A stretch of DNA of 64,000 bases, taken from an uncultured Acidimicrobiales bacterium (GTDB lineage: Bacteria; Actinomycetota; Acidimicrobiia; Acidimicrobiales; Ilumatobacteraceae). Below are positions 1 through 64,000 of the stretch, in pieces; positions within the stretch are counted from its first letter, which is position 1, and every line of letters starts with the position of its first letter. The DNA is taken from contig CAWCFL010000016.1 of NCBI GenBank assembly GCA_963794805.1, positions 37,455 to 101,454 of the forward strand, in the 5' to 3' direction. The translations under genes and the position numbers were made by a program. The notes beneath the pieces were generated by a model that had not been told where the DNA came from, ran no database searches, and saw nothing but the letters and a program-made list of their open reading frames with translations.

Positions 1-16
1 CGTCGATCGTCCGCGA

Positions 17-1615
17 TCACTCGGTCGCGTGCAGCAGCCCGTAGACGATGCCCTCCTCGAGGGCGCGCCACGAAGCTTCGATGATGTTCGGGCTCACGCC
101 GATCGTGGTCCACGTGCGGTTGCCGTCGGTGGCGTCGATCAACACACGGGTGACGGCGCCTGTCGCCGTCGCCCCGTCGAGGATGCGCACCTTGTAGTCG
201 GTGAGGTGGATGCGGTCGAGCTGCGGATAGGTGCCGCGCAATGCGGCGCGCAGCGCCGAGTCGATCGCGTTGACCGGACCATTGCCTTCCGCGGTGTGCA
301 CGTGGCGCTGCTCGACGCCGCGCGCGTCGGGCGCCCACACCTTGACCGTCGCCTCGGTGGTGAATCCGGCGGTGGCGTGCTCGTCGGTGATCACGCGCAT
401 GCTCTCGACACGGAACATCTCCTGCTCCCACCCGCCGGCACGACGCATGAGCAGCTCCAACGACGCGTCCGCGGCCTCGAAGTGGTAGCCCTCGTGCTCC
501 AACCGCTTGAGGTCGTCGATCACCTCGTTCACGGCCGGGCCGTCGAGCGGCAGACCGAGCTCCTCGGCCTTGATCTGGATGGTCGCCCGGCCGGCCATCT
601 CGCTGACGACGAAGCGGGTGCCGTTCCCGACCAGCTCCGGATCGACGTGCTCGTAGGCGTCCTTCGCCCGCTTGATCGCGCTGACGTGCAGACCGGCCTT
701 GTGGGCGAACGCGCTCGCGCCGACGTACGGCGCCTGCGGGTTCAGCGGCCGGTTGAGCACCTCGGCCACGTGGTGGCTCACCGACGTCAGCCGCTCGAGA
801 CGACCCTCGGGCAGGCAGCGCAGACCGAGCTTGAGCTCCAGGTTGGGGATGACGGTGGTGAGGTTGCAGTTGCCGGTCCGCTCCCCCAGGCCGTTGAGCG
901 TGCCCTGCACATGACGTGCGCCGCCGCGCACCGCGGCCATCGAGTTGGCCACCGCGCAGCCGGTGTCGTCGTGGCAGTGGATGCCGATGATCACGTCGCT
1001 GCCGACGTGGCGGTGCACGTCGCCGACGATCTGCTCCACCTCGTGGGGCAACGACCCGCCGTTCGTGTCGCACAGCACGACGTGCGTCGCCCCGTTGACC
1101 ACCGCCGCTTCCAGTGCTCGCAGGGCGAACTCCGGGTTGCGCTTGAACCCGTCGAAGAAGTGCTCCATGTCGACGAGCACGCGCCGTCCGGCGCCGGTGA
1201 GGAAGCGCACGGAGTCGGCGATCATCGCCTCGCCCTCGTCGAGCGTGGTCTGCAGCGCCTCGAGCACGTGGTAGTCCCAGCTCTTGGCGACGATGCACAC
1301 CGCCGACGTGCCGGCGTCGAGCAGGTTGCGCAACGTCGCATCGTCGTCGCTGCGACCCTTCGGACGGCGGGTGCTGCCGAAGGCCACCATCGTGGAGGTC
1401 GACAGCTGCAGCTCGTGCTGGGCGCGCTGGAAGAACTCGATGTCCTTCGGGTTGGCCCCCGGCCAGCCACCCTCGATGTACTGCACGCCGAGGTGGTCGA
1501 GCTGCTCGGCGATGCGCAGCTTGTCGTCGACGGTGGCCGACACCCCCTCCACCTGCAAGCCGTCGCGCAAGGTGGTGTCGAAGACCTCGATCCGGTCGTC
1601 GGTCATGCTCGTCAC
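17..1615 (-). CDS. cimA: (R)-citramalate synthase / 2-isopropylmalate synthase family enzyme (LeuA/CimA), 532 aa
   Basis: Intact 532-aa ORF with HMGL-like barrel motifs (FDTTLRDG, HCHDDTGCAVANS, GLGERTGN) and a C-terminal LeuA-type regulatory domain. It is preceded by an Ile-codon leader peptide plus terminator, whereas a separate longer leuA with a Leu-codon leader lies at 29252. Assignment to the isoleucine (citramalate) branch is an inference from that regulation. Start is GTG at 1615 or ATG at 1606. Confidence 0.7.
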   Translation of the reverse strand: MTSMTDDRIEVFDTTLRDGLQVEGVSATVDDKLRIAEQLDHLGVQYIEGGWPGANPKDIEFFQRAQHELQLSTSTMVAFGSTRRPKGRSDDDATLRNLLDAGTSAVCIVAKSWDYHVLEALQTTLDEGEAMIADSVRFLTGAGRRVLVDMEHFFDGFKRNPEFALRALEAAVVNGATHVVLCDTNGGSLPHEVEQIVGDVHRHVGSDVIIGIHCHDDTGCAVANSMAAVRGGARHVQGTLNGLGERTGNCNLTTVIPNLELKLGLRCLPEGRLERLTSVSHHVAEVLNRPLNPQAPYVGASAFAHKAGLHVSAIKRAKDAYEHVDPELVGNGTRFVVSEMAGRATIQIKAEELGLPLDGPAVNEVIDDLKRLEHEGYHFEAADASLELLMRRAGGWEQEMFRVESMRVITDEHATAGFTTEATVKVWAPDARGVEQRHVHTAEGNGPVNAIDSALRAALRGTYPQLDRIHLTDYKVRILDGATATGAVTRVLIDATDGNRTWTTIGVSPNIIEASWRALEEGIVYGLLHATE

Positions 1616-1624
1616 TCGTTTCGT

Positions 1625-1659
1625 CTCGGGAAATGAAAGAGCCGCCCGGAGGGCGGCTC
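1625..1659 (-). terminator. Intrinsic terminator/attenuator hairpin (GAGCCGCCC-UCC-GGGCGGCUC) followed by UUUCAUUUCCC, 10-20 nt upstream of the cimA-like start
   Basis: Perfect 9-bp GC stem with a 3-nt loop, then a U-rich tract on the minus-strand transcript. The position between the Ile leader peptide and the structural gene fits a ribosome-mediated attenuator. Confidence 0.6.
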
Positions 1660-1689
1660 AGGTGCGCACGACGGCCGAGGCCGGGTGCG

Positions 1690-1725
1690 CTAGCGAATGA
1701 TGATGATGGTGTGGGTCGCCGTCAT
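1690..1725 (-). CDS. Leader peptide MTATHTIIIIR (11 codons, four consecutive Ile codons ATC ATC ATC ATT) of a transcription attenuator
   Basis: Read directly from the minus strand: ATG ACG GCG ACC CAC ACC ATC ATC ATC ATT CGC TAG. No SD. A TTGACG-N17-TTGAAT promoter-like element ends 9 nt upstream, so it is probably a leaderless transcript. A terminator hairpin follows ~30 nt downstream, just ahead of the cimA-like start. Confidence 0.6.
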   Translation of the reverse strand: MTATHTIIIIR

Positions 1726-2607
1726 GCGTCGACCATTCAACCGGAGTGCCGCCGCGCCGTCAACGGCAGATGTCCGGACTGTGCACAACATGTGCGCCGG
1801 CGGTGGACAGCCGGCGACGTTCTGGGGATTTCGGGGAACTTCGGTGGACAACCCTGGGGATTCGAAAAGACCACTTGACCTGGGATGATGCGGCGTCCAG
1901 AGTGTGCCGTGTACCGGAGAGCGCACGCCGACCGGGACCCGAGGAACGGTGCCGGAAGGCGGCACGGCCAGTAATGGTCGTGGCGGTGGACGGAGGGCCA
2001 ACCGGGTCCACGAGGCGCAGCGAGCCGGCACAGGGGACGATCCGTCCTCGCCGAGGAGGTCGTGGGCTCGCCCACGACGGAGGCGGCGGGGGGCTCGGGC
2101 AGGTGCCTCGGTGGCGACACCGCGGTGGCCGTCGGGCACAGCGGGTTCGCTGCACCGGCTCGCCGGGGTGGAGGGCTCGTGGCGTGGGAAGCGTGCCGGG
2201 CTCGCCCGGTCCGTGGAGCTCGCCGAACGTCGGGACGCGCCGTCCGGTTCGCCGGGTGGTGGCGCCGACAAACGGAATCGCCCGCCGGCTTGCGCCGACG
2301 GGCGATGTCATTGATCGGGCTTCAGGCTAACGCCGGCAGATCGATCAGTGGTGGATCTCCCCGTCTGATCCGCCCCGGGCGGCGCAGGACAGCGGCTTCG
2401 GCTGCGGCCCAGCGCCCCCGGGGCGTTTCGCTGTACAGCGGCACCACCAATGCCACCGCCGCGTAACCACCGGGCGCGCCAGTGCTTGGGTCCGTGGGCA
2501 TCGCCGACGCGCTGGCGCGTGACGGCGCGACCGCCAGGGAGCCCGTCACAGGAGGGGAGCGGCGAAAGCGAGCGCAGCGAGCGGACGCCAGTCCCCGACC
2601 ACCAGAA

Positions 2608-3522
2608 CTAGACGAGCTCGCACCAGTCCTTGTACTTGCCTTCTTCGCCGCGCACGGCTCGGGCGTAGACGTCGGCGATGGCCTTGGTCATCGGGCCGGG
2701 GCACGGGATCTGGCGGTCGTCGACCGAGTTGACCGAGCTGATCTCGGCCGCCGTACCGCAGACGAACAGCTCCTCGGCGATGTACAGGTCGCTGCGGGCG
2801 ATGTTGTCGACGCGCACCTCGAAACCCAGATCGCCGGCGATGGCGTGCACCGAGCTCTGGGTGATCCCCTCCAACGCGCCGGCCGAGATCGGCGGGGTGA
2901 GGATGATCCCGTTGCGCACGCAGAAGATGTTCTCGCCGGTGCACTCGGCGACGAGACCGTCGGGGGCGAGCATGATCGCCTCGTCGTAGCCGGCCTTCAG
3001 CGCCTCCACCTTGGCCAGCGAGGAGTTGACGTAGTTGCCGACGGTCTTGGCCGCCGGCGGCATGGTGTTGTGGTCGTGGCGGGTCCACGAGGAGATCTTC
3101 ATCCGCACGCCCTTCTCCACGGCGTCCGGTCCGAGGTAGGCACCCCACGGCCAGCAGGCGATGGCCACGTCGACGGTGCACGGCAGCGTGTTCAACCCCA
3201 TCTCGCCGTAGCCGTAGTAGGCGATCGGGCGGATGTAGCACGACGGCAGGCCCGTGGACGCGACCGTCGCCTTGGTGGCGTCCACCAGCTCCTCGACGGA
3301 GTAGGGGATCTCCATCCCGAGGATCTTCGCCGAGTTGTGCAGGCGGACGATGTGCTCGGTGAGACGGAACACCGCCGGGCCCTGCGAGGTCTCGTACGCC
3401 CGGATGCCCTCGAACACGCCCGTGCCGTAGTGCAGGGTGTGGGTGAGCACGTGGATCCTGGCCTGGTCCCAGTCGACCAGGTTCCCGTTCATCCAGATCT
3501 TCGACGTCGGTTGGATGGGCAT
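2608..3522 (-). CDS. ilvE: Branched-chain amino acid aminotransferase
   Basis: ORF 2608..3609. The conserved class-IV aminotransferase core begins at MPIQPTSKIWMNGNLVDWDQARIHVLTHTLHYGTGVFEGIRAY. The likely start is the internal ATG at 3522; the upstream extension would overlap the leuB stop. Confidence 0.85.
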   Translation of the reverse strand: MPIQPTSKIWMNGNLVDWDQARIHVLTHTLHYGTGVFEGIRAYETSQGPAVFRLTEHIVRLHNSAKILGMEIPYSVEELVDATKATVASTGLPSCYIRPIAYYGYGEMGLNTLPCTVDVAIACWPWGAYLGPDAVEKGVRMKISSWTRHDHNTMPPAAKTVGNYVNSSLAKVEALKAGYDEAIMLAPDGLVAECTGENIFCVRNGIILTPPISAGALEGITQSSVHAIAGDLGFEVRVDNIARSDLYIAEELFVCGTAAEISSVNSVDDRQIPCPGPMTKAIADVYARAVRGEEGKYKDWCELV

Positions 3523-3577
3523 GCGCGGCACTCCGTCAGTGGGGGAACCCCCTGGCTCCCGTGGGTTCGTGGATCCC

Positions 3578-4573
3578 CTAGCCTGCCACCTGGGCGGCGA
3601 GCTGTGCACCGATCTCGCGGGTGGTGCCGGTACCCGGGTGGGCCGCGCACGCCGCGCGGATGCGTCCGGCGGCGTCGGTCTCGCCGAGGAAGTCGAGCAT
3701 CATCGCCGCGCTGAGCACGGCGGCGATCGGGTTGGCCGTGCCCGTGCCGACGATGTCGGGCGCCGACCCGTGGACCGGCTCGAACATCGACGGCCCGGTG
3801 CGCGCCGGGTTCAGGTTGGCGGACGAGGCCAACCCGATCCCTCCGCTCACGGCGCCGCCGAGGTCGGTGAGGATGTCGCCGAAGAGGTTGTCGGTGACCA
3901 CCACGTCGTAGCGCTGGGGGTCCTGGACGAAGTAGATGCACGCCGCGTCGACGTGGTTGTACGCGGTGGTGATGTCCGGGTAGTCCGACGCCACCTCGTT
4001 GACGGTGCGCTGCCACAGGTCGCCGGAGAAGGTCAGCACGTTGGTCTTGTGCACCAGCGTGAGGTGCTTGCGTTGTCGTGTGGCGGCGAGCTCGAACGCG
4101 TAGCGCACGCAACGCTCCACGCCGAGGCGGGTGTTCACCGAGCCCTGCGTGGCCACCTCGTTGGGTGTGCCCCGGCGCAGCACGCCGCCCTCCCCCACGT
4201 ACGGGCCTTCGGTGTTCTCGCGGATGACGATGAAGTCGTGTGGCGTCTCGTGTCCCGGCCCGGTGCCGATGAACGGCCGCTGGTTGACGTACAGGTCGAG
4301 GTCGAAGCGCATCTTCAACAACAGGCCGCGCTCGATCACCCCCGGCGGCACCTCGGGGGTGCCGACCGCGCCGAGCAGGATGGCATCGAAGCCGCGGAGC
4401 TCGTCGAGCGTCGCGTCGCTGAGGATCTCCCCGTCGCGCAGGTAGCGGGCCCCGCCGAGGTCGAAATCGGTCGTGTCGATCTCCACCCCGGCGGCACGCA
4501 CCACGCCCACCGCCTCGGCGATCACCTCCGGGCCGATGCCGTCGCCGCCGATCACTGCAATCCGATGCGCCAT
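3578..4573 (-). CDS. leuB: 3-isopropylmalate dehydrogenase
   Basis: The ORF runs to 4672 but the conserved N-terminus is [17 protein letters not shown] (start ~4573). Typical IMDH motifs are present ([34 protein letters not shown]). Confidence 0.85.
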
Positions 4574-4687
4574 GGCCGGCGACGGTACCGCGCTGCCGGC
4601 GTCCAGGTCCTCACGCCCGCCCGGACGACGCCGGTCCACCCGCGTGCCGAGGCTGCGTTCGACCTGCCGCAAGTAGGGTGGCTGGCC

Positions 4688-5161
4688 ATGGCGACGACCC
4701 AGCTCTCACGCGCCGCGTACGAACGACTGCAGGCCGAGTTCGAGGACTTGACCACCCGCGGCCGCATCGAGGTGGCCCAGAAGATCGAGGCGGCCCGCCT
4801 GCTCGGCGACCTCAGCGAGAACGGCGACTACCACGCGGCGAAGGACGAGCAAGGCCACATGGAGGGCCGCATCCGCCACCTCGAGCACCTGCTGGAGACG
4901 TCGGAGATCATCGAAGGCTCCGACGACGGCAGCGTCGCCACCGGCAGCATCGTCACCATCGTCTACGAGGGCGACTCCCGGGACATGGCCGAGCGGTACC
5001 TCATCGGCCACATGGAGGAGAAGACCGGCGAGCTCGACGTCGTCAGCCCCAGCTCGCCACTCGGGTCGGCGCTGCTCGGCAAGCGCCCGGGCGCGACCGT
5101 CGAGTACCAGGCGCCGAACGGCACGTTGCGCGTCGAGCTCCTCGAGGTCGAGGCGTCCTGA
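4688..5161 (+). CDS. greA: Transcription elongation factor GreA
   Basis: 158-aa product [21 protein letters not shown]...[14 protein letters not shown]...[18 protein letters not shown]. The ORF track lists it as the tail of a longer spurious ORF. It is divergent from leuB. Confidence 0.85.
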
Positions 5162-5177
5162 CAGGGGCGCACCGCCG

Positions 5178-6065
5178 ATGCCCGCCGACACCGACACCGA
5201 GATCGCGGCCCCAGGCCATGTCGACCACGGCGTGCGCATCCCCGACCTCCCCCACGGCGGCCCGGTCGAGCTGCCCGGGCGGGGCACCACGTTCGCCCGC
5301 CACATCAGCGGCCCGCCGGGCGCGCCCGTGCTGCTGCTGCTCCACGGCTGGACGGCCAACGCCGACCTGAACTTCTTCACCTGCTACCGCGAGCTCGGCG
5401 AGCACTTCCGGGTGGTGGCCATCGACCACCGCGGCCACGGCAGGGGCATCCGCAGCCGACGGACGTTCCGCCTGGAGGACTGTGCCGACGACGCCGCCGC
5501 GCTGTGCGACGTGCTCGGCATCCGCCGGGTCATCCCCATCGGCTACTCGATGGGCGGCACGGTCGCCCAGCTGATGTGGCGGCGCCATCCGCAGATCGTC
5601 CAGGGCCTCGTGCTGTGCGCCACGTCCACCTACTTCCGGCGGTCGCGCGAGGAGCGCCTCGGGTTCATCGGCCTCGGCGGCCTGGCCCGGCTGGCGCGCA
5701 TCGCGCCCGTCCAGGCGCGGTCGTGGCTCCTGCACCACTTCTACCTGAAGGGCAAGGCCGGCACGTGGGAGCCGTGGGCCTTGGAGCAGGTGGCCCAGCA
5801 CGACTGGCGCATGGTCCTGGAGGCTGGTCGGGCGATCGGTGCGTACGACGCCCGGCCGTGGATCTCGTCGGTCGACGTGCCGACGAGCACCGTGGTGACG
5901 ATGCGCGATCAGGTCGTCCCGGTGCGCCGGCAGATCCGGCTGTTCCAGGGGATCGAGGATTGCGAGGCCTTCCGCGTGGACGGCGACCACGACGCGATCC
6001 TCGCCCGTCGCGAGTTCCCCGGCCTGCTCGTGCGCGCCTGTGAGTCCGTGGTCACCCGGTCGTGA
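5178..6065 (+). CDS. Alpha/beta-hydrolase fold protein
   Basis: 295 aa with HGW oxyanion motif and a GYSMGG nucleophile elbow. Confidence 0.7.
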   Translation: MPADTDTEIAAPGHVDHGVRIPDLPHGGPVELPGRGTTFARHISGPPGAPVLLLLHGWTANADLNFFTCYRELGEHFRVVAIDHRGHGRGIRSRRTFRLEDCADDAAALCDVLGIRRVIPIGYSMGGTVAQLMWRRHPQIVQGLVLCATSTYFRRSREERLGFIGLGGLARLARIAPVQARSWLLHHFYLKGKAGTWEPWALEQVAQHDWRMVLEAGRAIGAYDARPWISSVDVPTSTVVTMRDQVVPVRRQIRLFQGIEDCEAFRVDGDHDAILARREFPGLLVRACESVVTRS

Positions 6066-6128
6066 GGTGGCGCCACCGGCGTGCCGCACTGACCGGCCTC
6101 GCGGCGCTCGGCGTCGTCGCCACCGCAG

Positions 6129-7583
6129 GTGGACTGTTCGCCAGACGTCGCCGAGCGCGATGCAGGTCCTCCGGGACAAGCCACTGACGGCGTCGCCGTG
6201 CGAGGGTCCCGCCGGGCGCGCAACGTGGACCTCGCCAGGCTGGGCGCATCGGTCGGGACGGTCTACGCCTCCACCTCGGCGCGCAAGCTGTTCGCCTCCG
6301 CCGAGCGGCGCATCGAGCTCGACCACGAGCGCGAGCTGCGCACCGCCGACGCCGTCGCCGACCGTCTCGGCAACATGAAGGGCGCACTGATGAAGCTCGG
6401 CCAGATGGCCAGCTACCTCGACGAGGGGCTGCCGGCGCCGCTTCGTGAGGCGCTCTCCCGCCTGCAGGCCAACGCCCCGGCCATGAGCGCCGAGCTGGCC
6501 GCCGAGGTCATCGAGCGCGAGCTCGGCGCACCGCCCGAGCGCCTCTTCGTCGAGTGGGATCCGCTGCCGATCGCCGCGGCGAGCATCGGCCAGGTGCACC
6601 GCGCCGTCGTGATCGACCCGGCCGGTGTGGAGCGTGCCGTCGCCGTCAAGGTCCAGTACCCGGGTGTCGCCGAGGCGATCGAGAGCGATCTGCGCAACGC
6701 CGACCTGCTCGGCGCGCTGCTGCGCCAGGGCTTCGGCGGGCTGGACCCCGACGAGATGGTCGCCGAGGTCAAGGAGCGGCTCGTCGAGGAGCTCGACTAC
6801 CGGCTGGAGGCGACGAACCAGCAACGCTTCGCCGACTACTACCGGGACCACCCGTTCATCAGCGTGCCCTCGGTGCTCCTCGGGCTGTCCACCGGGAAGG
6901 TGCTGACCACCGAGCTGGTCAGCGGCTCGACGTGGTCCGAGCTGCTCACCTGGGACCAACGCCAGCGCGACATGGCCGGCGAGTGCCTGTTCCGCTTCGT
7001 GTTCCGCTCGCTGTACGGGATGCACGCCTTCAACGGCGATCCGCATCCGGGCAACTACCTGTTCCACGGCGACGGCCGGGTCACGTTCCTCGACTTCGGG
7101 CTCGTCAAGCACTTCGCCGACGACGAGATCGCCACGTTCATCGGCATGGTCCGCGCCGCGGCGTACGACCACGATCCGAGCGCGTTCCGCCGGATCCTCG
7201 AACGCGCCGGGATGCTCCGACCGGGAGCGCCGGCGACCGACGACGAGGTCGGCGAGTACTTCAGCCAGTTCTACGAGAGCGTGCGCGAGGACGGTCCAGT
7301 CACCTGGAGCAGCGAGTACTCCAGCCGGATCGTGCGCCACACGTTCGACCGGACGAGCCCGATCGCCCAGTACGCCACGGTGCCGCGGGCCTTCGTGTTC
7401 ATCCAACGGATCAACCTCGGCCTCTACGCGCTGCTCGGCGACCTGCGCGCGACGGGCAACTACCGACGCATCGCCGAGGAGCTGTGGCCGTTCGTCGATC
7501 GACCGCCGAGCAGCCCGATGGCGGTCGCCGAGCAGACCTGGCTGGCCACCCATCCCATCCCCGCCGTCACCCTCCGAGCCTGA
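6129..7583 (+). CDS. ABC1/UbiB-family atypical protein kinase
   Basis: ABC1 domain motifs are present (MKGALMKLGQMAS, PIAAASIGQVHRAV, NGDPHPGN, FLDFGL). The true start may be further upstream (GTG ~6062 with a TM segment) across a frameshift. Confidence 0.75.
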   Translation: MDCSPDVAERDAGPPGQATDGVAVRGSRRARNVDLARLGASVGTVYASTSARKLFASAERRIELDHERELRTADAVADRLGNMKGALMKLGQMASYLDEGLPAPLREALSRLQANAPAMSAELAAEVIERELGAPPERLFVEWDPLPIAAASIGQVHRAVVIDPAGVERAVAVKVQYPGVAEAIESDLRNADLLGALLRQGFGGLDPDEMVAEVKERLVEELDYRLEATNQQRFADYYRDHPFISVPSVLLGLSTGKVLTTELVSGSTWSELLTWDQRQRDMAGECLFRFVFRSLYGMHAFNGDPHPGNYLFHGDGRVTFLDFGLVKHFADDEIATFIGMVRAAAYDHDPSAFRRILERAGMLRPGAPATDDEVGEYFSQFYESVREDGPVTWSSEYSSRIVRHTFDRTSPIAQYATVPRAFVFIQRINLGLYALLGDLRATGNYRRIAEELWPFVDRPPSSPMAVAEQTWLATHPIPAVTLRA

Positions 7584-7653
7584 CGCACCGTCGCACCGCA
7601 CCGACCGTTGTGAGCGTCAAGACGGCAACCTGACGCCGGATCGCGCCGGCCGC

Positions 7654-10600
7654 TCAGCGTGGCAGCGGGCGCGGCGGGATCAGGCGGCCGGCGCGGTGGC
7701 GGGTGATGCTCACCGACTGCTCGCGCATCCAGCGGATCAGCTCGACGCCGCCGTCGGCCGCGACCGGCGCGTCGTCGACGGCGACGTCGGCGTCGTGCGC
7801 CGCCCTGCGCAGATCGTCGCTCGCCGTCGACGTGAGCATCCGCAGACGGTCGGGCCGTAATTCGGCCAGGAGCGTCGCGAGCGCAGCATCCGGCTCGGTG
7901 CCGGCGTCGGAGACGGTGAGTCGCACACCACAGGTCGCCGCCGCGACGGCTGCCGCGTCGAGTGCGCCCGTCGGCGTGTCCGGCCCGGTGCGCACCACCA
8001 CGTGGTGCAGCGAGCGGTATCGCAGGACGTTGCCCTCGCTGCGCAGGCCGCTCGGATCGTGCTCCACCGAGAACGTCGAGGCCCACGCGGTGGCGTAGGA
8101 CGCGCTCGCCGCGTCGACGTCGACCGGCGTGGCGGGCGGTCGGGTGAGCCCCGCCACCTGGTGCGGACCGCCAGACTTCGGTGCACCGCCGACGGCCGAG
8201 CGCTTCCACCCGCCGAACGGCTGACGGCGCACGATCGCCCCGGTGATGTGTCGGTTGACGTAGGCGTTGCCGACCTCGACGTGGCGCAGCCAGCGGTCGA
8301 CCTCGTGCTCGTCGAGCGAGTGGATCCCGCCGGTGAGCCCGAACGGCGTTCCGTTCTGCAACTCGATCGCCTCGTCGAGGTCGGCGGCGCGGATCACGCC
8401 GAGGATCGGCCCGAAGCACTCCGTCTGGTGGAACCACGATCCCGGGCGCACACCGAGCCGCACACCGGGAGACCACAGGCGGTCGCTGTCGTCCAGCGAA
8501 CGGGGCTCGACGAGCCACGACTCGCCGTCGTCGAGCACGGTGAGCCCGCGGCGCAGCACCCGCCCCGGCGGGGTGATGAGCGGCCCCATCGTGGTCGCCG
8601 GATCGTTCGGCCAGCCCGTGCGCAACGTGCGCACGGCCGCGGCCAGCCGGGTGAGGAAGCTGCCGTCGTCGTGCACGCCCGGGGTGAGCACCAGGAGGCT
8701 GGCCGCCGAGCACTTCTGACCGGCGTGACCGAACGCCGACCGGACGATGTCGCGGATCGAGGCGTCGACGTCGGCCGACCCCGTGACGACGACCGTGTTC
8801 TTGCCACTCGTCTCGGCGAACAGCCGCATCGACGGCTTCCAGTCGAGGAACAGGCGCGCTGTGTCGTGTGCGCCGGTGAGCACGACGGCGTCGACGTCGG
8901 GGTGGGTCACGAGCCGGCGTCCGACGTCGTCGTCCTGGCAGGTGACGAACTGGAGCACATCGTCGGGCACGCCGGCGCGCCAGCACTGCTGAGCCAGCAG
9001 CCAGGCGGTGCGCCGGGTCTCCGGCGGCGGCTTGAGCACCACGGCGTTGCCGGCCATGAGCGCCGCGAGCACGCCGCCGGCGGGGATCGCGTACGGGAAG
9101 TTCCACGGGGAGGCGACCACCACGACACCGAGAGGAGCGGCATCAGTCGGCAGCACTGCGGTGGCGGCGTACCTGGCGGAGTCGACGGCCTCGCTCACCT
9201 CTGGGTCGGCCTCGCGGACGGTCTTGCCCGCCTCGTCGGCCATCAGGGCGATGGCCGCGGGGCGCTCGGCCGACATCACCTCGGCGACCGCGCGCAGCAC
9301 GGCGGCGCGCGCCGCCGGCGACCGCCGAGCCCACGCGGCGCACGCCTCGACCGACCGGGCGACCACGGCATCGATCCCGGCCACCGCGTCGACGAACGGG
9401 AAGTCGGTGCAACCCGACGGTGCGGCCATCGCCGCCCAGACCGCGTCGCGCGCCGCGGCCGACGTGAAGTCCGTGTCCGGTTCGTTGGCGAACGCTCCGC
9501 CGGCGAGCACCCGAGCCACGTGCGGATCCGGTCCCGGCCGCCTGGCCACCGTCGACACGCCGGTGCGTTCGACGACAGCGGCCCGGAACCGTCGTTCCTG
9601 CTCGTGCCATGCAGCGGAAGCCGGGCGCATGCGGAACATCGCCCGCAGGAAGTTCTCCGGCGTGGTGTTCTCGTCGAACCGCCGGGCCAGGTAGGCGAGG
9701 CTCGCGTCGAGCTCGTCGGCGCGCACGATCGGGCAGTACAGCAACAGCCCACCGGCATCGGCCTGCACCGCGCGGGCCTGCGCCGGCACCATGCCCTCCA
9801 ACATCTCGATCTCGAGGCGGCCGCGCTCCGCGGGAGCCAGAAGTTCGCGACGTTCCAGCCCCCACGCGACGTCGAACAGGTTGTGGGTGGCGAGACCGAC
9901 GCGCACCGCGCTCGACCATGCCGGTCGCAGGGCCGAGTCCAACAGGCGCTTGGCGCTGGCGTCGGTCTGGGCCTTCGTCGAGTACGGCGCGGACGCCCAC
10001 CCGTGCTGCTCGGCGTCGACCTCCTCCATCGCCAGGTTGGCGCCCTTGACGATGCGCACCTTGATCGGGGCGCCACCGGCGGCGACGCGCGGACGCCCAG
10101 GTCCCGAGCGCTCCGAGCACGTCGTGCGCGTCGGGCAGGTACGCCTGGACGACGATCCCGGCGGACATCGCACGGAACGCGTCCTCGTCGAGCACGAGCA
10201 TGAAGGCGGCGACGGTGAGGTGGAGGTCGGCGTACTCCTCCATGTCGAGGTTGACGAAGACCGGTGGCTCCGCGCGACCGGCGGCATCGAGCACGCGTCG
10301 CAAGGCAGCGCCCACCCGCTCGACGCTGTGGTGGAACGCCGCCACGTCGAGCTGGGCGCACAGCGCGGAGATCTTGACGGACACGTAGTCCACGTCCACG
10401 CGGGCGATCAGGGCGAGCACCCGGGCGATCCGCTGCTCGGCCTCGGCGTCGCTCAGGATCGCCTCGCCGAGCAGGTTGACGTTCAGCGCCACGCCGGCGC
10501 CGACCCGCCGCGCGATGTGCCGGCGGAGCGCCGGGTCGTTCGCCGGGATCACCAGGCCTCTCGTCTCGGCGACGATCCGCCGGCGAACGAGCGGCATCAC

Positions 10601-10994
10601 CAGCCGCGGCGCGGCGACGGGCCACGGCGGCGCCAGCAACGAGCAACAACCGGTCCACGGGCCCGAGCGCCGACGGCACGCCATGGTCGTCGACGAGACG
10701 ACCGAAGCGTGCTGCCGCGTCGGCGGCCCGGCCGATCCTGAGCACCTCGTCGGTCAGGCGCTGGACGAGCTCACGAGCGCCGGCGTCCTCGACGATCCGG
10801 CCGAGCCGCCGCTGGCGGCGACGCTCGGCCCGCGTGGCTTCGGCGAGCGCCCGCTCCAGGAGGGCTGCGGCGCGGCGCGCGGCCCGCTCGATCGTCTGCT
10901 CGTCGTCGGACGTGTCGGGCACGGCGTCGCCGGCTCGGCCGCTCGTCACGTCCGTGGGCGCCGGATCCACTCCGACGATGTTGCCACGGTTCAC
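7654..10994 (-). CDS. putA: Bifunctional proline dehydrogenase / 1-pyrroline-5-carboxylate dehydrogenase (PutA, ~1110 aa) interrupted by two apparent frameshifts
   Basis: Three overlapping minus-strand ORFs (9276..10994 N-terminal helical domain; 9143..10684 PRODH barrel; 7654..10287 PRODH C-terminus plus ALDH domain with FGHAGQKCSA) abut in the collinear PutA order. The frame changes at ~10600 and ~10090. The long plus-strand ORF 8002..10203 and the minus-strand ORF 7460..9106 are shadow frames. Confidence 0.75.
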
Positions 10995-11041
10995 ACCGAG
11001 CGCTCACCCGGTGGCGCAGGGGCCGCCGATAGCGTCGCTGG

Positions 11042-11963
11042 ATGCCTCGCCGCACCATGCTCGCCGCCGCCACGCTCGTCGGCGCCCTCGCACTCGCCGC
11101 TTGCGGCTCGTCCGGCTCGTCCAGCAACGGCACCGCGCCGAGCACCGCCGGTGACGGCACCGTGCTCCCTGCGGGCGACCTGCCGACGGACAGCACGCCG
11201 CCGTCGAGCACGGTGCCCAAGCCGCCCGTGAGCCTGCCCACCACCATGCCCACCTCGCTCGTCACGACCGTCGTCACACCCGGGTCGGGGACCGCCGCGG
11301 CCTCCGGGGACGTGGTCGTCGTCAACTACGTCGGCGAGCGCTCGGTCGACGGGACGGAGTTCGACAACAGCTACGACAAGGGCGCGCCGCTCCCCGTGAA
11401 GCTCGGTGCCGGGAACGTCATCAAGGGCTGGGACGACGGCCTCGTCGGCGTGCAGGCCGGCGAACGGCTGCAGCTGGACATCCCTGCTGACCTGGCCTAC
11501 GGCGACACCCCTCAGGGCGAGATCATCCAGCCCGGCGACGCGCTGTCGTTCGTCATCGACGTCGTCGCCGTCGTGCCCGCGGTCACCGCGGCCGACGAGC
11601 CGCAGATCACCGTCACCGGGGCGCCGAACCGTGAGGATCTGGTGATCGACGATCTCGTCGACGGCACGGGTGCCACGCTGCAGGACGGCCAGACGGCCGT
11701 GCTCCAGCTGATGGCCTATCGCGGCGACACCGGTGAGCAGTGTCTACAGCACGTGGGAGGACGGCCAGCCGATCGCCTTCCGCTACGGCGTCGACCAGTT
11801 GCTGCCCGGGATCGTCGACGGGGTCAAGGACATGAAGGTCGGGGGCCGCCGCCAGGTGACCATCCCGTTCGCCCAGGCGTTCGGCACGGCCGGCAGCGAG
11901 AACCTCGGCATCCCGGGCAACACCGACGTCGTCCTCGTCCTCGACCTCGTCGCCGCCTACTGA
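11042..11963 (+). CDS. FKBP-type peptidyl-prolyl cis-trans isomerase lipoprotein (two FKBP domains), frameshift ~11740
   Basis: Lipoprotein signal (LALAACGSS), a Pro/Thr-rich linker, a first FKBP domain (VVVNYVGE...GWDDGLVGVQAGERLQLDIPADLAYGD), and a second FKBP domain continuing in ORF 11733..11963 (QVTIPFAQAFGTAGS...DVVLVLDLVAAY). Confidence 0.7.
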
Positions 11964-12868
11964 GCAGCGCGGAGGTCGAGGCCGATGTCGAGCACCCGTG
12001 CCGAGTGGGTGAGCTCGCCGACGGAGATGTAGTCGACACCGGTCGCGCCGACCTCGGCAGCGTTCGCCAGCGTGAGCCCGCCGCTCGCCTCGAGCACCAC
12101 GGACGCTCCGAGCCGGGTGCGCAGCGCCACCGCGGCACGCGTCTGCTCGACGCTGAAGTTGTCGAGCAGCACCAGGTCGGCGCCGGCGTCGATGGCCACC
12201 TGCAGCCCGGCGAGATCGTCGACCTCGATCTCCACCGGGATGGTCTGCGACAAGGCGCGCACCGCGTCGAACGCCTCGGCGACGCCGCCGATCGCGGCGA
12301 CGTGGTTGTCCTTCACCAGCGCCGCGTCGCTGAGGGACATGCGGTGGTTGACACCTCCACCGCAGCGCACCGCGTACTTCTGCAGCGCACGCATCCCGGG
12401 CATCGTCTTGCGCGTGTCGCGCACACGCGCCGGAGTCCCGGCCAGTGCGTCGACCCAGCGAGCGGTGAGCGTGGCGACACCGCTGAGGTGGCACAACAGG
12501 TTCAGTGCCGAGCGCTCGGCGGTGAGCACCAGCCGGGTCGGCGCCTCGACCGAGAGCAGCACCTGGCCGGGCACGACGCGTGTCCCGTCGGCGCAACGCT
12601 GGTCGACGACGCTCGCCGCCGACCCGCAGACGACGTCGATCACCGCCGCCGCCACCGGGAGACCGGCAACGGTTCCCGCGGCGCGGGCGACGAAGTCGGC
12701 CCGACTGCGCTGACCGGCGGGCACCGTCGCCGTGGACGTCACGTCGATGCCGCCATCGAGGTCCTCGGCGACCGTGGCGCGGACGAGCATGGCCACGCCG
12801 TCGGGATCGAGGCCGACGTCGAGCAGCCGCACGCGGGTGGCGTCCCCGATCGGGTGCACCCAGCTCAT
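11957..12868 (-). CDS. nadC: Nicotinate-nucleotide pyrophosphorylase (quinolinate phosphoribosyltransferase)
   Basis: C-terminal 304 aa of ORF 11957..13696 starting MSWVHPIGD. QPRTase motifs are present (TRKTMPGMRALQKYAVRCGGGVNHR). Confidence 0.85.
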   Translation of the reverse strand: MSWVHPIGDATRVRLLDVGLDPDGVAMLVRATVAEDLDGGIDVTSTATVPAGQRSRADFVARAAGTVAGLPVAAAVIDVVCGSAASVVDQRCADGTRVVPGQVLLSVEAPTRLVLTAERSALNLLCHLSGVATLTARWVDALAGTPARVRDTRKTMPGMRALQKYAVRCGGGVNHRMSLSDAALVKDNHVAAIGGVAEAFDAVRALSQTIPVEIEVDDLAGLQVAIDAGADLVLLDNFSVEQTRAAVALRTRLGASVVLEASGGLTLANAAEVGATGVDYISVGELTHSARVLDIGLDLRAAQ

Positions 12869-12914
12869 CCGCGTCGCCCCGCTCGGCGCGGTGCCCTGCG
12901 GGGCGCCACCGCGC

Positions 12915-14606
12915 TCATCGGGCGACCGCCACCGACTCGCCGAGCACCGCCGCTGGGACCCCGACGACCGCCGGGACACCGAGGTCGTCGAGGCGCACGT
13001 CGAGGTGGACGAGCCAGACGTCGCGTGGTTCGGAGTGATCCGTCCGCCGGTGGCAGCCGCGGCTCTCGGTGCGCGCCGTCGCCGCGGCGACCACGGCGGA
13101 CGCAACGGTGAGCAGGTTGGTCGCTTCGAAGGCCCGGCGAGAGGGCTCGACCGCCGCCGACGACGCCGCGGCCACGTCGGCCAACGTCGCGGCCGCAGCG
13201 CGCAATCCCTCGGGACGGCGCAGCACCCCGACGTGGCGGGACATCGTCGACCGCACGGCCGCGCGCTGGTCCGGGTCGACGAGCGCGCCGGCGTCGTCGT
13301 CGGGCGCATCGGCGGCGATCGCGCCCGGCAGCTCCCAGGCGAGGTCGCGCCCGACACGCGTCCCGGCGACGACGCCCTCGGTGAGGCTGTTGCTCGCCAG
13401 ACGGTTCGCGCCGTGCACGCCGGTGCAGGCACTCTCCCCGACCGCGTACAGGCCGGCGAGCTCTGTACGACCGGAGAGGTCCGCGGTGACGCCACCGCAG
13501 GCGAAATGGGCCGCCGGGGCGACCGGGATGCGCTCGCGGGCCGGGTCGATGCCGGCAGCCCGGCAGGCCGCGGTGATCGACGGGAAGCGCTGGTAGAACC
13601 GCTCGCCGAGGTGCGTCGCATCGAGGAACACGTGGTCGTCCACGCCGGCCGGCGCTTCGGCCATCCGCCGGTTGATCGCGGCGGCGACGACGTCACGCGG
13701 GGCGAGATCCTCCTGCGGGTGCACGCCGGCCATCACCCGCGCACCGGCCGCGTCGTAGAGCACGGCGCCCTCACCGCGCACCGCCTCGCTGATGAGGGCC
13801 TGCTGCCCCGTCGCCTCGTGCCCGGCCCACAGCACCGTCGGGTGGAACTGGACGAACTCCACGTCGCGTGCGGCGAGCCCGGCGCGCAACGCCAGCGCCA
13901 GACCGTCGCCGGTGACCGCAGGCGGGTTCGACGTGCTGGCGAACACCTGCCCGTACCCCCCGGTCGCGAGGACCACGGCACGGGCCGTGATGGTGCCGAC
14001 CGAGCGCACCGCTCCGGCGGCGTCGATCCGGGCGATGCGGACGCCGGCTGCCTGTCGCGCCCCGTCCGCGCCCGTGCCGATCAGCAGGTCGAGGGCGAAG
14101 GCCCGGTCGAGCACCTCGACCCCGGCGCCGAGCGCGTTCTCGTCGAGCGTGCGCTGCACCTCGGCGCCGCTGCGATCGCCGCCGGAGTGGACGATGCGGT
14201 TGTGGCTGTGGCCGCCCTCGCGGGTGAGCGCCGGTCCCCCGCCGTCGTGGCTCGGGTCGAACGCCGCGCCCAGGCGCATCAGGTAGCGCAGCGCCTTGGG
14301 CGCCTCGCTGACGAGCATGCGCACGGCGTGCTCGTCGCACAGTCCGGCTCCTGCTGCGAGGGTGTCACGGACGTGGTTCTCCAGCGAGTCCTGCGGATCG
14401 AGCACGCCGGCCAACCCGCCCTGCGCCCATGCCGTGCTGCCCGCGTCGAGCGTGTCCTTGGTGACGATGAGCACGCTGCGCACGGGGCGCACGGCGAGCG
14501 CCGCGGCGAGGCCGGCCGCGCCCGAGCCGAGCACGACGACGTCGACATCGCGCTCCCACGTGGGCGCGGGCGCGAGCAGACGGCGGGGATGGGCACCGAG
14601 GTTCAC
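12915..14606 (-). CDS. nadB: L-aspartate oxidase
   Basis: 563 aa with FAD-binding VVVLGSGAAGL, RSHNRIVHSGG-like and HGANRLASNSL motifs. Lies directly upstream of nadC. Confidence 0.9.
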   Translation of the reverse strand: MNLGAHPRRLLAPAPTWERDVDVVVLGSGAAGLAAALAVRPVRSVLIVTKDTLDAGSTAWAQGGLAGVLDPQDSLENHVRDTLAAGAGLCDEHAVRMLVSEAPKALRYLMRLGAAFDPSHDGGGPALTREGGHSHNRIVHSGGDRSGAEVQRTLDENALGAGVEVLDRAFALDLLIGTGADGARQAAGVRIARIDAAGAVRSVGTITARAVVLATGGYGQVFASTSNPPAVTGDGLALALRAGLAARDVEFVQFHPTVLWAGHEATGQQALISEAVRGEGAVLYDAAGARVMAGVHPQEDLAPRDVVAAAINRRMAEAPAGVDDHVFLDATHLGERFYQRFPSITAACRAAGIDPARERIPVAPAAHFACGGVTADLSGRTELAGLYAVGESACTGVHGANRLASNSLTEGVVAGTRVGRDLAWELPGAIAADAPDDDAGALVDPDQRAAVRSTMSRHVGVLRRPEGLRAAAATLADVAAASSAAVEPSRRAFEATNLLTVASAVVAAATARTESRGCHRRTDHSEPRDVWLVHLDVRLDDLGVPAVVGVPAAVLGESVAVAR

Positions 14607-14613
14607 GACGACG

Positions 14614-15615
<1,002 letters not shown>

Positions 15616-15716
15616 CGGGCCAGGCTACGGGCGCGCTCCTCGGCGGACCGGCCGGTTGTTCGCCGATTCACGAGGACGAGTGAGCGCGCCACCAAGGTCG
15701 ACCCGGGCAACCACCG

Positions 15717-16328
15717 TCAGATGTTCACGCGGCGCGGCTGGCCCACATCGCCGCGAGCTGGACACCGGCGATGCCGGCCACGGCCAACCCGCCCAACACC
15801 GCGACGCGCTCGGGCTCGTGATCGAAGCGCAGCGCGCTCGGCCGTGCCGGCGTCGCTGATCACCGTGACCACGCGGGCCCGCCGACGCATCGTGTGGCCG
15901 TCAGGGCGGGGCAGCGGCGCCGCAACCGGTTCCCAGCGAGTCACCGAGAGCGCGACCGCGTCGTACCGGCGCACGGCGTCGGCGCAGGAGCCGCCGAGGA
16001 CGAGCCCCGTGGCATCGTCGGCCTCACCGACGAAGGTCAGTCGTGCGGCAGGTTCGCCCGGCTCGGCGAACGCGTCGGCATCGAGCACTTCCACCCCGTA
16101 GAGGCGGGCCGGCGACAGGCCGCCGTCGCCCGACTCGTGCAACCGGTGCTCGACCCAGGCGGCGACGGACCCGGCCTCGGGCTCGACGAATGGCGGACGG
16201 CGGCGGGGTCGATCGTGCTGTTCCATCACCGACACTGAGCGACGACGAGAAGCCGCCGGCGGCAAGCGATCAACCACAAAGCGTTCCCTCGCCGCGCCGA
16301 CAGGAGTGGTGGGCCGGCGGTGACGCAT
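15717..16328 (-). CDS. Hypothetical protein upstream of nadA (possibly frameshifted)
   Basis: ORF of 203 aa. Only the N-terminal ~110 aa (MEQHDRP...VTRWEPVAAP) look protein-like; no recognisable motif. Confidence 0.3.
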   Translation of the reverse strand: MRHRRPTTPVGAARERFVVDRLPPAASRRRSVSVMEQHDRPRRRPPFVEPEAGSVAAWVEHRLHESGDGGLSPARLYGVEVLDADAFAEPGEPAARLTFVGEADDATGLVLGGSCADAVRRYDAVALSVTRWEPVAAPLPRPDGHTMRRRARVVTVISDAGTAERAALRSRARARRGVGRVGRGRHRRCPARGDVGQPRRVNI

Positions 16329-16427
16329 GTGGCGAACCGGGTCCGTTCGAGCCGGACCTGGTCCCGAGCCCGGTCCGGACGCGGCCGAGGGGCCGGCACC
16401 CGCCGGCCCCTCGGTGTGCGGGCTGCG

Positions 16428-16715
16428 TCAGTGGTGGATGGCCCGGCGACCCTGCACGGCGCGGTAGACGAGCAGCACGATGACGGCGCCGACGACCGAG
16501 CCGATCAGCCCGGACGCCTGGAACGCACCGTCCTCGCCGTCCTTGTGGAACAGCAGGTAGCCGAGGAACCCCCCGACGAACGAGCCGACGATGCCGAGCA
16601 GCAGGGTCTGGCCCACGGTCATGGGGTCGGCGCCCGGAACGAGCAGCCGTGCCAGGAAGCCGGCGATGAGGCCGATCACGAGTAGGAACAAGATGAAGCC
16701 GATCACGGTTTGACT
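16428..16715 (-). CDS. GlsB/YeaQ/YmgE-family transglycosylase-associated small membrane protein (~95 aa)
   Basis: GTG start preceded by AAGGAG. Sequence IGFILFLLVIGLIAGFLARLLVPG...GIVGSFVGGFLGYLLF... The long ORF 16428..17282 is an upstream shadow extension. Confidence 0.7.
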   Translation of the reverse strand, partial: SQTVIGFILFLLVIGLIAGFLARLLVPGADPMTVGQTLLLGIVGSFVGGFLGYLLFHKDGEDGAFQASGLIGSVVGAVIVLLVYRAVQGRRAIHH

Positions 16716-16811
16716 CCTTGGTGTTGACGGCGGGACAGCCGTTCGTCCTCTCTGTGACCCGCACGGAGGTTCGCCCAAACATCGTCGGTCGCCCATTTCC
16801 GAAGCTCGACG

Positions 16812-16837
16812 TGGAACAAATCGGCTCCGATCTGTGT
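16812..16837 (+). promoter_or_regulatory. ECF-sigma (SigH/SigE/SigR-type) promoter-like element GGAACA-N17-GTT, ~14 nt upstream of the sigma factor start
   Basis: GGAACAAATCGGCTCCGATCTGTGTTCC matches the GGAA(C/T)-N16-18-GTT consensus used by oxidative/envelope-stress ECF sigmas to drive sigB-like genes. It also forms a GGAACA/TGTTCC inverted repeat. Confidence 0.45.
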
Positions 16838-16850
16838 TCCAACCTTCGAC

Positions 16851-17678
16851 ATGACTGACGCAATCGGCACCTACCTCAACCAGATCGGCGAAGTGGCCCT
16901 CCTCACCGCGGCCGAAGAGCGCGAGCTCGCCCAGGTGATCGAAGACGGCCGCGACGCCAAGCAGCGCCTCGACGCCGGCGAGCGGGGTGTGGCGCTGAAG
17001 CGCCGCGCACGCGCCGGAGCCGCCGCCAAGGATCGCTTCATCCGGGCCAACCTCCGGCTCGTGGTGTCCATCGCCCGGCGGTACCCCCTGCCGCAGGGCA
17101 TGGACCTCGGCGACATCATCCAGGAGGGCAACCTCGGCCTCGAGCACGCCGTCGACAAGTTCGACTGGCGTCGTGGCTACAAGTTCTCGACCTACGCGAC
17201 GTTCTGGATCCGCCAGTCCATCGGGCGGGCGCTGGACCAGAAGGGCAACCTCATCCGCATCCCCGGCGACCGGGCTGCGCACCTTCGCTCGCTGTTGCGC
17301 CAGGTGGGCGGCGACGCCGACCAGCTCGACGCGACCAATGCCGAGCTGTACCGCCTGACCTCCAACGTGTCGCTGGACAAGACCATCGGCGACGACGGCG
17401 ACGCGTCGCTCGCGGATCTCATCGCCGGCGACCAGGCCACACCGGAGGACGCGGTGCTCGCCGCGGTGGACGGCGATCTGCTCGACGAGCTGCTCGGTCT
17501 GCTCGACGAGCGCAGTCGCTATGCAGTGGAGTCCCGCTACGGGCTCTTCGACGGCGAGAAGCGCAGCTTCCGGGCCATCGGCGAGCGCCTGGGCATCACC
17601 GCCGAGGCGGCCCGTCGGCTGACCAACCGGGCGATCGATCGTCTGCGCGACGACGTCGACCGGGTGCTCGCGGCCTGA
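16851..17678 (+). CDS. RNA polymerase sigma factor, sigma-70 family (group 2-like, short, 275 aa)
   Basis: Regions 1.2 through 4 are present (DKFDWRRGYKFSTYATFWIRQSIGRAL, C-terminal HTH ...FRAIGERLGITAEAARRLTNRAIDRLR). There is no region 1.1. Confidence 0.8.
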   Translation: MTDAIGTYLNQIGEVALLTAAEERELAQVIEDGRDAKQRLDAGERGVALKRRARAGAAAKDRFIRANLRLVVSIARRYPLPQGMDLGDIIQEGNLGLEHAVDKFDWRRGYKFSTYATFWIRQSIGRALDQKGNLIRIPGDRAAHLRSLLRQVGGDADQLDATNAELYRLTSNVSLDKTIGDDGDASLADLIAGDQATPEDAVLAAVDGDLLDELLGLLDERSRYAVESRYGLFDGEKRSFRAIGERLGITAEAARRLTNRAIDRLRDDVDRVLAA

Positions 17679-17687
17679 CGCGGTCGG

Positions 17688-18746
17688 TCAGCGCGGCGGC
17701 TTCGCCGTGCTGGCTCGCACGACCAACTCGGTCGGCAACACGAGGTGGCGCGCACGTCCGTTCCCGCCGGCGCGCGCTCGCGCGATCGTCTCGACGAGCG
17801 CGGCTGCGGAGTCGCGCCCCTTCGCTGCGACGTCCTGGCGCACCGTCGTCAGCGCGGGGCGCGCCTGGCGGGCCAGCGGGTTGTCGTCGAAGCCGACGAC
17901 GGACACGTCGTCGGGCACACGGCGCCCGAGGTCGACGAGAGCACGTGAGACGCCGAGGGCGATGACATCCGAGAAGCACAGCACGGCGGTGATCGTCGGG
18001 TCGCGGGCGAGCAGCGCGCGGACGCCCGGTTCACCGCGATCGTCGGCGGCGTAGGCCTCCTGGTACACCACCGGGTCGATCCCTGCGGCGCGCAGCGCCT
18101 CGATCCAGCCGAGCAGCCGCTGACGCTGGACGTGCCCGACGGCCACGTGCAACGGATCGTCGACCAGGCCGAACGGGCCGTCGACGGCGCTGGTGACGAT
18201 CCCCACCCGGCGGTGACCGAGAGCGATCAGATGCTCCGCCGCCTGCCGCGCCCCGCCCCGATCGTCGATGTTCACGCTCGGCACACCGGCCGCGCGGTCC
18301 TGGTCGACGAACACCAGCGGCACCCGGCGGCGGCGCAGCCAGTCCAGCGACGTCGAGTCGGCGCCGCAGCTGTAGACCAACGCCCCATCCATCGGCAGGT
18401 CGCGGGCCGGGATCAGGTCGGCGCGCGTCGACGAGGTCAGCAACGTGAGGGCCAGCCCCGTCGGGGCGAGCTCGGCCGCGACGGCCGCCATGAAGCCGGC
18501 AGCCACCTCGTCGCTGAACGCCAGGTGCAACGAGTCGGTGAGCAGCACGCCGACCGTGCCGGTGGTCCCCCTGGCGAGCGCGCGCCCTGCCGGATCAGGG
18601 CCGGCGTAGCCGAGGTCGGCTGCTGCGGCGAGGATGCGTCCACGCAGATCGGTGGACAGCTGGTCGGGTCGGGAGAACGCGTTGGACACGGTCATGCGGC
18701 TGACGCCGACGCGATCGGCGATCGTCTGCAAGGTCACCCGGGCCAC
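17688..18746 (-). CDS. LacI-family transcriptional regulator
   Basis: N-terminal HTH MARVTLQTIADRVGVSRMTVSNAF plus a periplasmic-binding-protein-like sugar-binding core. Confidence 0.85.
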   Translation of the reverse strand: MARVTLQTIADRVGVSRMTVSNAFSRPDQLSTDLRGRILAAAADLGYAGPDPAGRALARGTTGTVGVLLTDSLHLAFSDEVAAGFMAAVAAELAPTGLALTLLTSSTRADLIPARDLPMDGALVYSCGADSTSLDWLRRRRVPLVFVDQDRAAGVPSVNIDDRGGARQAAEHLIALGHRRVGIVTSAVDGPFGLVDDPLHVAVGHVQRQRLLGWIEALRAAGIDPVVYQEAYAADDRGEPGVRALLARDPTITAVLCFSDVIALGVSRALVDLGRRVPDDVSVVGFDDNPLARQARPALTTVRQDVAAKGRDSAAALVETIARARAGGNGRARHLVLPTELVVRASTAKPPR

Positions 18747-18941
18747 ACGCTCGATTCTGTCGTGCGGCCTGTCGTCGCGTCCCGGTCAGGCCCGGCGTCG
18801 CCGCCGAGTGCGGCTGGGCCTCGACCTCGTCGGCGGAAGCTCGCCGCTCGGTCTCCGACGCTGGACGGCGACGCTGGACTGCGTGTGAGCCGGAACTGGG
18901 CGGTCCGCTGGACAGCGTGGCCGGACAGCGTGGCCGACGGC

Positions 18942-19118
18942 TCAGCCGAGGCGGCCGAGGTGCGCGCTCGGCGCGGCCGCCCGCCGGGGCCGGCGCACGG
19001 CACCGGCGACGCGGACGAACGCATGCGCCACGCGCTGGCGGGGCGGGACGTCGTGGTGCGGCACGTGGTGGTGGGCCTGTTGTGCCCAGAGATCGGCGAT
19101 GACGAACGTGGGAGGCAT
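18942..19118 (-). CDS. Candidate His-rich micro-ORF (58 aa, MPPTFVIADLWAQQAHHHVPHHDV...)
   Basis: ATG preceded by GAGAGGAGGGG 5 nt upstream. GC3 ~90%. It lies immediately downstream of a TTGACC-N17-TACTGT promoter overlapped by two LacI-type palindromes. It is below the size cutoff of the ORF track. Confidence 0.35.
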   Translation of the reverse strand: MPPTFVIADLWAQQAHHHVPHHDVPPRQRVAHAFVRVAGAVRRPRRAAAPSAHLGRLG

Positions 19119-19141
19119 CGGGCCCCTCCTCTCAAGAGTTT

Positions 19142-19180
19142 CTGTACCGATACAGTATCGAGAGATCTGTACCGGTCAAG
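19142..19180. promoter_or_regulatory. AT-rich patch with two LacI-family operator-like palindromes (CTGTACCGATACAG and CTGTACCGGTCAAG) overlapping a minus-strand sigma70-like promoter
   Basis: Both sites approximate the palindrome CTGTACCGGTACAG. On the minus strand, TTGACC (19180..19175), a 17-bp spacer and TACTGT (19157..19152) read toward the micro-ORF and the LacI gene. Local GC is ~45% in a 72% GC genome. Confidence 0.45.
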
Positions 19181-19307
19181 TCAGCACGGCTGTGAACCCG
19201 GTCACCCCGAACCCCTCGCACCTGTCGCGCCCGCACGCCCGGGAGACGTCGTCGGCGGCGCGACACGAACGTCGGTGGCGCCGGGGCGCAGGTCGACGAT
19301 CTGGGCC

Positions 19308-19970
19308 TCAGTGGACGAGCGCGCCGATCGTCGCGGCGGCGTCGGCCACGTCGGCGCCGAACCGCCTCGCCGGCTCCCGGCTGAGCCGTTCGACCGGGCC
19401 ACTGACGCTCACCGCAGCGATCACCCGACCGTGACGGTCCACGACGGGCGCGCTCACCGAGGCGACGCCGGGCTCACGCTCCTCGACGCTGGCGACGACT
19501 CGCGAGGACGCGTCGGATCCTGTCCGGACGTCGTCCGCGGCGAGCACGCGGCCGGCGGACCCGACGCCGAGTGGCAGCACCGCCCCCTGCGCCACGGTCC
19601 AGCGCAGCGCGTGCGGCGACGGCAGCGAGACGATGCAGCGGCGGGAACCGCCCTCGCGGACGTACAGCTGCACGCTCTCGCCAGTGCGCTCACGCAGCGC
19701 CTCGAGCGCCGGAGCGGCGGCGTCGGCGAGGGGGAACTCGTCGGCGGCGACGCGCCCGAGCCGGATCAGCTCGAAGCCGAGGCAGAACCGGCCGGCGACG
19801 TCGCGGCGCAACAGGTGGTGCTGCTCCAGCGCCACGGCCAGTCGATGGCAGGTCGCCCGCGGCTGTCCGGTGGCCGCCTGCAGGCCGGCGAGGTCGAGCG
19901 GGCCGTCGGCGACGGCGCGCAGGATGGCCACCCCTTTGTCGATCACCCCGACACCGCCTATGCTGTCCAC
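19308..19970 (-). CDS. IclR-family transcriptional regulator, divergent from leuCD (LtbR-like)
   Basis: 220 aa with an N-terminal wHTH ([33 protein letters not shown]) and a C-terminal IclR effector domain. The divergent arrangement with leuC-leuD mirrors the Corynebacterium LtbR locus. Confidence 0.75.
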
Positions 19971-20056
19971 GGACGAGAATGCTATCCCAACATGTGGGAT
20001 CCTGCACTCGTGCCGGGCGTGCCGACCGACGCGCCGAACGAGGAGGCGACCCGCAC

Positions 20057-21503
20057 ATGCCGAGACCGACGACGTTGCCCGAGAAGGTGTGGGAGCGCCA
20101 CGTGGTGCACCGCGCCCCGGGCGAACCCGACCTGCTGTACATCGACCTGCACCTCGTGCACGAGGTGACCAGCCCGCAGGCGTTCGACGGCCTGCGACTC
20201 AACGGCCGCACCGTGCGCCGGCCGGATCTGACCATCGCCACCGAGGACCACAACGTGCCCACCGAGCACATCGATCAGCCGATCGCCGACCCGATCTCGG
20301 CCCGCCAGGTCGAGGTGCTGCGGGAGAACACCCGTGAGTTCGGCATCACCAGCTTCCCGATGGGCGACCCCGGGCAGGGCATCGTGCACATCATCGGTCC
20401 CGAGCAGGGCCGCACGATGCCGGGCATGACGATCGTCTGCGGCGACAGCCACACGGCCACCCACGGCGCGTTCGGCGCGCTCGCCTTCGGCATCGGCACC
20501 AGCGAGGTGGAGCACGTCCTGGCCACCCAGTCGCTGCCGCAGACCCGTCCGAAGTGGATGAGCGTCACCGTCGACGGCGAGCTCGGCGCAGGTGTCACGG
20601 CCAAGGACGTCGTGCTGGCGATCATCGGCACCATCGGTACCGGCGGGGGCATCGGGCACGTCATCGAGTACCGCGGCTCGGCGATCCGCGCCCTGTCGAT
20701 GGAGGGGCGGATGACGGTGTGCAACATGAGCATCGAGGCCGGCGCGAAGGCCGGGATGATCGCCCCGGACGAGACCACGTTCGAGTACCTCCACGGCCGG
20801 GCCAACGCCCCTGCGGGCGAAGCCTGGGACGCGGCGGTCGCCGACTGGCGCGCGCTGCGCACCGACGACGGCGCCGAGTGGGACAAGGAGGTGGTCATCG
20901 ACGCCGCCACGATCACGCCGCAGGTCAGCTGGGGCACGAACCCGGGCCAGGTGGCCGGGATCGATGCCGTCGTCCCCTCCCCCGACGACTACGCCGATCC
21001 CACCACCCGGGAGAGCGTGCAACGCGCGCTCGAGTACATGGACCTCACGCCGGGCACGGCGCTCCGCGACATCACCGTCGACACGGTGTTCATCGGCAGC
21101 TGCACCAACGGACGGATCGAGGACCTGCGTGCCGCGGCCGACGTGCTGCGCGGCCGGCACGTGACGCGCGAAGCGGGTGATGATCGTCCCCGGGAGCCAC
21201 GCGGTGAAGGCCCAGGCCGAAGCCGAAGGGCTCGGCGAGGTGTTCCGCGACGCGGGCGCCGACTGGCGCGAGCCGGGCTGCAGCATGTGCCTGGCGATGA
21301 ACCCCGACAAGCTGGCCCCCGGCGAGCGGGCGGCGAGCACCAGCAACCGCAACTTCGAAGGGCGCCAGGGCCGCGGTGGGCGCACCCACCTGGTGAGCCC
21401 GGCGGTCGCCGCGGCCACCGCCGTCGCCGGCCACTTCGCCACCCCATCCGATCTCGACGGGCCGCTCACGCCCGCACGGACGACGCAGGAGGACGTGTCA
21501 TGA
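20057..21503 (+). CDS. leuC: 3-isopropylmalate dehydratase large subunit, frameshift ~21165-21180
   Basis: AGGAGG RBS; [17 protein letters not shown]...[27 protein letters not shown]... through ~21160. The C-terminus (MMIVPGS...[12 protein letters not shown]...NRNFEGRQG) continues in ORF 21177..21503. The 837-aa ORF 19571..22084 is an artefactual fusion of leuC and leuD frames. Confidence 0.8.
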
Positions 21504-22084
21504 AGGCGGTACGGATCATCACCGGGCGCGGCGTGCCGCTCAAGCGCAGCGACGTGGACACCGACCAGATCATCCCCGCCGAGTGGCTCAAGCGCGTCGA
21601 GCGCACCGGCTTCGAGAAGGGCCTGTTCTCCACGTGGATGGACGACCGCGACTTCGTGCTCAACGACGAGCGCTACGCGGGTGCGTCCGTGCTCATCGCC
21701 GGCGCGGCGTTCGGCGTCGGCTCGTCACGCGAGCACGCCGTCTGGGCCATCCAGCAAGGTGGCTTCGACGCGGTCATCGCGCCGAGCTTCAGCGACATCT
21801 TCCGCAACAACTGCACGAAGAACGGGCTCGTCCCCGTGGTCCTGCCCGAAGCGTCAGTCACGCAGCTGTGGGCGATCGTCGAGGACGATCCGCAGACGGA
21901 GATCACCGTCGACATGGAGCGGCTGCTCGTCGAGGTGCCCGCCGCCGGCTTCGAGGAGCCGTTCCCCATGGCCCCCGCCGACCAGGAGCGCTACTTGGAG
22001 GGCCTCGACGACATCGGGATCACGCTCTCGCACGCCGACGACATCACCACCTACGAATCCAGTCGAGCCGCCTGGCTGCGCTGA
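21499..22084 (+). CDS. leuD: 3-isopropylmalate dehydratase small subunit
   Basis: [43 protein letters not shown]... ATGA start/stop overlap with leuC. Confidence 0.85.
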
Positions 22085-22164
22085 ACCTGTCCGCTTCCGT
22101 CCGTGCGCCACACGGCAGCGGTCACGTGCGGCGGCGAAGTGCAGCCGAGCCCGGTCCCGACCAC

Positions 22165-23493
22165 TCAGCTCAATTCGAGTTGAGTGAGGTCCTGCAGCCG
22201 GGCGTCGTTGGAGAACACCTCGATGGGCGGCCCGAGCGGCAGGCGCAGGGCTCGCTGGAGGATGCGCACCTGGGTGTGCTGGTTGTACTCGGCGAGCGTG
22301 ATCGCCCAGCCGTCGCGCCCGGCGCGCGCCGTGCGCCCGCTGCGGTGCAGGTAGTCCTTGGCGTCGCCGGCCGGCTCGTAGTGGATGACCGCGCCGATGT
22401 CGTCGATGTCGATGCCCCGGGCGGCCACGTCGGTGGCCACGAGCACGGCGATCTGCCCGTCGGAGAAGCGCTTCAACGCCCGCTCGCGAGCAACCTGGGC
22501 GAGATCGCCGTGGATGGCCATGGCCTGCACGCCCAGGTCGAGGAGGTTGCGCTCGACGCGGTCGCAGCCGCGCTTGGTCTGGCAGAACACCAGCGTCTTG
22601 GCGAAGTCGGCGGCGATCGTCGCCACGACCCGGTCGCGGTCCATGTGGTGCACCGCGAGGAACACGTGATGCATCGTGCCCACGGTGTCGGTGGCCGAGT
22701 CGACGGACACCTCCTCCGGCGACTGCATGTACCGGCGCACGAGGTGGCCGACGTCGCCGTCGAGCGTGGCCGAGAAGAGCATCGTCTGGTGCGGGCCGGT
22801 CACCTTGCGCAGGATCCACTCGACCTGCGGCGTGAACCCGTCGTCGGCCATGCGGTCGGCCTCGTCGAGCACCACGATCTCGATCCCCGAGAGGTCGAGC
22901 TCGTCCTCCTTGAGCAGGTCGATGAGGCGCAGCGGCGTGGCGACGACGACGTCGACACCGATCTCCAGCGCGTCGATCTGCTGGCTCCGTGAGGCGCCCC
23001 CGTAGACGGCGAGCACGGTGTGCCCGCAGGCGATGGCCACGGGGCTGAGCACCTCGGACACCTGCAGGGCGAGCTCGCGTGTCGGCACGAGGACCAGACC
23101 GCGTGGGCGGCGGCGTTCGCCCGGACCGGTGAGGCGGGCGAGCATCGGCACCCCGAAGGCCAGCGTCTTGCCGGATCCGGTCTTCGCCCGACCGCAGACG
23201 TCCTTGCCGGTGAGCGCCACCGGGATGGCCATCGTCTGGATGGCGAACGGCGTGGTGAAACCGGCAGCAGCGAGGCCCATGTCCACGTCGGGCGGGACAC
23301 CGAGATCGGCGAAACCCGTCGGCGCGTACGAGTCGAGGGTGAGCGTGGTGGTCGGTTCGGGAGCGGGGTGACGCTCGACCGCCGACTTCGGGGCCCGACG
23401 CACTCGTCGGGTCGCGCCCCGTGGGCGTGTGTTCTCAGGCATGTTGATGGCCCAGGGTACCGGTCGCCCGACCCCCTGGGGTGATGCCGCCAC
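22165..23493 (-). CDS. DEAD-box ATP-dependent RNA helicase
   Basis: Q-motif, GSGKT Walker A, DEAD (VLDEADRM), SAT, and HRSGRTARAGRDG motif VI. Confidence 0.85.
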   Translation of the reverse strand: MAASPQGVGRPVPWAINMPENTRPRGATRRVRRAPKSAVERHPAPEPTTTLTLDSYAPTGFADLGVPPDVDMGLAAAGFTTPFAIQTMAIPVALTGKDVCGRAKTGSGKTLAFGVPMLARLTGPGERRRPRGLVLVPTRELALQVSEVLSPVAIACGHTVLAVYGGASRSQQIDALEIGVDVVVATPLRLIDLLKEDELDLSGIEIVVLDEADRMADDGFTPQVEWILRKVTGPHQTMLFSATLDGDVGHLVRRYMQSPEEVSVDSATDTVGTMHHVFLAVHHMDRDRVVATIAADFAKTLVFCQTKRGCDRVERNLLDLGVQAMAIHGDLAQVARERALKRFSDGQIAVLVATDVAARGIDIDDIGAVIHYEPAGDAKDYLHRSGRTARAGRDGWAITLAEYNQHTQVRILQRALRLPLGPPIEVFSNDARLQDLTQLELS

Positions 23494-23531
23494 CTCGCAC
23501 CCCAGCGGCCGGCGTGCGCCATGATGCGGAC

Positions 23532-25086
23532 ATGAAGGTTGCGCTCACGGTCAACGACTTCCTCCGCCGCGCCGAGTTGCTCTACCCGGACCGCATCGGC
23601 ATCGTCGACGAACCCGATCAGCCCGCCGAGTCGTGGGGCGAGCTGACCTACGCCGAGATGGCCCGACGGGCGCGCGCCCAGGCTGCGGTGCTCGACGCGG
23701 CAGGCATCGGCGTGGGCGAGCGCGTCGCCATCGTCAGCCACAACTCGGCTCGCCTGCTCACGGCGCTGTTCGGCGTCAGCGGGTCGGGGCGCGTCCTGGT
23801 GCCGATCAACTTCCGGCTCGTCGCCGAGGAGGTCAAGTACATCGTCGCCCACTCCGGCGCACGCGTGCTGTGCGTCGACCCGGAGCTGGACGAGGCGCTC
23901 GGCGACGTGGAGTGCGAGCACCGGCTGGTGATCGGCGCCGACACCGACGCTCCCCTCGATCACGAGCCGCCGCGCCCGTGGCTGGCCGACGAGGACGCCA
24001 CGGCCACGATCAACTACACGAGCGGGACCACGGCCAGGCCGAAGGGCGTGCAGCTGACGCACCGCAACATCTGGCTCAACGCGACGACGTTCGGTTGGCA
24101 GCTCGGGCTGACCGACCGCGACGTGTACCTGCACACGCTGCCCCAGTTCCACTGCAACGGCTGGGGCGTGCTGTACGCCGCCACCGGCATCGGGGCCCAG
24201 CACGTCATCATCCGCAAGATCGACGGCACCGAGATCCTCCGGCGCGTGCAGCAGCACGGCGTCACGGTGATGTGCGCCGCGCCGGCGGTGGCCAACGCCA
24301 TCCTCGACGCGGCACCGAAGTGGCAGGGCGAGATCCCCGGCCGCGGCACCACGCGCATCTGCTGCGCCGGCGCTCCCCCGCCGACCAAGACCATCGAGCG
24401 CATCGAGCAGGAGCTCGGCTGGGAGTTCATCCAGATCTACGGGCTCACCGAGACCACGCCGCTGCTGACGATGAACCGCGGGCGGGCCGAGCTCGACGAC
24501 CTGTCGCCGGCGGACAAGGCGGCCAAGCTGAGCCGTGCCGGCGGGGCCGGCGATCGGCGTGGAGATGCGCATCTCACCCGACGGCGAGGTGCTCGCCCGC
24601 GGCAACCACGTGATGGCCGGCTACTGGGACCAACCCGACGCCACGGCGGCAGCCATCCACCCGGCGAGCGACGACCCCGACGGGCCCGACTGGTTCCACA
24701 CCGGCGACGGCGGCCTGATCGACGAGGACAACTACGTCACCATCAGCGATCGCAAGAAGGACGTGATCATCTCCGGCGGGGAGAACGTCAGCTCGATCGA
24801 GGTGGAGGACGCCGTGTTCAGCCACCCGGAGGTCGCCGAGGTCGCGGTGATCGGCATCCCCGACGAGAAGTGGGGTGAGCTGGTCACCGCGCTCGTGGTG
24901 CTCACGCCCGGGTCGTCGCTGACACCCGAGGAGATCATCGCCCACACGCGCACCAAGCTCGCCGGCTACAAGTGCCCGAAGAAGGTCGAGCTGCGCGACA
25001 GCCTGGCGCGCACCGCCACCGGCAAGCTGCAGAAGTTCAAGCTCCGCGAGCCCTACTGGGATGGCCTGCAACGGCAGGTGAATTGA
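23532..25086 (+). CDS. AMP-dependent acyl-CoA synthetase/ligase (FadD-like), frameshift ~24540
   Basis: AMP-binding motif YTSGTTARPKGV, then a C-terminal half in ORF 24535..25086 (GYWDQP...TGDGG...KKDVIISGGENVSSIEVE...KCPKKVEL...TGKLQKFKLR). Confidence 0.75.
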
Positions 25087-25093
25087 ACGCTCG

Positions 25094-26417
25094 GTGCCGT
25101 TCGCCGACCGCCCGCTGCCCGGGTGGTACGACGACGCCAAGCTGGGGATCTTCATCCACTGGGGGCCGTACGCGGTGCCGTGCTTCGCCCCGCTGGCCAA
25201 CGACATGGGCGAGATGATGGAGCACGGCAACTGGGCCGATGCGTTCCGCGCCACCCCGTACACCGAGTGGTACCTGAACTCGTGGTCGATCCCCGGCAGC
25301 CCGGTCGCCGAGCACCACGCGGCGACCTACGGCAACGCCACGTACGCCGACTTCGTCGGCGAGTTCGTCGAGCGGTCGCGTGGCGCGGCGGTGGCCGACT
25401 GGGTCCCGCTGTTCGCCGGCGCCGGGGCGCGCTACGTGGTGCCGGTGACCAAGCACCACGACGGCTTCCTGATGTGGCGCAGCGCCACACCGAACCCGCA
25501 CCGCGACGGCTGGATGGCCGAGCGCGACCACATCGGGGAGCTCGCCGATGCCACACGAGCCGCTGGCCTGCGCTTCGGCGTGTACTACTCCGGCGGGCTC
25601 GACTGGACGTTCCTTCCGCCGCCGATCACCGATCTCGCGTCGCTGATCGCCGCGGTGCCGAACACACCGGAGTACGCCGAGTACGCCACCGCCCACGTCG
25701 ACGAGCTGATCGAGCGGTTCGCCCCGTGCGCGCTGTGGAACGACATCGGCTGGCCGCGGCGGCTCGACCCGAACGACGTCTTCGCCCGGTACTACGCCGC
25801 CGTCCCGGACGGCATCGTCAACGACCGCTTCGACATCGCCGCCGTCGCCCGCGGCCGGTTGCACGCCGACATCGGCACGCCGGAGTACTCGACCAAGCCG
25901 CGCGGCACGCGCAAGTGGGAGGTGTGCCGCGGCATCGGACGCGGCTTCGGCTACAACCGCAACGAGACCGAGGCCACGCTGCTGGCTGCCCGACGACCTG
26001 ATCTGGACGCTCGTCGACATCGTCGGACGTGGTGGCAACCTGCTGCTCAACGTCGGCCCGAGCGCCGACGGCCAGATCCCGTTCGCCCAGGCGTTGCGGC
26101 TCACCGCGCTCGGCTGGTGGCTGCGGGTCAACGGCGCAGCGATCTACGGCACGCGTGCCGGCGGGAGTGCCACCGCCTCCGACGGCCGCGACGTTCGCCT
26201 GACGGTAGGTGCCGAGGGCAACCGCTACGTGATCGCCCGCGGTGCGCCGTCCGGTGCGTGGTCGGTCACCGTCGACGAGCCGGCCGACGGCGCCGAGGTC
26301 CGCCTGCTCGGCAACGAGCGAGCGTTGCCGTTCGCCTGGCGCGACGGCGAGCTGCGCATCACGCTCCCCGACCACCTCCCCGCCGCGCCCGCCACCGCCT
26401 TCTCGATCTCCACCTGA
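25094..26417 (+). CDS. Alpha-L-fucosidase, glycoside hydrolase family 29, frameshift ~25990
   Basis: GH29 N-terminal catalytic region (WYDDAKLGIFIHWGPYAVP...VPVTKHHDGFLMWRS...GVYYSGGLDW). The C-terminal domain continues in the frame ending at 26417 (GNLLLNVGPSADGQIP...). Confidence 0.7.
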
Positions 26418-26458
26418 CCCCGTCCGCCTTCAAGGCATGCGCGGCCACCGCGAACGGG

Positions 26459-27301
26459 TCAGGCGGCGGCGATGGTCGTGCGGTGGAGCAGGCGGTCGTG
26501 GCCCTCGTAACCACCCGTGGCCTTGTGCAGCACCGAGCGGTTGTCCCACATCACCAGCATCTGCGGCTCCCACGCGTGGCGGTACCAGAACTCCTCACGG
26601 GTCTGCCACTGGTACCACTCGGTGAGCAGCGGCCGCGCCTCGTCCTCGGGCATCCCGTCGATGCCGATGACGTAGCCGATGCAGCCGTACAGGCCGAGCC
26701 GCCCCGTTTCGGGATGGGCGCGCACGATCGGGTGGAGTTGCGTGGCCATCGCCGCGTCCGACGGGCGGATGTCCATGCTCCGGTCGAGCGCCTGGTCGGC
26801 CGTGCCGTACATGCCGCTCGGGGCGTAACCGCCGCGGGCCGAGTGCACGGCCATGCGTCCCTCGAGTCGCGACCGCAACGACGCCGGCATCGTGTCGAGC
26901 GCGCGGTGCTGGTCGGCGTAGAGCGTGTCGCCGCCGTGCGGCGGGATGGTGATGCCGTACAGGCACGTTCCCGCCGGCGGACGGGCCTGGAAGCTCCAGT
27001 CGGTGTGCCAGTTCTCGGCGAACAGTGGCGCGGTCTCGTGGGCCGTGCGCTTGATGGCGATGACGTGCTCGCGGCCGGGGATGGGGCCGATGAACGGGTC
27101 GTCGCCGAAGCCGCCCAGGGCGATCGTGAACCGCTCCAGGTCGTCGTCGTCGATGTCCTGCTCGGGGAATGCGAGCACGTGATGCTCCAGCCAGGTGGCG
27201 CGCAGCGAACGAACGGCGTCGGCGTCGAGCGGTTCGCGCAGATCGACACCGGTCACCCGCGCCCCGCACGCCTGCCCCGACGGCCGCACTTCGATCCCCA
27301 T
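26459..27301 (-). CDS. TauD/TfdA-family Fe(II)/2-oxoglutarate-dependent dioxygenase
   Basis: 280 aa with the HTDWSF...H facial triad context (ENWHTDWSFQARPP, DTLYADQ, MLVMWDNRSVLHKA). Confidence 0.75.
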   Translation of the reverse strand: MGIEVRPSGQACGARVTGVDLREPLDADAVRSLRATWLEHHVLAFPEQDIDDDDLERFTIALGGFGDDPFIGPIPGREHVIAIKRTAHETAPLFAENWHTDWSFQARPPAGTCLYGITIPPHGGDTLYADQHRALDTMPASLRSRLEGRMAVHSARGGYAPSGMYGTADQALDRSMDIRPSDAAMATQLHPIVRAHPETGRLGLYGCIGYVIGIDGMPEDEARPLLTEWYQWQTREEFWYRHAWEPQMLVMWDNRSVLHKATGGYEGHDRLLHRTTIAAA

Positions 27302-27358
27302 CTGATCGACTGTAGATCGCCCCTGACCGATCGATCAGCGGATCTGGTTGATGCATCA
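27302..27358. promoter_or_regulatory. Inverted repeat CTGATCGA-N21-TCGATCAG abutting the TauD-family start codon, plus the 10-bp perfect palindrome TGATGCATCA
   Basis: Seen directly in the divergent region between the dioxygenase gene and the micro-ORF/hss operon. Candidate operator sites. Confidence 0.35.
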
Positions 27359-27445
27359 GCCAGTCGCCCGCCAGCGCGGCTCCTCGTTAGCGTGCGCCCG
27401 CTTCACGGCACGACCGCCGACCAGCAACGAAGGAGGGGCAACGCG

Positions 27446-27583
27446 ATGGACCGTCACGACGGCACCGAGAACCTGGGGCGCAAGAGCGTCGCCTACGACT
27501 GGCAGTCGCTGTACGTCGCCGACCAGGCACGCAACCTCGACACCGAGCTCACCCGGCTCCTCGCGTCCGCCGAGCGCGCGTGA
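27446..27583 (+). CDS. Micro-ORF (45 aa, MDRHDGTENLGRKSVAYDWQSLYVADQARNLDTELTRLLASAERA) translationally coupled to hss
   Basis: Strong SD GAAGGAGG 8 nt upstream of the ATG. Its stop overlaps the GTG start of hss (GTGA). Confidence 0.45.
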   Translation: MDRHDGTENLGRKSVAYDWQSLYVADQARNLDTELTRLLASAERA

Positions 27584-29037
27584 CGACCCTTCCCGCCCGG
27601 GTCCTCGTGCTCGGCTGCGGCTCGGTCGCCCAGTGCACCGTCCCGCTGCTGATCCGTGACCTGCCGATCGACCCGGCGCAGGTCACCGTCGTCGATTACG
27701 TCGACAACCGCCAGCGCATCGGCAGCTCGATCAGCGCCGGCGTCACGTACGACCAGTCGCAGCTCACGCGCGACAACATCGACGAGTTCCTCACGGCACG
27801 CGTCGGTCAGGGCGACCTGCTGCTCGACCTGGCCTGGAACATCGACAACGCGACGATCGTCCAGTGGTGCCGTGACCACGGGGTGCGCTACCTGAACACG
27901 AGCGTCGAGCTGTGGGATCCGTACGACGAGATGACGGCGACGCCACCGCTCGACCGCACCCTGTACGTCCGCCACATGGACCTGCGACGGCTGCGCGCCT
28001 CCTGGCCGGACAACCACGGCCCCACGGCGATCCTCGAGCACGGCGCCAACCCCGGCCTCGTCAGCCACTTCGCCAAGCAGGCGCTCACCGAGATCGCCGA
28101 GGCGATGCTGCGCGACGGGCTCGCCGCCGATCCGGCCGGGCTCGAGGAAGCGCTGTCCGGCGAGGCGTACAACCGGCTGGCGCTGCTCACCGGGACGAAG
28201 GTCATCCACATCGCCGAGCGCGACACGCAGATCTCCAGCGTCCCCAAGGAGACCGACGAGTTCGTCAACACGTGGTCGGTCGAGGGCTTCTACGAGGAGG
28301 GTGTCGCTCCGGCCGAGCTCGGCTGGGGCACCCACGAGCGACGTCTCCCGCCGAACGCATTCGTCCACTCGGGCGAGGGCCCGTGCAACCAGATCTGCAT
28401 CGCCCGCCCGGGCATGGAGACGTGGGTGCGCAGCTGGGTACCGGCCGGCGAGATCCGCGGCATGGTCATCCGCCACGGCGAGGCGTTCACCATGTGCGAG
28501 CATCTGACCGTCAACGACGTTGACGGTCGCGCGGTCTATCGACCGACGGTGCACTACGCCTACCACCCGTCCGACGCGGCCATCAACAGCGTCCTCGAGC
28601 TGCGCATGCGCGGCTGGAGGATCCAGGAACGTCAGCGGATCCTCAACGACGAGATCACCACCGGCCGCGACGAGCTGGGCGTGCTCCTCATGGGCCACCC
28701 GTACAAGGCGTGGTGGACGGGCTCGCTGCTGTCGATCGACGAGGCGCGCGCCGTGGTACCCAGCCAGAACGCCACCACGTTGCAGGTGGCCGGCTCGATC
28801 ATCGCGGCGATCTCCTGGATGCTGGACAACCCGGACCGGGGTCTGTGCGTGCCCGACGATCTGCCGTGGCGCGACATCCTCGGAGTGGCCGACCGATACC
28901 TCGGTACCCGCCATTCAGGCCCGGCCGACTGGGATCCCGTGAGCAGCCGGCGCGACCTGTTCGCCGACTTCAGCGACGAGGCCAACGCCGTGGATCCCAG
29001 CGATCCGTGGCAGTTCACCAACTTCCTCGTGCGCTGA
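27580..29037 (+). CDS. hss: Homospermidine synthase (saccharopine-dehydrogenase-like fold)
   Basis: 485 aa with an N-terminal Rossmann motif VLVLGCGSVAQ, EHGANPGLVSHFAKQA, and overall collinearity with bacterial HSS (~475 aa). Intact. Confidence 0.75.
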   Translation: MTTLPARVLVLGCGSVAQCTVPLLIRDLPIDPAQVTVVDYVDNRQRIGSSISAGVTYDQSQLTRDNIDEFLTARVGQGDLLLDLAWNIDNATIVQWCRDHGVRYLNTSVELWDPYDEMTATPPLDRTLYVRHMDLRRLRASWPDNHGPTAILEHGANPGLVSHFAKQALTEIAEAMLRDGLAADPAGLEEALSGEAYNRLALLTGTKVIHIAERDTQISSVPKETDEFVNTWSVEGFYEEGVAPAELGWGTHERRLPPNAFVHSGEGPCNQICIARPGMETWVRSWVPAGEIRGMVIRHGEAFTMCEHLTVNDVDGRAVYRPTVHYAYHPSDAAINSVLELRMRGWRIQERQRILNDEITTGRDELGVLLMGHPYKAWWTGSLLSIDEARAVVPSQNATTLQVAGSIIAAISWMLDNPDRGLCVPDDLPWRDILGVADRYLGTRHSGPADWDPVSSRRDLFADFSDEANAVDPSDPWQFTNFLVR

Positions 29038-29089
29038 GACGGCGCCGACGGGTTGACATCGCCGACCGGCACGGGCACACTGGTCGGCG

Positions 29090-29125
29090 ATGTCCCGCTC
29101 CGCCACGCTCCTTCTGCTTATGTAG
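29090..29125 (+). CDS. leuA leader peptide MSRSATLLLLM (four consecutive Leu codons CTC CTT CTG CTT)
   Basis: ATG TCC CGC TCC GCC ACG CTC CTT CTG CTT ATG TAG. TTGACA (29053) -N17- CACACT ends 8 nt upstream with no SD, so a leaderless transcript is likely. It is followed by a 10-bp perfect stem GGGCAAGCGC/GCGCTTGCCC (29125..29155) and then a terminator. Confidence 0.65.
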   Translation: MSRSATLLLLM

Positions 29126-30886
<1,761 letters not shown>

Positions 30887-31106
30887 AGTGGGGCGTCGGC
30901 GTCGACGTCAACATCATCACCGCCTCGCTTGCGGGCCGTGCTCAACGCCGTGGAGCGTCAGCAGCGTTGACGGTTCGCGGCGCGGTGCGTCGGCCGCCCG
31001 TCGAATGATGCGCAACCGTCACAATCAGCCGTGTCCGAACGCCGTGCCCGCGGTGGCAGTATCAGCCTCAGCAGGGCGCCATGACGCGCCAGATCGAGGC
31101 ACAGAA

Positions 31107-32725
31107 ATGTTCGCAGTCGGAACCGCCGTGATCATCCCGATCATCGTGGTCGGGCGTGATCGTCGTGATCATCGCCGCGTTCAAGGCGATGTGGCGGGTC
31201 GCCGAGCCGAACGAGGCGTTGATCATCTCGGGCTTGCGCGACAAGGGCATCGCCAAGGACACGCTCCGGCGACGAGATGGGCTTCCGCATCGTCACCGGC
31301 AAGGGCACGATGGTGATGCCGGGCGTGCAGGCGGTCCGCCGCCTGTCGCTCGACCTGCACCAGGCCGACCTGCAGGTCGACTGCGTCACCCACCAGGGCA
31401 TCCCGGTGCACGTCAGCGGCACGGTCATCTTCAAGATCGGCGACGATCCGGCGAGCATCACCAACGCGGCGCGCCGGTTCCTCGACCAGCAGGACCGGAT
31501 GGACCAGCGGGTGCACAACGTGTTCGCCGGCCACCTGCGCTCGATCGTCGGCAGCATGACCGTCGAGGACATGATCCGCGACCGCGAGCAGCTCACGGCG
31601 CGCACCCGCGAGGCGTCCGGGTCGGAGATGACCAAGCTCGGCCTGGTGATCGACTCCCTGCAGATCCAGGAGATCGACGACCCGACCGGGTACATCAAGA
31701 ACCTGGCGATGCCGCACACCGCCGCCGTGGCCAGCGCGGCGCGCATCGCCCAGGCCGACGCCGACCGCGAGGCGACCGAGCGCGAGCAGCTGGCCAACGC
31801 ACTGAAGGCCGAGGCCCAGCGCAACGCGGCGATCAAGGAGGCCGGCTTCCAGGCCGAGGTCGACAGGGCCAACGCCGAGGCCGCGCAGTCCGGCCCGCTC
31901 GCCCAGGCGTCTGCCCGCCAGAACGTGGTCGAGCAGGAGACGCGCACCGCCGAGCTCGAGGCCAGCAAGCAGCAGCAGGTGCTCGTGGCCACCGTCATCC
32001 GACCGGCCGAGGCCAAGCGCGACGCCGACATCGCCACCGCCGAGGCGGCCAGCCGCGTCGCCGAGCTGACGGCCCAGGGTGAGGCCAAGCGGACGACGCT
32101 CGACGCCGAGGCCAAGGCGACGGCCACACGGGCCACCGGGCTCGCCGAGGCGGATGCGATCAAGGCCCGCGGCGTCGCCGAGGCCGAGGCCAAGGCGGCC
32201 GTCACCCGCTCGTCGGGTCTGGCCGAGGCCGACACCACTCGTGCCCGTGGCGACGCCAACGCCGACGCGTCGCGGGCCACGGGACTGGCCGACGCCGACG
32301 CCATCCGCGCGCGCGGCATGGCCGAGGGCGACGCCTTGGAGGCCAAGGGACTGGCCGAGGCCAAGGCGATCGACGCCCGGGCCGCGGCGCTGGCCACCAA
32401 CCCCGAGGCCGTGGCCATGCAGGGCCTCGCCGAGAGGTGGCCGGCGATCGTGCGCGAGGCGGCCGGGGCGTTCGCCCACGTGCAGAACTTCACGGTGCTC
32501 GACGGTGCCGCCGGCGTCAACCGCGCGCTGATGGACGTCGCCACGTCCGGCATGGCCGGCTTCGAGTTCCTCCGCGGGATGTTCGTCCCCAAGGGCACGG
32601 TCGCGGCCAGCCGGCGGACACCGAGCATGCGGCGACGAACGGGCATCCGGCCGCTGGCCACCGTCGCGACACCGACCAGCGACGCCCACGAGGCCCACGA
32701 CGACGGTCCCGCCGACGATGTCTGA
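31107..32725 (+). CDS. Flotillin / SPFH (band 7) family protein, frameshifts ~31150 and ~31270
   Basis: N-terminal TM region, ...EPNEALIISGLRDKG..., an SPFH core, and a long Ala/Glu-rich coiled-coil with repeated A(E/D)A motifs. The pieces lie in ORFs 30765..31316, 31156..32082 and 31277..32725. Confidence 0.7.
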
Positions 32726-32937
32726 TCGGGCCCTCGTCGGCAAGGTCGCCACGGTCACCGGTCGGGTCGGGCCGGGAACGCTCGGGGAGGTGACCGTCGA
32801 GCGTGCGCGGCGGGACGGAGACGTACTTCGCCCGCCCGGCCGACGGCCACGAGGTGCTGCTGCCCGGTCACCGGGTGGTCATCGTCGAAGCCGGCTGCCG
32901 GGCGCACGCTGTACGTGACCGCGTTCGACGTGCCCTG
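32718..32937 (+). CDS. NfeD-like small protein (short form), two frameshifts
   Basis: MSDRALVGKVATVTGRVGPGTLGEVTVERA...TYFARPADGHEVLLPGHRVVIVEAG...TLYVTAFDVP. The ATG overlaps the flotillin stop (ATGTCTGA). Confidence 0.55.
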
Positions 32938-32953
32938 AGGCGCCGCGTCCTCG

Positions 32954-33560
32954 TCACAGCGGCGCGATGCGCTCGGCGCCGACGCCGGCCCACTGGCGGT
33001 GGCTCGCGGACGAGGGCGAGCCGGTGCTGCACCGTCGAGATCGGCAGCGGACGGCCGCCAGATCGGCCAACGCGTGCGAGCTCGTCGATCGTGGCCGGAT
33101 CGGTGAACCGACCGCTCGGCGTCGGACTTCGTCTTCGGCGCGGCGATGCCCACGTGGCCGACGACGTGGGCGCCCTGCCAGCTCAGCGTGCGCACCAGGT
33201 CGATCCTGGCCTGCTGGCCGCCGGTGGTCCCGACGCTGACGACGACGACCGGCTTGGCGTACAGCTGGCCGCCGCCGACCACCCAGTCGAGCGCGTTCTT
33301 GGCCGCGCCGGCCGAGCGCGCCGGCGTACTCCGGGGCGGCGATCACCACGGCGTCGGCCGCGGCGATGCGCTCCAGCAGTCGCCGACGAGGGCTGGCGGC
33401 GGATCCTGCTGCGCCGGGTCGAGCGGCGGGATGTCGCCCCGACGTCGTCGATCCGGTCGACGGTCATGTCGTCGAGCCCGCCGAGCCGGGCGGCGACCAC
33501 GTCGAGCGCCCGCCGGTTCGCCGACGCCCTCCGAGGCTGCCGCAGACGAGCAAGATCCGC
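32954..33560 (-). CDS. NAD(P)H-dependent FMN reductase family protein, multiple frameshifts
   Basis: RIAAADAVVIAAPEYAGA / KNALDWVVGGGQLYAKPVVVVSVGTTGGQQARIDLVRTLSWQGAHVV fragments are spread over three frames. Confidence 0.55.
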
Positions 33561-33600
33561 GCTGCACGTCGCCGAGCGTACGTCCGGCCGCCGCCACCGA

Positions 33601-33748
33601 GGTTCGTGTCAGGCGCTGACCGGAACCACTCCGGTCGAGGCGCGACACGAACGACGGCTGCCGGCGTCCGGCGCCCGGCGCGCACCTGCTCATCCTGGTT
33701 CGTGTCAGGCGCTGACCCGTACCACTCCGGTCGAGGCGCGACACGAAC
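33601..33748. repeat. Two copies of a 52-bp hairpin-forming repeat (GGTTCGTGTCAGGCGCTGACC..ACCACTCCGGTCGAGGCGCGACACGAAC) separated by 44 bp
   Basis: Copy 1 at 33601..33652 and copy 2 at 33697..33748, with 2 mismatches. Each has 9-bp terminal inverted arms GTTCGTGTC/GACACGAAC. The copies lie in the divergent region between the FMN reductase and MFS genes. Confidence 0.7.
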
Positions 33749-33821
33749 TCGGCCTGGCACATCGGCAGGGTCCTGGTACGTTCCGGGCATGCGTCGATGG
33801 TGATCGTTCCTGCCGGGTTCG

Positions 33822-34978
33822 GTGGTCGGTGCTGCGCTCGTCGTGCGTCTGTTCGACGAGTGGTGGTCGTACCTGCCCGCCGGCGTCGTCGGTGACCTGC
33901 ACCACGACCTCGGCATCAGCTATGCCGGCGCGGGGTGGCTGCTCGCGCTGCTGACCCTCGGCGCCGTGGTCGGCAGCCCGCTGGCCCTGCTCGCCGACCA
34001 CGTCGCCCGGCGGCCGCTCGCGGTGCTCGGCGCGGTGCTCGTCGCCGGGTGCCTCGGTGCGTATGCGCTGGCCGCGCCGTTCTGGGTGCTGGCCGTGGCG
34101 AGTGCGACGGTCGGCACCGGGAGCGATCTGCTGGTCCATGCAGTAGAGGCCGCGCTGAGCGAGGACGACGAGCACGCGCCTCGACCGCACGGTGGCACTG
34201 CAGCATGCCTTGTCGACGATCGGCGACCTCGCCGGCCCGGCGCTGCTGGCGCTCGGTGCGGCGACGGCGTTCGGCTGGCAGGGCGCGTTCGCCGTCACCG
34301 CCGCGGCGATGGTCGGGTACGCCGCGTACCTGTGGACGGTGCCGTTCGCCGCGCCGGTGGACGCCGCCGCACGGCTGGCGGGACGTGGCCACCGACGCGG
34401 TGGCGATCGCCCGCCGGCGCGACGTGTGGCGGCTGGCCGCGATCGAGATGCTCATCGCCCCGCTGGACGAGCCGTTCCTGGCGTTCGTCATCGCCCGCGC
34501 CGCTGCGTCGGGCGGGCGCGCCGCGGTGACAGCCCAGGCATTGGCCATCTCGGCGATGGTCGGTGGTGTCGGCGGGTCCCTGGCCGTCGCCCGGTCGGGC
34601 GTGTCACGGGCGGTGCTGCACGTCGGCTACGGGGCGATGGTCGTCGGCACGCTGGCGGTGGTCGCCGTCCCGTCGCTGCCGGGGACGGCCGCCGGTGTGA
34701 CGGCCGTCGGTGTCGGCATGGCGATCATCTGGTCCGATCTGCACGTGCGCACGCTGCGCACCGTGCCGGGCAGGTCGGCCACGGTGAGCATCGTCGTCGG
34801 CACCCTCGGTTCGGCTGCGGCGACCGTGCCGATCCTCGTCGGCGTGCTGGCTGACGGCATCGGGCTGACCGCCGGCCTGGCCGTCTACGTCGGCGTCGCC
34901 GTGCTGCTGGCCGTGGTCGGACGGCCGGGGCGCGCCGAGGCGCCGGCATTCCCGGACCTCGCCGATGACAGTCGCTAA
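33822..34978 (+). CDS. MFS transporter, frameshifts ~34190 and ~34390
   Basis: 12-TM-like hydrophobic protein spread over ORFs 33822..34529, 34192..34854 and 33935..34978. Confidence 0.6.
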
Positions 34979-35471
34979 CGTCGCCCCGATGCGTGGGATC
35001 CGCCGGCTGGCGCTGCTGCTGGTGCTCTCCGCCGTGGCGATCGTGGCCATCCGACGGCGTCGCCCGACCCTCACCGGCCAGCCGCCGCAATGGCCACCGC
35101 TGGATGTCGGACGCAGCGCTCCCGGTCCGGCGGAGTCCGAATCCGCCGCGCTGATCGAGCTCATCACCGTCGAGGCGATCGACGCCGGGGTGGTCGATGT
35201 CGTGGAACTGGTCGAGGTCGACGGCGCGCCGGTTGCGCTGATCGAGGTCGTCGAGCCGGTCGAGATGATGGAAGGCCTCGATGACGCCGCCCGGCTGTGG
35301 GCCAGCCCGGTGGACGGCGCGTGTCCGGTGGAGTTCCCGGTGAAGGCCAACGCCTCGTCGGGCATCTTCCACGTCCCCGGTGGACGCTCCTATGCTCGCA
35401 CCAAGCCGGAGCGGTGCTATGCCACACCGGAGGACGCCGAGGCGGACGGGTTCCGTCGGGCCAAGCTGTGA
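34965..35471 (+). CDS. Hypothetical N-terminally anchored protein with C-terminal [33 protein letters not shown] motif (sunset/excalibur-like small domain)
   Basis: 168 aa with a TM/signal segment [15 protein letters not shown], an acidic repeat-like middle region, and a conserved C-terminal motif. Confidence 0.5.
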
Positions 35472-35494
35472 GCCGAGACCCCGAGAGGGGAACG

Positions 35495-35686
35495 ATGAAG
35501 GTCGTGGTCGATTTCGACGTGTGCGCATCCACCGGATCGTGCATGCAAGTGTGCCCGGAGGTCTTCGAGGTCCGCAGCGACGGCTACCTGTACATCCTCC
35601 AGGAGGAGCCGGCGGCGGAACTGCACGACAAGGTGCGCGAGGCCGCCGACCTGTGCCCCACCGCGGCGATCACCCTGGAGGAGTGA
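35495..35686 (+). CDS. Ferredoxin (single-cluster 3Fe-4S/4Fe-4S type, 63 aa)
   Basis: [26 protein letters not shown]...[12 protein letters not shown]. Confidence 0.8.
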
Positions 35687-35702
35687 CCACGCCCGTGGGC
35701 AT

Positions 35703-36519
35703 GCACGAGCAGTTGCGCCGCGGCTGGACCGCATCTGGCTCGATGCTGTGCGTCGGCCTGGACCCGGACCCGCAGCGGCTGCCGTCCGTGCTCGAGGGCG
35801 ACGACGACGCCGTGTTCCGCTTCTGCCGCGACATCGTCGATGCCACGGCGGATCTGGTGTGCGCGTTCAAGCCGCAGTTCGCCCACTTCGCCGCGCAGCG
35901 CGCCGAACCTGCGTTGGAGCGGGTGTGCCGCTACGTCCGTGAGACGTATCCCGACGTGCTCGTGCTCCTCGACGCCAAGCGCGGCGACATCGGCTCGACC
36001 GCCGAGCACTACGCGACGGAGGCGTTCGTCCGCTATGGCGCCCACGCCGTCACGGTGAACCCGTACCTCGGCTTCGACGCGGTCGAGCCGTTCCTGCGCC
36101 ATGACGGGCACGGGATCTTCGTGCTGTGCCGCACGTCCAACCCGGGCGGCGGCGACCTGCAGGACCTCGTCGTCGACGGTCGGCCCCTCTATCAGCGCGT
36201 TGCCGCGCTCGTGGCCGACGAGTGGTCACGCCGTGGCGAGTGCGGCCTCGTCGTCGGCGCCACGTGGCCGGGCGAGCTGGCCGAGGTGCGTGGCCTCGTC
36301 GGCGACCTGCCCATCCTCCTGCCCGGCATCGGTGCACAGGGCGGCGACGTCGCCGCGTCCGTCGCCGCCGGCACCACCGCCGACGGCTTCGGCATGGCGA
36401 TGAGCTCGTCGCGGGCGATCCTGCACGCCAGCAGCGGACCCGACTTCGCCGAGGCGGCCAGGGTCGAGGCACTGCGGACGGTCACGGCGATCAAGGCCGC
36501 CGCCCAGCCTGTCGGCTGA
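35703..36519 (+). CDS. pyrF: Orotidine 5'-phosphate decarboxylase (type 2, long form)
   Basis: LCVGLDPDP...FKPQFAHF...[17 protein letters not shown]...LPGIGAQGG. An alternative GTG start at 35685 overlaps the ferredoxin stop. Confidence 0.7.
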
Positions 36520-36605
36520 CGCACGCGTCGCCGCGAGCGGCGAGCAGGTCGTCGGCAGCGAGTGCTCAGGCAGCGCGCACGTTGCGCTGACCGATTGCGC
36601 CGCGC

Positions 36606-36975
36606 AGGCCGACGCAGCCGACGCACCCGATGCAGCCGACGCAGTCGACGCACGCCACGCAGGCGACGCACCGCCGGCAGCGCAGGCACAACAGGGTGGC
36701 GACGCAACCGCGGATGCCTGCGCCGAGCACGGTGAGCACGCTGCCGGCCACCGCCGCACTCCCGGTGGTGGCGATGCTCCCGGCGACGGCGACCGAGCCG
36801 GACGTGGCGACGCTGCCGGCCACCGCGGCGGACCCGGCGGTGGCGACGCTGCCGGCCACCGCGACCGAACCGGCGGTCGACACGCTGCCGGCGACGGCGA
36901 CCGAGCCGGACGTGGCCACGCTGCCGGCGACGGCTGCGCTCGTCGACGTGCTGCGGCTGCCGGCGACGGCCACGC
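36606..36975. repeat. Tandem repeat locus: ~8 x 9-bp (GACGCAGCC-like, 36610..36680) and ~6.5 x 36-bp (ACGCTGCCGGCCACCGCGACCGAACCGGCGGTGGCG-like, 36737..36975)
   Basis: Read directly from sequence. The repeats lie in a 650-bp convergent spacer between pyrF and serA. They generate low-complexity ORFs on both strands: minus 36566..37147 (GSVAVAGSVATAGS)n-(CV)n, and plus 36630..37484 (TLPATATEPDVA)n. Confidence 0.75.
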
Positions 36976-37171
36976 CCGAGCACCGAGCGGGGTCGACGTC
37001 ATCACCCGCGTCCACGTCGTCGCCGCCACGGCCGCCGCGGTCCGGGCGACGGAGGTGGCGGGCGGAGGTGGCGCCGACGATCGTCGTACTGCTGGGATCC
37101 GTTCGTCGATGTCGGCCGGTGATCCGCACCGCGCCAGCTTCGCGCAACGATGCGGGTCGGCGTGGCGGCGC

Positions 37172-38728
37172 TCAGCCGTCGAGGCGATCCACCGAGATGA
37201 TCCCGGCAGCGGCCCGAAGCCTGGCGAGCACCTCGTCGGGCACGGCGGCGGTGGGAGCGATGAGCATCACCGCGGTGCCACTGACCTGTGCCCGCCCGAC
37301 GTCCATGTCGGCGATGTTGACCCCGGCATCGCCGAGCGTGGTGCCGACCAGGCCGATGACGCCGGGGCGGTCGTCGTTCTTGACCATCAGCATGTTGTCG
37401 CTCGGGGGCACGTCGACGTGGTGCTCGTCGATCACCACGAGGCGCTGCTCGCTGCGCCGGCCGACGAGCGTGCCCGACAGCTGACGCTCGCCGCCACGGA
37501 GGGTGACGAGGTTGACGAAGTCCGGCGAGGACGCTGAGCTGGACTCGCGCACCTCGATGCCGCGGTCACGGGCCAGCTGCGGTGCGTTGACGTACGTGAC
37601 GGTCTCGTCGCTCGACGCGCCGAAGAAGCCCTTGAGCGCGGCGAGCGTGAGGATGCGCGTGTCGTAGCCGGCGATGTCGCCCTCGGCGACGACCTCGAGC
37701 TCCGCGGGCGCCGGCGCCAACGAGGCGAACAGCCGGCCGAGACGCTCGGCCAAGGGGAGGAACGGGCGCAGCGTCTCGTTGGCCTCCGCCGCGTTGACGT
37801 TGACGGCGAAGGGCACGAACTCGCCGGCGAGCGCCAGCTGGACCATGTCGGCGATCGTGTCGCCTGCCTTGTCCTGCGCCTCGCGCGTGGACGCGCCGAG
37901 GTGCGGTGTGACGACCACGCTGTCCAGCTCGAACAACGGCGACACGGTGGTCGGCTCGGTGACGAACACGTCGAGCGCCGCGCCGGCGATCACCCCGTCG
38001 CGCACGGCGTCGGCCAGATCCTGCTCGACGACGATGCCGCCGCGGGCGACGTTGATCACGCGCAACGAGGGCTTGGCCTTGAGCAACAGGTCGCGGTTGA
38101 TCAGCCCGGTGGTCTCGCGGTTCTTCGGCAGGTGCACGGTGAGGAAGTCGGCCTCGGCCACGGCCTGGTCGAGCGAGACCAGTTCGACGCCCATCTGCCG
38201 GGCGCGGTCGGCCGCGACGAACGGGTCGTAGGCGATGATCTGCATGCCGAACGCCTTGGCCCGGTCGGCGACGAGCTTGCCGATCCGCCCGAGGCCGATC
38301 ACGGCGAGCACCTTGTCGGCCAGCTCGACGCCCTCCCAGCGACTGCGCTCCCAGCGCCCGGCCACGAGCGCGGCGTGCGCCTGTGGCACGTTGCGCGCCT
38401 GGGCCAGCAGCAGCGCCATGGTGTGCTCGGCGGCGGAGATGATGTTGCTCTGCGGCGCGTTGACGACCATCACGCCACGGCGGGTTGCCGCATCGACGTC
38501 GACGTTGTCCAGGCCGATGCCGGCGCGACCGACCACCATCAGGTCGTGACCGGCCTCGAGCACCTCGGCGGTGACCTGGGTGGCGGAACGGATGATCAGT
38601 GCGTGGGCGCCGACGACCGACGTGAGCAGTTTCGACAGGTCGAGCTGCACGTCGACCTCGTGGCCGGCGGCGCGGAGGCGGTCGAGGCCACCTTCGGCGA
38701 TCTCTTCGGTGACCAGGATGCGCGCCAT
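37172..38728 (-). CDS. serA: D-3-phosphoglycerate dehydrogenase (long form with ASB and ACT domains)
   Basis: MARILVTEEI... start. NAD-binding GLGRIGKLVA motif and catalytic R/H/E residues. C-terminal ASB plus ACT domains. The ORF track start at 38827 is an upstream extension. Confidence 0.85.
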   Translation of the reverse strand: MARILVTEEIAEGGLDRLRAAGHEVDVQLDLSKLLTSVVGAHALIIRSATQVTAEVLEAGHDLMVVGRAGIGLDNVDVDAATRRGVMVVNAPQSNIISAAEHTMALLLAQARNVPQAHAALVAGRWERSRWEGVELADKVLAVIGLGRIGKLVADRAKAFGMQIIAYDPFVAADRARQMGVELVSLDQAVAEADFLTVHLPKNRETTGLINRDLLLKAKPSLRVINVARGGIVVEQDLADAVRDGVIAGAALDVFVTEPTTVSPLFELDSVVVTPHLGASTREAQDKAGDTIADMVQLALAGEFVPFAVNVNAAEANETLRPFLPLAERLGRLFASLAPAPAELEVVAEGDIAGYDTRILTLAALKGFFGASSDETVTYVNAPQLARDRGIEVRESSSASSPDFVNLVTLRGGERQLSGTLVGRRSEQRLVVIDEHHVDVPPSDNMLMVKNDDRPGVIGLVGTTLGDAGVNIADMDVGRAQVSGTAVMLIAPTAAVPDEVLARLRAAAGIISVDRLDG

Positions 38729-38856
38729 CGGTGCCCCATCGTTACCGCCGTGCCGGGGCCGACCCACGCGAGTTGACGCATTGTTCACGGCCGGCGCGCC
38801 GGTCGGGCGGCGGGGCACGGTCATCATCGGGAACGCTGCGCTACGTTGAACGGCCT

Positions 38857-39270
38857 ATGCCGTACCAGTTCCTGACGCAAGAGTGGATCGACGCCGCGAG
38901 GGCGATCCGCGACAAGTACGCCGCCGAGTCGGCCAAGGTGACGCACCAGCATCAGGATGAACCAGGTGATCACCGACGCGCCGTTCGGCGAGGGCGACGG
39001 TGAAGACCTACCTCGACACGTCGAGCGGCGACGTGGTGATGGAGCTCGGCGAGCTGGACACCCCCGACCTCACCGTGACCACCGACTACGCCACGGCACA
39101 CAAGATCTTCGTCGAGCAGGACGCCGCGGCCGGGATGCAGGCGTTCATGAGCCGGCAAGATCAAGGTGCAGGGCGACATGATGAAGATGATGGCGATGCA
39201 GACGGCGATGCCCCAGGACGAGACGGCCAAGAAGATCGCCGGCGAGATCAAGGACATCACCGTCGCCTGA
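38857..39270 (+). CDS. SCP2 sterol-carrier-like domain protein (~135 aa), two frameshifts
   Basis: MPYQFLTQEWIDAARAIRDKYAAE...MNQVITDAPFGEGDG...KTYLDTSSGDVVMELGE...AHKIFVEQDAAAGMQAFMSGKIKVQGDMMKMMAMQ. Confidence 0.55.
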
Positions 39271-39291
39271 CGGCGCGTCGGCGCCGCCCGG

Positions 39292-39690
39292 CGGTTCCGC
39301 TGCTCAGTCGGCGACCCAGCGCGCCGCCTGGTCGTAGTCCTCGTTGGCGAACGTGCGCACGTCGCCGTGCAGCATCCACTTCAACAGGTTCAGCGCGTGA
39401 CGGATCGTCGTGGTCGTCGGTGACCACCGCGCCCTTGTGGAACTTGGTGTGGCGGATCTCGCCGGTCAGCTCGCCCCAGGCGCCGTCGCCGAAGCCGGTG
39501 AACTCCGGGCCGAGGAACAACAGCAGGCGCAGCCGCTCGTGGTCGGCGACGACCTTGTCGAGCGCCGGCTCGACGCGGTCGTGAAGTCGTCGATGGTGAA
39601 CTGGCCGGTGGCGCTCATGCCCACCACGCCGGCGCCGAGGTCGTCGATCGTCTGGATCACCGGCGCATGGTAGGCAGTCGTCTCAGCTCG
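39292..39690 (-). CDS. SpoIIAA-like/STAS-fold protein (DUF3478-like), frameshifted
   Basis: ...GQFTIDDFTT...RLRLLLFLGPEFTGFGDGAWGELTGEIRHTKFHKGAVV...IRHALNLLKWMLHGDVRTFANEDYDQAARWVAD. Confidence 0.45.
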
Positions 39691-39699
39691 GCCAGGTGA

Positions 39700-40567
39700 T
39701 CCGCACCGGGTAGCTGCCGGCTTCGACCAGCGCCGCGCACCACGGATCGAACAGCTCGAAGAGGGCGCTCGGCGTCGTCGCCGAGCGAGCGCACGACGCG
39801 CACCTCCATCTCGTCGGTGGCCACCTCGATCTCCTCGCGCAGGGCGCGACCGGCGGCGGTCAGCTCGTCGCCGTCGAGTAGTCCGCGACTGCGCAGCCGT
39901 TCGATCGCCGCGTCGAGCTCCTCCTCCGTCCATCCCCGGCTGCGCACCCACGACTTCAGCGGCTGGCCGCGCCACGGGTCGGTGAGCACACCGATCTCGC
40001 AGGCGTCGAGGTCGGCACCGATCCACGCGGCGATGTGGCTGTCGCCGCGGTGCTCGCGCACCAGGTCGGCGGCCCGCCAGAACGCACCCATCGGGTCGTC
40101 GGGGTAGCCGAGCGAGAGCAGCCCGGAGAACAGCGCCCGCCCCTCGCCCCGCGGCGTGCTCGACCATCCGCTGGAGCACGCCGGTGGCCCAGGCCAGCCC
40201 ATCGGGCTCGGCACCGAGCACACGCTCGAGCATCGCCACCTGCCCGCGCTGGCGCGCCTCGAGGATCGCCTCCTGGTCGGTGATCTGCCAGCCGGCGCTC
40301 ACCGCGCCGACGACCATCGGCCGCTTGAACACACCGAACGCCGAGGCCACGAGGTGCCCGCTGACGTCGGGACCGAGGCACGCGCCACGGCTCGTGAAGT
40401 AGGCGACCATGTCGGGGTACTGGATGCTTGCCGACGGTCCGGCTGGAGCCCTCGAAGCCCAGCGCCTGGTAGTTGCGGTGCGCCTCGGGCGCGAAGTACA
40501 CGCTGGAGGCGACGGGTTCGACCGCGGCCCAGATGCCGCGGGCGACCGCGGAGACGTCGGTCATCAC
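39700..40567 (-). CDS. Conserved hypothetical protein (~280 aa), frameshifted
   Basis: MTDVSAVARGIWAAVEPVASSVYFAPEAHRNYQALGF... continues across three frames (39956..40567, 39466..40410, 39657..40223). No motif recognised. Confidence 0.4.
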
Positions 40568-40585
40568 TGGTCATCGGTGCGGCGC

Positions 40586-41458
40586 TCAGCGCTGCAGCGG
40601 GGCGAGGGCCTTGGTCAGCTCGGGCACCGTCCACTTGGCGTCCTGGTCGACCTGCGGGCCACGCGACCAGCTCTCGATGATCGTGACGTTGCCGCCCTGG
40701 ACGAGGAACGTCTCGCCGTTGAACACGCAGTCGGCGCTCGCCAGGTAGGCGACGAGCGGCGAGATGTTGCCCGGATCCCACTGGTCGAACGCGCCTTCCT
40801 TGGGCTTCATGATGTCCTCGAGGCCCGGTGTGGCCAGCGTCAGGCGGGTGCGTGCCCCCGGGGCGATGGTGTTGCTCTTGACGTTGTAGCGCACCAGCTC
40901 CTTCGCCGCGATCTGGCTGAACGTGGCGATGCCGGTCTTCGCCGCGCCGTAGTTCGCCTGGCCCGGGTTGGAGAACAGGCCGGACGTGCTCGACGTGTGC
41001 ACGAGGTTGCGCGGCTTGGTGACGCCGGCCTTGTGCTGCTCGCGCCAGTAGGCCGCGGCCCACCGGGTGGGGGCGAAGTGGCCCTTGAGGTGGACGGCGA
41101 TGACCGCGTCCCACTCCGCCTCGGTCATGTTGACGATCACCCGGTCGCGCAGGATGCCGGCGTTGTTCACCAGGATGTCGAGGTCGCCGAACGTCTCGAT
41201 CGCCGTGTTGATCAGGTTCTGGGCGCCCTGCCAGTCGGCGACGTTGTCGCCGTTGGCCACGGCCTCGCCGCCGAGCGCCTTGATCTCGTCGACGACCTGC
41301 TGCGCCGGCGTGGCGTCGGCGCCGGTGCCGTCGTTGGTGCCGCCGAGGTCGTTGACCACGATCTTGGCGCCCTCGCCGGCGAAGAACAGCGCGTGCTCGC
41401 GACCGATGCCGCGACCCGCTCCGGTGATGATGGCGACCCGACCGTCCAATGACCCCAT
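40586..41458 (-). CDS. Short-chain dehydrogenase/reductase (SDR) family oxidoreductase
   Basis: AGGAGG RBS. MGSLDGRVAIITGAGRGIG..., NNAG, and catalytic S...YxxxK (NYGAAKTGI). Confidence 0.85.
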   Translation of the reverse strand: MGSLDGRVAIITGAGRGIGREHALFFAGEGAKIVVNDLGGTNDGTGADATPAQQVVDEIKALGGEAVANGDNVADWQGAQNLINTAIETFGDLDILVNNAGILRDRVIVNMTEAEWDAVIAVHLKGHFAPTRWAAAYWREQHKAGVTKPRNLVHTSSTSGLFSNPGQANYGAAKTGIATFSQIAAKELVRYNVKSNTIAPGARTRLTLATPGLEDIMKPKEGAFDQWDPGNISPLVAYLASADCVFNGETFLVQGGNVTIIESWSRGPQVDQDAKWTVPELTKALAPLQR

Positions 41459-41517
41459 GGACACACCTCCTCGTGCGTGGGCGCACGTTACGCACGCGGC
41501 CCGCGGCGCGCCGAATT

Positions 41518-44205
41518 TCAGGTGAGGGCGAGGTCGACGGCCGTGCCCCGCCGCAGCGTCTGCCCGGGTGTCACGGCCGCGCCGTTGACCGTCGCCGCGG
41601 TGACCACGCCGGCGGCGTTGCCGGTGACGGTGCCGACCGACAGCCCGGCGGCGGACAGCGTGTCCTGGGCCTGCTGCAGCGCGAGGTTGGCGACGGCCGG
41701 CATCGGCACGACGTCGGGCCCCTTCGAGACAGACGACGGTGACGGTGCCGCCGCGCGGCACCTGGCTGCCGGCCGCCGGATCCTGGCGCAGGACCGCGCC
41801 GGCGGGCACGCGTGTCGCTGAACTCGTCGGGTCCCTGGGCGTAGACCAGCTGCAGCCCCTCGACCGCCGCCTTGGCAGCGGCGGCCGCCTGCCCGCCGAG
41901 CGACGGCACGGTCCGCGGCGCCGGGCCCGTTGGACAGCACCACCTGGACGGTGGTGCCCGGATCGACCACCGCGCCGGTGGTCAGCTCCGGGATGGCCGG
42001 GCACGCTCCACGACACGCACCACGCCCTGCGGCACGGTCTCGTCGAACGCCGGCGGACCCTGGCTGATCTGCAGCTGCTGGGCCTGCAGCGTCGCCGTTG
42101 CCTGGTCGAGGGTCATGCCGGTGACGTCGGGCAGGCGCGGCGCCGGGCCCTTCGACAGCACCACGCGCACCGTGACGCCCTTGGTGACGGTGTTGCCGGC
42201 GACCAGGTTCGGCTGATCGGGCACGGTCCACGAGACCACCGAGCCGGCCGGGATGGTGTCGTCGAAGACCGCGTCGCCCTGGACGATGTTCAGTCCGAGC
42301 TGGGTCAACGTGTCGGTCGCCTGCTGCAGCGTCATGCCCTTCAGCTCCGGCAGCGTGCGCGGCGCCGGCCCGGTGCTGATCACGATCGTCAGCGTCTTGC
42401 CCTCGTCGAGCTTCGTCCCGGCGACCGGGTCGGTGCGCACGACCATCCCGTTGCCGACGGTCTCGCTGGCCTCCTGCGGCGTCAGCGTGTTCCACCCGAG
42501 CCCGGACACCTCGTTGAGCGCGGCGCCCTGGCTCTTGCCGGCGAGATCGGGGACGGTGTGCGACGACCGTGCGGGTGACGTACCAGGCGACACCGCCGCC
42601 GACGGCGGCGAGCACCAGGATCACCGGGATCAGCCACCACAGCCGGCTGCGGCGGCGGCGGCCGCCGGCCGCGGCAGCGGCTCGTCGTAGAGGACCGGCG
42701 TGCCGGGAGGACGGACACGGCCGGCGCGATCGTCCACCCGTGCCGCCGCGGGCATCACCTGCGTCGGCTCCAGCGGCGCAGCGGCGACGACCGCCGGGAC
42801 GGCCTGCGTCGGCTCCAGCGGCGGCGGCGCGGCGGCGGGCACGGCCTGCGTCGGTTCGAGGACCGGCGGGTCGACCGGCCGCCGCGGCGACCGTCGGATC
42901 GTCGACGGTGGACGGCCCGGCGGTCCGGCGAGTCGAGCGCTGCCGCCGGGCCTGCCGGCGCGGCGAAGCGCGACAGCAACGGCGGCAGGTCCGACCGGCT
43001 GTTCACCGATCGTTGCCTTCGGCCAGGTCGTCGCCCGTCGCCTGCCCCGAGCGCGTCGGCCTCGTCGGGCAGGTCGCCCGCGGCGCGGCACCGCAGCGCC
43101 GTGGCCGGGACGCCGTCTGCGCCGACTGCCGGCGGCGGCGGACGGGCGTCGGGGCGACGTCCGGGGTCGCGGCGACAGGCGGCGGTCGCGGCGACGATCG
43201 CCGCCGCGCCGGCAGCTGCCGCCACCGCGCGCCGCCGCGGCTGCACCGGACGTTCGCGGCGCGACGGGCGCCGGCCGGGCGGGCGAGGCTGGCGCGTCGC
43301 CTCGGCCTCGTCGAGGTCGAACAGCGCCGGCGCCGGGGATCGGGATCGGCGCCGGGCGGGGCAGGCGCTCGGCGGTGCGCACCAGCGCCTGGCCGAACTC
43401 GGCCACCGACGAACGGCCCTCCGGATCGGGTCGCCCGGCGCGCTCGAGCACCGACGGCCAGCGGCCCGAGGTCGGCCGACACCGGGAGCAGCTTGTTCAT
43501 CCGGTTCGACAGCGTCGCCACGGTGGACTCGCCGACGAACGGCACCCGCCCGGTGACGCACTCGAGCATCGTCAGGCACAGCGAGTAGACGTCGCTCTTC
43601 GGGCACGATGCGGTGCGTCGCCGACCGGCGACCTCCGGGGCGACGTACATCGCCCGGTCGTTGCTGACGTGCACCGCGTCGGCCCACAGCACCGGCGCCG
43701 AGCAGCTGACCGAGGCCGACGTCGATCAGCCGCGGCACGCCGTCGGCGCCGAAGACGATGGTCGACGGGCGCACGTCGCCGTGCACGAGACCGGCGCGGT
43801 GGACGACGTCGAGCGCGCGCAGCACGTCGAGGCCGACCGACAGCGTCTGCGACGGCGACAGCGTGCGGCCCCGGTCGAGCACGTCGCGCAGGCTGCCGCC
43901 GGCGAGCTGCTCGACCGTGACGAAGCGGGCCTCGTGCTGGTTCCAGCGGTCGCTGCCCCAGTCGAGGATCTTGGCGAGGTGCGGCTCGTCGAGCGCCGCG
44001 GCCGTGGCCATCGTCTCGTCGAACGCCGCGGCGAACGCCGGCGTCGGCGCAGATGTCGGGGTGGACGACCTTGAGCGACACGACCGTGCTCGGTGCGCTC
44101 GTCGAGGGCGTCGAACACCGCCGCGTCGAGCCCCGAACCGCGGCGCGGACCGAGCCGATAGCGGCCGGCGACGGTCCGCCCGCTGAACTGCTGCTGGCTC
44201 GCCAT
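41518..44205 (-). CDS. Ser/Thr protein kinase with C-terminal PASTA repeats (PknB-like paralogue), multiple frameshifts
   Basis: Kinase N-lobe (MASQQQFSGRTVAGRYRLGPR, 43726..44205), catalytic/activation segments (HRAGLVHGDVRPSTIV, YVAPEVAG, 42755..44011 and 43003..43692), a Pro/Arg-rich linker plus TM segment, and at least 3 PASTA domains (41518..42624 and 41982..42593). Confidence 0.7.
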
Positions 44206-44234
44206 GCGACCCTCGAAGCTACCCGCAGCGGGCG

Positions 44235-44749
44235 ATGCGGCCGATCGCGACGCGGTGGGATTCGGCCCGCGATGCCGGAGAATGGGCGCCCGTGGCGCGC
44301 AAGGTGGACAAACGGCTGGCGATCTGCAGCTTCCTCATCGCCTTCGGGCTGCTCATCGTCGTCGTCGGCGTGCTCCGCGGCGATCACCGGCAAGGCTGCG
44401 GAGAACCTGCCCGCGGCCGATCGAGTCGGTGGAACCGTCGGTCGGGGCGACGAACGTGCCCAACCAGAGCCGGATCTTCGTCGACCTCGTCGCCGGCTAC
44501 ACCGGTGAGCTGATCGTCGACGGGGTGCAGCTGACGACGATCAGCGAGGACGACCTGCGCAACGTCGCAGCCCGGCGAGCAGGCCAAGCCGGCGTTCACC
44601 ACCGTGTACGCCGAGGGCAACGCCACGCTGACGTTCCAGCCGAAGAAGGGCGCGCCGATCGAGACCCTCAGCGGAGGGCCTGCACGAGGTCACGGTGATG
44701 TACTGGAAGCTCACCGAGGACCGCGAACGCGGCACGCACGTTCACCTGG

Positions 44750-44769
<20 letters not shown>
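44235..44769 (+). CDS. Hypothetical membrane protein divergent from the PASTA kinase, frameshifted
   Basis: TM segment LAICSFLIAFGLLIVVVGVL, then ...NQSRIFVDLVAGYTGELIVDGVQLTTISEDDLRNV... / ...TVYAEGNATLTFQPKKGAPIETLS. Confidence 0.4.
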
Positions 44770-48837
<4,068 letters not shown>

Positions 48838-49021
48838 GTGTCTCCCTCCTGTGTCGCTTCGCCATCGTGACATGCGGGCCGCCCGGCCTCCGAAGCGGGA
48901 TCGTTCGGAAGCGGATACGTTGGCCGCGTGCCGCGCGGTTCGACAAATCACTTGGCTGCGTGGTCGGGTGACCACTGACGACGCGTCGGGTGACCACTGA
49001 TCACATGCCGGTCGACGATCG

Positions 49022-49908
49022 ATGACATCCCCTCGCGCTGTGCTGTGGCTCGGCCGCGTCGTGTGGTTGCTCGCCGGTCTCACCGGGCTGGTTCGCCGTG
49101 GCCGCGGCGCTCGACGGCAGCTCCGACCGGCGCGGCGGTCGCCGTCCAGATCGGTGCATGGGCCGCGTTCGCCGTCGGGCTCGTCGCGCTGGTCGTGCCG
49201 AGCACGGCGAGCCTCACCGCGTTGCGCATGGTGGCGCCGCTCGCGCCGGTCGCCGCGGTGTTGACGATGCTCGGCGGCGCCGGCGCGGCTCGCGGCGCGC
49301 CGTTCCTCGGTGCCGCGTTGCTCGCTGCCGCGGTGGCCGGCACGGGCGAGCTGGGCGAGGCGTTCGCCCAGGCGTCGGCCTACGGCGACGAGCACCGCTT
49401 CCCGCTGCGCCCGGCCGTCGGCTACCTGCTCGCCGTGGTCGTCAGCTGGTGCGCGTGGGCGTCGCTGCTGGTGGTCGCGGTCGAGCTGCTGGCCCATGAG
49501 GTGTGGTGGGCCGCCGCCGTCCTCGGCGCGGTCGCCGTGGCCGGCGCGTGGCCGCTCGGCGTGCGCTGCCACCGCTGTCGCGCCGCTGGCTCGTGGTCGT
49601 GCCCGCCGGGCTCGTGGTGCACGACCCGCTCGTGCTCGGCGAGACGCTGCTCGTCCAGCGCCGCGAGGCTGGTGCGCGTCGGGCTGGCGCTCGACGGGAC
49701 GGAGGCGGCCGACCTCACCGGGCCGTCGGGCGGCCACGCGGTGGAGATCGCCACGCGCGACGCGGTCACCGTGGCGTTCGCCGCCACCCGGGCGAACGCC
49801 ACGGGCAGGGCCATCCACGCCCGGGCGTTCCTCGTCTCCCCCACCCGGCCAGGTCGGGCGCTCGCCGAGGCTGCCGCTCAGGGTCTGCCGGTGACGTCCG
49901 CCGTGTGA
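49022..49908 (+). CDS. Hypothetical polytopic membrane protein, frameshifted
   Basis: Several hydrophobic helices (LWLGRVVWLLAGLTGLV, QIGAWAAFAVGLVALVV, YLLAVVVSWCAWASLLVVAV). Confidence 0.4.
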
Positions 49909-50959
49909 CGTTCGAGCCCGGCGGCCAGCGCGCCGCCGAGCACGAAGCGGTCGGTCGCGGTCGTAGAACACGAGGCTCTGGCCCGGCGGCGACGAGGCGC
50001 TGCCGGTCGACCCAGCGGACCACGGCCGCCGTCCACCGTCGCCGGCAACGCCGGCGCCGTGGGCGGAGCACTGCACGAGCACGTCGCCGCGCACCGGGGC
50101 GCCGCTGCCCACCTCGTCGGTGTACGGCTGCGGTGACCACGAGGAGGTCGCGCTCGTCGCCGACGACGACGAGCGGATGGCGACCGGCGTCGACGTCGAC
50201 GACGTAGCGCTTCGGGCCGCCGCCCGGGAGACCGAGGCCGCGGCGCTGGCCGAGCGTGACGAGCTCGACGCCGTCCACCGTCCCCCAGGCGCACACCGTC
50301 GGTGTCGACGACCGGTGCCCGGCGCAGCGGCGATGCGCGCGCCGAGGAACGCGGTGCGCCCGCCGGTGCTGGTGATGAAGCAGACGTCCTGCGAGTCGGG
50401 CTTGTCCGCGGTGCGCAGCCCGAGCGCCGCGGCACGCGCCGCACCTCGGCCTTGGTCATGTGCCCGACCGGGAACAGGGTGCGGGCCAGCTGGGCCTGCG
50501 TCGAGCATGTGCACGACGTAGCTCTGGTCCTTGGCCGCGTCGGCGCCGCGGGCGACGCGCGCGCGCGCCGTCGACGTCGACGATCCGCGCGTGGTGGCCG
50601 GTGGCCACGGCGTCGAAGCCGAGCAGGTCGGCGCGCTGCCGCGAGCCGGTCGAACTTGAGGTGGCGGTTGCACTCGATGCACGGGTTCGGGGTGACGCCG
50701 TCGCGGTGGGCGGCGACGTACGGCTGCGACGACGTGCGCGGCGAAGTCGTCGCCGAAGTTGAACACGAGGTGGTCGATGTCCGAGCTGCTGGGCCACTCG
50801 CCGGGCGTCGTCGACGTCGGCCACCGAGCAGCAACCGGTGTCGCTGTCGCCGCCCCACAGCTTCATCGTCACGCCGACCACGTCGTGGCCGGCGCGCAGC
50901 AGCTCCGCCGCGGCGACCGACGAGTCGACGCCGCCGCTCAGGGCGACGAGCACCTTCAC
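49878..50959 (-). CDS. mnmA: tRNA-specific 2-thiouridylase MnmA, multiple frameshifts
   Basis: [20 protein letters not shown]-loop, ...[13 protein letters not shown]..., and a C-terminus ...GQSLVFYD... Confidence 0.65.
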
Positions 50960-52107
50960 TGCGCCGCCGCCCGCGTCGCGCAGGCGACCGACCGCCTCGA
51001 CCACCGCCGTCGCCCCGCGGTCGACGTCGGCCGCCGTGGTGGTGCGCCCGAGCGTCAGACGCAGCGCCCCGGCGGCGAGCTCGCGTGGCACGCCCATCGC
51101 CGCCAGCACGTGCGAGGGCTCCATGGCGCCGCTGGCGCACGACGCCGCGGCCGTGGCGCACACGTCGGCCTCGTCGAGCAGGTACAGCAGCGCCTCGTTC
51201 TCGACGCCCTCGATGCACACGTGCGCCGAGCCGGCCACCTTGAGCGGCACGCGGCACCGTCTCGACCACGCCCGGCAGTTCGGCGAGGAGCCGGTCGACG
51301 AGCCGGTCGCGCAACGCGGCGATGCGCACCCCCTCGGCCTCGCGCTCGGCGACGGTGAGCCGCAACGCCTCGGCCATGCGCGACGATGCCGGCGACGTTG
51401 TGCGTGCCGCTGCGCCGCTCGCGCTCCTGGCCGCCGCCGACGAGCAGCGGCGGCGAGCGCCGTGCCGTCGCGCACGACGAGCACGCCGACGCCCTTCGGG
51501 CCGCCGAACTTGTGGCGCCGACAGGGACGAGGACGTCGACGTGGCGCCAGGCGTCGGGCAGGTCGAGCCAGCACGGCGCCTGCACGGCGTCGGTGTGCAG
51601 GACGGCGCCGGGCGCACGGCGACGGACGAGCGCGGCGACCGCGGCGAGGTCGGTGATCGTGCCGACCTCGTTGTTCACCGCCATCACGCTGACGACCGAC
51701 GCCGGCGAGTCGGCCGAGCGCCGCGGCGAGCGCGGCGAGGTCGACGTGCCCGGTGCGCGTCGCACGCCGACGAGCACGCCGCCGACGGCTTCGACCGAGG
51801 CGAGCACGGCGTGGTGCTCGGCGGCGCGTGCACACTGCGCGCGCCCTCGTGCGCGGGCGAGCGCGCCGGCGATCGCCGTGTTGTCCGCCTCGGTGCCGCC
51901 GCCGGTGAACACGACCTCGCCGGGTCGGCAGCCGATCGCCGCGGCGACGACGTCCCGAGCCTCGTCGACGTCGCGCCGCGCCTGGCGGGCGAAGCGGTGC
52001 GAGCCCGACGGGTTGGCGAAGCGCTCGGTGAGGAACGGCAGCATGGCCGCGACGGCCTCCTCGCGCATCGGCGTGGTCGCCGCGTGGTCGAGGTAGCACA
52101 GGGTCAC
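50960..52107 (-). CDS. iscS: Cysteine desulfurase (IscS/NifS family), frameshifted
   Basis: GTG start. [43 protein letters not shown]..., PLP region ...[12 protein letters not shown]..., and a C-terminus ...[36 protein letters not shown]. Directly precedes mnmA as in mycobacterial iscS-trmU. Confidence 0.7.
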
Positions 52108-52111
52108 CTCG

Positions 52112-52968
52112 TCAGGCTACGACCAGCGTCGATCGGGTGGGACGACGAACGGCGGTGGCGGTGGCAGCAGCGCACCGGCGGCGAGCGGCTGGTAGCCGGG
52201 GAAGTTGCGCCGCTGGTAGCGGGCGATGGCGCACAGCAGGAACGCCTCCGGGTCCACCTGGCGGAACCACGGGTGGTGCACCACGGCGGCGACGCGCCCG
52301 GCGAGGTCGTCGGCCAACGCGGCGCGCGCGCCCGGTGTCAGCTGTCGCTGGCGGAGCAGGAACGCGCGGACGACGGTGTACTGCTCGACGGTCATCGCGC
52401 TCGGGTCGATGGTCGCGGCGAAGCCGTCGAGGCCCCACGGCACGGGGAACCACAGCGCCGGCGGGCAGGCGGGTGCGGTTCGGGTCGCGGATGACGACGG
52501 TGCCGGCGAGCAGGTCGCCGACGCTCTGCTGGCGGCGCGTGCCGAGGACGAACAGCATCCCGGTGATCCCGCCGGGCGGGATGAACAGGTCGACGAGGCC
52601 GCCCATCATCCGCAGCACGGCGTGGCGGAAGCGGATCGGCGCACCTTCGAGCGTGACGGCGCGCAGTCCCATGGCCGGCTTGCCGACGGTGCGGCCGCGC
52701 ATCAGCGTCTGGGCGACGACCGGGTAGACGATCAGCGACGAGCGTGAACGAGCACGTACTGCGCGGTGGCCTGCGTGGACGAGTCGCAGGCCGGCCGTGC
52801 CGATCGATGACCAACAGGCCGCCGATCGTGTAGATCGTCGCCTCGACGAGCAGGTCGAGCAGCGCGGCGAACAGCCGCGAGCCGAGCCCGGCGATGTCGA
52901 GCTCGAGCACGCACGGCCTCCGGCGTGACGATCCCCTCGACGCCGGCCACACGCAGCTGGTCGCTCAT
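52112..52968 (-). CDS. RDD-family membrane protein, frameshifted
   Basis: MSDQLRVAGVEGIVTPEAV...LDIAGLGSRLFAALLDLLVEATIYTIGGLLV...GITGMLFVLGTRRQQSVGDLLAGTVVIRD. Confidence 0.6.
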
Positions 52969-52987
52969 CCGACCCCCGGCCGGCGTT

Positions 52988-53076
52988 GCGGCGTCCGTGC
53001 GGGCGTGAGCTGCCGGACGCGCGGCGTCCGTGCGGGCGTGACCTGCCGGACGCGCGGCGTCCGTGCGGGCGTGAGC
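52988..53076. repeat. 2.7 tandem copies of a 33-bp repeat GCGGCGTCCGTGCGGGCGTGAGCTGCCGGACGC (each with internal palindrome GCGTCCG-N16-CGGACGC), followed by TTGACA
   Basis: Seen directly in the divergent region between the RDD gene and the SpoIIM-like gene. A TTGACA hexamer lies at 53086..53091, just before the ATG at 53093. Confidence 0.7.
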
Positions 53077-53092
53077 ACGACTACCGTTGACA

Positions 53093-54060
53093 TGATCGAC
53101 ATCGATGCCTTCGTCGCGGCCAACCAGGGCGCGTGGCAGCGACTGGAGGACCTGACCAACCGGGCCCGCCAGCGTGCGGCACGACCACGCCCGACGAGCT
53201 CGACGAGCTGGTCGCCACGTACCAGCGCGTCGGCGCCCAGCTGGCCACGGCACGGGTGGCCTACGCCGACGACGCGCCGCTGGTCAGCCGGCTGACGCTG
53301 CTCGTCGCCGACGCCCACGGCGTGCTCTACGGCCAGCGCGACGACCGAGGTCCGCCGCAGCATCCGCGAGCTGGCGACGGTGCGCTTCCCGGCAGCCGTG
53401 TACCGCATCCGCTGGTTCGTCCTCGCCGCCGCGCTGCTGACGTTCATCCCGTGGGCGGTGTTCCAGATCTGGCTCGCCGTGTCGCCGAAGGCGTTCGTCC
53501 GTGAGCGCGCCCGCGGCGGTGCGCGACCAGTACATCCACCACGACTTCGAGGCGTACTACTCGTCGCAGCCGGCGCAGAACTTCGCCACGCAGGTGTTCT
53601 TCAACAACGTGCGCGTCGCGTTCCTCGCGTTCGCCGCCGGCGTCGCTGCGTGTGCGTGGTGACCGCCGCGCTGCTGGCCTACAACGGCGCGAACGTCGGC
53701 ATGGCCGGCGGGCTGTTCACCAACGTCGGCGAGAGCGGCAAGTTCTGGGGCCTGATCCTGCCCCACGGGATGCTCGAGCTGAGCGCGGTGATCGTCGCCG
53801 GCGCCGCCGGGCTGCGCATCGGCTGGACGCTGATCGACCCCGGCGACCGCACCCGCTTCGGCGCGCTCACCGAGGAGTCGCGCCGCGCCGGGCCGATCCT
53901 GCTCGGGCTGGTGGTGGCGTTCCTCCTGGCCGCCACCGTCGAGGGCTTCGTCACCGGCCGGCCGTGGCCCACCGCGGTGCGCATCGGCATCGGCGTCGTC
54001 GCGTTCGCGCTGTTCTGGGGACCGACACCGTGCTGCACGGCAAGCCGCGCCGCGGCGATC
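53093..54060 (+). CDS. Stage II sporulation protein M-like (DUF95) membrane protein, frameshifted
   Basis: MIDIDAFVAANQGAWQRLEDLTNRAR...FFNNVRVAFLAFAAGVA...LILPHGMLELSAVIVAGAAGLRIGW... Confidence 0.55.
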
Positions 54061-54069
54061 GCTCGAGGC

Positions 54070-55427
54070 TCACAGCCGGCCCGAGGCCTTCAGCGCGAGG
54101 TAGGTGTCGACGAGCTCGATGCCGAGGCGGCCCGGCACGGCATCGACGCACCACCGCGCCGGCGCCGCGGTCAGCCGGGTCGACGGCGCGCGCTCGACGG
54201 CGCGCAGCGCGGCCACCGCGGCAGCCTGCGCGGTACGCCTCGCTGGCCCACTCGTGGTGGCCGCCGCGGGCCCACGCCGGCGACGGCGGGATCCTGGACG
54301 CCGGCGACGACGACCACGAGGTGCCGGCGGGTGAGGATCGGCAGGGCGGGCAGCAGCGCCTGCTCGACGGTCGCCTCGGCGAGATCGGTGAGCACGACGT
54401 ACAGCGAACGGCGGCGGAAGCGCGCCGCGGCCGCGCTGAACGCCACCGTGTAGGCGCTCTCGGCGAGCTCCGGCTCCAGCAGGTACATCGCCTCGGCCAC
54501 GCGCCCGAGCTGGCTGCGACGGTTGTCCGGCACGACGATCGAGCGCACCTGGCGGTCGAACGTGACCAGCCCGACGCGGTCGCCGAGGCGCGCCGCCATC
54601 TGGGTGATCGCCAGCGCGGCGTCCATCGCGTGCTCGACGCGCGGCACGCCGCCGACCGTGCCGGCCATCACCCGGCCGTTGTCCAGCAGCACGACGACGG
54701 TTCTGGTTGCGCTCGGCGCGGTACTGCTTGACGATCGGTCGTTGCAAACGCAACGTTGCCGCCCAGTCGACGCGCCGGAAGTCGTCGTCGGGCCCGTAGT
54801 CGCGGAGCTGGTCGAACTCCGCGCCCGCTCCGGCGCGGCGCACCGTGCGCGACCCGTCGAGCACGCGCTGGCACGCAGCCGGGCGACGGCTGCGCGGCTC
54901 GGGTACGCGGGCATCACCCGGATCGAGCCGGGCACCGAGCGCCGTCGCCTGCTTGGCGGCCAGCCGCAACGGGCCGGTGACGCGCACCGTCACCGCGTCG
55001 AGCGGGAAGCGCCCGCGTCGCGTCGGGGTGATCGCGTGGTGCGACGTGGCGCGACCGCCGGCGCGCAGGCGCAGCGTCGCCCGGCGCCGGCGGGCGTTGA
55101 GGCTCGGCCACAGCGCGTCGGCGACCGTCACCGTCGCCGCGCGTGGCGCGTCGGGTTGCCGACGACCCAGCTGATCTCCGCGGTCTCGCCGACGGTCGAT
55201 CGTGGCCGGCGCCGTCGCGGTCGACCTCGATCGCGGCCGGGGCGGTGCAGGCGACGTGTCGGCGACGAACAGCGCGACCACGACCGCCTCGACGACGACG
55301 AGCGCGCGCCCAGCTGCGCCCCGGCCAGGCGAACAGCGCCGACGCCGGTCAGCGCGACGACCAGCGGCGAACCAGACCGTCGGGATCGGCCAGGACAGTC
55401 GGCACCGGTGCGCGGACGGCGCGTCAC
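54070..55427 (-). CDS. DUF58 (VWA-like) protein of MoxR systems, frameshifted
   Basis: ...[24 protein letters not shown]...[53 protein letters not shown]...[10 protein letters not shown]. Confidence 0.65.
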
Positions 55428-55433
55428 GCGGCG

Positions 55434-56478
<1,045 letters not shown>

Positions 56479-56555
56479 TCGGTCGCGCAGGCTCGGCGCA
56501 GCCGGTTGGCCAGGTGCGACGCAGTTGCGCCGGCACGAGTCGACTGTCACTCGTT

Positions 56556-57620
56556 CCGAGCGCGGCACTCGACCTCGCCCGGCGCGGTGAGCCCGCGCTC
56601 GGCGGCGCAGCGCGGTCGAGCTCGGCGATCTGCGTGGTGGTCGGCACCTGCAGCGCGCGACACAGCTCGCGGTAGGTCTCGCCGCGCAGGATCCATCCGG
56701 CGCGCGCCGCATGGTGGGCGCGCTGCATCAGCTGGCCGGTGGCCACGACCAGCTCGCTGCCCGCGACCGGCGCGGGCAGCGGCTCGTCGACCGGCCGGCC
56801 CGGGCGGATGCCGCGGGCGATGGCGAACACGACGAACGCCAGGACCAGCTGGACGAGCGCCATCCACACGCCGGGGCGCACGAGGTCGGCGAGCGTCTCG
56901 TCGCCGCTGCCGACGTCGGCCGGGCCGTGCGCTCGGTCCGTCGCCGACGAGGACGTGCACCGCGCCGCCCGGTGCCGGCGCGAGCAGCGCGGTGGCCAGC
57001 GGCGCGTTGTCGGCGTAGCGCAGCAGCGCGTTGGTCCACAGCTCGTTGTCGCCGAGCGACGACGACCACGCCGCCGCCGACCGGCCGGGTGAACGACGAA
57101 CGACCTGCCGCCGCTCGTCGAAGCAGCGCGTCGGCCCCGTCCGGCGGCGGCGAACACGACGCCGTCGCGCACGAACACGCCGCGCAGCGCGGCGAGCGCG
57201 CCGATCGTGCACGTCGCCCGGCAGCAGGTTGGCCTGGCTCGCCGCATCGAGGTCGAACGGCGGCGGCAGCGCCGCGTCGTGCGACGCGCGGACGTCGGCC
57301 GCGTCGCCGACCAGCGGGCTCGTCGGGTCGGCGACGACGGCGACACCGCCGTCGGCGCACCCAGTCGTCGCAGCTCGGCGCGCTCGGCGTCGTCGAGGCG
57401 GTCGTCGAGCACGAGCACCCGTGCCGCCGTCGCCGGCGGCCGGCGGCGCGTGGATGACGTCGACGGTGACGCCCTGCTCGCGCAGCAGCAGCACCAGCCC
57501 GCGCGTGCCGTCCGGTCGACCCGACTCCGGGTCGAACGGCTCGGTGCCCGGGCCGGGCGCGCAGCACCAGGAGCATCACCACGGCGAGGCCGACGACGAA
57601 CAGCGACGGTCACCGCGACC
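56556..57620 (-). CDS. DUF4350-domain protein, frameshifted
   Basis: ...GVTVDVIHAPPAAGD...VLVLDDRLDDAERAELRRLG...ELWTNALLRYADNAPLATALLAP...VWMALVQLVLAFVVFAIARGIRPGRPVDEPLP. Confidence 0.5.
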
Positions 57621-58348
57621 CGGCCGCCGTGGCCGCCCACGTCCGCGGCCGCGCCGTCGCGGGCTCACGCCGGCACCCGCGTGCCGTCGCGTCCAGCACC
57701 TCGCGCTCGAGCTCGACGAACGCGTCGTCGTCGTCGGCATCGACGCGGCTCGTCGCCGTACCAGCGCCGTCGAACAGGTCGGCGGCGCGGTCGAACGGCG
57801 CCGCCGCGCCCGGGCGCGACGTCGTGCAGCTGGCGCGCGCTCCTCGCCCGTGGTGCGCCCGGGGATCTCGTCGATCAGGCCGCGGCGGGCGAGGTCGCCG
57901 ACCAGCGCGCGGTACCGGCAGCGCACCGCGTCGCGGTAGCGGCCGGCGCGCGCGATGCGCGTCGGCCTCCGCGCCGCCAGTCGAGCGGCTCGCGGCGGCG
58001 ATCGACGACCACGCCGCCGAGCTCCTCACGCGGTCGACGTCGTCGACGTCCTCGTCCTCGTCTCGTCGTCGACGGCGCCGCGACTCGCGTCGGCGCGACG
58101 GCGCGGGCGACGATCACCAGCACGAGCACCAGGCCGACGATCAGCGCCGACCACAGCAGCAGCGTCGACGAGGTCCAGCCCCGCGGCCGCGGCCGACGTC
58201 GCGCGCCGCGGTGTCGGACGGCCTGCAGCGTCACGGTCGTGCACGTCGCGTCGTTGGCCACCAGCTTGCACGCCGCGGTGCGCACGGCCTCGGGGTCCTG
58301 GGCGACCGGCCCGAGCGGGTCAGCCGGCGGATGCTCATCGGTGCTCAC
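57600..58348 (-). CDS. DUF4129-domain membrane protein, frameshifted
   Basis: MSTDEHPPADPLGPVAQDPEAVRTAA...TM LLLWSALIVGLVLVLVIVA...RYRALVGDLARRGLIDEIPGRTTGE. Confidence 0.5.
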
Positions 58349-58379
58349 GGGCTGCGCCGTCGACGTCGGTCGACGTCCG

Positions 58380-59360
58380 CGGGCTCATCGTCGACAGCTC
58401 GCGGCCGAACGCCCGGTCGGCGGCGAGCACCAGATCGAGCCCCTCGGCGTGCACGCGCAACTGCACGTAGAACGCGACCGTCGCCAGCCCGACCACCGGG
58501 ATCGTCAGCAGCTGGGCGAGCTGGCCGGCGACGCCCTCGAGCAGGGCCAGCCGCCACGAGCCGAACGTCACCAGCCCGGTCGCCTCGGCCAGCCGCGGCA
58601 GGAAGGTGATGCCGAAGCGCAACGCCAGGCCGACGACCGCCGACGCCGACGACGAAGCCGACGCACGCACCGAAGCGCGTGCGCGCCAGGCGCACCGCGC
58701 GGCGCAGGCCGCCGACCGCACCGAGCCGCTCGACCACGATCACCGGCGAGACCAGCACGACCAGCGCGGCCAGCAACAGGCCGACCGGCACGCCGACGAG
58801 CAACCAGCCGGCGAGCGCCGCGACCGTGCAGCGCGCACGACCGCGAGTGCGCGCCGAGCAGGAACCAGACGTGCCCGAGGACCCAGGCGCCGAGCAACGC
58901 CGGCAGCCGGCGCAGCGTCGCCGCCAGGCTGCGGCGCATCGACACCGTGTCGGCGAAGGTGACGTCGACGTACAGCGCGGCGAGGTAGCCGCCGGCGAGG
59001 GCGACGGCCAGCGAGGTGGTGACGATGCCGACGTAGGCGAGCACGGTGTCGGCGCCGGTGGCCGCGTCGACGCCGCCGACGAGCTCGGGCACCGAGACCA
59101 CCGAGTCGCTCGAACGAGTCGAAGCGGTCGAACAGCACCGTCGACAGGACCAGGTTGACGACGATCGCCGGCACGAGGAACGACGGCCGAGCCGAGCACC
59201 GCCTCGCGGGCGTGGCGCTGGAACACGTGCGCGCCGGCGTCGATCGACCCGAGCACGATCCGCTCGTCGCGCTTGAGGCGCAGCGTGGCGCGCGCCCGCT
59301 CGACGCTGCACGGGTCTCACCGGGACGGGGTGCAGCGTCGGCGCGTGGCGCATCGACCGG
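58380..59360 (-). CDS. Polytopic membrane protein (GDPD-membrane-domain-like) heading the MoxR cluster, frameshifted
   Basis: Multiple TM segments (FLVPAIVVNLVLSTVLF, VLAYVGIVTTSLAVALAGGYLAALYV, LGAWVLGHVWFLLGA). Confidence 0.4.
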
Positions 59361-59407
59361 CGCCTCGATGCGCGCCCACTGGCTCACCCGTCCCATTGTG
59401 GTCGAAG

Positions 59408-60200
59408 ATGCGCGACGTGGATGGGTACACGTCGTCGACCTACGGCGACGCGTTCGCCGACGTCTACGACGACTGGTACCACGACCTCGACGACGTGCCG
59501 GCTGCGGTGGCCACCCTCGCCGCGCTGGCCGGCGACCGGCGGGCGGGTGCTCGAGCTCGGCGTCGGCACCGGGCGGCTCGCTGTGCCGCTTGCCACGGCA
59601 CTCGCCGATCGGTGGCGGCCGGGTCACGGGTGTCGACTCGAGCGCGGCGATGCTCGCCCGCCTGCGGCTCAACGACCCCGACGGCCTCGTCGCCGTCCAC
59701 GTCGGCGACATGGTCGACGACGTGCCCGACGGGCCGTTCGACGTCGTGCTCGCCGCGTACAACACGCTGTTCAACCTCCTCGACGCCGGCTCGGCAAGCC
59801 GCCTGCCTGGCCGTCGCCGCGACGCGACTGGCGACGTGGCGGGCTGCTCGTGGTCGAGGCGTTCGTTCCCGATGAGCAGGCGCGGATACCGCCAGCAGCG
59901 ACGTCGGCGTGCGCTCGCTCACCGTCGACCGAGGTCGTGCTCAGCGTGTCGCGCACGACGCCCGATGACCAACGCGTCGAGGGCCAGTACATCTCGATCA
60001 CCGAGGCCGGCGGGGTGCGCCTGCGACCGTGGGCCATCCGCTGGTCCACGCCCGACGCAGATCGACGAGATGGCCGGACGCGCCGGCCTGGCGCGCGTCG
60101 CCCGGTGGTCGTCGCTCGCCGGCGAGAGGTTCGACGACCACAGCGGGCGGCACGTCAGCGTCTACGCGCCGACCGGCGCTTCGCGAGGAGGCAAGCGCTC
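59408..60200 (+). CDS. Class I SAM-dependent methyltransferase, frameshifted
   Basis: MRDVDGYTSSTYGDAFADVYDDWY...VLELGVGTGRLAVPLA (motif I)...GVDSSAAMLA...DGPFDVVLAAYNTLFNL. Confidence 0.6.
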
Positions 60201-60230
60201 GGGTGAGAAACGTTCTAGGCTGACAGCGTT

Positions 60231-61217
60231 GTGAGTCAACTGCGACTGAACCCCCTCACCGGCCGCTGGGTCACGATCGTCGCCGAGCGTGCAGAACGAC
60301 CCACCGACTTCCGGCCACGCGCCGAGGTCGTCGAAGCCGATCCCAGTCGCCCGTGCCCGTTCTGCCCGGGTCACGAGGAGGCCACGTTGGCGCCAGCACT
60401 GGAGACGCTCGACGAGGTCGGCGGCTGGAAGATCCGGGTGATCCCCAACCTGTACCCGGCGTTCGACGGCGACGAGCCGTTCGCCGTCCACCACCTCGGG
60501 CCGGTGCACGTCGAGGCGGAGGCCAGCGGCATCCACGAGGTGCTGGTGATCTCGCCGTACCACGACCTGCGCGGCCACCCGATCAGCGACGAGGACGCGG
60601 CCGAGCTGATGCACGTCATCAAGCAACGGCTCGAAGAGCACGCGTCGACGCCGAACGTCCGTTACACACAGGCGATCATCAACCACGGTCGTGAGGCCGG
60701 TGCGTCGATCGCCCACCCCCACGGACAGCTGCTCGGCCTGCCGTTCGTACCCGGCGAGATCCTCGACGAGCAGCGCGCGTTCAGCCGCTTCGACGGTGGG
60801 TGCATCCTGTGCGCCACCGTGGAGACCGAACTGGTCGACGGCAAGCGCGTCCTGTTCGCCAACGACGATGTCGTGTGCGTCTGCCCCTACTGGAGCGGCT
60901 CGCCGTACGAGCTGCTGATCATCCCCCGGCGCCACGACCTGCACCTCACCGATGCCGACGACGCGTCCCTCAGCTCGTTCGGCATCGCCATCCGCGATGC
61001 GCTCGACATGCTCCACGAGCTGCACGGCGACGTCGCCTACAACATGGTCTTCCACACCGCGCCGCACCACTACCACGGCGCGTACCACTGGCACCTCCAC
61101 CTGTTCCCCAAGCTGGTCACCACGGCCGGCTTCGAACGCGGCACCGGCGTGATGATCAACATCATCCCGCCCGAGCTGGCCGCCGAGCAGCTGCGCCACG
61201 TGTCCATCCGAGCCTGA
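60231..61217 (+). CDS. galT: Galactose-1-phosphate uridylyltransferase-like HIT-superfamily nucleotidyltransferase
   Basis: Intact 328 aa with a CPFCPGHE zinc knuckle and the HPHGQ active-site motif. Confidence 0.7.
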   Translation: MSQLRLNPLTGRWVTIVAERAERPTDFRPRAEVVEADPSRPCPFCPGHEEATLAPALETLDEVGGWKIRVIPNLYPAFDGDEPFAVHHLGPVHVEAEASGIHEVLVISPYHDLRGHPISDEDAAELMHVIKQRLEEHASTPNVRYTQAIINHGREAGASIAHPHGQLLGLPFVPGEILDEQRAFSRFDGGCILCATVETELVDGKRVLFANDDVVCVCPYWSGSPYELLIIPRRHDLHLTDADDASLSSFGIAIRDALDMLHELHGDVAYNMVFHTAPHHYHGAYHWHLHLFPKLVTTAGFERGTGVMINIIPPELAAEQLRHVSIRA

Positions 61218-61242
61218 TCCGGCGACTGCGGTGCCCGCGGCC

Positions 61243-61707
61243 ATGGCACGCGTGCGCTCGCGACGTCGAGATCGACGCCACGCCCGACGAGGTGTGGGAG
61301 CACATCGCCGATGTCACCCGCCACGTCGACTGGATGCTCGACGCCCAGGCCATCCGCCTGCTCGCCGAGCAGACGTCGGGCGTCGGCACGCGCTACGAGT
61401 GCGACACCAAGGTCGGGCCGCTGAAGCTGACCGACGTCATGGAGATCATCGACTGGCGGCCGGGCGTGGCGATGGGCGTGCGCCACGAGGGCGTCGTCAC
61501 GGGTGCCGGGATTGTTCACCCTGACGCCGATCGACCTCGATCGACGCACCCGCTTCGCGCTGGACCGAGGAGCTGCGCTTCCCGTGGTGGTTGGCCGGTC
61601 CGTTCGGGGCGACGGTCGGCGGCCGCACCGTGCTGGCGACCGTCTGGAGCCGCAACCTGCGCGAGCTCAAGCGCCAGATCGAGGAGCATTCGGCGCTCCC
61701 CGCCTGA
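61243..61707 (+). CDS. SRPBCC-family (polyketide cyclase/dehydrase-like) protein, frameshift near the start
   Basis: ...DVEIDATPDEVWEHIADVTRHVDWM...GTRYECDTKVGPLKLTDVMEIIDWRPGVAMGV... Confidence 0.5.
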
Positions 61708-61744
61708 CCCGACCGGCGCACCGACAGGCGCCCCGACCGGCGGC

Positions 61745-62175
61745 TCAGCCGCCGGGCGTCGGCTGGTTCGGGTCGTCGGCAGACACCATCCACGGGATGC
61801 CGAAGCGGTCGGTGCACATGCCGAACGCCGGGGAGAAGAACGTCTGCATCAGGTCCTGGCTCACCGTGCCACCGTCGGCCAGCGCGGCGAACACCCGCTT
61901 GGCGTCGTCGGCGTCGGGGGTGTTGTAGCTGACCATGATCCCCTGCTTCGGGCCGGGGTCGGTGGTGGTCGGGTCGTCGGAGGCCATCAGCAGCTTCGCC
62001 GTTGATCGTCAGTGCGGCGTGGATGACGACGTCGTCCATCTCCGGCGGGACCGGCTCGTCGGACGGTGCGTCGCTCCATCGTCATGATGAACAGCTCACC
62101 GCCGAAGATCTCCTGGTAGCGGTTGAACGCGTCGCGGCAGTTGCCGGTGAAGAACAGGTACGGGCGGAAGGCCAT
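61745..62175 (-). CDS. VOC/glyoxalase-family PhnB-like protein, frameshifted
   Basis: MAFRPYLFFTGNCRDAFNRYQEIFGGELF... plus ...MVSYNTPDADDAKRVFAALADGGTVSQDLMQTFFSPAFGMCTDRFGIPWMV. Confidence 0.55.
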
Positions 62176-62281
62176 GGATCGCTCCTTGTGAGTGAGTGAG
62201 TGCGTGCGTGAGTTCGGTCGGTCGGTGGTGTCGACGATCCCGCCGACCGGGACTCATCGTCGCGCCTGCTACACCGTGGTG

Positions 62282-64000
62282 ATGCGTCGCTCACTCGCCG
62301 TGCTGGCCTTCGCTGCGTCGCTCGCACTCCCGTTCGTGACCACACCGCAGTGGCCGGAGCCGCCGTACCGGACGGCTTCACCGACACGGTCGTGGCCAAC
62401 CCGGCCGGCAACCCGCTGTCGTCGCCGACCGACATCAGCCCGCTGCCCGACGGCCGGGCACTCGTGCTGGAGAAGGCCGGCGCGGTGCGCGTGCTGCAGA
62501 CGCGACGGCACGCTCGCCGCGGCCGACGCGCTCACCGTTGGCGTGTGCACCGCGTCGGAGGAGGGGCTGCTCGGGGCGGCGGCCGACCCCGCGTTCGCCA
62601 CCAACGGCTTCGTCTACCTGTACTACTCGCGCAGCGCCGGCGGCGTGCGCCAACCGGGTCGGTTCAACCGTCGCGTTCACGATGTCGGGCAACACGATCG
62701 ACCCGGGCAGCGAGCTGGTCCTGCTGGACAACATGGCCATCCCGGCCGGCAACCACGACGGCGGCGACCTGCACATCGGCGGCGACGGCTACCTGTACGT
62801 GGCGGTCGGCGACGCCGGCGCCCCGCCGCGGGGCGGGGCCCAGGACCTGAGCATCCTCAACGGCAAGATCATGCGGATCACGACCGACCGGCGGCGTTCC
62901 GGCCGACAACCCGTTCGTCGGTCGGCCGAACGCGCAGTCGTGCGCGAAGGCCGGGCTGACCAGCCCGACGAACGCGGTGTGCACCGAGATCTACGCCTAC
63001 GGACTGCGCAACCCGTTCCGCTTCGCCTTCGACCCGAACAGCGCCAACACCCGGTTCTTCATCAACGACGTCGGCGACGCCACGTGGGAGGAGGTCGATC
63101 TCGGGGCCAAGGGGGCCAACTACGGCTGGCCGATCCGCGAGGGCTTGTGCAACCGCGGCTCGACGACGGACTGCCCGCCGACGCCGGCCGGCTTCACCGA
63201 CCCGCTCACCGTCTACTCGCACGCCACCGGCTGCACGTTCATCACCGCCGGCGTGTTCGTGCCCAACGGCCTGTGGCCGGGCTACGACGGCGCGTACCTG
63301 TTCGCCGACGGCGGCTGCGGCAAGGTCTGGACACGGCCGGCCAGCGGCGCGGTGGACTACGACACCCCGTTCGCCACGACGACCGGGGTCATCGTCGACA
63401 TGTCGTTCATCACCCAGGGCACGCAGACCGCGCTGTACTACGTGACGAACGGGTCGAGCCAGATCCACCGCGTCGCGCTCAACCCCGCCGCCGACGTTCG
63501 TCGTGCACACCGGCGTGAAGAACGCGGTCGTCGTCGCCCAGTTGACCACCGACAACTACCAGGGCGGCACCGGGTGGACGGCGGCCTACGGCTGCGCCGA
63601 CGGCTTCCGCGGCACGTCGTCGACGAACAACACGGACAACCCGATCGCCTCGAACCTGGTGATCGTGCCGACCGACGCGAACGGCGACTTCTGCGTGATC
63701 TCGTATCGCCCGACGGACCTCATCGTCGACCTCGCCGGCAGCCTGCCGGGCGCGGCGATCGGCACGGCCAACCGCGTGCTCGACACCCGCCGCCAGGGTC
63801 CGGGGCTCGCCGCCGGCGTCGATCGCAAGGTGCACCTCGGACCGGCCAACGCCGCCGTCGTCGCCCAGTTCACGACCGACGACTACGAAGGCGGCACCGG
63901 GTGGACCGCGGTGTTCTCCTGCGCCGCCGGCTTCCAGGGCACCTCGCAGCCTGAACAACAAGGCCAACCCGATCGCCTCCAACCTGGTGATCGTCCCGAC
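62282..64000 (+). CDS. Secreted PQQ-dependent (soluble glucose/sorbosone dehydrogenase-like) sugar dehydrogenase with at least two C-terminal ~110-aa repeat domains; frameshifted; truncated by the window end
   Basis: Signal peptide MRRSLAVLAFAASLALP; beta-propeller motifs (PDGRALVLEKAGAVRVL, GLLGAAADPAF...YLYYS, HDGGDLHIGGDGYLYVAVGDAG, YAYGLRNPFRFAFDP, GANYGWP). A ~330-bp DNA repeat (63525..63680 vs 63855..64000) encodes NxVVVAQFTTDxYxGGTGWTA...GF.GTS...NPIASNLVIVPTD. Confidence 0.65.

Follow-up and report, generated by a model that had tools for sequence, protein, structure and literature searches.

Leader-peptide attenuation is a classical kind of control, and in the enterobacterial attenuators (trp, his, leu, thr, ilvGMEDA and ilvBN) a run of end-product codons, with rare codons among them, and an intrinsic terminator stand before the biosynthetic gene, and the ribosome senses charged tRNA. 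Their leader ORFs are led by a Shine-Dalgarno sequence, and their leaders comprise regions 1 to 4, in which a 2:3 antiterminator overlaps the 3:4 terminator. In pyrE and pyrBI attenuation there is no RNA antiterminator; a nearby ribosome physically blocks the terminator hairpin, and the leader ORF ends about 10 nt from the terminator or runs through it. An ILE-specific T-box, an RNA of about 200 nt that senses uncharged tRNA directly, reportedly lies ahead of the citramalate synthase gene of Geobacter, and this Ile-specific leader on a LeuA-family gene is said to have been taken as evidence for a role of cimA in isoleucine synthesis.

Among actinobacteria, the leaders of M. tuberculosis ilvB1NC (PMC13236596) and Corynebacterium ilvB-II (PMC10272879) consist of an upstream ORF (uORF) rich in codons for branched-chain amino acids, with four regulatory codons (LVVI in M. 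tuberculosis), and of two hairpins with a U-tract, the first structure excluding the terminator. In the model for M. tuberculosis ilvB1, the first hairpin is covered once the ribosome has arrived at the stop codon and is free to fold when the ribosome stalls (PMC13236596). Actinobacterial ilvB leaders with terminators and without antiterminators were described by Seliverstov et al. 2005, who left the mechanism open (PMC1262725); in these leaders and in the LEU element of leuA, runs of Ile, Val or Leu codons accompany a terminator with no obvious antiterminator, and the codons overlap the terminator in the ilvB leaders and pair with the Shine-Dalgarno box in the LEU element. Both Corynebacterium and the mycobacteria have leader ORFs that are leaderless (PMC10272879; PMC4633059; bioRxiv 10.1101/834739). 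The mycobacterial polycysteine uORFs (bioRxiv 10.1101/834739; Shell et al. 2015, PMC4633059) carry consecutive end-product codons ahead of biosynthetic genes, are leaderless, have no intrinsic terminator and act on translation (per PMC13236596).

Here we describe a conserved element upstream of the citramalate synthase gene cimA of an acidimicrobial genome, which probably acts as an Ile-responsive, ribosome-mediated transcription attenuator controlling cimA. It resembles the enterobacterial attenuators in its codon run, in the rare codon within that run and in the intrinsic terminator, and the ribosome would likewise sense charged tRNA; however, its leader ORF appears to be leaderless, its middle hairpin shares nothing with the terminator, and the Rfam leader families do not match it. 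The Geobacter T-box senses uncharged tRNA directly, whereas here a ribosome on a uORF would do the sensing, and where the ribosome at pyrE and pyrBI comes close to the terminator, a hairpin is proposed to close the gap at cimA. The two hairpins of the cimA element coexist, in contrast to those of ilvB1NC and ilvB-II, and both the target (cimA, not ilvB) and the lineage differ. In comparison with the systems of PMC1262725, its codons are placed ahead of the terminator at a distance of 34-45 nt, and a distinct hairpin stands between the two; that study contains the word 'citramalate' zero times and sampled no Acidimicrobiia genome. From the polycysteine uORFs it differs in the amino acid, in the genes and in the presence of a terminator.

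The initial annotation of this DNA could place the leader in no described family, and our comparisons agree. At the cimA element the best of the Rfam 15 families was an unrelated Pseudomonas sRNA (19 bits, gathering score 43), and no family reached its gathering score anywhere in the window, by which we mean the whole 64-kb stretch of DNA that was analysed; the Leu sister element described below had no Rfam match either. The T-box covariance model gave no match on positions 1400-2500 even at E up to 10, and full-text literature searches found no described cimA leader peptide. The element is a conserved cis-regulatory motif missing from Rfam.

The isoleucine leader of cimA and its conservation

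The 11-codon minus-strand ORF with four consecutive Ile codons, the 9-bp GC hairpin with its U-tract and the cimA-like synthase downstream, all proposed in the initial annotation, were each recovered (Table 1). Two details needed correction. The distance from leader to cimA had been put at 65 nt, and measures 83 nt from the leader stop to the ATG or 74 nt to the alternative GTG; and a single hairpin had been placed between the ORF and cimA, of which the terminator stood, but a second stem-loop (hairpin A) is also present there. The terminator is the sole minus-strand site found by the terminator scan (9 pairs, 8 of them G-C, loop 3, tail TTTCATTTCC). The pattern ATYATYATYATTNNNTAG has a single occurrence in the 64-kb window against 0.00 expected from 100 shuffles, and in a strict scan of the window for a stop, a hairpin and a terminator the Ile element alone passed.

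Table 1. Features of the cimA element, of its Leu sister element and of the adjoining genes (positions within the window)
Feature	Position	Strand	Description	Basis
cimA, regulated gene	17..1606	minus	ATG 1606; alternative GTG start 1615	TIGR00977
U-tract	1630..1638	minus	interrupted, UUUCAUUUC	
Terminator hairpin	1639..1659	minus	GAGCCGCCC-UCC-GGGCGGCUC, 9 bp	terminator scan
Linker	1660..1663	minus	ACCU, 4 nt, hairpin A to terminator	
Hairpin A	1664..1690	minus	27-nt stem-loop; pairing starts at the G of the UAG stop	
Leader ORF	1690..1725	minus	MTATHTIIIIR, 11 codons; ATG 1725, stop TAG 1692-1690 (UAG in RNA)	translation
Regulatory codons	1696..1707	minus	ATC ATC ATC ATT (four Ile), codons 7-10; the fourth is the rare ATT	
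Promoter -10 hexamer	1735..1740	minus	TTGAAT; 17 nt past the -35, 9 nt ahead of the leader ATG	
Promoter -35 hexamer	1758..1763	minus	TTGACG	read from sequence
ilvE	3525-2611	minus	upstream of cimA	
leuB	4576-3587	minus	upstream of cimA	
Sister promoter, first hexamer	29053-29058	plus	TTGACA; 17-nt spacer	
Sister promoter, second hexamer	29076-29081	plus	CACACT, after the 17-nt spacer from TTGACA	
Sister leader ORF	29090..29125	plus	MSRSATLLLLM, then stop (CTC CTT CTG CTT, four Leu); ATG 29090	covariance model
Sister stop-abutting hairpin	29125-29155	plus	10 bp; UAG runs into the hairpin	
Sister terminator	29159-29180	plus	3-nt linker from the stop-abutting hairpin	
Sister U-tract	29181-29192	plus		
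leuA	29252-30886	plus	behind the sister element; 785.6 bits, cut-off 697.4	TIGR00970

We compared orthologous loci from one genome per species (80 loci, 69-87% protein identity), in 78 of which the upstream flank was usable. A short frame with an Ile-rich run, one further codon and a stop lies 63-210 nt ahead of cimA in 62 of these 78 loci, and in those 62 a GCCGCC...GGCGGC terminator follows it, beginning 19-30 nt past the stop. A covariance model made from 55 Ile elements recognized exactly one element in 67 of the 80 loci, plus one in the window, and nothing further in 536 kb; within the fetched flank, no element was found in 11 of the 78 loci with a usable upstream flank. Most elements lie immediately upstream of cimA, and four lie upstream of ilvE or leuB in the same cluster. 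The comparison of orthologues that the initial annotation had proposed thus bore out the Ile run, with an element in 67 of 80 loci: counting the window, the run reads IIII in 47 of 68 elements and is otherwise Ile-rich (for example IIVI, GIII, AIII or IAII), and the stop codon is UAG in all 68. A short ORF rich in codons for the end product, as is usual in attenuators, is therefore observed here. At the cimA loci checked in Thermoleophilales, Nitriliruptoraceae and Adlercreutzia no Ile leader was found, and the cimA version appears to be limited to Acidimicrobiia and near relatives, with a general layout that seems to extend further.

The upstream side of the element is conserved as well. A TTGACG-like hexamer, a spacer of 17-18 nt and a -10-like hexamer (TTGAAT, TTGACT, CACAAT or GATACT) occur in 55 of the 62 orthologous leaders. 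When the promoter was searched independently of the reading frame it was found in 47 of 62 leaders, and 46 of these 47 loci have, 5-10 nt past the -10, an ATG or GTG that shares the frame of the Ile run; among all start codons located at that distance, 51 of 52 are in frame with the run. Since the conserved promoter puts an in-frame start codon at the expected transcription start, the small ORF is probably leaderless, and its arrangement implies a leader mRNA that would be leaderless or nearly so. The N-terminal part of the leader peptide is variable both in sequence and in length (7-24 codons), and the peptide's own sequence is therefore unlikely to matter. Differences within the codon run are whole-codon replacements, which, together with the in-frame starts past the -10, argues for coding constraint on a leader ORF that can be translated from a usable start. 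In addition, the fourth regulatory codon is ATT in 62 of 68 elements, and ATT accounts for only 1 of 97 Ile codons in four genes of the window; the run thus closes on a rare, wobble-read codon.

Codon runs and the genes they precede

The protein encoded behind the Ile leader scores 683.6 bits against the TIGR00977 citramalate synthase model (an NCBIfam equivalog; cut-off 450) and falls far under the cut-offs of all 2-isopropylmalate synthase (leuA) models. It has the Pfam domains HMGL-like, HCS_D2 and LeuA_dimer, its best PDB matches are LeuA and homocitrate synthases (E ~1e-45), with no nearer solved or characterized protein recovered, and its closest relatives (84-93% identity) come from Ilumatobacteraceae and other Acidimicrobiia MAGs. 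The gene order leuB-ilvE-cimA is kept in relatives. The 850-nt spacer between ilvE and the leader promoter contains no Pfam matches, and we rejected it as a protein-coding candidate because its similarity to relatives is the same in all frames and hence is DNA-level.

The same genome carries leuA, 27 kb from cimA and behind an LLLL leader of the same design. This sister element is the second match of the covariance model in the window (29108-29189, 21.4 bits, E ~0.007) and folds more stably than its shuffles (z = -4.8). That cimA is regulated separately from leuA, as the initial annotation had supposed, is in keeping with the distance between the two genes and with the leader that leuA has of its own. 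Rare wobble-read codons close both runs, ATT in the Ile leader and CTT in the Leu leader, and CTT is used for none of 133 Leu codons in the four genes examined. In a comparison set of 80 metagenomic leuA loci, 51 have an LLL-containing leader and 49 of these 51 share the layout; in the 49 elements the Leu-type hairpin starts between -3 and +3 nt from the end of the stop codon (within -2 to +1 in 47), and in 30 of them the terminator follows this hairpin directly, with a linker of 0 nt.

When cimA is part of a tight operon, the leader shifts both its position and its codons. An IIIIR leader stands ahead of leuB-ilvE-cimA at one locus (L074), and the leaders MSCPRVVTAIG and MSCLAQVIAIG, each followed by a stop and containing VVTAI and VIAI, respectively, stand ahead of the same three genes at two others (L078 and L080). 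At L066 the leader MFDASHQVLNIV (VLNIV), again followed by a stop, precedes ilvE-cimA, and at L172 the leader MTALHLRNGLILT (GLILT), with its stop, precedes an operon of two LeuA-family genes and leuB, in a genome whose CimA is just 53% identical. The regulatory codons thus follow the function of the downstream genes. Amino-acid-specific, ribosome-mediated control would predict just such a correspondence, and it is the strongest argument that the cimA product serves isoleucine synthesis. Because an Ile-coded leader lies ahead of cimA, the enzyme would be expected to act in isoleucine synthesis by the citramalate route, a substrate assignment that we infer from family membership together with the leader.

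Hairpin A, the terminator and the search for an antiterminator

The stretch of 63 nt from the UAG to the U-tract is far more stable than its shuffles (-38.7 kcal/mol against -21.5 +/- 3.1; z = -5.6, 0 of 200 as good), and 95% of the ensemble of the cimA leader consists of a fold with two hairpins, hairpin A and the terminator. Hairpin A is interrupted by a bulge. It begins at the A or the G of the UAG in all 62 leaders, and the linker between it and the terminator is 0-6 nt long in all 62 Ile elements. Of the seven pairs modelled in it, six show compensatory changes, and pairing extends to 96% of the cells of hairpin A as against 35-54% (whole structure) when the partners are slid; hairpin A thus appears to be conserved as a structure, not as a sequence. 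The terminator has an invariant core (GCCGCC/GGCGGC) and a lower stem that covaries, and an intrinsic terminator lies between the leader ORF and cimA in 62 of 62 leaders, as it does in attenuators. The U-tracts are interrupted in both Ile and Leu elements. Measured for this comparison, the terminator begins 21-30 nt past the leader stop and 27-36 nt past the last Ile codon, which is outside the ribosome footprint; it is thus too far downstream for a stalled ribosome to cover its 5' arm in the manner of the actinobacterial ilvB type.

The architecture had been called textbook in the initial annotation, and this part of its reading did not hold. Hairpin A and the terminator have zero bases in common, and no antiterminator overlapping the terminator was found. 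The terminator has a mean pair probability of ~0.98 when a ribosome mask covers the Ile codons and of ~0.97 when it covers the stop codon; minimum-energy folds in which either terminator arm was forced to be single-stranded brought up no alternative helix. As far as these models go, no antiterminator that is mutually exclusive with the terminator would form. The terminator is predicted to form equally well in both ribosome positions and no alternative pairing was found, and therefore RNA pairing alone cannot explain regulation.

We compared cognate with non-cognate duplex energies for each leader segment (the upstream part of the ORF, the Ile run, the X-stop, the 5' arm, loop and 3' arm of hairpin A, and the linker) against each terminator segment (5' arm, loop, 3' arm, U-tract and downstream RNA). 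Among all segment pairs there was no cognate-specific pairing of useful size. The sole significant cognate signal, between the 5' arm of hairpin A and the U-tract, was worth 0.45 kcal/mol, and pairing of the loop of hairpin A with the 3' arm of the terminator showed nothing specific (cognate -4.58 against -4.64 kcal/mol). No alternative pairing that covaries or is conserved was found across the aligned leaders.

Three further candidates were tried and rejected. For an extended hairpin A, with an outer helix between the last codons and the foot of the terminator, the cognate energy was -0.97 kcal/mol as against -1.35 for non-cognate pairs (permutation p = 1.0). Read-through of the UAG, or a frameshift, that would carry the ribosome past the terminator found no preferred frame, since the three frames are open in similar numbers of cases (56, 58 and 60 of 62); in four loci, moreover, frame 0 is stopped ahead of the terminator. 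Pairing of the codon run with the 3' arm of the terminator is plausible in many Leu elements (CUCCUCCUU against AGGAGG) and impossible in Ile elements, and is therefore not a general mechanism.

These results bear directly on the possibility that the element is a classical attenuator with an antiterminator that the searches missed, such as a pseudoknot, a pairing stabilized by a protein (for example NusA) or a kinetic co-transcriptional intermediate. This is the mode in which every well-studied leader-peptide attenuator is known to operate. An example is Corynebacterium ilvB-II, where the 3' side of the lower terminator stem is the pairing partner of the first hairpin's loop (PMC10272879), and in the present elements hairpin A has C/U-rich loops and the terminator a G-rich 3' arm. 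Nevertheless, all the duplex tests of segment pairs, that very combination included, were without specific signal, and blocking either arm of the terminator yields no other helix in a leader whose ensemble is dominated by the two-hairpin fold. We therefore consider a missed antiterminator unlikely.

A proposed steric model and its alternatives

The only relation between hairpin A and the terminator that is conserved is their immediate adjacency, and from this geometry we infer, tentatively, a steric relay. The transcript of a sigma-70-type promoter would begin at, or a few bases from, the leader ATG, and the position of the ribosome on the leader would decide the state of hairpin A, which would thus serve as a sensor of ribosome position. 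The site at +11/+12 from the P site corresponds to the mRNA entrance of the ribosome and its helicase, as is known from footprints and from the spacing of frameshift stimulators. When the last Ile codon occupies the A site and awaits decoding, hairpin A would have its base at about +11/+12 from the first P-site base, at the mRNA entrance, and with any Ile codon in the A site hairpin A would remain folded. Once all Ile codons have been decoded and the ribosome stands at the UAG, the 5' arm of hairpin A would be unwound by at least 6 bp.

In the stalled state, folded hairpin A would leave no more than a few nucleotides between the ribosome and the 5' foot of the terminator; a clash of ribosome, hairpin and polymerase would ensue, the lower stem of the terminator would not be drawn into the exit channel, and transcription would read through into cimA. 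When Ile-tRNA is plentiful, hairpin A would be melted or the ribosome gone, and the resulting slack of about 15 nt would let the terminator fold and end transcription. The output of such a relay would be OFF without translation, OFF in fed cells and ON in starved cells, and it would cover all of the conserved features: a hairpin A that is kept in structure but not in sequence and that adjoins the stop codon, a linker that is short, and a rare codon at the end of the run. A few elements of the Ile and Leu sets have linkers of 5-7 nt, which a purely steric model would tolerate less well, and it also counts against the relay that about 8 nt would separate hairpin A from a ribosome stalled at the first Ile codon. 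M. tuberculosis ilvB1 may be taken as a published precedent for a hairpin that escapes masking until the ribosome arrives at the stop codon. For the steric link from hairpin A to termination, we know of no precedent. We regard that last step as possible, and by no means as the expected outcome. With the same reserve we propose that these elements form a class of attenuators without any RNA antiterminator, in which the hairpin between stop codon and terminator serves as a mechanical relay; members of this putative class are seen ahead of cimA, leuA, ilvE and leuB in Acidimicrobiia and their relatives.

The adjacency of hairpin A to both the stop codon and the terminator would be accounted for equally if termination were activated by translation. 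Hairpin A beside the terminator would then weaken termination, through steric hindrance in the exit channel or through loss of the single-stranded RNA needed by NusA/NusG; the default would be ON, and a ribosome reaching the UAG would turn the terminator on. The interrupted U-tracts, which make a factor-dependent terminator probable, fit this reading. However, it predicts read-through whenever the leader is untranslated, unlike classical attenuators, and it has no known precedent, so that we hold it to be quite improbable.

It is more doubtful still that hairpin A is a mere pause hairpin for RNA polymerase, which would synchronize leaderless translation while the regulated step lies elsewhere, for example in mRNA stability, in Rho action or in a 5' end shielded by the stalled ribosome. 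A leaderless ORF of 36 nt does require a waiting polymerase, and the 1:2 hairpin of the E. coli trp leader plays just such a pause role; yet with nothing but a pause the terminator would form alike in starved and in fed cells, and the very short linker between hairpin A and the terminator is left unexplained. Finally, open frames are abundant in GC-rich DNA and tandem hairpin terminators occur in actinobacteria, and one might see here no regulator, but only a chance short ORF and tandem terminators that serve the leuB-ilvE transcript upstream. This idea is all but refuted by the conserved promoter between ilvE and the hairpins, by the joint conservation of the start codon, the UAG and the Ile run together with its frame, by the Leu version ahead of leuA and the mixed versions ahead of mixed operons, and by the expectation of 0.00 chance matches to the pattern.

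The steric relay, if true, would mean that a folded hairpin held against a stalled ribosome blocks the stem of a terminator, and that the unwinding done by a terminating ribosome sets the terminator free. The architecture lacks the antiterminator that textbooks deem essential, and yet it keeps a strict geometry across at least two gene families. Within about 100 nt it would offer a system for testing steric control of an intrinsic terminator by the ribosome through an intervening hairpin, a question that ties in with current work on ribosome-polymerase coupling. The Acidimicrobiia are a lineage that is abundant in freshwater and soil and is poorly cultured. For their TIGR00977 LeuA paralogue, an Ile-coded leader on cimA and a Leu-coded leader on leuA in the same genome provide independent, sequence-based support for a role in isoleucine synthesis via citramalate. 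Because the codon run names the amino acid that is sensed, the motif may also be used for annotating branched-chain amino acid regulons in metagenome-assembled genomes.

The probable leucine attenuator of leuA

A Leu-codon sister of the isoleucine attenuator of cimA was located upstream of leuA, and it matches the Ile element in promoter type, in its 11-codon length, in a hairpin abutting the UAG stop codon and in the adjacent terminator. The same layout was found 5' of leuA in 49 of the 51 metagenomic loci with an LLL leader, and no Rfam family matches the Leu sister element. Among the Leu-type elements of the metagenomic leuA loci (L092-L171), the terminator in many leaders is CCUCCUG...CAGGAGG (for example, in L101, L119, L128 and L134); its 3' arm resembles a Shine-Dalgarno sequence and, because the 5' arm imitates the run of Leu codons (CUCCUCCUU), that run could pair with the 3' arm. 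This possible pairing recalls the base stem of the LEU element, a leuA leader element (Seliverstov et al. 2005, PMC1262725), and the Ile elements have no counterpart of it.

Attenuators and upstream regions, with coordinates in the window or in the locus named
Feature	Location	Strand	Context
Leu-codon sister attenuator, MSRSATLLLLM*	window 29053-29192	+	5' of leuA (29252-30886)
Conserved promoter-like region of leuB (…aaggctatc…ctacgatgg…)	window 4577-4880	-	also upstream of leuB in orthologous loci L022-L067
Spacer (about 850 nt)	window 1765-2610		ilvE to cimA leader promoter
Cluster of DnaA-box-like 9-mers	window about 1780-1851	-	directly 5' of leader promoter
Variant, run VLNIV	L066 1431-1532		before ilvE-cimA
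Variant, run IIII	L074 411-525		before whole operon leuB-ilvE-cimA
Variant, run VVTAI	L078 about 240-352		before leuB-ilvE-cimA
Variant, run VIAI	L080 about 190-301		before leuB-ilvE-cimA
Variant, run GLILT	L172 2335-2460		before cimA-like + leuA-like + leuB

Regions upstream of leuB and of the cimA leader

The leuB gene, from which a conserved opposite-strand gene diverges, has its ATG within about 10 nt 3' of the promoter-like region, which suggests that its mRNA is leaderless; the arrangement also suggests that it carries no attenuator. The spacer following ilvE contains no ORF recognisable by Pfam and looks like conserved non-coding DNA, because its similarity to relatives is equal across all reading frames; spacers of about 750-1400 nt are also present in the closest relatives.

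Within the orthologous loci L001-L077, a conserved cluster of DnaA-box-like 9-mers (TTATCCACA, TTGTCCACC and TTGTGCACA) lies 80-200 nt 5' of the Ile run, often adjoined by a short AT-rich stretch (ggtatttttgaa). Box density (at most one mismatch) is 4.8 per kb in the cluster region versus 0.22 per kb elsewhere in the loci; at least two boxes occur in 27 of 63 loci. In the window the boxes number just about three, and GC skew gives no useful information. These boxes could reflect control of the cimA promoter, by DnaA or another transcription factor, or an origin-like region.

Codon runs and operon content

Attenuator variants, either with runs that mix codons for different branched-chain amino acids or with IIII ahead of a whole operon, were located in orthologous Acidimicrobiia loci and in L172, a locus from a genome with a 53%-identical CimA. 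Operon content is mirrored by the codon run in these variants.
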